From contig CDMY01000668.1 in assembly GCA_001179505.1 (NCBI GenBank), positions 1-33,789 of the forward strand: a stretch of 33,789 nt of DNA, read 5' to 3'. Below are positions 1 through 33,789 of the stretch, one piece after another (position 1 is the stretch's first letter; every line of letters begins with the position of its first letter). The notes under the pieces were generated by a model that worked only from the letters and a program-made list of their open reading frames with translations, did not search any database and was not told where the DNA came from. The position numbers and the translations under genes were made by a program. Origin of the DNA: Vitrella brassicaformis CCMP3155 (lineage: Eukaryota > Protista > Chromerida).

Positions 1-2026
1 TTCCGTATATCATCCCGCGCCCGTCGCGATAGATGATCTTCACCCTCATCCCCGCAGTCACCGACAGGTCGTCCTCGTCCGTCCCCTCCCAATCCCGCCT
101 CATGATCACCTCCTCCCCCTCCTCCTCACCCTCCCTCTCAACACCGCCCACACTGCCCCCCTCCCCCTGAGCTGCTCCACCAACGCCCACCTGCTGTTGG
201 CTTCCCACGACCCCGCCCCCGTCTCTCCCACTGCCGCCCTCTCCCCCGACCCGCTCGCCTCCTGTGCCCTCCTCCAGGAGGAGGCCGCCGATAATGGGGC
301 CCGGCTGCTGCTCGTGCTGGTGTTCTTGCTCAGGCGGCGTTCTTGCTGGGTCGGGCGGTGAGGGGCCGCCGCCAACGCCTCGGTTCTGTGCGGGGGCACC
401 CGACACGCCGCCGTGTGCAGGTGGGGCGGGTGCGGGGTGTGGGGCGGCAGATGGGCTTTCGGCCTGGGGCAGATGCACTCCCCCCTGCAGCACGAAACCG
501 CGCGCCCGGAGTGACTCGGCGGTGATGAGTGGGCCATGCTGCTGTTGGCGTGGGGTGGTGTGCTGCCTGGCAGGGGGGCGGGGAGGACTGGGTGGTGGGT
601 TGGGAGCCGTCGGCACGCCCTCATGCACGAAGGGGTGGCGCAGCGCCTCATCGGCTGATGGATGGATGACACATGCAAGGAGGGGAAGATGTGAGCACCC
701 TTATGTGTGTTGTTTGCGCACATTCTGCTGCTGACCGGTGATGCGATGATACGGATGTTGGGCGAGTAGGCGGTTGATGAGGTCGCAGGCCTCTGAGTCC
801 TGCTGCACTCGCGCATCGATGGCGTAGCCCTGTGAGAGAGGGGGAGGGAGGGGGGGGAGGGAGGGAACACACAGGTAACGATGACGATGCACAGAGTTCG
901 TGTGTGAACCGCTGTCGCTAAGCAATCACCTGTTGGATTATGTTGTAGGCGTCACCGCGGCTCAGTCCGGCGACCTCAAACGGATAACGATTCATCAACA
1001 ACCGATACCTGCACAGCGCACACACACCGCATCACAACAAACAAAGGGCAATAAGGAAGTGCGGTGTTCTCTCCGTCTGTTCGTCGATCTGTCACTCACA
1101 GGATGACGCCTGCGCTCCACATGTCGCTGGCCGGGGAGAAGTGCGAGTCGAGGATCGTCTCCGGGGCCTGAAGGTAAACACGTCAGGCAAGACATGAACC
1201 GAATCGCGTTCTCGCTGTGTGTGGTCGTGAGCTGCTCGCCCACCATATGCGGGAAATGGCCAGGGGGTTCGCGCAGGCGCTCGGCGTCACACACACGCAC
1301 ACACAGGTCGAAGTCAATCAGAACCACACGCGCATTGCCGCTCGCGTCGACCGTGACGATCAGATTGTCCTCTTTGACGTCACGATGCACCAACTGTCAC
1401 ACACGCAGGGACCAAGGCAGCACACTGACATCAGTGCTCGGCGCGTGTGGTCGCCAATTCGCCCACCTGCTTCTCGTGGAGGAATTTGAGCGCCTCGCAG
1501 ATGCCTCGCATGATCGCTTTGATGTGTGCGCGTGGGAGCGGGTGTGTGTAGCTGTAGCTGAAGAGGGTGTCGCCGTCGATCCAGGGCATTACCACGTAGA
1601 TGCTCTGGTCGTCCGCAGAGGCGTAGAGTATCCTTGCGGCATTGTCATTCTGCTCGCCCTCGAGGATGTCACACATGGCGAGCATGCGCTCTGTGGATCT
1701 CTCGCCCACAAACGACCTGAAATGAGTAAATGAGTCAATGAGTGAAAGTGTGTGATGCCTGGTGCGTGACGGCCTGACTGCTCACTCAAACTGGGCTCTG
1801 TGAATCTTCTTGACCGCACAGTGCGTGCCTTGCAGAACGTCGGTCGCTCTGGCCACCTGAGCGAACCTGCAGCCAACCAACCAGATGCACTGCATCATTC
1901 AGTGGTGTCGCTCTCCTTAGTTCATCTATCTGCTTACCCGCCTTGACAGACGGTGTTGCCAACGTCAAATCGCTCGAGCAGCGCTGGGTCGCCCACAACC
2001 ATCGCTTGCGCTGCGGCAGCCGCCAT
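1..2026 (-). CDS. Divergent Ser/Thr protein kinase with Pro/Gly-rich linker and C-terminal SH3-like domain (3' end beyond window)
   Basis: GT-AG spliced exons 2026-1938, 1866-1786, 1716-1467, 1393-1244, 1167-1100, 1008-930, 829-736, 654-<1 join in frame. They give the Gly-loop CQGGFAQV, AVKK (VAIK lysine), HRDVKEDN catalytic loop, DFD (DFG position), HMAPE, DMWSAGVIL and RITADEALRHPF. The last exon stays open to position 1 and ends in VIMRRDWEGTDEDDLSVTAGMRVKIIYRDGRGMIYG, which is SH3-like. Confidence 0.9.
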
Positions 2027-2184
2027 CTGTGTTTGACCTTATGGAGCCTGCGGTCGTCTGCCCTCGTCTCGGATTGCAGAAATCGTCACCTCTTCTGCAA
2101 GCCTGAAAGCTCGCAGGGGAGACCAATACTTCGTCGTTGAGCTGCCGAGAGAGCCACCGTGTGCTGCTGAAGCCCTTCACCGCC

Positions 2185-3662
2185 ATGCCCATCGACCCCA
2201 CCTGGTTCCTCGGCAAGAGGACCGGCGGCGACCCGCCCCCGCTCCCCGAGCTCAGCTCAGGAGTCCCCTCCCTCACCACGCTCAAGATGCGGGAGCTGGA
2301 GAAGGACAGGAGCAAAATGCTCCAGACCATCAAGCACTGTAAGCGAATGCACTCCATGCTCCATCCGTATCCGTGTATGTCTTGTGTCCCCGTCCAGGTA
2401 TGGACAGCTACTACGATGACTATACCAGGATGGACGAAGTGGCGCGCATCCTCCTGCAGAGGACTTCCTTGCAAAGTAGGGCAGTCAAGACAGAGGTGCA
2501 AAGGTCGAGCAAATGCGGACCTGTCTGCCTTTGGCTTGTATGTGACTGCCCAGAGCGACTGAGGGAGGACGTCGCGATCAAGAAAAAGTTGGAAGTGATG
2601 TGAGCGAAAGAGAGAATCAGCAACGTGAGCCTGCCTACGAAATGCACCCAACTACAAAGCTCTGCATGCACAATGTGTCTGTCTGACTGTCCTGCCTGGC
2701 AGAGAGAGCGGCAGGCCGAGATGCAGAAGGAGATTGACGCCCTGCCAGAGGAGGTCAGCAGCGACTTGCACACGGGCACAAGAGAGGGCGACTTGGATGT
2801 GCATGCTTCGACCATGCGCTTCTGTTGCCTTCAAACAGAACAGAAAACTAAAGGAGGCCCTGGATATCTGGGCAGGCGGTCAGGTACGTGACAATTCTCT
2901 CACAGTCTCTTCGTCTCTGTCTGACGGCCCCTATTCACCTTGTGTGTCAGCAAGGAGAGTCGGCGCAGCAGCTGGGCGCGGGCATGCTCATACAGCAGCA
3001 GGGGGGATGGCCGGAGCAGCAACCGACGGGCGAGTCCGCACCCGCACCGCCAGCAGCAGCTGTAGATGGGCAAGACGAGGGGCTTGACAAACCAGAGGGT
3101 CAGGCGATACACAGACAGACAGGCACAGGCACTCCCCCTCACCGCCCCCTTACTCTCTCTGTGTGTCCATTCAGGTGGGGAGGACTTGAATAGCGACGAG
3201 GGCAAGGACGAGGGAGAGGGCATTCCAGACGAGCCCCCCATCACTCCGCCCCCGGCCACGCCGCCAGTTGGTCGGCCACGTCTCCTTACTGCAGCACCTG
3301 CTGCTGTGCACCACGTGCCCATCGGCCCGCCCCCTCCCCTCATCCCCCCTCCCGTCATCGGGCCTCATCCCTGCCACCTCCGCTTCCTCCCGCGGCATAT
3401 CGCCCCACCGCAGCTCAAAACCACTGCCCCTGTCGCGCGGCCTGTGCTCGGCGGCGTTCCCCATCCACTCGTCGGCCCTCCGCTCATCGGGCCTCCTGCC
3501 CACTCGTTGGCGCGCATGGCGCCGCGGCAGGTTTGGCTGCCACCGCCTCCCCAACCACCTGCCCGGGTTCCGCTTGCGCACATGGCGCCGCATCCTGCCA
3601 GGCTTCCCCTGCCGGCGAGAGAGGCGAGGGCGGGCCGGCGCTCCAAATGCTGCGCCAGGTGA
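2185..3662 (+). CDS. Hypothetical multi-exon protein (predicted coiled-coil, acidic segment, Pro-rich tail)
   Basis: ATG at 2185 (MPIDPTWFLGKR...). Successive GT-AG-bounded exons can be joined in frame (MDSYYDDYTRMDEVARILLQ, RLREDVAIKKKLE, RERQAEMQKEIDALPEE, NRKLKEALDIWAGGQ, QGESAQQ..., GEDLNSDEGKDEGEG... Pro-rich) to TGA 3660-3662. One junction and the exact 3' end are uncertain. No family recognised. Confidence 0.65.
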
Positions 3663-4034
3663 GGCGCGCTGGGAGGGGGAGAGGGGCTTGGTGTGTGAAT
3701 GTCAATTGCTGCCGCTGTTGGATGAATGGATGTATGGATGCGATGCACACATGGAGAATGCACGGCGGGTGGGTGGGGGAAGACACAGATTGGATGGCTG
3801 GGCTGAGTGAGTGAGTAAGCTGACTGACCCTACCCGTCCTAGCCTAGCGCGATTTGCGCATTCCCATTTGTGGCTGTAAGTGGTTGGAAGGAGCTCCTAA
3901 CGACTGCCTTTCTGCCTTTCTGCCTGTCTGTCTGGTGAGTAAGTGGTGAGTAAGTGGGGGAGGGATGGTATGGAAGGGGCTTCCCCGGCCCGTCTCAGAC
4001 TTGGCGAGTGCGTGATGTCTATCTGTGATGTGTC

Positions 4035-5088
4035 GGGTGAGCGAGGGAGAAGGGGCGGGAGACGGAGAATGTCACTCCTGCTTTTGCTTACTCTCGGCTT
4101 GGCAATGACACGCACGATAAGGTCTCTCGCATTTTTTGCTTTCGGTCGGAACGCCCTGAGGGAGTGTGGGGAGGGGGTGAGTGGGGTGGGTGAAAGGGTG
4201 GGGCATCGTGTTGTGTTTCTTTCCTCGATTTCTCTCTTCTGCAGTCATCACACACACATTGTGGACACGACCGTGACACTTTGCTGACGAAGGACCTGCA
4301 TTTCGCTCGCTATGGCGGGGAGGGAACACACATGACGACAGCCGATAGATTCGTGAGTGCGTTGATTTCTAGCAAAATACATTTCCATTTGTGATGTGTG
4401 AATGGGTGTGGCTGTGTGTGGCGGGAAGCAGCTGAAGGCCGCCCGCCCGCCCGCCCGCCTGTCTGTCTGCCTGTCTGGTGGTGGCCAGCCTGAACCTGGG
4501 TCGTGGGGGATGGGAAGAGCTTCGGTGAAGTTGCATCCGTGTGGTTGTATGAGGTGCAGTGATGAGCAGGCGGAGTGAAGGCAATGGGTGAGTGAGATAG
4601 AAGGGCAAGCCACAGTGAGAATCGGCTGCTTCTGCTTCGGACGATTGACTGCCTTGCCCAACAGTCAGTTTCTCGGTTTCTCGTTTTGAGGGAATGGGCT
4701 GAGTGATGGGGGCCGGGAGGGGTGATTAGGTCACGGGCAGGTCATCTGTTTTGTTGGGTGAGTGAGGGAGAAGGGGCGGGGAGACGGAGAATGGCACTCC
4801 TGCTTTGGCTAACCTCTCGATTTGGCCCGCACTCAATCAGTTTCTCGCATCTTTGGCTTTCGGTGGGAATGGGTGGGGGAGGGTGGGGAGGGAATGAGTG
4901 AGTGGGTGAAGGGCTGGGGCATCATCTTGCGTTTCTTTCCTCGATTGCTCGCTTTTTCAATCATCACACACACACATAGATGGCACACACGGGCGAAGGC
5001 CACACGTTTCGCTTGGTGAGCCGAGGAGGGGACACACATGACGACAGCTGATAGATTTGTGTGTGCGTCTATTCTGGCAGAACAATTG
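4035..5088. repeat. Degenerate direct repeat pair (~340 bp; ~4035-4380 and ~4756-5088)
   Basis: Shared blocks in the same order: gggtgagYgagggagaaggggcggg..agacggagaatgKcactcctgcttt; gggcatc..tgYgtttctttcctcgatt; tcatcacacacaca; acacacatgacgacagcYgatagatt. Confidence 0.85.
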
Positions 5089-5228
5089 ACTACCTTTGCT
5101 TGTCACTGACATCAACCCCAAGGCGCCTGCAGGTACGCCACACCCAGACCAACACCCATGGGCATGTGCTATCCCCTTCTTCTTTCTCTCTTTCCTTCCT
5201 GCAGGGCGTATATCACCATCTCGTCAAG

Positions 5229-7603
5229 ATGCAGCTCACCTATAGGTCAGAATGCACACATCACGTCAACACAGTGCCACTAGCGGTCAGTATCATGCCT
5301 TCCCTCCCCGTGTGCATGTGTTTGCCAGGGTGCACAAGCGGTCCGACCGACTGATTCGTCGTCTAGCGGCGGGAAGAGCCGGATGACCCCCTAATGCCGC
5401 CCCCCTTGTCGCCCCACTCTTTCAGGCGCGTCCACACCCTTGACGCCCCCGGCCGCCCCATCCAGCGTCGGCCACTCTTCGTCGACTGTTCCTCGTCAGC
5501 CACTCACCCATCAACGTGTCCGATGATGACACCGACTGCGACGGCACTGAGTCATTCGGCTCCCTTTCGGGCCCCATCAAGCAGAGGGAGGCCTTCTGTG
5601 AGGGGGCAAAGGACGACTTCCAGTCCCAGCCACCAGCGTCACCAGCCGACGACCCTCAGCTGATCTCCTTCACATCGAGTGTCACAGCCTCTCATCTCTC
5701 TCTATGGCTCGCCATTGCGGCCTCAAGCAGTCGGGCGCCAACTCTTTCGCAAAGCGCAAGGTCATCGGCGTCCGCGGCGCTCTGCGGCTACACGCGCTGT
5801 CCCATTTGCTTGACGACCGAGTCCTTGCGTCGCCTTGTGGGCATTGCCAAAGACGGTGGCGCAGAACACGGTCCAGATCGACCGCTTCCTGGCGACCTTT
5901 CGGCGAGCAGTGGGGGAGAAGGGGCTCGTCGATGAGGCTGGAGAGAGGCGGCTGCGTGATTGGGGGAAGAGGAACGAGGGGATGGATCTGCCGCTGTTGA
6001 CCTGGACGGACATCGGCCAACAGGTGAGTGAAGGCACAGAGAGAGAGAGAGAGAGAGCCGACACACCTCCATCTGCAGACGCTGCTTGCTATCCTCACGC
6101 AGGGGCTGGATGATGCCTCCTCCCATTTGCAGCTGTATCGTGTGGCTGTCGCCCTCGCCGACCCCACTAGGCCTGTGTGTGTGCTTGGTCCAAGGCAGTT
6201 GGCAAGGTCGAGGGGTCTGCTGATGTATGACGCTAAGAAAGGCACACTGGAGAAGCGCCACGGCAGCTGAAAACAATGCAGGTCGGCAGAGGAGGAAGGC
6301 AGAGGACCAAGGAAGAACCAGCTTAGCCCACTCATTTGTTGTGTCTCTTTCAGGTCCGTGTGCCCGTGTGCATGTGACGTTCGTCCCCTGCCCGCCCCGC
6401 GGCCCTCTCCTGTGTGACGGACGCCTCCCCTTCCACGCCGCTCAATCATCTGTGGCTGCTCGACACGACATCCGCACGGCCACATGGACACAAATGACCA
6501 CTTCAGCCACGCCCCCGGTTCGAGACCGACACGCCATCTGTCCGGTCGGCAGCTACAACAGCGGCCAGAACGAGGATGTCCTGAGAGGGGGAGTTGGAAG
6601 CGACGGGCGGGTGCTGGGCGACGTGTGGCGGCTAAGGGTGGACGGGACCCAGGCAGCATGGGAGGAGATCGCCACGTCTGCCGATGATTGTGGCGGCCCG
6701 GGAGCTGTCCACTCCCACATATCGGCATGAGTCCACCAGCCGCATCCTTCTGTCTGGAGGTGTCGATGGGTATCAGTCCATCCGGCGGTGCCGTGAGCCC
6801 TTCCCACCTGCACACCCTACCGGCCCTCGACCTTGCCACACACACGTAGGCGCATACGCCGACACAGGCAGGTGCCGACCAGGGCACGGGCAGCTACCTA
6901 GTGGTCGGTTCAGCCACTGCTCGACAGTGATGACAAGTGGCGATGTGATTGTGGTGGGTGGGAGCGGTGGACACTCGATTCTCAATTACCTGCGGCTCTG
7001 CAAGGTGCAGTGCGCGGGACATTGTGGCTGTACTGCGACACTCTGGTACCGACGAGCGAGACAAGGGCAACTCAAAACAACACCGTTCACTCCATGGTTC
7101 TTATCCTTGCCTGTCGTGTGTTGTGTCCGTCGTGTGTTGGTCAGGACCCGTTGGTGTGCATTGCTGCATTGTGGTGTGCGTCTGGTTGGCCAATGCCCTC
7201 CCACTGCAGCACGGCTGACATGCAAATTCAGGTCAGCACAGCACACTGACACACGCGAGTGCATTCATTCCACCTTCACGTGTGTGTGTGTGTCCATCTG
7301 CCTGTCTCTTCAGGCGCACCCACACTCGTACCGCCCACCGCCGACGGCTGCTCAGCTGTTGCGAGATCGGCCTGCCACTCCCGGTCCACCCATATGCCTC
7401 AAGGACAGCCACAAGTCTTCACGAGCCTCACACGCCGACAACAGAAGAGGAGAAGAGAGCCACGCACCGCAGCGGAAGCCTCCGAACTCGTCGAGCGCAC
7501 CAAGCTGCCTGGCTCGCGTGAAGACCCTCAACCTGCTGGATCTGCGCTTGCTGAGACATTCACCGCATTTGATAGCGCGATGACGGGCGTGTGGCGTGCT
7601 TGA
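5229..7603 (+). pseudogene. Kelch-repeat protein gene, apparently decayed (frameshifts)
   Basis: Kelch-type motifs PPVRDRHAICPVG..GGVGSDGRVLGDVWRL, PGAVHSHISA/HESTSRILLSGGVDG and PSGRFSHCSTVMTSGDVIVVGGSGG, with GT-AG introns. The second repeat needs a frame change at ~6725-6730 (TCG GCA TGA versus CAT GAG TCC). The 5' region also switches frame. Boundaries are approximate. Confidence 0.65.
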
Positions 7604-7689
7604 GGGCTGCCTCTCCGTCTGTCCGCTCTATCGGCCCCATCCAACCGACGCCCGATGCATCCCACAGCACAAGCAGCCCCCTCCATGAG

Positions 7690-8360
7690 AGGGAAGTTGA
7701 CGATGGATGGCTGGGAAGGCCTGCGGGTCGACCAGCCAGCCGATGTCAGCAAGAGCGATGAGCGACGGCATGATCTTGGGTGGAAGCGACGAGGGGCATG
7801 CCAAGATGGGCAACATGTGGCTGGCCAATAGTGCGCTCTGGTACGGACGGGTGGGCGAGAAATGGACGACTCCAAGTAACACCGTGCCTTCAATGTCATG
7901 TGTTGTGTCTGCCATGTGTTGCGTGTTCAGGAAGGGTCGGCGCCCAGTTCTTCACCGTGATGTGAATGTGGGTGGCCAATGCGCCATCCTGCTGCAACGC
8001 ACCTTCAGGTCAGCATAGCACACCGACACACGCGGACGCATCCATCCCACCTGTGTGTGTGTGTTGCATTTGTCCCTCTCCCTCCCTCTCCAGGTAACCC
8101 CCACACCTTTGACGGCCCCCGCCGCCCCCTCCCATCTACTTTCTGTGGCGCGACGTCGGCCTGTCAGTCCTGTCCCCCTACATGCCCCACAAGGACTGCC
8201 ACAAGTCTTCACGAGCCGTTGAACATGGGCGGACATCCTCAGGAGTGCGGTCCGCTGCAGCAGTGCAGTGCAGGGCGTGGCGGGCATGACGTGGCGTCAC
8301 GGCAGTGGTCCACCAGCAGCCAAGCATGTGCCGTCGCGCTGGGTCGAGGCGGCCTGAGCT
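7690..8360 (+). pseudogene. Second degenerate remnant of the Kelch gene 3' part
   Basis: MILGGSDEGHAKMGNMWL is Kelch-like. 7970-8217 aligns with 7184-7427, including the intron (ttcag|gtcagcaYagcacacYgacacacgcg...cag) and the block aaggacWgccacaagtcttcacgagcc. No intact ORF. Confidence 0.5.
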
Positions 8361-8766
8361 GATCGTGGCCGGCATTCAAGCAGCTGGGGGTCATCCTATG
8401 TGCCTGCAGAAGAGTTCGCCATCGACTGCTGTTCGGTCTGGGATCCATATGTGAGGGCTTGGTGATGCTGGCGTGGGGGGCAGACAAGACAGACAGACAA
8501 GACAGACAGACATGATGGATGGATGGAGAGGGTCTGACAGGGTGGTGGGGCGGAGGTGTGGCGTGTGCATGTTGAATGGCCACTGACGCTATCCACAGAC
8601 TCAGTTCCCTGGTGTGTGTCAGTGGACTGCATGATCGTGGATCAAAATTGCGACATGCACGCATGAAGGTCCATCCATCCATCCACGCACACACGGAAAT
8701 CGGTCTGTCATGTCTGTGCAAAGCTATGTCTTCCGCTGCTGCTGCCACAGTGGCTGCTCCCCTCAC

Positions 8767-11084
8767 TCATGCCGACTTCACCTACAGAGCACACACGCAT
8801 CTATTTAGTCAGAAATCAATCCCTCGATTCATCGACGTGTCTCTGCCTTCCCCTCGGTACCTCACCTGGTAGACGGCGATCTCCTTTGCGGTGAAGTACC
8901 AGTCTCCCGCCAGTGTGCCGCTGTCGCCGCTGAACCGGCCGAGGTAGCCGTTGTCGGGCAAGTCCTCCGTCTTGACGAAATGCCCCATGCTGCGCACGTC
9001 GTCTGACGGGCCGGGGCTGGCCAAGGCAAACCACAGATACCCGTGGCCAATGTTCATCTGCACACAGACATGCGAATTGACCCACAGATGACTGTGGCTG
9101 TTCTCGTTCGCCCCTCATCAACCCACCTTGCCGCGGATATCCTCATTGGTGGATTGGATGGAGGCGTCGCGGCCGGCGACCTGCACCTTCTGTTTGGCCT
9201 TGGGGATGGGCACCTTGGTGACTTTGCCGTAGGCTCCGCTGATCGAGATGAAGAAGTGGGGCGCGGGGTATTCATTGGTCTGTGTGGGGTCGGTGGCCGG
9301 CTTGAGTTGGCCGTCCACAAAGGCGCCGAATCGGTGTGTGTCATTGTTGTTGACGAGGAACAGCAGACCGCTCGCATCGCCCACCTTGTCCAGCAGCTTG
9401 CCGAAGTCACCACCGTCACGCGTCGAACTGACAGAGAGCAAAGAGAACGGGGTGGGAGGGACACTGCGAGAGATCAGATGCTCATCTCTGCTTACCTGTA
9501 GAGGAGTTTGATCGAGGGGCTGGGTATCTTGGTCATGGCCAGCACCTCACGCGTCTCCTCGAAGGTGAGCAGTGGGGCCGGGGGCCGATAGATGTCCTCC
9601 ATCTTGAGGCCATACATCTCAACATCCTTCTGCACACACACACAGGTTGAGTGCATGGCCGCCTTGATGAAGTCATGTGTGGACGGATCAGCCATACCTT
9701 CAGCTGAGCGATATACTTGGGCTTGGCTGTGGGCTTCTTGACCACGGCACCGGGCCGCTTCTCGAGTGAAGTGGTTCGCTGGCGGCGGGCAAAATCCACC
9801 ACCTGAATGGCAGCCAGAAGGACTTGCAATATGACCTTCTCTCTCTCTCTCTCTCTCTCTCCCCTCTTGTGTGTGCGTCGTGGTTGTGTGTCACCTTTGT
9901 GAAGTGCTCAACGGATGTCTGCCGGATCGGTACGTCGCCCTGCACAATCTCACCGCTGCACACCACACACACAAGAGAGGAATGAACACAATGCACCCCT
10001 CAAATCGAAGTCTGTATGGTGCTTGGTGCATTCCCACCTGAATCGTTTGTAGAGGAGGTTGTCGGGGCCGAGCTGCGATAGCGTCGCCTCGGTGGTCGAC
10101 ACCTTCTTGCGCAGGACGGCTACGGTCTTCACCTCGTGGGCGCCGCCGTCCTCTGCTCGGAGAAAGGACCCCATCGCCCTCCCGAATCCCTCCAAATGTA
10201 CTACCGCCTTCTCCAGCACCGCCACCGCATCGTTGTAGCTATCCAAGTACTCACGCAGCCGACTGCCGGCAGTCTCCTCCCCGCTGCTACCTCCTGCCCC
10301 CTCTCCATCGCCCCCCTCGCCGTCGCCGCCCTTCTTGTTGCCCTCCGCCGCCTCTCTGTCGTCTATATCTGTGTCGTCTGATCGCACGTCGATCTCGAGC
10401 GATGTCGGGGTGAGGAACAGCTCGTGGTAGAAGGCGAACGAAGGGTCCTCCTTCTGTGTGTCGTCCAGCTCGATCTCGTGCTCCTCAGCTGAGGAGTCAG
10501 CACACTCAACCAAAGCTATCTCGTCAGACAACCTGAAGAGCGCCAAGGAGAGCAAAGGCAAAGCGCAATGAACACAACCCAATCAGACGTGCATTCCCTT
10601 TTCATTCGACCTACCACTTGATATGGTTGAAGTCAGCGTCGACGAAGGGCCGGCCCTCCTCATCGCGGGGCAGGGCGTCCACGCAGTACAGCAGCAGATG
10701 GGCGAACTAGGTGCGGCGGAGCTGATCCATCAACAGCCCCTTGCGCGACACACCCACCACCCGGCCGCCCACATTGACCTCCACCTCCCCCTCGATGCCG
10801 CCCGTCAGCTCCAACTTGCCGCCTGTGCTCTCAATCAGCTGTTTGATGGCCTCGGCTTTGCTCTGCAGCTGCTGACGGGCACTCCTGGCGGCATTCTCGA
10901 TGGCGAGGAGGGCGGCGCTGGCTGCGGCGATGGCCTTGTCGAGTGACTGACGGCCGATCTGAGGCGTGGGACGGTGGCGCTGAGCATCCGATGGCTGGCC
11001 AGCTGCGTCAACAGCATCACCGTTAATCGCCTTCCGCTTCTTCGAGCTGCCTGTTGCTGCTGCCACAGCGGCGGCTGCCGACAT
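8767..11084 (-). pseudogene. Tandem BTB/POZ (KCTD-type) + TLDc protein, copy A, with in-frame nonsense codon
   Basis: BTB1 VEVNVGGRVVGVSRKGLL...PRDEEGRPFVD; BTB2 VSTTEATLSQLG..LLYKRF..HFTKVVDFARR..LKKDVEMYGL; TLDc KLLYSSTRDGGDFGKLLDKVG..LLFLV..HRFGAFVDG..AKEIAVYQ. Terminal mini-exon VKSA* at 8781-8767. TAG at 10709-10707, where copy B has TAC (Tyr). Confidence 0.85.
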
Positions 11085-11399
11085 GGCCAGCTCGCGGGAT
11101 GAATCAACGGGGCACGGTGACAGCAATGCGTCTCAAGTTGGAAAACGACGCCGCAATGAATCGAAAACGCTAACCAAAATGCGAGCTTGAATGCAACAGT
11201 AGGATTCACGGCAGGCGAATCTTTTTGCCCTGCAGATTCACCGAGACCGTCGAAACTCGAGCAGCTGATCTTGCAGCATTGCTGAGCTTGGATCAGCGTG
11301 CCCGTCACTCTGCAGCTCATGCTTGAAGGAGCGCCGAGCCCTCATCCAGCTTGTGAAGCATCGCGCAAGCCACTTTACGCATCATCAGGGCGAACGGCC

Positions 11400-14300
11400 A
11401 TGCAGCAGCCAACCGTTGAGCAACCATCGGCAGCGGATGGAGGCCAGGCAGCTACCGAAAGGGACAGATCGGCTGAGGTGGCGTGTCTGGACGGCGGGCA
11501 GCTGACCATGCATAACGAAGCCATCACGGGAGGCCAGACACCACACACATCAGGTACGGACACACAGCAGAGCTGCTTCTGTATCAGATAATAGCTGGTT
11601 CTTATGTGTTGATTCACCATCTGCAGAAGCAGCAACGTCCGATGCCGGAAAGGGCAAGGCTCGCCACAGGCACGAGCACCAGTCGAGTGTGGCGGCCGTC
11701 GACTCTCGATCGTCATCCCCACACTCACCACGAAGGCGCAAGGCAGCCAAGAGTGATGGTGCGTCGGTGTCTGCCGGTGATGTGTGGTCGTCCATCTGTA
11801 TGTCTGACCCCCAGTGGGCCGCCGACAGAGACAGCAAGGCCGGCAGCAAGGGGAAGACCGTCATCACCAAATCGGGTGAGGAGACCAAGAGGCGAATCCA
11901 ACACACCGCTGCAACCGATTGATTATGTGTGGTACCAACTGCAGTGCATCAGTCTGACGTGGTGGGAGTTTGTTGGCACAACGAGAGGCAGGCCTGGCAG
12001 ACAACGTGGTACGAGAAGAACGAACGAAAGACACAGTTTTTCTACGTCAGCGAGCATGGCTATGACAGAGCCAAGGTGCGCACAACGTCCCCTCTCCCCC
12101 TGAGTCTCTCCATTGTGCATCCGTCCGTCAGGCGTTGGCCGAGCAGCATCGTTGTGAGCTGGAGCGCACCGGTCGGGCGGCGGTCAAGAAGCGAGCGGAG
12201 CACCAGAGCGGCGTCAGGGGCGTCCACTACCACAAGGGCAGCAACGCATGGGTGGCCTCATGGCAGGAGGGCGGCAGACAGAGGAAGGAGAAGAAGCTTT
12301 CTGTGCGGCAGCTGGGCTATGAGGGCGCCAAGCGGGCCGCCATCTCCCACAGACGGAAGATGGAGAAACGACACCACGAGTATCGAGTGGCCGCGTCTCC
12401 ACCGCCCCCGTCATTCGAGCTGGATGATGACAGTCGTCCACCGATCCGCCCCACCAAGCGGCGACGCAAGGACACAATGGATCACAGCAGCACTGCTGAT
12501 GACACCCAACCGACCGACAGCAATGGGCAGCCAGCCGACGAGTCGGCCAGTGACATCGCTCGGCTTGACACGACGTGTGATGCGGCTGCGCTGGCCGTTT
12601 TGCTGGAGGGTGTGCGTGCGAGCGATCCTGGGAGTGGCGGTCGGTATGAGATCGTCACAGTGACGGTGGCCGGCCAGCAGACGAGGGCCATTCGGTGGAG
12701 GCCAACAGGTGCGTCTCACTCGTCCGTTCACTGACTGCCGTCCATTGGTGTGTGTGTGTGGTTACAGGTGTGGATGTGCCGTCTGATGGGCGAGTGACTG
12801 CCCAGGCCATGAGGGCGGGGCGGCCTCCCAGAGAGGAGAGGAGCGATTGGCCACTTCCCCTCCCCCACGCCGAGGCATCGACGGCAGCGCATCGCAATAA
12901 CGGTGAGCCAGACAGCACTTAGACGCCAGATTGGGTACACACAGCCTCCCACACGCCCTCTTCTGGCTGTCTGGCTGTGTGTCAATTGACTCCGGGTGCA
13001 CCGACCCAGAGGAGCGGCACACGCCAAGCAGCTCTGTCGATGGGCATGGCGGCCATGACGGCCGTGTGGCCTCGGCTGCCCGCAGCCCCCATCCCAAGCT
13101 GTGCGGCCCAGCCGGCCGTCAGGTGGCGGGAGAACTGACGGGCAATGCGCTGGCTCGCGCACTGGTGCGGTGGATGAGGGACCAGCAGCCGGGCGAGCTC
13201 CATGCACTAGACAGGGGAGGGTGAGCATGACATAGGTCATGACACTGTCACGTCACTTGTGCATCTGCGTGTGTCATATCTGTGTCAGTATCGGCATCTC
13301 GTGGCGGACCAACTACAGTTGTGAGGCTTACTTCTGGGACAGCGACGCATCGACGGCCGTCGATCTGCGTCAGTTTCCCGTCGGCCACGGCGCTTCCCCC
13401 GCGGCCATCTTCACGGCCTTTCGTGAGGCCGTCGAGTACCGCAATGCGCTCCACCGGTCGCGTGTGGGCGATCGGGCAATGCTCATCGATCTGTCGTGGC
13501 TGCAGCGAGCACAGCAGGGGCAGGGGCAAGGCGGCGTCCCTGGTGTCCCTCCCAACCGCAACAGTCATCTGTACGGGGGCAGCAACCGCAGCAAGAGGCC
13601 CAGGCTCGACCCACCGTTGGACCCCCCTCTCTGTCCCCGCCCTGCCCCGGCCGCCGCTCCTCATCTCCCGGCCCGCCCCCCTATGAGTCGACAGGGCGAC
13701 GCGACACTGGGCCGACGTGCCCGGCAGAGGAGCATCGTGGCTCGGGCGGCCCGCCAGTCTGATGACGGCAGCCGCTCACCGTCTCCCCAGCCACGACGGA
13801 GGCGCAAGGCGGCCAAGAGGGATGGTGCGTCGGTGTCTGCCGGTGATGTGCTGTCGTCCATCGGTATGTCTGACCCCCAGTGGACCCCCAACAGAGACAG
13901 CAAGGCCGGCAGCAAGGGGAAGACTGTCATCACCAAACCCGGTGAGGAAACCAACAAGCGAATTCAACGCAACAGCGCAACCCGATTGATTATGTGTGGT
14001 ACCAACTGCAGAGCATCAGTCTGACGTGGTGGGAGTTTGTTGGTCCAGCGCGATGCAGGCCTGGAGGGCATTGTGGTACGAGAAGGGCGACTCGAAGAAG
14101 CAGAAGTGCTTCTACGTCAAAGACCATGGCTTCGACACAGCCAAGGTGCGAACCACGTCCCCTCTTGCCCTCTCCCTCTGAGTGTCTCATATGTGTGCTT
14201 CCATCTATCAGGCGTTGGCGGAGGAGCATCGTCGTGAGCTGGAGCGCACCGGACGGGCGTCGGTGAGGAAGCTATCAAAGCACCAGAGCGGCGTCAAGGG

Positions 14301-14489
14301 CGTGTGGTACGACAAGGCGAACAATTGCTGGATGGCCAGCTGGCAGGAGGGCGGCAAAGAGAAGAGAAGCCCTTCTCAATCGCTGAGCTGGGCTATGAGG
14401 GTGCCAAGCAGGCCGCCATTGGACATCGCCGGGCGATGGAGGCGAAGCATTACAGATACCACAACAAGAGAGAGACGGCCGCCGAGTGA
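11400..14489 (+). CDS. ApiAP2-type multi-AP2-domain protein (4 clear AP2 domains + 1 divergent AP2-like), frameshift in last domain
   Basis: AP2 motifs HQSDVVGVCWHNERQAWQTTWYE..FYVSEHGYDRAKALAEQHR, HQSGVRGVHYHKGSNAWVASWQE..LSVRQLGYEGAKRAAISHR, and a duplicated pair at ~14009-14460. GT-AG introns (e.g. 11876-11944, 12076-12131) restore frame. A 1-nt frame break at ~14362-14367 separates GGKEK from KPFSIAELGYEGAKQAAIGHRR. The start could be 11319. Confidence 0.85.
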
Positions 14490-14550
14490 GTGACAGAGGC
14501 ATAGAGGGAAGGATTGAGGGAGGGAGAGAGCGAGGGAGAGAGCGAGGGAG

Positions 14551-14610
14551 AGGTGGGGCCGTCTGACGGATCTAAGACTTAGGTGGGGCCGTCTGACGGA
14601 TCTAAGACTT
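14551..14610. repeat. Perfect 30-bp tandem duplication
   Basis: aggtggggccgtctgacggatctaagactt x2, directly after a short (gagggagagagc) repeat and ~90 bp before the gap. Confidence 0.95.
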
Positions 14611-14702
14611 ATGGCATTCTATACGTCTGAGGGAGATGGGGGGGGTCGGGTCTTCCTTAGGGAGAAATGCGGACCACTGCACACATGGCATTCGGCTTTT
14701 TT

Positions 14703-15002
14703 NNNNNNNNNNNNNNNNNNNNNNNNNNNNNNNNNNNNNNNNNNNNNNNNNNNNNNNNNNNNNNNNNNNNNNNNNNNNNNNNNNNNNNNNNNNNNNNNNN
14801 NNNNNNNNNNNNNNNNNNNNNNNNNNNNNNNNNNNNNNNNNNNNNNNNNNNNNNNNNNNNNNNNNNNNNNNNNNNNNNNNNNNNNNNNNNNNNNNNNNNN
14901 NNNNNNNNNNNNNNNNNNNNNNNNNNNNNNNNNNNNNNNNNNNNNNNNNNNNNNNNNNNNNNNNNNNNNNNNNNNNNNNNNNNNNNNNNNNNNNNNNNNN
15001 NN
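14703..15002. other. Assembly gap (300 N)
   Basis: Run of N. Confidence 1.
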
Positions 15003-15538
15003 GACGTTCGTCACTCACTCGCTCACTCAGTGGTCTCCGTGACCAGAATGGGCATTTATCTATCGGGGAATGGGTGACACATACACTACACCTCGGCTTC
15101 CCTCAGATCCCTTCCTGTGTTTTTTCTGCTCCCTTTTGATGTGGTGATGGTTCCTGTTGGTTGGCATTGCATTGGTCGTTGTCGTGTTGCGGTTGGCTGG
15201 CCGGGTGACTGACTGGCCGCCTGACCTGATCGATGCTCCCTCTCTCTGTGTGTCTGCTGCATTGCATGTGTCGTATTGGTCAGCCATGCAAAGCCATCTG
15301 ACACAAACGGGACACGCCCCTTACTTGGCCACTTTGGCCATTCGTAAACTATCCCATATAAGTTTCGAGGAAGAGAACCACCCGAACCACCTGAAAGGAG
15401 AGGATCATGCTGGGACACGGGACTCTTCCGCATTATATTCATTCTCCTTGTCCCGGCCCTCCCAGTCTGTTCAGTTGTTCCCTAAGTCCCTCCATCCCCC
15501 TCTCTCTGTTCAATCGCAAGACAACTTCGTGACACAAG

Positions 15539-16230
15539 ATGAAGGACATCGAGTCAGGCGTCAAGGTGCGAGAGCGCGCGGCTTCCGAGACCACCGACAA
15601 AGGCCTGGCACACGGCCACCACAAGTTCCCCGTCGTGGCCGTTGTGGCGCTCGCCGCCATTGCTGTGGCCGTGGCTGGACTGGTCGTGGGAGCCGTTGCC
15701 CTGCAGAAAGCCGTCTTCAAGGAGACTGCCACGGACGGCGTGGTGAGTGGAGTGCATGGCAGATCTATCGAATACAGACAGGGAGGGGGAGGAGGGCAAG
15801 GTGTGTGTCGATGACTGTCTGTCTGTCTGGTTGTGTGTGTTTGGTGTGTGCAGATGGTGCACATGACGGCCGGAGCGGACGATCAGCATCGAGTCCTGCA
15901 GGCTTTGTGCATGGCCAACCGCATGGTAAGCACATGAAAGAGCCGCTGTGCAAAATTGAGCGTATGTGTGTGTGTGTGTGTGTGTGTGTGCAGGTCGACG
16001 CGGGCAAGGACGTGATTGTCTTCTGCGATGTCGACTGCCCCCCGCTGATGGCCAAGACTGCCGAGGACTTCACTGTCGAGGAGGCCCCTTGTGTGGCCGA
16101 CACATCCAAGAGTGGTCTAATTGACAAGCTGGTGGCCAGGGGGGTGCCGATCTCTGTGTGCCCGGGGTGCGTCGCCAAACACGGCCTCTCGATGGAGGAC
16201 CTCAGAGACGGTGTTGACGAGGTGACCAGC

Positions 16231-16261
<31 letters not shown>

Positions 16262-16380
16262 GGGAGGGAGGGAGGGAGGAGTGCATCATCGATGACACAC
16301 GCGTGTGTGTGTGTGTGCAGCACGACGCCAACGAGTTCTTCGCGTTCACGGAAGGGCGGATGCTCCATTTCGACTACTGA
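15539..16380 (+). CDS. DsrE/DsrF-like family protein with N-terminal transmembrane anchor (187 aa)
   Basis: Exons 15539-15742, 15854-15925, 15994-16221 and 16321-16380, all GT-AG and phase 0. Protein: TM segment FPVVAVVALAAIAVAVAGLVVGAVAL, then MVHMTAGADDQHRVLQALCMA..GKDVIVFCD..LVARGVPISVCPGCVAKHGLSMEDLRDGV..FFAFTEGRMLHFDY*. This matches my recollection of bacterial DsrE-like proteins (HxTxGxDDxHR start, CPxC, short xxDY C-terminus). Confidence 0.8.
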
Positions 16381-17466
16381 CTGATTGCACAGCCCAGCCA
16401 GCCGCGTGTGTTGCGTTGGGTGGCTCTCTTTCTTCTATGCGTGTCAGTCGTGTGAGCCACCCTCTCTCCCTCCCACACAGCGTTTCTAATGTGCTCTTTT
16501 TGGTGTCTGTCTGTCTGCGTGTGTGTGCCTATACGGATGGCCGGCCATTGTGGCGCGGCGCGTGTGGATATGGGGTGGGTGCGTCAGTCACTCACTCAGC
16601 CAGGGGTGCACTGCGGCACAGGGGCGTGTGCGACCGAGTGACAGCTTCCTTTGTCCATCGCCCATTCGCAGAGGGGCTGTGTGCTTGGGCGATGGACGGC
16701 ATGTGACACGTGTGTGTGTGTGTGTGTGTGTGTGCCCTTTATCGTATGCGCGTTGTGTGTATCCTTGCTCTTTTTATACTTATATGTATGTGGATTACAT
16801 CACCTGTCATGGCGCTTCATGTGGGTCTGTGGCTGCCATGCTATGCGTGTGGCGCGTTTTCCGTCCGCAGGACAGATCGACGGATGGGCCACTTTGTGTG
16901 GTGTGGGTGTGGGTGTGGTGTGTTGTGTGCCCATGCGGTCGTGTGCATGCTGCAAGGATGGATGGATGGATGGATTGGATTGCTCGGTGAGAGTGAGTGG
17001 GTGCATGATGGACAATACGATTGCTGTACATATGAAACCATTCGAACTCCCGCAGCGCCACACCCCACACATTCATGCCACCAGGCGGCCAGACCACCAA
17101 AACAACCAAATACGGCTCTGCATGCCTGCCCATCGATGGTGAATGCAATATGTCAATGTATTGTGTGACTGGTCGGCTCGACAACAGAAGAGAGAGAGAA
17201 AGGGCATTGAAGTCTGTTTGATTGAAACCGTCCATAAGGATTTCGCTTTGCGTGAATCGAGCCATCCTTGGAGCCATCCATCCGTCCAGCAAGACAAACA
17301 CATCGCATACACACGGATGAGTCGTTCCACACAAGGACCACCGACAGCAGCAAGGAACACATTGGCGCCAACACGCCATTGCAGCTCACATGCAGCACAC
17401 CCTTTGCTATACATCGCACTTCTCTCTTCCATACTACGTCTTGTTTGCTTGGATGTCTCTCGTTGA

Positions 17467-17912
17467 TCATGCCATGAGGGTCACGCCGTTCTTGCAGTCG
17501 CGGGGCGTGGTAGCGGCAGTCGACGAGCCCGACACACACGAGGCCTTGGAGTACTGCACCACAGCCTTGGCGCCAACCTGAACCAAAAGAACACATCAAC
17601 AAAGAATGCATTGCAAAACGACACATTTATGGCCACCGCATCCACGCCCCGCCTGTGTGGATGTACCTGGCTGATGTCCGTGTCGATATCCTTGATCTCC
17701 TTGACCTTCTTGCCATCCTCACCGTTGCATGCGCAGCCGTCCTTCTCGGCACCGTTCGTCGCCGTCACCTTCACCAGCAGGGCATTGCGGCGCTTCATGA
17801 TGGTAGATCCGGCTATGGGGCCCAGCGTGATGTCGGTGCGGTGCAGCGACGGGTTGAGCCGCGAGTACGTGGGGATGTGGGGCGTCAGCGGACTCGCACA
17901 CTCAGCCGCCAT
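17467..17912 (-). CDS. Small hypothetical protein (~118 aa, 2 exons)
   Basis: Exon 17912-17667 (MAAECASPLTPHIPTYSRLNP...KEIKDIDTDISQ) plus GT-AG intron plus exon 17577-17467 (VGAKAVVQYSK...TLMA*). No family recognised. Confidence 0.55.
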
Positions 17913-18425
17913 CGGTGCTGTGGGTAGCTGTGGGGCGAATGCAGAGCCAGACAGATGGGAACCAACGTAAGTCGATAGGAGGGAGCGAAAGCAGCGAAAA
18001 GGGACACAATTGAACCGCGAGAATGTCGAGCCCCACTGGCACTTCGTCGCCTTTTTGTCTCGACTTTCAAGCTCGCGCGAATCTCCTGTCCGCAGATCTT
18101 CTGTTACCGTGCTGTTCTCGACACCTGTGGAATCCAATCGGTGCCTTTCACGAAATGTTCATGTCTTTCACGTGCAGGAGGTGACGGCCAAGTTGGCCGT
18201 TGAGCAATGCAGTGGACGCATCGTTCTAAGCGAGAGGTGTGATGGATTGGTTTTGGATCAAAATTGAGACACTCATGCAGACAGACACAGATGAATCAAA
18301 CGGTCCAGCCGCCCATGCACACCAGTCCATCCAAGCAGCACATAAGTCGGTCTGTCGATTTGTGTGTGAGGCCATACATGTCTGCCGCTGGTGTCGTCGC
18401 ACTGGCTCCTCCTCTTCTCACTCAC

Positions 18426-19487
18426 TCAGCCCGACTTCACCTGCAGAGCACGCAGACATCCATAGATTCATGCGTGTCGGTCGTGTCTCTGCCTTCCCCA
18501 CCCACCCCACCTACTCACGTGATAGATGGCGATCTCCTTTGCATTGCAGTACCAGTCTCCCGCCAGTGTGCCGTCGCCGTTGTCGTGTGTCACTCCCAGG
18601 TAGCTCGCCGGCAGGTCCTCCTTCGCCACCCACTGATACATGCTGCGCACGTCATCCGCGGGGCCTGGGCTGCCGTCGCAGAGCCACAGATACCCACAGC
18701 CAATGGCCATCTGCACACAGGAACAGCCGTGTCCTGTTCGTGCTGCTTTGTTCTTCGCTTTGCCCCTCATCAACCCACCTTGCCGCGCTTGTTCGCATTG
18801 CCGACCTTGATGGATGCGTCGCGGCCGGCCACCATCACCTTCTGTCTGGCCGTGGGGATGGGCACCTTGGTTGGCGGAGAGTACGCACCGCTGATCGAGA
18901 TGAGGAAGTGCGGCACCCTGTATCCATTGGTCTGTGTGGGGTCGGCGGGCGGCTTGAGTTGGCCGTCGACAAAGACGCCGAATCGGTATGTGTCGTTGTG
19001 GTTGATGAGGAACAGCAGACCGCTCGCATCGCCCACCTTGTCCACCATCGTGCCGAAGTCACCACCGTCACGCGTCGAACTGACAGAGAGCAAAGAGAAC
19101 GGGGTGAGAGTGACACTGCGAGAGATCATATGGCTGTCTCTGCTTACCTGTAGAGGAGTTTGGTCGAGGGGTTGGGTATCTTGGTAGCACCTCCTGCGTC
19201 TCCTCGAAGGTGAGGAAGGGGGCCGGGGGCCGATGGATGTCCTCCATCTTGAGGCCATACATCTCAACATCCTTCTGCACACACACACAGACACACACAC
19301 ACACAGGTTGAGTGCATGGCCGCCTTGATGAAGTCATGTGTGAACAGATAAGCCATACCTTCAGCTGAGCGATGTACCTGGGCTTGGCCGAGGGCTTCTT
19401 GACCAGGGCACCGGGCCGCTTCTCTTGTCGAAGGCGGCGAGCAAAGTCCACCACCTGAATGGCCGCCAGAAGGACTTGCAGTGTGCC

Positions 19488-19522
<35 letters not shown>

Positions 19523-20685
19523 TGTGTGTTGTGGTTGTGTGTCACCTTCGTGAAGTGCTCAACGGATGTCTGGCGGATGGGTACGTCGCCCTGCACAATC
19601 TCACTACTGCACACCACACGCACAAATGAGGAAAGAACACAACGCGTCCACACAATGGCAGTGTATGTGTGTGTCGTGGGTGCCTTCTCACCTGAACCGT
19701 TTGTAGAGGAGGTTGTCGGTGCCGAGCTGCGATAGCGTCGCGTCGGTGGTCGACACTCTCTTGCGCAGGACGGTCACGGTCTTCACCTCGTGGGCGCTGC
19801 CGTCCTCTGCTCGGAGAAATGGCCCCATCGCCTTGCCGAACTCCTCCAACTCCCCCGCCGCGCCCTTGAGCTCTGCCACTGCCCTCTTATAGCCCTCCAC
19901 GTATTTACTGATCTTATCCATCACGCCGCCCTCCCCGCCGCCATCCCCTGCCCCCTCCCCAGCGGCCCGCACCTTATTGCCCCCCTCCTTGTTGCCCTCC
20001 GCCGCCCCTCTGGTGTCCATGTGTGTGTTGTCGGACGGCGTGTCGATCTCGAGAGTGGTCTGGGTGAGGAACAGCTCCTGGTGGAAGGAATAGCTGGGGT
20101 CCTCCTTCTGTGTGTCGTCCAACTCGATCTCGTGCTCCTCGCCCTGGGCGTCAGCACCCTCAACCAAAGCCATCTCGTCAGACAACCTGACGAGGCTCAG
20201 CGCCAAGGAGAGCAAAGGCAAAGCGCAATGAACACAACACAAACAGACCCGCATTCTTCTTCAACCCACCACTTGACGTAGCTGCTGTCAGCGTCGAGGA
20301 AGGGCCGGCCCTCCTCATCGCGCGGCAGGGCGTCCACACAGTACAGCAGCAGATGGGCGAAGTAGGTGCGACGGAGCTGATCCAGCATCAGCCCCTTCCG
20401 GGACACACCCACCACCCGGCCGCCCACATTGACCTCCACCTCCCCATCGATGCCGCCCGTCAGCTCCAACTTGCCGCCCGTGCTCTCAATCAGCACTTTG
20501 ATGGCCTCGGCTTTGGTCTGCAGCTGCTGACGGGCAGTCCGGGCGGCGTTCTCGATGGCGAGCAGGGCGGCATTGGCTTTGTGCAGCGATCTGTCAAAGG
20601 AATGGCGGCCAGTGCGAGGGGCAGGGTGGGGCTGAGCATCCGATGGCTGGCCGCCAGCCGCGGCGGCAGCGCCACCCTCCAACAT
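18426..20685 (-). pseudogene. Tandem BTB/POZ + TLDc protein, copy B, with 7-nt frameshifting deletion before TLDc
   Basis: Same exon structure and motifs as copy A, including terminal mini-exon VKSG* (18440-18426). It lacks GGCCATG (coding strand) between 19185 and 19186 relative to copy A: GAGGTGCT-ACCAAG versus GAGGTGCTGGCCATGACCAAG. Confidence 0.85.
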
Positions 20686-20738
20686 TCTCTCTGAACAGGC
20701 GATCCACATTGTAAACGATTGGGCTTGGTGACTGGGAG

Positions 20739-23700
20739 ATGGGCGAGGAGGGCACGGAGCTTCGGCCCCTGCTGCCGGAGGAGGCTGGCAGATCGCAGCG
20801 TGAGGAGATCCGGGACCTGCGCGCCACCAAACTCAACAACAAGGACATAGGTACGCACGGCGGATTGGATGACCGTGCCGAGGCCACGTGCAGCCCCTCC
20901 CTCTCTCTCTCTCTCTTGTGTGGAATGGATGGATTCTGTTGCGCTTTGTCAGAAAACTTGGATGAGAACTCTATCGAGCGCTATGACGTGAGCAATGACG
21001 CACCATGGATGGATGGATGGTTGGATGGATGTGGATGGATGTGTGGTTGCGTTGATTCGTGCCCTCAGATTTGTTTTGTGTTCCCCGGCACCGCGGACAA
21101 ACAGTTCGCGAAGACCAAGGACGAGCCGATGGACGCCGAGGAAGCCCACAAAGCATTCACCAAAGCATTCTGCTACAAATACTCGGAGAAGGGCCCGAGC
21201 CCGGTATGGCCAGCCGACACACCACACACACACACACACGGAAACGGAAGCATTTCGCCGCAGAATGATGAGTGGGAGAAGTTCTATGAGAAGCCGGCGG
21301 ACCCGAACGAATGGCAGAGTAACACAACATAACACGCACGGCGCGCATGCGTCCATACTGTGTGTTGTGTGTCTGACAAACGTGCGGCTGTCACAGGCAT
21401 GGGGCTGACCAAGGGCAAGTTCCAGGTTGGTTTGTGATGCCACACGCACCGTGTCCGCACTGGTCTTATGTCCGTCTGTCTGCGTGTGTTGTGTGTGTAG
21501 GAGGAGATCCGCAGGGCTGTGGGTCGGACGTTTCTCAAGCTGGGCATGGAAGTGTACTGCTTCCGCGCAGAGGACGATGAGGAAACCTTCATCAAAGTAC
21601 ACACACCACACACCACGCCACACACGCGGAGAGGGGTCGCGGGTGCACGCGTCCGTGCACATGTGTGTGTGGTGTGTGTATGTGTGTCTGCAGGTGCGTT
21701 TGCCGGACGAGATTGGTAAGTTGGTGGCGGACCTGAACGAGTACCCCCTGCAATTCGACGCTCACGTCACCGAACTGTCCACCACATTCAGGTAAAGGCC
21801 CGCGGCACACCCATCCCGCACACCACCCATTCATCGCCCTTCATTGATCGCCCAGCGCCGACCCGAAGTTGTACGACTACACGCCGCCGTACTATGCGTA
21901 TGACGAGGACGCCGAGGACCCCTCGAGGCAGTGGCCGTCCCTCGACAACAAAACCGACGGAAAGGTCAGCCACGCACACACACACTCGCACACACAATCG
22001 GTCCGGCGCGCATGCAACACGGAGGGCTCATGTGTGTGTGTGTGTGTGTATGTGTGTGTGCAGGTCTGGATGCGTTACGATTTGCTGAGTCACCGCATCA
22101 TGCCCAAGCTCAAGGACAAAACCGCCAACGTGTGGACTGCCAACCCGGCATACGACACGAAAGCAAGAGATGTATCCCTGTTCAGGTCCGTCAAGGCATG
22201 ACCAACCAACACATACACACAACCACATCGAGGCATGAGCTGCCTACGCGTGTTGTGCTGTCGTCATATGTGTTCAGGGCGGTCGACCGCGTCCGTCTGC
22301 TGACCATCGTGTTGCAGCAGTACATCAAAGTGGGCGAACTCATCAACCAGGTCCATGTGTGTATGTAGACACACACACATGGATGCCCTCATTCATGTCT
22401 CCCCTCCATCCCTCCCTCCCTCCCTCACGCACACAGAAGGCGTTGTTTGCCGAGATGTATCTGCACCAGGCGGCCAACCTGCAGCCGCTCGCCGACGAGT
22501 GGTACGCACACACATGGACTGACGCCACACGTAGACCCACACGCTCTTTCTGCACGTGATTCGTGTAACAGGGCAACTTTGAAGAAGTGGTACTCGTTCG
22601 AGCAGCCCATCGACAAGATCCGAGACTACTTCGGTCGGCAGCGCGTGCATGGCCGCACACCCATAGACGCGGGAGCCGATGCATGTTGTGCGCGTGTGGC
22701 GTGTTGTGTGTGTAGGAGAAGAGTTGGCGTTCTACTTCGCGTGGCTGGGGGAGTACACCAAGCTCCTCAGGTGGCCCTCGCTCATCGGTAACAAGGCATT
22801 CCTTCATTGTGCAGGAGAGGACACCACACACACTGCATGTCATCTCATGTGATGTGTGTGGTTATGTGTGTGTCAGGCACGTTTGTGTTTGCGTACACGT
22901 GGTGGGCCGACCCCAACGGACACTTCGCCTCCATCTCGTGAGCCGAGTCGAGTCGCGTACCGTTCCATCCACCACCACTGCACTGCAGCCATGACATGTG
23001 ATCGATGTGCGTACGCCGTTGACCGTGTCATGTCAGGGCGAACATAGCGTGCATCATCTTCTGCTTCTACATGTGCCTCTGGTCCACATCCTTCCTGGAG
23101 ATCTGGAACAGACACGGTCAGTCGATAGTGACACACAGACGCCAACACGAAGAGAGGCCAATCCCTTTGTGTTGGTGTCTGTGTGTCTCGCATGACAACG
23201 GCAGAGTGCAAGTGGCGTTTCGTGTGGGGCATGGACAACTACTCCAAGATCGCCCTCGAGCGGGCAGAGTATGTGGTACGTCCGTCATCCAGCGAGAAGG
23301 GGAAGGCACCGACACACATGCACCGACACACCTGTGGCTCTCCCTCTCTCCCTCTGTGTGCGGGTGTGACACAGTGGACGGAGGAGAAGGAATCGCGGCA
23401 CAACCCGCGCGTGAAGGAAAAACGATATCCGTTCTGGATGAAAACGGTCGGTGGGCCGAGACACAATTGACGTTAGAGACACATGAGGCACGGGTGTGTG
23501 TTTGGTTTTGTGTGATCGATCTATCAGCTGCGGATGTTGTGTTCCAGTTCGGTGACGGTGACGTTCATCATGTCGGTCCTCGTCTGTGTGGTCGGCATAT
23601 TCTCATTCAGATACTACATGAAGCAACACCAAGGCACGCACACACGCAATTGACCCACACCCACACCGACGCACCCACACAGAGGCACACACATGCCCAT

Positions 23701-25520
23701 GCCTTTCCTGACTCCTTTGTTGCTTCAGAGCTGTTCGGCTGGGCGGGCAAGCACGGCGCACAAGTGGCGGCCATCGTAACGAGACACACACACACACCCC
23801 ACATACTCAGCCACGCGCACCTGTATCCGCCTGATCATATGTGTGTGTGTGTGTGGTCATGCAGGTGAACAGTGTGCAGATCAAGATATTCGACCTGATA
23901 TGGTCCAAGGCGGCTCGGAGCCTCACCTACCTGGAGAACCACCGGTTGGTTCAGGAACACGAAGACTCGCTCATCATCAAAATGTTCCTCTTCAAATTCA
24001 TCAACGGTACACAGACACACACGCGTATACACGCACACATAAGTCAGTGATGGATGGATGTGTGTGTGGATGTGTGTGTGGGTGCATCGTGCGCAGTGTT
24101 CAACACGTTCTTCTATCTGGCGTTCTTCAAGGAGGCCGTCGACCCCTGCCAGCCCATATACCTGCACAGGCATCCACACACAAACACAGCAAACACACCC
24201 GGCACGGCACAGCCAGACTCCTCTCTCCCTCTCTCCCTCTCTCCCTCGCTCTCTCTGTGTGTCATGTGATGCCATTGTCCATCAGCTGCATGTACCAGCT
24301 GCGCATTCAGGTGGGCACCATCTTCATCGTCCAGCTCTTTCTCGGATTCATGGAAATCGGCGCACCGTACGCAATCAACCAAGGAGACACCAAAGACTCC
24401 TCTCGAGCCACGTGCATGCCATGCCGTGAGTGTGCTTCATTTGCAGGATGGTCAAGTACTGGTGGAACCTGCGCAAGGAGAAGGGCAAGCTCACATACAC
24501 CGAGAAACAATTCAGACGCGTACGTCACACTATCCCACGCCAACAAGAGACACACACATAGGCCAACGGGTGATGTGTGTGTGGCGACGGCATAGGACCC
24601 TCACCCCGGAACGTTGGAGGAGTTCATGGAGCTAGTGCTGCAGTTTGGGTTCGTCACGCTCTTCCCCGTGGCACTGCCGCTCGTGCCGCTGCTCGCACTC
24701 TTCTCAAACCTTTTCGAGGTCACACACACACAGGGATGGATGGATGGATGGATGGGCGGATTTCGCACACTCATTGTCTGTGTGTGTTGTCTGTGTGTCC
24801 ATATGCAGATCCGCACCGACGCCATGAAGATGGTGTATGCGCTGCAGCGACCATTCCCAATCGGCGCGGACGGAATCGGTACAGACTGACATAGAGAGGG
24901 AGAGGGAGAGACAGAGACAGTGGCGATGTGTCTCCGTCTGCATGTTCTGTAGGTGCGTGGAAGGGCATTTTGCAGTGCGTGACGGTCATGTCAGTGATGG
25001 TCAACGTGGGCCTGGTGTGCTTCTCGATGCAAATATCAAACACACTCGACTGGTTCTGGAAAGTGCTCATCTTCCTCATACTCGAGGTAACCTCCCACAG
25101 ATCTGCCCCTCCACCCCACCCCACCCCCCAGCACACACACACACACCCATCCCTTTGTCTCTCTGTATGCGTGTGTGTCGATCAGCACATCATCTTCGGG
25201 TTCAAGGCGTTGGTCATGTACGTCATCCCGGACGAGCCCGAGAGCGTCACCATCGGCCGGGCCAGGGAGAAGGAGATCATCAAGGAGGCCATCTCCGGCA
25301 AGGAATCGGACAGGGAGCTGGAACACCACAAGATCGAGGTCCGTGGGGGGGTGGATGGATGGATGGATGGGCCGGTCAGTCAGACATCAAACAGAGGGCC
25401 TTGTATGTGGATGTGTGTGACGCGGTTGGTGTGTGTGTGTGGCTGCAGGATATCGATGGGCGCCTGAGGGAGAAAGACAACGATAGTCCTAGATACTGCC
25501 CAGAACCAGGCAGCCCATGA
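20739..25520 (+). CDS. Anoctamin/TMEM16 family protein (Ca2+-activated chloride channel/scramblase family), >25 exons
   Basis: Spliced motifs [154 protein letters not shown]. TGA 25518-25520. Confidence 0.95.
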
Positions 25521-25992
25521 ACGAATGAACCAACATACATACGGGGGCGGTAGTGAGTGCCTTAGATGGATGGGATGGATGGATGGATGTGTGTGTCCAG
25601 TGGAGTGGAGTGCCTGTGTGTTGACGGCTGAATGCAAGTTTGTGTGCGCTGATTGACTGCCTCGCATGTGTGTGTCGATTTTTCCGGACGAGTGGCTGCG
25701 TGGCTGGCTGGCAGGCAGGCTGTGTGTGGGTGGGGGCATCTGGTGGTGGACATTCACAACTGAAGATGAAGCGGATCCATTCAGAGAATCAAAGGCTGCT
25801 GGAGTCAGGCAGGCCATGTTACACACATAAGGAACACACCTAGCTACATCGACCACGTCAGTGTCGGTCGCACCATGCAGCCGATCGAGGGAAAGAGAAT
25901 ATTAAGGACCAACAAACCCTCAGTGAATTGAAACCCCACCAAGCAACACTCCCGGCGCTCGTCGATCTGGCTCATGCGATGGATGCTTCACT

Positions 25993-28750
25993 TCACTTGA
26001 CTTCGGTCATTTGTTTGAGTTGTGCGATGGGCTGAATGGTGATGCTCCACTTGTCCTCCTCGAAGAGACCCAGCTGGATGGGCTTGTTGTCGTACTTGCG
26101 GCCCATCATACCTGGTAGGACACACACACAGCCATCCGTCCCGCCATCAGCGCAGCACTTGTATTGCTGTGTGTGTGCGTGTGTGCTGACTCTCTCACCC
26201 TGGATGGCGGCAAGGACGTGGATGGGCGACTCGTACTCAATGTACACGTCACCCGCGTCAATGTAGTCAGGCAGCGACATCTGCCACACACACAGAGACG
26301 GGCACACACAGGCATCAGTGTGTGAGACGCCTGTGTCGTGTCGGCCTTAACTAACCTTGTCTCTTGGTGTGACGATGAAGGCCGACACGACCTTGCCAAA
26401 CGGCTCGGCGCCCTTCTTCATGTCATCGAGCACGTCGTTCCACTCCTCAGGATCCTGGCACACACCAACACAGGGAGCACAGGGAGAACAGAGCACATGA
26501 CGAGTCAGTCAGTCATGTATTGGGCGCGTTAATTGTGCATCTCTGTCTTACTTCGACATCGTCGGCGTTGATGACCTGTTTGATCTTGAGGATCCGCGAG
26601 TTGGTCTGGGGGGGCGGGGCACCCTTATCACACACACACCCAACACACAGGCATCAGTGTGTGTGAGACTTCTCTGAGGCCAAGAGTGTTTGTGCGCGTC
26701 GGTCGGTCGGTCTTACAGGTGGCGGAGGCGGCTGGTTGGCTTGCACTGCACCACCACCACAGACACGGCACAAGGGTGACCATCTATCTCTTTGTGTGCG
26801 TGTGTGGGTGTCACTTACTTTGCAGCAGGCGAGCAGACTCCTGGCCCATCTGGCCCATCACCCTGCAGCCAGCCACAGAGAGCCAACCAATTGACCAAAG
26901 TGCACGCCTGTGAGTTAGTGTGGATGCCTACTGGCTCTGCTGTACGGTGGCCTGGCTGTAGTCATTGGGCCGCGACACCTTGATGGGGCTGCCCAGGCAG
27001 TTGAACTGATCCAGCGTCATCGCGCGCACCGTCTCCTCCACTGTCGCTGCACACAACGCACACAACACACACAACACACCAACACGTGATTGATATGCAG
27101 CCCGGTGTGTTGAGGATTCTGCCTGGCTGTCTGTCTGTCTGTCTATGAGTGGTCACCATCAGTCCTATCGAACCGTTAGAGAGATTCGTTTCATCCACCG
27201 TGCGTCAAACGAACGAGATATATATCTTCTTTCATCCTGGTGACCCGACCTCGGCCTGCCTGTCTGCCTGCCTGCCTGCCTGCCTCAAGGCCCTTCCTCT
27301 CTGACTCACCGAATTCGATGAAGCCGTAGCTGCCCTTCTCCCGTGCGAACCACACACACAGCACGGGATCTGCACACACCACACGCATCCCGTGGCACAC
27401 AGACAGAGAAGATATAGATCTAAGGTGCGTGCACTTAAGGCAGGCGTCCGTGTGTGTTTATGTACTGGTGTTCGGGTCGTTGCATATGCCGCGCTCCCTC
27501 ATCTCCTTGTACATGATCTCCTGAAGCGCACAGACAACATACACACACACACATGGACGAGAAGCGGCCTTGTTCGTTCTTCTCAATGCTACATGCATGG
27601 GGGGATGGTCACCTGGAACTGTGTCTCCGTCAGACCAAGATGCAAGGGAAGATTGCCTGAGGGCGAAACACGTACCACCACACCGCACCCACCCAGGTCT
27701 GGTTGTTGCCAACTGTCTGTCTGTGTGTGCGTCCATCTGACTTACCGACATAGAGCCGCCTGGCTTTCCTGGTGTTGTTGAGCTGCGTGGCGTTCATTGG
27801 CACGCCCAGCGTCTTGTCGTTGGTGCTCGACACCTGCACACACACGGTTCTCTCGCTGTGTTGTGATTGTTGCCAGACAGACTGACTGACCGTGACCCAT
27901 TGGAATCCGTCCCAGAAGAGCTTGACGGGCGTCCTGCCCTCACTCGACGCCAACTTGTCCACCCCACCAGCTCTCGCTATCGCACTGATAACATGACACG
28001 CACACACACACACACACACGCGCACAGAACTAGGTGATGGGACGGTGACGTGCCGGTGTGTGGATGGTGCACTTACGCTGACTGTGCCTTCCGCCTGCGC
28101 CTCTCGCGCTCACGAGATCTGATGGATGGCCCCAGCGACAAACACAGGCACATGGAGGCGTCCTCATATTATTTTGAGACGGTAGCCATTCTTCGTTTCT
28201 ACCTTTCGCGTGAGGAAGACACGTCACGGTCGTCCCTGAAGGAAACAGAAAGACCGGACCGAATGAATGAATGCATAGCTGCCTGCCTCATGGCACACGC
28301 AGCACGTTGTGCGACTGTGTGACAAAGACTCGACTCGCTTACTCTTTCTTGCCCCTGTCCTTGTCCCTGTCCCTGTCGCGGTCTCTGTAAGAGTCCCGGC
28401 CATATCCTCCATATCCTCCACCTCTTCCCCCCCTCTCGCCGCCGCGACCCCCGTAGACGTAGCCTCTATCCTTGTCGCCATAGTTTCTCTCACCCCGGCT
28501 GTCACGATCACGGTCACGATAACCTTGATGCCCACCGCGCCTGCCGCTGATCATCATAATGACACCCAAACCCGCACACACCCAGATGTGAGTCCGCTCA
28601 GCGGCTGTGGTTCGCATGAAGGGAACACTCATGCAGTGCGTCGTCCGCCTGTGCTGTGGATGTGCGCCACGCTTGCTGCTGCTGCCTTTGTCTCCCTTCC
28701 ATGTGCTGATCTCACCTGTTTCTCGGAGATCGAGATCTGGACCTGCCCAT
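25993..28750 (-). CDS. U2AF65-like splicing factor (RS/RGG region, one RRM, C-terminal UHM-type RRM)
   Basis: ATG 28750 (MGRSRSRSPRN), RD/RS/RGG-rich exons, VKLFWDGFQW, RRM ARRLYVGNLP..GSYGFIEFATVEE..AMTLD..LGSPIKVSRPNDY, then UHM-like SRILKIKQVINADDVEDPEEWNDVLDDMKKGAEPFGKV..GDVYIEY..AAIQGMMGRKYDNKPI. TGA 25995-25993. Confidence 0.85.
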
Positions 28751-28929
28751 TCCCAATACTCTCTGCTGCAAGCTCCCTCTCCACAAGAATGCTCTATTTT
28801 CTGCTCCTTTCCTGACCGAGCTCCAGCAGCACCGGTTTCATGGAACACCCTACCTCCGTGTCTGCGAGCTTGGCTCAGAAGATGCAGCAGTCATTCCCAG
28901 ATCCAGACACAGCGACAAGGCGGCGCAGG

Positions 28930-29782
28930 ATGAGCTGCCCGAAGGTCAGCCTTTTGTCCCTTGTCGTGGCTTTCCTGACGTTTTTCGGCGAGGAAAGCAC
29001 GGCATTTGTTCAGCCTCTGCAACCTGGCGATGCCGCAGAAGGCAGCGACAGGACCCTAGGCGCGTGGAGGAGGCGGCCGACCACAGATCTCCATCTGCCG
29101 GCTGCAAGTCAGGAGGTAAACCACACACATACATCTCTGTCTGGTCTGCTCAGAGATGCGCTGTGTTGTGTGTGTGTGTGTGCCGTACGCAGACGGTCTT
29201 GTGATCGCCGAGCTGGAGGCCGACGAGTGCACACCACTGATGAGTTTCGAAGGCATGGTCGGCCTGCTGTTGAAGTGCCCGCAAAGAAGATATCCGGTAG
29301 GTTAGGGGTGAAGTACAGAGACGTGTGACGTGACGACAACCACATTGCCCACACGTCTGTGGTGTGTTTTGGGGGGTGCATGGAATACAGGTGAGGAGGA
29401 GGCTGTGTCTGGCCTGTCCGGGTTGATTTTCGACCACAATGTCAAAGGCATTTGGAGCCAGTTCGAGCCATTCGAAGGCGTCGTGTCGGCGAAGATCTCT
29501 GCCGACGCACAGGGGCATAAGGAGGCTCTCGAGGCCCTCATGGAGCCGCTCGTCACACCCGAGTAAGACGAACAGACAGAGAGAGAATGCCACCGACGCG
29601 TCTCTGTCTGTCTGTCATTGTGGTCTGTCTCTTCCTGCAGGTACAAGCCTTACAGCGAGTGGACAATGGCACAGAAAGTGCAGCTGGTCCAGGAGTTCTA
29701 TGGCCTCGCTTTGGCTATTGCCCGGGCGGGAAGCGAGCTGGGCATCTTCGACGTTAGTCACGAAACGAATTCTACAATCTGA
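28930..29782 (+). CDS. Hypothetical secreted or plastid-targeted protein
   Basis: MSCPKVSLLSLVVAFLTFFGEESTA|FVQP looks like a signal peptide with Phe at +1. Downstream exons GEEEAVSGLSGLIFDHNVKGIWSQFEPFEG...TPE and YKPYSEW...HETNSTI* splice in frame. The exon 1-2 junction could not be resolved cleanly. Confidence 0.55.
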
Positions 29783-29830
29783 TAGACGAGATCTTCCCCA
29801 CCTCCTTGGCGAGTGCCTGAGCGATGCTGC

Positions 29831-29867
29831 GCTGCGATCAAGTGACGGCGCTGCGATCAAGTGACGG
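29831..29867. repeat. 19-bp tandem duplication
   Basis: gctgcgatcaagtgacgg(c) x2 just after the stop of the upstream gene. Confidence 0.9.
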
Positions 29868-30766
29868 TTGACTGCTCTGGTGATGGCCTGTGAGTGGAAG
29901 GAATGGATATGCACGTGTGTGTGGACTGGCTGCATGGACTGGTTGGTGCATGTGTGTGCGTGCGGATACTGACTGCATGCGTAACCTTTATCTGCCTCAA
30001 GGGCGGAAGCACGCAGTCGTTGGTTTTGCGTCGGCTTTTCCTGCGTACACCAGCTGCCAGCTGCCAGCTGGGTTTTATTTCACGCCGGCTGGATGTCGGG
30101 TGTGGCATTGGGGGGGAGGCTCTGGCTCGGGCGCGGCGCTGTGAGAACTGGACTTGACGTCTGTCGTGTGTCTGTGTGGGTCCGTATGGGCCAGCTTGCT
30201 GCTGACCTGCAGACCAAGCACTCCATCCCATCTATCCCCACGCTTTATACAGTACGTGTACCCGTTGCTTGGCGTGTTGGCCCCAGTCTTTCCAGTTGTG
30301 TGGCGGCATTTTCGGTGGGTTGCCTTGCCAGTCAGTCAGTCTCTATAAGCATGTCACAGCGTGTGCATGACTGGGTGGTTTCTCTGACTTTGCGAGGCTG
30401 CTCAGCCGCTGCTGTGCACTGTGCGTGGCGTGCACATTTTGAGTTTTTGAGCGCACCGAAGCCGGCTGGCTGCTTGGCCGGCATATCGTGTGTTGACATG
30501 ACATCTAGCGCGAGTGGATACCCGTGGTTTTTCTCTCTGCGTGTGTGTGGGTGAGAACGTTCACGGGACTCCTACCTACAACAGCGTCGTTGAGATGAAT
30601 TCACACACTTAGAGGGCTGATGGCACAGGTACAACTGCATACGCTCCCCATGTACACCGCCCCGACGGGGACTCAATGAGTCGTTCACACATTAGCTGGT
30701 CACGACAGATTTGTGCACAGCACATCCAAGCCCCCCACCTATCGACTGCCCTCTCATTCCTGGGCT

Positions 30767-30790
30767 GTCGGTCGGTCGGTCGGTCGGTCG
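30767..30790. repeat. (GTCG)6 microsatellite
   Basis: gtcggtcggtcggtcggtcggtcg in intergenic DNA. Confidence 0.9.
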
Positions 30791-31045
30791 GTTGGGACGG
30801 CTGGTCGTCTCTGTTTCGTTGTCGCGACCACACAGGCAGGCCCAGGGGCCAATCCTCTCATAAAGGGACCTCGATCGCCTTGGGAGCCGCGCTGTCGCCC
30901 TCGTCGAGTCTCGAGTAGGAATTGCCGCACGTCACAGAAGCCGTGCGTCGCCAACTCGTCAGAAATTAATCCTGACACACACGCACACACACACACGCGC
31001 ACATCAGTGCTGCTGTGAGGGCATCCATCATAGACCTTGTCGTGC

Positions 31046-33352
31046 TCACCTGGCTGCCTCTGTCTGGCGCACGGAAGTATCCCCCCTCCCTCGCTCCCTC
31101 CGGTTGCTCTTCCCTCTCTCGGTGGCCACCCCGGTCAGTCGGTGCCCCAGGCCAAATCTGTCACTCAGCGGTGAGGCTGCAGCTGTCTGAGTCGTGCTGG
31201 CGGTTGGGAGGGGGGCGGTGGTCTGGGGAGCCATTACGGCCTTCGCCATCAGCTCGGGGTAAAGAGGGAAACTGAGGTCGGCTGGCGATGCTGTGGACGA
31301 CTCAGCCAGAGCATTGCGGGATGGTGAAGTCGCTTGGTCGTCACGGGGCGAGCAGAGACCTGCTGACGGCAACAGACACACACACACAGTCGGACAGACT
31401 GACAGACAGACAGACAAATGGATCACGATGCACGCGCTCCTTGTCTCGCCTATTACCGGCCTCTCCCTTGTTTCTGAATGTGTAATGCTGTCGCTCCATC
31501 TCCCGCCTGTGTGCGATGGCGGCCTTCTTGGCGCCCTCGTAGCCATGCCGCCTCACCGAGAATGCCTTTTTCTTCTCGATGCCGCTTTCACGCCAGCTGG
31601 CCTGCCATAAGTTGTTGCACTTGTTGAAGCTGACGCCTTTGACGCCGCTTTGATGCTCCGGGTCAAACCGCCTTCTCACCACCGCCCGTCCGGTGAGCTC
31701 CATCGTACGACGGTGCTGCTCGGCCAACGCCTGCACAACACACACACACACACACACGAGAGACCTACAGAGACGGAGAGATTGGGGTGATAAACGGCGC
31801 CACGCGCACCTTGGCCTTGTCGAAGCCATGTTTACTAGCGCTGAAGAACTTGTGTTTCCGCCTCTTGTCGCCCTTCTCGTACCATGAGGCTGCCCACGAT
31901 CGGCTCAACGCCTGCCAACAGGCCCCTGGTACGTCCGACGTGTGCTCGGGGACACGCTTGGTGACGACCGTCTTGTTCGTCTCGCACATTGGTCGTCCTT
32001 TATGGTGCGAGTCATTTTGTGGTAGCTCTGTGCGCTGCCTCTTCGGAGAGCGGCTGCCGTCCAGCGATGGGTCTCGGCCATTGCAGGGGTTGACAGGGGG
32101 GCTGCTTGGCAGATGGCGCTTCGGAGGATCAGCCAATCCTGAATGGCACACAGGCGGACAGCCGAGACGATGGGTGAAGTGGTGCATCCTGGCTGAGCCA
32201 TCTGGGTGTCCATTACCCTGGTCCTGGACATCACGCCGGTCAGACGCTACACACACATCTGATCAGCAGACACACAGGCAGGTCAATCATGCCCTTCCTT
32301 GCCCTGTGTTCTCTCCTCTAACCCGTCGGCCTCCACCGAATGGCTCTCGTCTGCTGGCCGGCCACCGTCAGTGTGGCGATCTCATACAGACCGCCACTAT
32401 GAGGATCAGTCGCACGCACACCCTCCAGCAGCTTCGTCAGCATGATGTCCTCCTCCACCCTGCGGGCGCCTTCGATGTCAGCGGCCGACGTTGCGGCTGG
32501 CTGCCCACCAGCCCTGGTCTCATGAGGCCCCGTGCCGCCGTCTGTTGTGTCGGTCTCCTCCTGGGGGCCGCTGTGGTCATCCACAGCGCCCTGACGATGG
32601 CGCTCGGCAGGAGGGATCGCCATGAGACTGCCACGCTGCTCGTCGTAGTAGTAGTGCAATCGCTCCATCTCCCGCCTGTGTGCGATGGCCGCCATCTTGG
32701 CGCCCTCGAAGCCATGCCGCCTCACCGAGAATGATTTTCCTTTGTGGATACCGCTCTCCTGCCAGTTGGCCTGCCATGCGTTGTTTACCTTGTGGAAGCT
32801 GACGCCTGTGACACCGCTTTGATGCTCCGACAGCGGTCCCGTGGGGACGGTCGCGGGGCGACTGCCGATGGCAATCGGGCGGTAAGCTGCTATCCCGCCG
32901 CCAGGTGAAGGCCAAGGCGACACCACCACGTCCATCGCCCGTCGATGTGCGGTGGCGGCGGTCAGCGGCATCGATGGGTACTGTGGTGCGACGCCATAGC
33001 CAGGGACGCCAGCAGGATAACAAAGGGCCGGGAGGCTGGGAGGCCGCAAGGGGATGTGGGATGCAGGATGGCCTACCCCAACAGGGCCGCTCACACCTAC
33101 TCGTGTGGCCGACACCGATAGCGGATGACAGCCGGGTGTGAGTGGCGATGAGTGCCCATAGTGGCCCATCATGCCGCCTTGGAAAGGGCCCAGAGAGAAG
33201 GGCTGCTGCTGATCAACAGTGGCCGCTCCATCAGCTGCGCCGCCACGATGAATGCCCGATGCTGGTGCTGTCGCCGGGAGAGAGGGAGCATATGGGGCTG
33301 CAAAGGGGGAAGCCGCAGCACGGCGTGCAGGCACCAAGTCAGCTTGACTCAT
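31046..33352 (-). CDS. ApiAP2-type protein with three AP2 domains, paralog of the 11400-14489 gene
   Basis: EHQSGVTGVSFHKVNNAWQANWQE..FSVRRHGFEGAKMAAIAHRR; EHTSDVPGACWQALSRSWAASWYE..FSASKHGFDKAK|ALAEQHRR; EHQSGVKGVSFNKCNNLWQASWRE..FSVRRHGYEGAKKAAIAHRR. Introns after RWRPTG and after AK sit at positions shared with the other AP2 gene. Start and final exon are uncertain. Confidence 0.85.
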
Positions 33353-33473
33353 CCAACCAACGAACCATCGTCAAGGGCCGCGGTAGACGCAGCTCATCTG
33401 GATCTTGCTGCAGATAGTCAGGATCTGCCATTGCCGTGATAATGAAGTGGCGGATGTGCCATGAGCACTGGTC

Positions 33474-33635
33474 CTGCCTTTGTCTCCCTTCCATGTGTGC
33501 TGAGCTGATCTCACCATCGAGATCTGGACCTGCCCATCTGCCAATACTCTCTGCTGCAAGCTGCCTGCACCACAGAAGGGTGCTCTGGTTTCGACGGCTG
33601 GAGCGAGCTCGACGCCTGCGAGCTTAGCTCAGAAC
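33474..33635 (-). repeat. Diverged duplicate of the U2AF65-like gene 5' UTR, first exon and start of intron 1
   Basis: Blocks ctgcctttgtctcccttccatgtg, tcgagatctggacctgcccat, ccaatactctctgctgcaagct and ctgcgagctt.gctcagaa match 28682-28880. On the minus strand it reads ATG GGC AGG TCC AGA TCT CGA TG|gtgagatcagc. Confidence 0.85.
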
Positions 33636-33789
33636 CCTCTCCGATGGCCATCTGTCGGTAGATGAGAGTGGCTGTGGAGGATCGCTGTCGTTGCCCGTTA
33701 AGGCAACAGATGAGCCAGAGGGACGGTTCACGAGAAGGAGGGACAGTTCGGAGTGCTCAGGGTTCTCAGCATGCAGTGGCATTACACGG

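What the first reader, a model, noticed from the sequence alone, without database searches (positions are those of the whole stretch)
15539..16380. Bacterial-type DsrE/DsrF-like gene with three spliceosomal introns and a membrane anchor
Seen: a clean 4-exon, 187-aa ORF with CPGC at 16159-16170, additional Cys residues and an N-terminal TM helix. Established: DsrE/DsrF-like domains are mainly prokaryotic sulfur-relay or redox proteins with a reactive Cys. Inference: horizontally acquired and then intronised, possibly giving a membrane-tethered persulfide/thiol-redox function not expected in this lineage. The family assignment is from memory of the sequence pattern.
Basis: partly seen in the sequence, partly recalled or inferred. 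Interest (0 to 1): 0.7.

Follow-up and report, generated by a model that had tools for sequence, protein, structure and literature searches.

The report
Bacterial-derived membrane-anchored DsrE-fold gene in Vitrella
This is a real, expressed four-exon gene of the alga Vitrella brassicaformis that encodes a membrane-anchored protein with a DsrE-type fold and a CPGC cysteine motif; its only detectable relatives are exported bacterial proteins, so it looks like a bacterial gene that was acquired, given introns and duplicated, which is a tidy but not very surprising case.

Summary
The exons are 15539-15742, 15854-15925, 15994-16221 and 16321-16380 (+). They give 187 aa through three phase-0 GT-AG introns. 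CPGC lies at 16159-16170, and a 26-residue membrane helix sits in exon 1. A transcript contig shows all three junctions.

The genome is Vitrella brassicaformis CCMP3155. Three paralogues on other contigs have introns at the same positions.

The DsrE assignment holds at fold and superfamily level:
- An AlphaFold model (pLDDT 92) matches solved DsrE-like structures at Z 12-14.5.
- A family profile hits PDB 3mc3 at 1.8e-9.
- Pfam DsrE itself is below threshold for the Vitrella proteins (14.3-22.5 bits against a cut-off of 22.7).

All relatives found outside Vitrella are bacterial or metagenomic proteins of about 150 aa. They have signal or lipoprotein leaders, a nearly invariant CPxC and a C-terminal GRILTLDY motif. 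They occur in at least 270 species genomes across many phyla. No other eukaryotic protein turned up. Trees nest Vitrella inside the bacteria, but the donor is unresolved.

Horizontal transfer followed by intron gain and duplication is therefore well supported. The gene is not a DsrEFH/TusBCD sulfur-relay member: it has no partner genes, and it is exported rather than cytoplasmic. A thiol or persulfide function on the non-cytosolic face is only inferred.

UniProt already names two paralogues "DsrE/DsrF-like". This scan had no earlier DsrE note.

The parts
15404..15538 (+). 5' untranslated region, at least this long. It contains an upstream ORF at 15407-15532 (41 codons).
   Evidence: Transcript contig L001 positions 1-347 align to window 15404-15742. 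The upstream ORF is listed.
15539..15742 (+). Exon 1 (68 aa). It encodes a conserved hydrophilic tail (residues 1-29, with AHGHHK), a membrane helix (residues 30-55, nt 15626-15703) and a short linker ending in TDGV.
   Evidence: Translation, hydropathy. The tail is conserved in all four paralogues.
15743..15853 (+). Intron 1, 111 nt, GTGAGT...GCAG, phase 0.
   Evidence: The junction ggcgtg|at is seen in L001. Paralogues have an intron at the same position.
15854..15925 (+). Exon 2 (24 aa): first strand and first helix of the DsrE-fold domain.
   Evidence: L001 is 100% identical over this block. Secondary structure from the model.
15926..15993 (+). Intron 2, 68 nt, GTAAGC...GCAG, phase 0, with (TG)13 at 15965-15990.
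   Evidence: The junction is spliced in L001 and in P0001.
15994..16221 (+). Exon 3 (76 aa): the core of the domain. It carries FCDVDC and the CPGC motif at 16159-16170, at the start of a helix.
   Evidence: CPxC is nearly invariant in the family. The model has a strand at residues 77-79 and a helix at 81-86.
16222..16320 (+). Intron 3, 99 nt, GTGACC...GCAG, phase 0. It is in frame and free of stops, with (CA)14 at 16231-16258 and a (TG)n tract at its 3' end.
   Evidence: It is spliced out in L001 and P0001.
16321..16380 (+). Exon 4 (19 aa plus stop): the C-terminal FFAFTEGRMLHFDY motif of the family.
   Evidence: The family consensus is FFxFTxGRILTLDY, with Y as the last residue in 56 of 61 bacterial rows.

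Best explanation
This is a genuine, transcribed Vitrella brassicaformis gene, one of four paralogues. It encodes a single-pass membrane protein with three parts: a 29-residue conserved hydrophilic tail, a 26-residue signal-anchor helix, and a 119-residue DsrE-fold domain. The domain belongs to a distinct, uncharacterised bacterial subfamily of about 150 aa. Members of that subfamily are exported by a Sec or lipoprotein leader, carry an almost invariant CPxC at the start of a helix, and end in GRILTLDY. The most likely history is transfer of one such bacterial gene into the Vitrella lineage. The leader was then turned into, or replaced by, a signal anchor with an N-terminal extension. Three phase-0 spliceosomal introns were gained, and the gene then duplicated into four copies. 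The window copy and P0002 come from a recent segmental duplication, and both are under purifying selection. The inferred mechanism is that the domain faces the non-cytosolic side (secretory lumen or cell exterior), as in the bacterial periplasm. There it would use the first Cys of CPGC, which aligns with TusD Cys78, together with the second Cys for thiol-disulfide or persulfide exchange. Shown here: the gene structure, expression, fold, family, distribution and nesting in bacteria. Inferred: topology, chemistry and substrates. The confidence of 0.72 is a blend: about 0.9 for structure, family and bacterial origin, and about 0.35 for the thiol or persulfide mechanism.
For: Gene and splicing.
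Organism and paralogues.
Fold: the AF2 model has pLDDT 91.9 and pTM 0.86. The top 12 Foldseek hits are all DsrE-like structures. VIA-align gives Z 14.5 for 3mc3, 13.8 for YchN and 12.2 for TusD, against 4.8 or less for unrelated chains. The ESM Atlas gives TM 0.91 to bacterial DsrE clusters.
Sequence: the A2 profile against the PDB gives 3mc3 at 1.8e-9, 3pnx at 3.6e-5 and YchN at 7.9e-5. 63 of 65 family members hit Pfam DsrE.
Distribution: there are 206 representatives at E<=1e-3, and the best one outside Vitrella scores 4.5e-24. The word-index profile search gives 1119 hits, and the top 120 are all bacterial or metagenomic. 270 bacterial species genomes across many phyla carry a relative. The Vitrella-only profile finds no other eukaryotic protein.
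Export in bacteria: 182 of 197 relatives have an N-terminal hydrophobic leader and 91 have a lipobox-like motif.
Nesting: the Vitrella clade has support 99, lies at least 13 nodes deep when rooted on distant members, and its sister is always bacterial.
CPxC: 57-60 of 61 bacterial rows have it, and 13 have exactly CPGC. hhalign places the first Cys on TusD Cys78.
Selection: in exons 2-4, 7 synonymous against 2 non-synonymous codon differences between the two youngest copies; introns 2 and 3 are only 75% identical.
Context hints for thiol chemistry: thioredoxin, thioredoxin-reductase-like and 1-Cys peroxiredoxin neighbours in 4-5 loci each; one locus has a DsbD-thioredoxin fusion and two rhodaneses.
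Literature: DsrE-like domains with a CGxC motif are regarded as redox-active (PMC5322559), and a DsrE-like selenoprotein is listed among homologues of thiol oxidoreductases (PMC1794560).
Against: Pfam DsrE is below its gathering score for every Vitrella protein: 15.2, 14.3, 17.9 and 22.5 bits against 22.7. Sequence-level membership therefore rests on a transitive link through the bacterial family.
The hhalign alignment to TusD is not significant on its own (E 0.28).
The sister lineage changes with sampling. It is a Verrucomicrobiales MAG plus P0005 in the 167-row tree and P0034 in the 75-row tree. The AU test does not decide between them (p 0.19). The alignment has only 118 columns and the Vitrella branch is long.
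Most hits come from metagenomes without taxon labels, so a eukaryotic origin of some weak hits cannot be excluded.
Bacterial gene neighbourhoods are not conserved. No neighbour family occurs in more than about 12 of 84 loci, and metal-related neighbours (ZIP, Nramp, FUR, TonB receptors) are about as frequent as thiol-redox ones.
Topology is not settled by flanking charges, which are 2+/2- on each side.
No biochemical data exist for any member of the subfamily.
Confidence: 0.72

Rival explanations
1. The CPGC motif, perhaps together with the His-rich tail (AHGHHK), binds a metal ion. The protein would then act in metal handling rather than thiol or sulfur transfer.
For: Neighbours of bacterial relatives include ZIP transporters (3 loci plus Mycolicibacterium alvei), Nramp and FUR (L095), TonB-dependent receptors (7 loci) and NifX-like Nitro_FeMo-Co proteins (9-12 loci). 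The HGHH tail is conserved in all four paralogues. CxxC is a common metal-binding motif (general knowledge).
Against: None of these neighbours is present in more than about 12 of 84 loci. The His-rich tail is absent from the bacterial relatives and lies on the other side of the membrane from the CPGC domain. No DsrE-fold protein that I know of is a characterised metal chaperone; this rests on memory and was not tested.
Confidence: 0.15
2. The protein is a peroxide-reducing enzyme, as the automatic IMG label 'predicted peroxiredoxin' for the bacterial relatives suggests.
For: The JGI name appears on many homologues. 1-Cys peroxiredoxin, thioredoxin and thioredoxin-reductase-like genes lie next to some relatives.
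Against: The fold is DsrE-like, not the thioredoxin fold of peroxiredoxins. The label is an automatic COG-style name with no experiment behind it that I could find. A neighbouring true peroxiredoxin argues as much for a partner role as for the same activity.
Confidence: 0.08
3. The gene is an ancient eukaryotic gene, vertically inherited or derived from an endosymbiont, that was lost nearly everywhere else. It would then not be a lineage-specific transfer from bacteria.
For: The introns, four paralogues and host-like base composition show long residence in the genome. Cyanobacterial relatives exist (Phormidium, Floridaenema). The sister lineage is unresolved.
Against: No other eukaryotic protein was found, although the databases include EukProt and MMETSP. 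The Vitrella clade sits deep inside a bacterial radiation and not with the cyanobacteria.
Confidence: 0.07
4. The protein is a classical cytoplasmic sulfur-relay subunit of the DsrEFH/TusBCD type, working with partner subunits and TusA or DsrC.
For: It has the same fold (Z 12.2 to TusD, 12.3 to DsrH). A Cys aligns with TusD Cys78.
Against: It has a membrane anchor, and the bacterial relatives have signal peptides. No DsrF/H, TusB/C or TusA genes lie next to it or next to 84 bacterial relatives. The second Cys of CPxC and the GRILTLDY tail are not features of TusD.
Confidence: 0.03
5. The locus is bacterial contamination or an assembly artefact.
For: The nearest relatives are bacterial.
Against: The gene has three spliceosomal introns carrying the genome's typical (TG)n/(CA)n tracts. 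Spliced transcripts exist. Four diverged paralogues lie on four contigs among eukaryotic genes such as TLD, Ank and LRAT.
Confidence: 0.01

Closest known systems
Uncharacterised bacterial exported 'DsrE family protein' / 'predicted peroxiredoxin' subfamily (for example P0005, the Verrucomicrobiales MAG locus L014, and the Mycolicibacterium alvei protein P0269)
   Same: 30-43% identity over the whole 119-residue domain. Shared features are the CPxC motif, the conserved H3 and D36, the C-terminal FFxFTxGRILTLDY ending in Tyr, and an extracytoplasmic address.
   Different: The Vitrella proteins have a 29-residue tail plus a true membrane helix in place of a cleavable or lipoprotein leader. They also have an extra Cys (C39, where bacteria have A or G), three introns, and the ending MLHFDY instead of ILTLDY.
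Sulfolobus solfataricus DsrE/DsrF-like protein, PDB 3mc3
   Same: It is the best solved match by profile (E 1.8e-9) and by structure (Z 14.5, rmsd 2.4 over 105 residues). The first Cys of CPGC aligns with its Cys.
   Different: It has no second Cys (VCVQS) and no leader or anchor. It is archaeal and its function is unknown.
E. coli YchN, PDB 1jx7
   Same: DsrE fold (TM 0.71, Z 13.8). It has a CxxC (CKTC) at the same position as CPGC.
   Different: It is cytoplasmic, lacks the Pro in the motif and lacks the GRILTLDY tail. Identity is about 17-18%. Its function is unknown.
DsrE of DsrEFH (2hy5) and TusD of TusBCD (2d1p), the persulfide-relay subunits
   Same: Same fold (Z about 12). The first Cys of CPGC falls on TusD Cys78 in the hhalign alignment.
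   Different: These proteins are cytoplasmic hetero-hexamers with F/H or B/C partners encoded alongside, and they have a single active Cys. None of this applies here.
DsrE-like domain of YedF (CGxC) and the DsrE-like selenoprotein
   Same: A DsrE-like domain with a CxxC-type motif that the authors regard as redox-active (PMC5322559, PMC1794560).
   Different: YedF is a cytoplasmic fusion with a SirA/TusA-like domain and is linked to selenium. No such fusion or linkage is seen here. Direct similarity was not tested.

Membership tests
DsrE-like fold superfamily (Pfam PF02635 DsrE and relatives) | Score at or above the Pfam gathering threshold for PF02635 | tested here: not met
   P0001 scores 15.2 bits, P0002 14.3, P0003 17.9 and P0004 22.5, against a cut-off of 22.7. 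Exon 3 alone scores 15 bits. Indirectly, 63 of 65 members of the family alignment hit PF02635 at E<=0.01, the best at 2.9e-11.
DsrE-like fold superfamily (Pfam PF02635 DsrE and relatives) | Three-dimensional fold matches solved DsrE-like proteins over the whole domain | tested here: met
   The model has pLDDT 91.9. The top 12 Foldseek hits are all DsrE-like. Z is 10.9-14.5 for ten DsrE-like entries and 4.8 or less for others.
DsrE-like fold superfamily (Pfam PF02635 DsrE and relatives) | Significant profile-to-sequence similarity to solved family members | tested here: met
   The A2 profile gives 3mc3 at 1.8e-9, 3pnx at 3.6e-5, 1jx7 at 7.9e-5 and 2pd2 at 1.3e-4.
DsrE-like fold superfamily (Pfam PF02635 DsrE and relatives) | Conserved Cys at the strand-to-helix turn, equivalent to Cys78 of DsrE/TusD | tested here: met
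   C80 of the domain aligns with the Cys of 3mc3 and YchN and with TusD Cys78 (though that alignment has E 0.28 on its own). That Cys78 is the active residue is taken from the literature as I remember it.
DsrEFH / TusBCD sulfur-relay complexes | Partner subunits (DsrF/H, TusB/C) or TusA/DsrC encoded alongside | tested here: not met
   The window has only this one copy. Neighbours of 84 bacterial relatives contain no such genes among the recurrent families.
DsrEFH / TusBCD sulfur-relay complexes | Soluble cytoplasmic protein | tested here: not met
   The Vitrella protein has a membrane helix at residues 30-55, and 182 of 197 bacterial relatives have leaders.
Exported CPxC / GRILTLDY DsrE subfamily (defined here from alignment A2) | CPxC motif, H3, D36, G97, F109 and a C-terminal aromatic residue, over the full domain length | tested here: met
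   All of these are present in the window protein. E-values to members reach 4.5e-24 over profile positions 1-119.
Thioredoxin-fold thiol-disulfide oxidoreductases | Thioredoxin fold around a CxxC at the N-terminus of a helix | tested here: not met
   The CxxC does sit at a helix start, but no thioredoxin-fold protein is among the structural matches above background.
Horizontally acquired bacterial gene resident in a eukaryotic genome | Nearest relatives are bacterial, the eukaryotic clade is nested among them, and there are no other eukaryotic homologues | tested here: met
   Two caveats apply: many hits are unlabelled metagenomic proteins, and the donor is unresolved.
Horizontally acquired bacterial gene resident in a eukaryotic genome | Integrated in the host genome: introns, host flanks and expression | tested here: met

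The most novel reading that the evidence does not exclude
The Vitrella genes and their bacterial relatives (found in at least 270 species genomes) would represent an unrecognised class of extracytoplasmic thiol-disulfide or persulfide-handling proteins. These would be built on the DsrE fold rather than the thioredoxin fold, with CPxC as the active site. Vitrella would have recruited one as a membrane-anchored lumenal or surface redox factor that has no counterpart in other eukaryotes.
Probability: 0.25. Interest if true: 0.55.

Novelty: new member of a known kind. Interest (0 to 1): 0.35.

Why it matters
The locus is a clean, well-documented example of a bacterial gene becoming a normal eukaryotic gene in a chromerid, the photosynthetic relatives of apicomplexan parasites. 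The gene acquired three introns, its export signal was reworked into a membrane anchor, it expanded to four copies, and it remains under purifying selection. It also draws attention to a widespread bacterial subfamily of exported DsrE-fold proteins with an invariant CPxC motif that nobody appears to have characterised. The practical value is modest. It could serve as a marker for studies of gene transfer and intron gain in Vitrella, and it points to a possible non-thioredoxin periplasmic redox or sulfur carrier. It does not touch a long-standing open question, and public databases already carry the family name for two of the paralogues.

Tried and rejected
- Pfam and NCBIfam on single exons gave only a weak DsrE hit (E 0.028) and nothing in NCBIfam. 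NCBIfam also has no model for the bacterial relatives.
- phmmer of exon 3 against the PDB gave only weak hits to YchN and MTH1491, at E 0.5-0.8.
A 9-row subset worked.
Splicing therefore rests on assembled transcript contigs, not on read counts.
- The literature search for 'DsrE' plus 'Vitrella' returned only DsRed false matches. 'DsrE/YchN/CxxC' was likewise swamped by DsRed.
- Contamination was rejected (introns, paralogues, spliced transcripts).
- A classical Dsr/Tus relay role was rejected (no partner genes; the protein is exported).
- I tried to name the donor lineage. Two trees disagree (Verrucomicrobiales MAG against P0034), and the AU test does not decide, so I name no donor.
- Gene-neighbourhood clustering of 84 bacterial loci gave no dominant partner.
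Exons were searched by reference. The database protein P0001 (equal to exons 2-4) and the 97-98% identical paralogue P0002 stood in for it.
- The full-length protein, with its membrane helix, was not folded.

Full report
**What is there.**
The stretch 15539-16380 on the + strand holds a four-exon gene.
- Exon 1, 15539-15742, gives 68 aa.
- Exon 2, 15854-15925, gives 24 aa.
- Exon 3, 15994-16221, gives 76 aa.
- Exon 4, 16321-16380, gives 19 aa and a stop.

The three introns are 111, 68 and 99 nt long. All begin with GT, end with AG and lie between codons. Residues 30-55 of exon 1 are a very hydrophobic 26-residue stretch, with a 19-mer Kyte-Doolittle maximum of 3.05. A charged 29-residue tail precedes it. 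This looks like a signal anchor, not a cleavable signal peptide.

**Is the model real?**
A word-index search with exon 3 found four proteins. I used the stop-free read-through of intron 3 as the length carrier for that search. Three of the four are named Vitrella brassicaformis CCMP3155, so the window comes from this chromerid alga. The fourth, P0001 (119 aa, JGI), is letter for letter exons 2+3+4 joined as predicted.

P0001 comes from a 1204-nt JGI contig, L001, that has no introns. L001 aligns to the window in four blocks that break at the predicted junctions. The exon 1/2 junction is read on both sides of a scaffold gap of N.

Paralogues P0003 and P0004 also have intron-free transcript contigs. 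Their genomic copies have introns at the same three positions.

**Paralogues.**
Four copies sit on four contigs. The window copy and P0002 (CDMY01000538.1) belong to a segmental duplication of at least 4.2 kb that is 83% identical overall. Within it the exons are 95-98% identical, while introns 2 and 3 are 75% identical. In exons 2-4, seven codon differences are synonymous and two are not. Both copies are therefore under purifying selection. No second copy lies in the window.

**Family.**
Pfam DsrE (PF02635) is the only family that recurs for these proteins, but it is always below the cut-off of 22.7 bits. The scores are 15.2, 14.3, 17.9 and 22.5 bits for P0001, P0002, P0003 and P0004.

An exhaustive HMMER search with the four Vitrella domains found 206 representatives at E<=1e-3. 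The best one outside Vitrella scored 4.5e-24 over the whole domain. These relatives are about 150 aa long, with the domain at the C-terminus. Aligned together (A2), they share H3, D36, C80-P81-x-C83, G97, F109 and a C-terminal FFxFTxGRILTLDY.

63 of the 65 aligned members hit Pfam DsrE. The A2 profile hits solved DsrE-like proteins: 3mc3 at 1.8e-9, 3pnx at 3.6e-5, YchN at 7.9e-5 and ST0148 at 1.3e-4.

An AlphaFold model of P0001 built with this alignment has pLDDT 91.9 and pTM 0.86. Its 12 best Foldseek matches are all DsrE-like structures. VIA-align gives Z 14.5 for 3mc3, 13.8 for YchN and 12.2 for TusD, dropping to 4.8 for unrelated folds. The ESM Atlas gives TM 0.91 to bacterial DsrE clusters, and its feature search agrees.

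The fold and superfamily assignment is therefore secure. Strict Pfam membership of the Vitrella sequences themselves is not met, and I say so in the membership table.

**Where the relatives live.**
The word-index search with the A2 profile gave 1119 hits at E<=1e-5. All of the 120 listed hits are bacterial or metagenomic, and none of them comes from EukProt or MMETSP. Where a source names them, the names are 'DsrE family protein' or 'predicted peroxiredoxin'.

A scan of one genome per species confirmed a relative in 270 genomes. The 80 best loci listed come from Bacteroidota, Ignavibacteriota, Planctomycetota, Verrucomicrobiota, Acidobacteriota, Kiritimatiellota, Desulfobacterota and Cyanobacteria.

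A search with the Vitrella-only profile returned only the four Vitrella proteins and three metagenomic ones. No other eukaryote shows up, although P0002-P0004 themselves are listed with EukProt, and two of them with MMETSP, as sources.

Of 197 bacterial-type relatives, 182 start with a hydrophobic leader and 91 have a lipobox-like motif. The ancestral protein was therefore exported. The Vitrella anchor continues that address.

**Trees.**
I built two trees.
- In a 167-row tree the four Vitrella rows form one clade (SH-aLRT 99). That clade is sister to a Verrucomicrobiales MAG plus P0005 (SH-aLRT 96). It lies at least 13 nodes deep when the tree is rooted on distant family members.
- In a 75-row careful tree the sister is P0034 (support 99/97). 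P0034 is a long-branched protein from another bacterial MAG.

An AU test does not reject the first arrangement (p 0.19). The alignment has only 118 columns. My conclusion is that the clade is nested in bacteria but the donor is unresolved. Together with the distribution, this supports transfer from bacteria. All paralogues share the three introns, so the introns were gained before the duplications.

**How it probably works.**
CPxC sits where a strand (residues 77-79) turns into a helix (81-86). It is present in 57-60 of the 61 bacterial rows, and 13 of them have exactly CPGC. Its first Cys aligns with the Cys of 3mc3 and YchN and with TusD Cys78 (although that alignment is weak on its own). 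From the literature as I remember it, Cys78 is the persulfide-carrying residue of TusD and DsrE. YchN has a CxxC at the same place.

[quoted passage not shown] They also list a DsrE-like selenoprotein among homologues of thiol oxidoreductases (PMC1794560).

Bacterial neighbourhoods are not conserved. Clustering the neighbours of 84 loci gave these recurrent families:
- NifX-like proteins in 9-12 loci;
- TonB receptors in 7;
- DUF134 in 6;
- thioredoxin-reductase-like proteins in 5;
- 1-Cys peroxiredoxin in 4;
- thioredoxin in 4;
- ZIP in 3;
- cytochrome bd in 3.

The P0034 locus has a DsbD-thioredoxin fusion, two rhodaneses, FUR and Nramp.

My best reading is a thiol-disulfide or persulfide carrier on the non-cytosolic face of a membrane. 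A metal-handling role is the main rival. None of this chemistry was tested. The protein is not a DsrEFH/TusBCD subunit, because there are no partner genes and the location is wrong.

**Novelty.**
UniProt already calls P0002 and P0003 'DsrE/DsrF-like family protein'. I found no paper on these genes. Gene transfer followed by intron gain is well known in algae, and other readers flagged further candidates in this genome. I class this as a new member of a known kind, of moderate-to-low interest. The more interesting loose end is the uncharacterised bacterial subfamily itself.

**Limits.**
Exons were used by reference, and P0001 and P0002 stood in for it.
- Many relatives are unlabelled metagenomic proteins.

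Noticed in passing
window 15160-19284, and 9118-9639: A segmental duplication. 15160-19284 matches the end of Vitrella contig CDMY01000538.1 (L002 9599-13804) at 83% identity. 9118-9639 matches L002 13281-13804 at 88%, which is a further copy of part of a TLD-domain gene.
   Followed up: partly
window 15407-15532: An upstream ORF of 41 codons lies inside the transcript-supported 5' UTR. It ends 7 nt before the main ATG.
   Followed up: no
window 16222-16320: Intron 3 is 99 nt, in frame and free of stops. It carries (CA)14 at its 5' end and a (TG)n tract at its 3' end. Intron 2 ends in (TG)13. Retention of intron 3 would add 33 residues without breaking the frame.
   Followed up: partly
window 15539-15625 (residues 1-29): The hydrophilic tail M.DIESG.KVRER.ASE.TDKGLAHGHHK is conserved in all four paralogues about as well as the catalytic domain. 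It has no counterpart in the bacterial relatives. It could be a sorting, phosphorylation or His-based metal site.
   Followed up: partly
window 15994-16221 (domain residues C35 and C39, FCDVDCPP): A second Cys pair is invariant in the four Vitrella proteins. At C39 the bacterial rows have A or G, and C35 is Cys in only 11 of 61. This may be a lineage-specific disulfide or an extra redox or metal site.
   Followed up: partly
L095 (bacterial MAG contig CAYXTV010000051.1) 86-5981: The relative P0034 sits in a compact cluster with a DsbD_TM-thioredoxin/peroxiredoxin fusion, DUF2202, two rhodaneses, FUR and Nramp. DUF2202 also lies near the Mycolicibacterium alvei copy (L012).
   Followed up: partly
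P0086 (Halodesulfovibrio spirochaetisodalis, 3318 aa): A giant VCBS/cadherin-like protein matched profile positions 51-113 in seven stretches at E 4e-9. It may be a repeat-driven chance match or a reused module.
   Followed up: no
window 14516-14611 and 14001-15000: The region just upstream of the gene has low G+C (0.41 against about 0.58 elsewhere). It contains a 12-nt repeat in 3 copies and a perfect 30-nt repeat in 2 copies.
   Followed up: no
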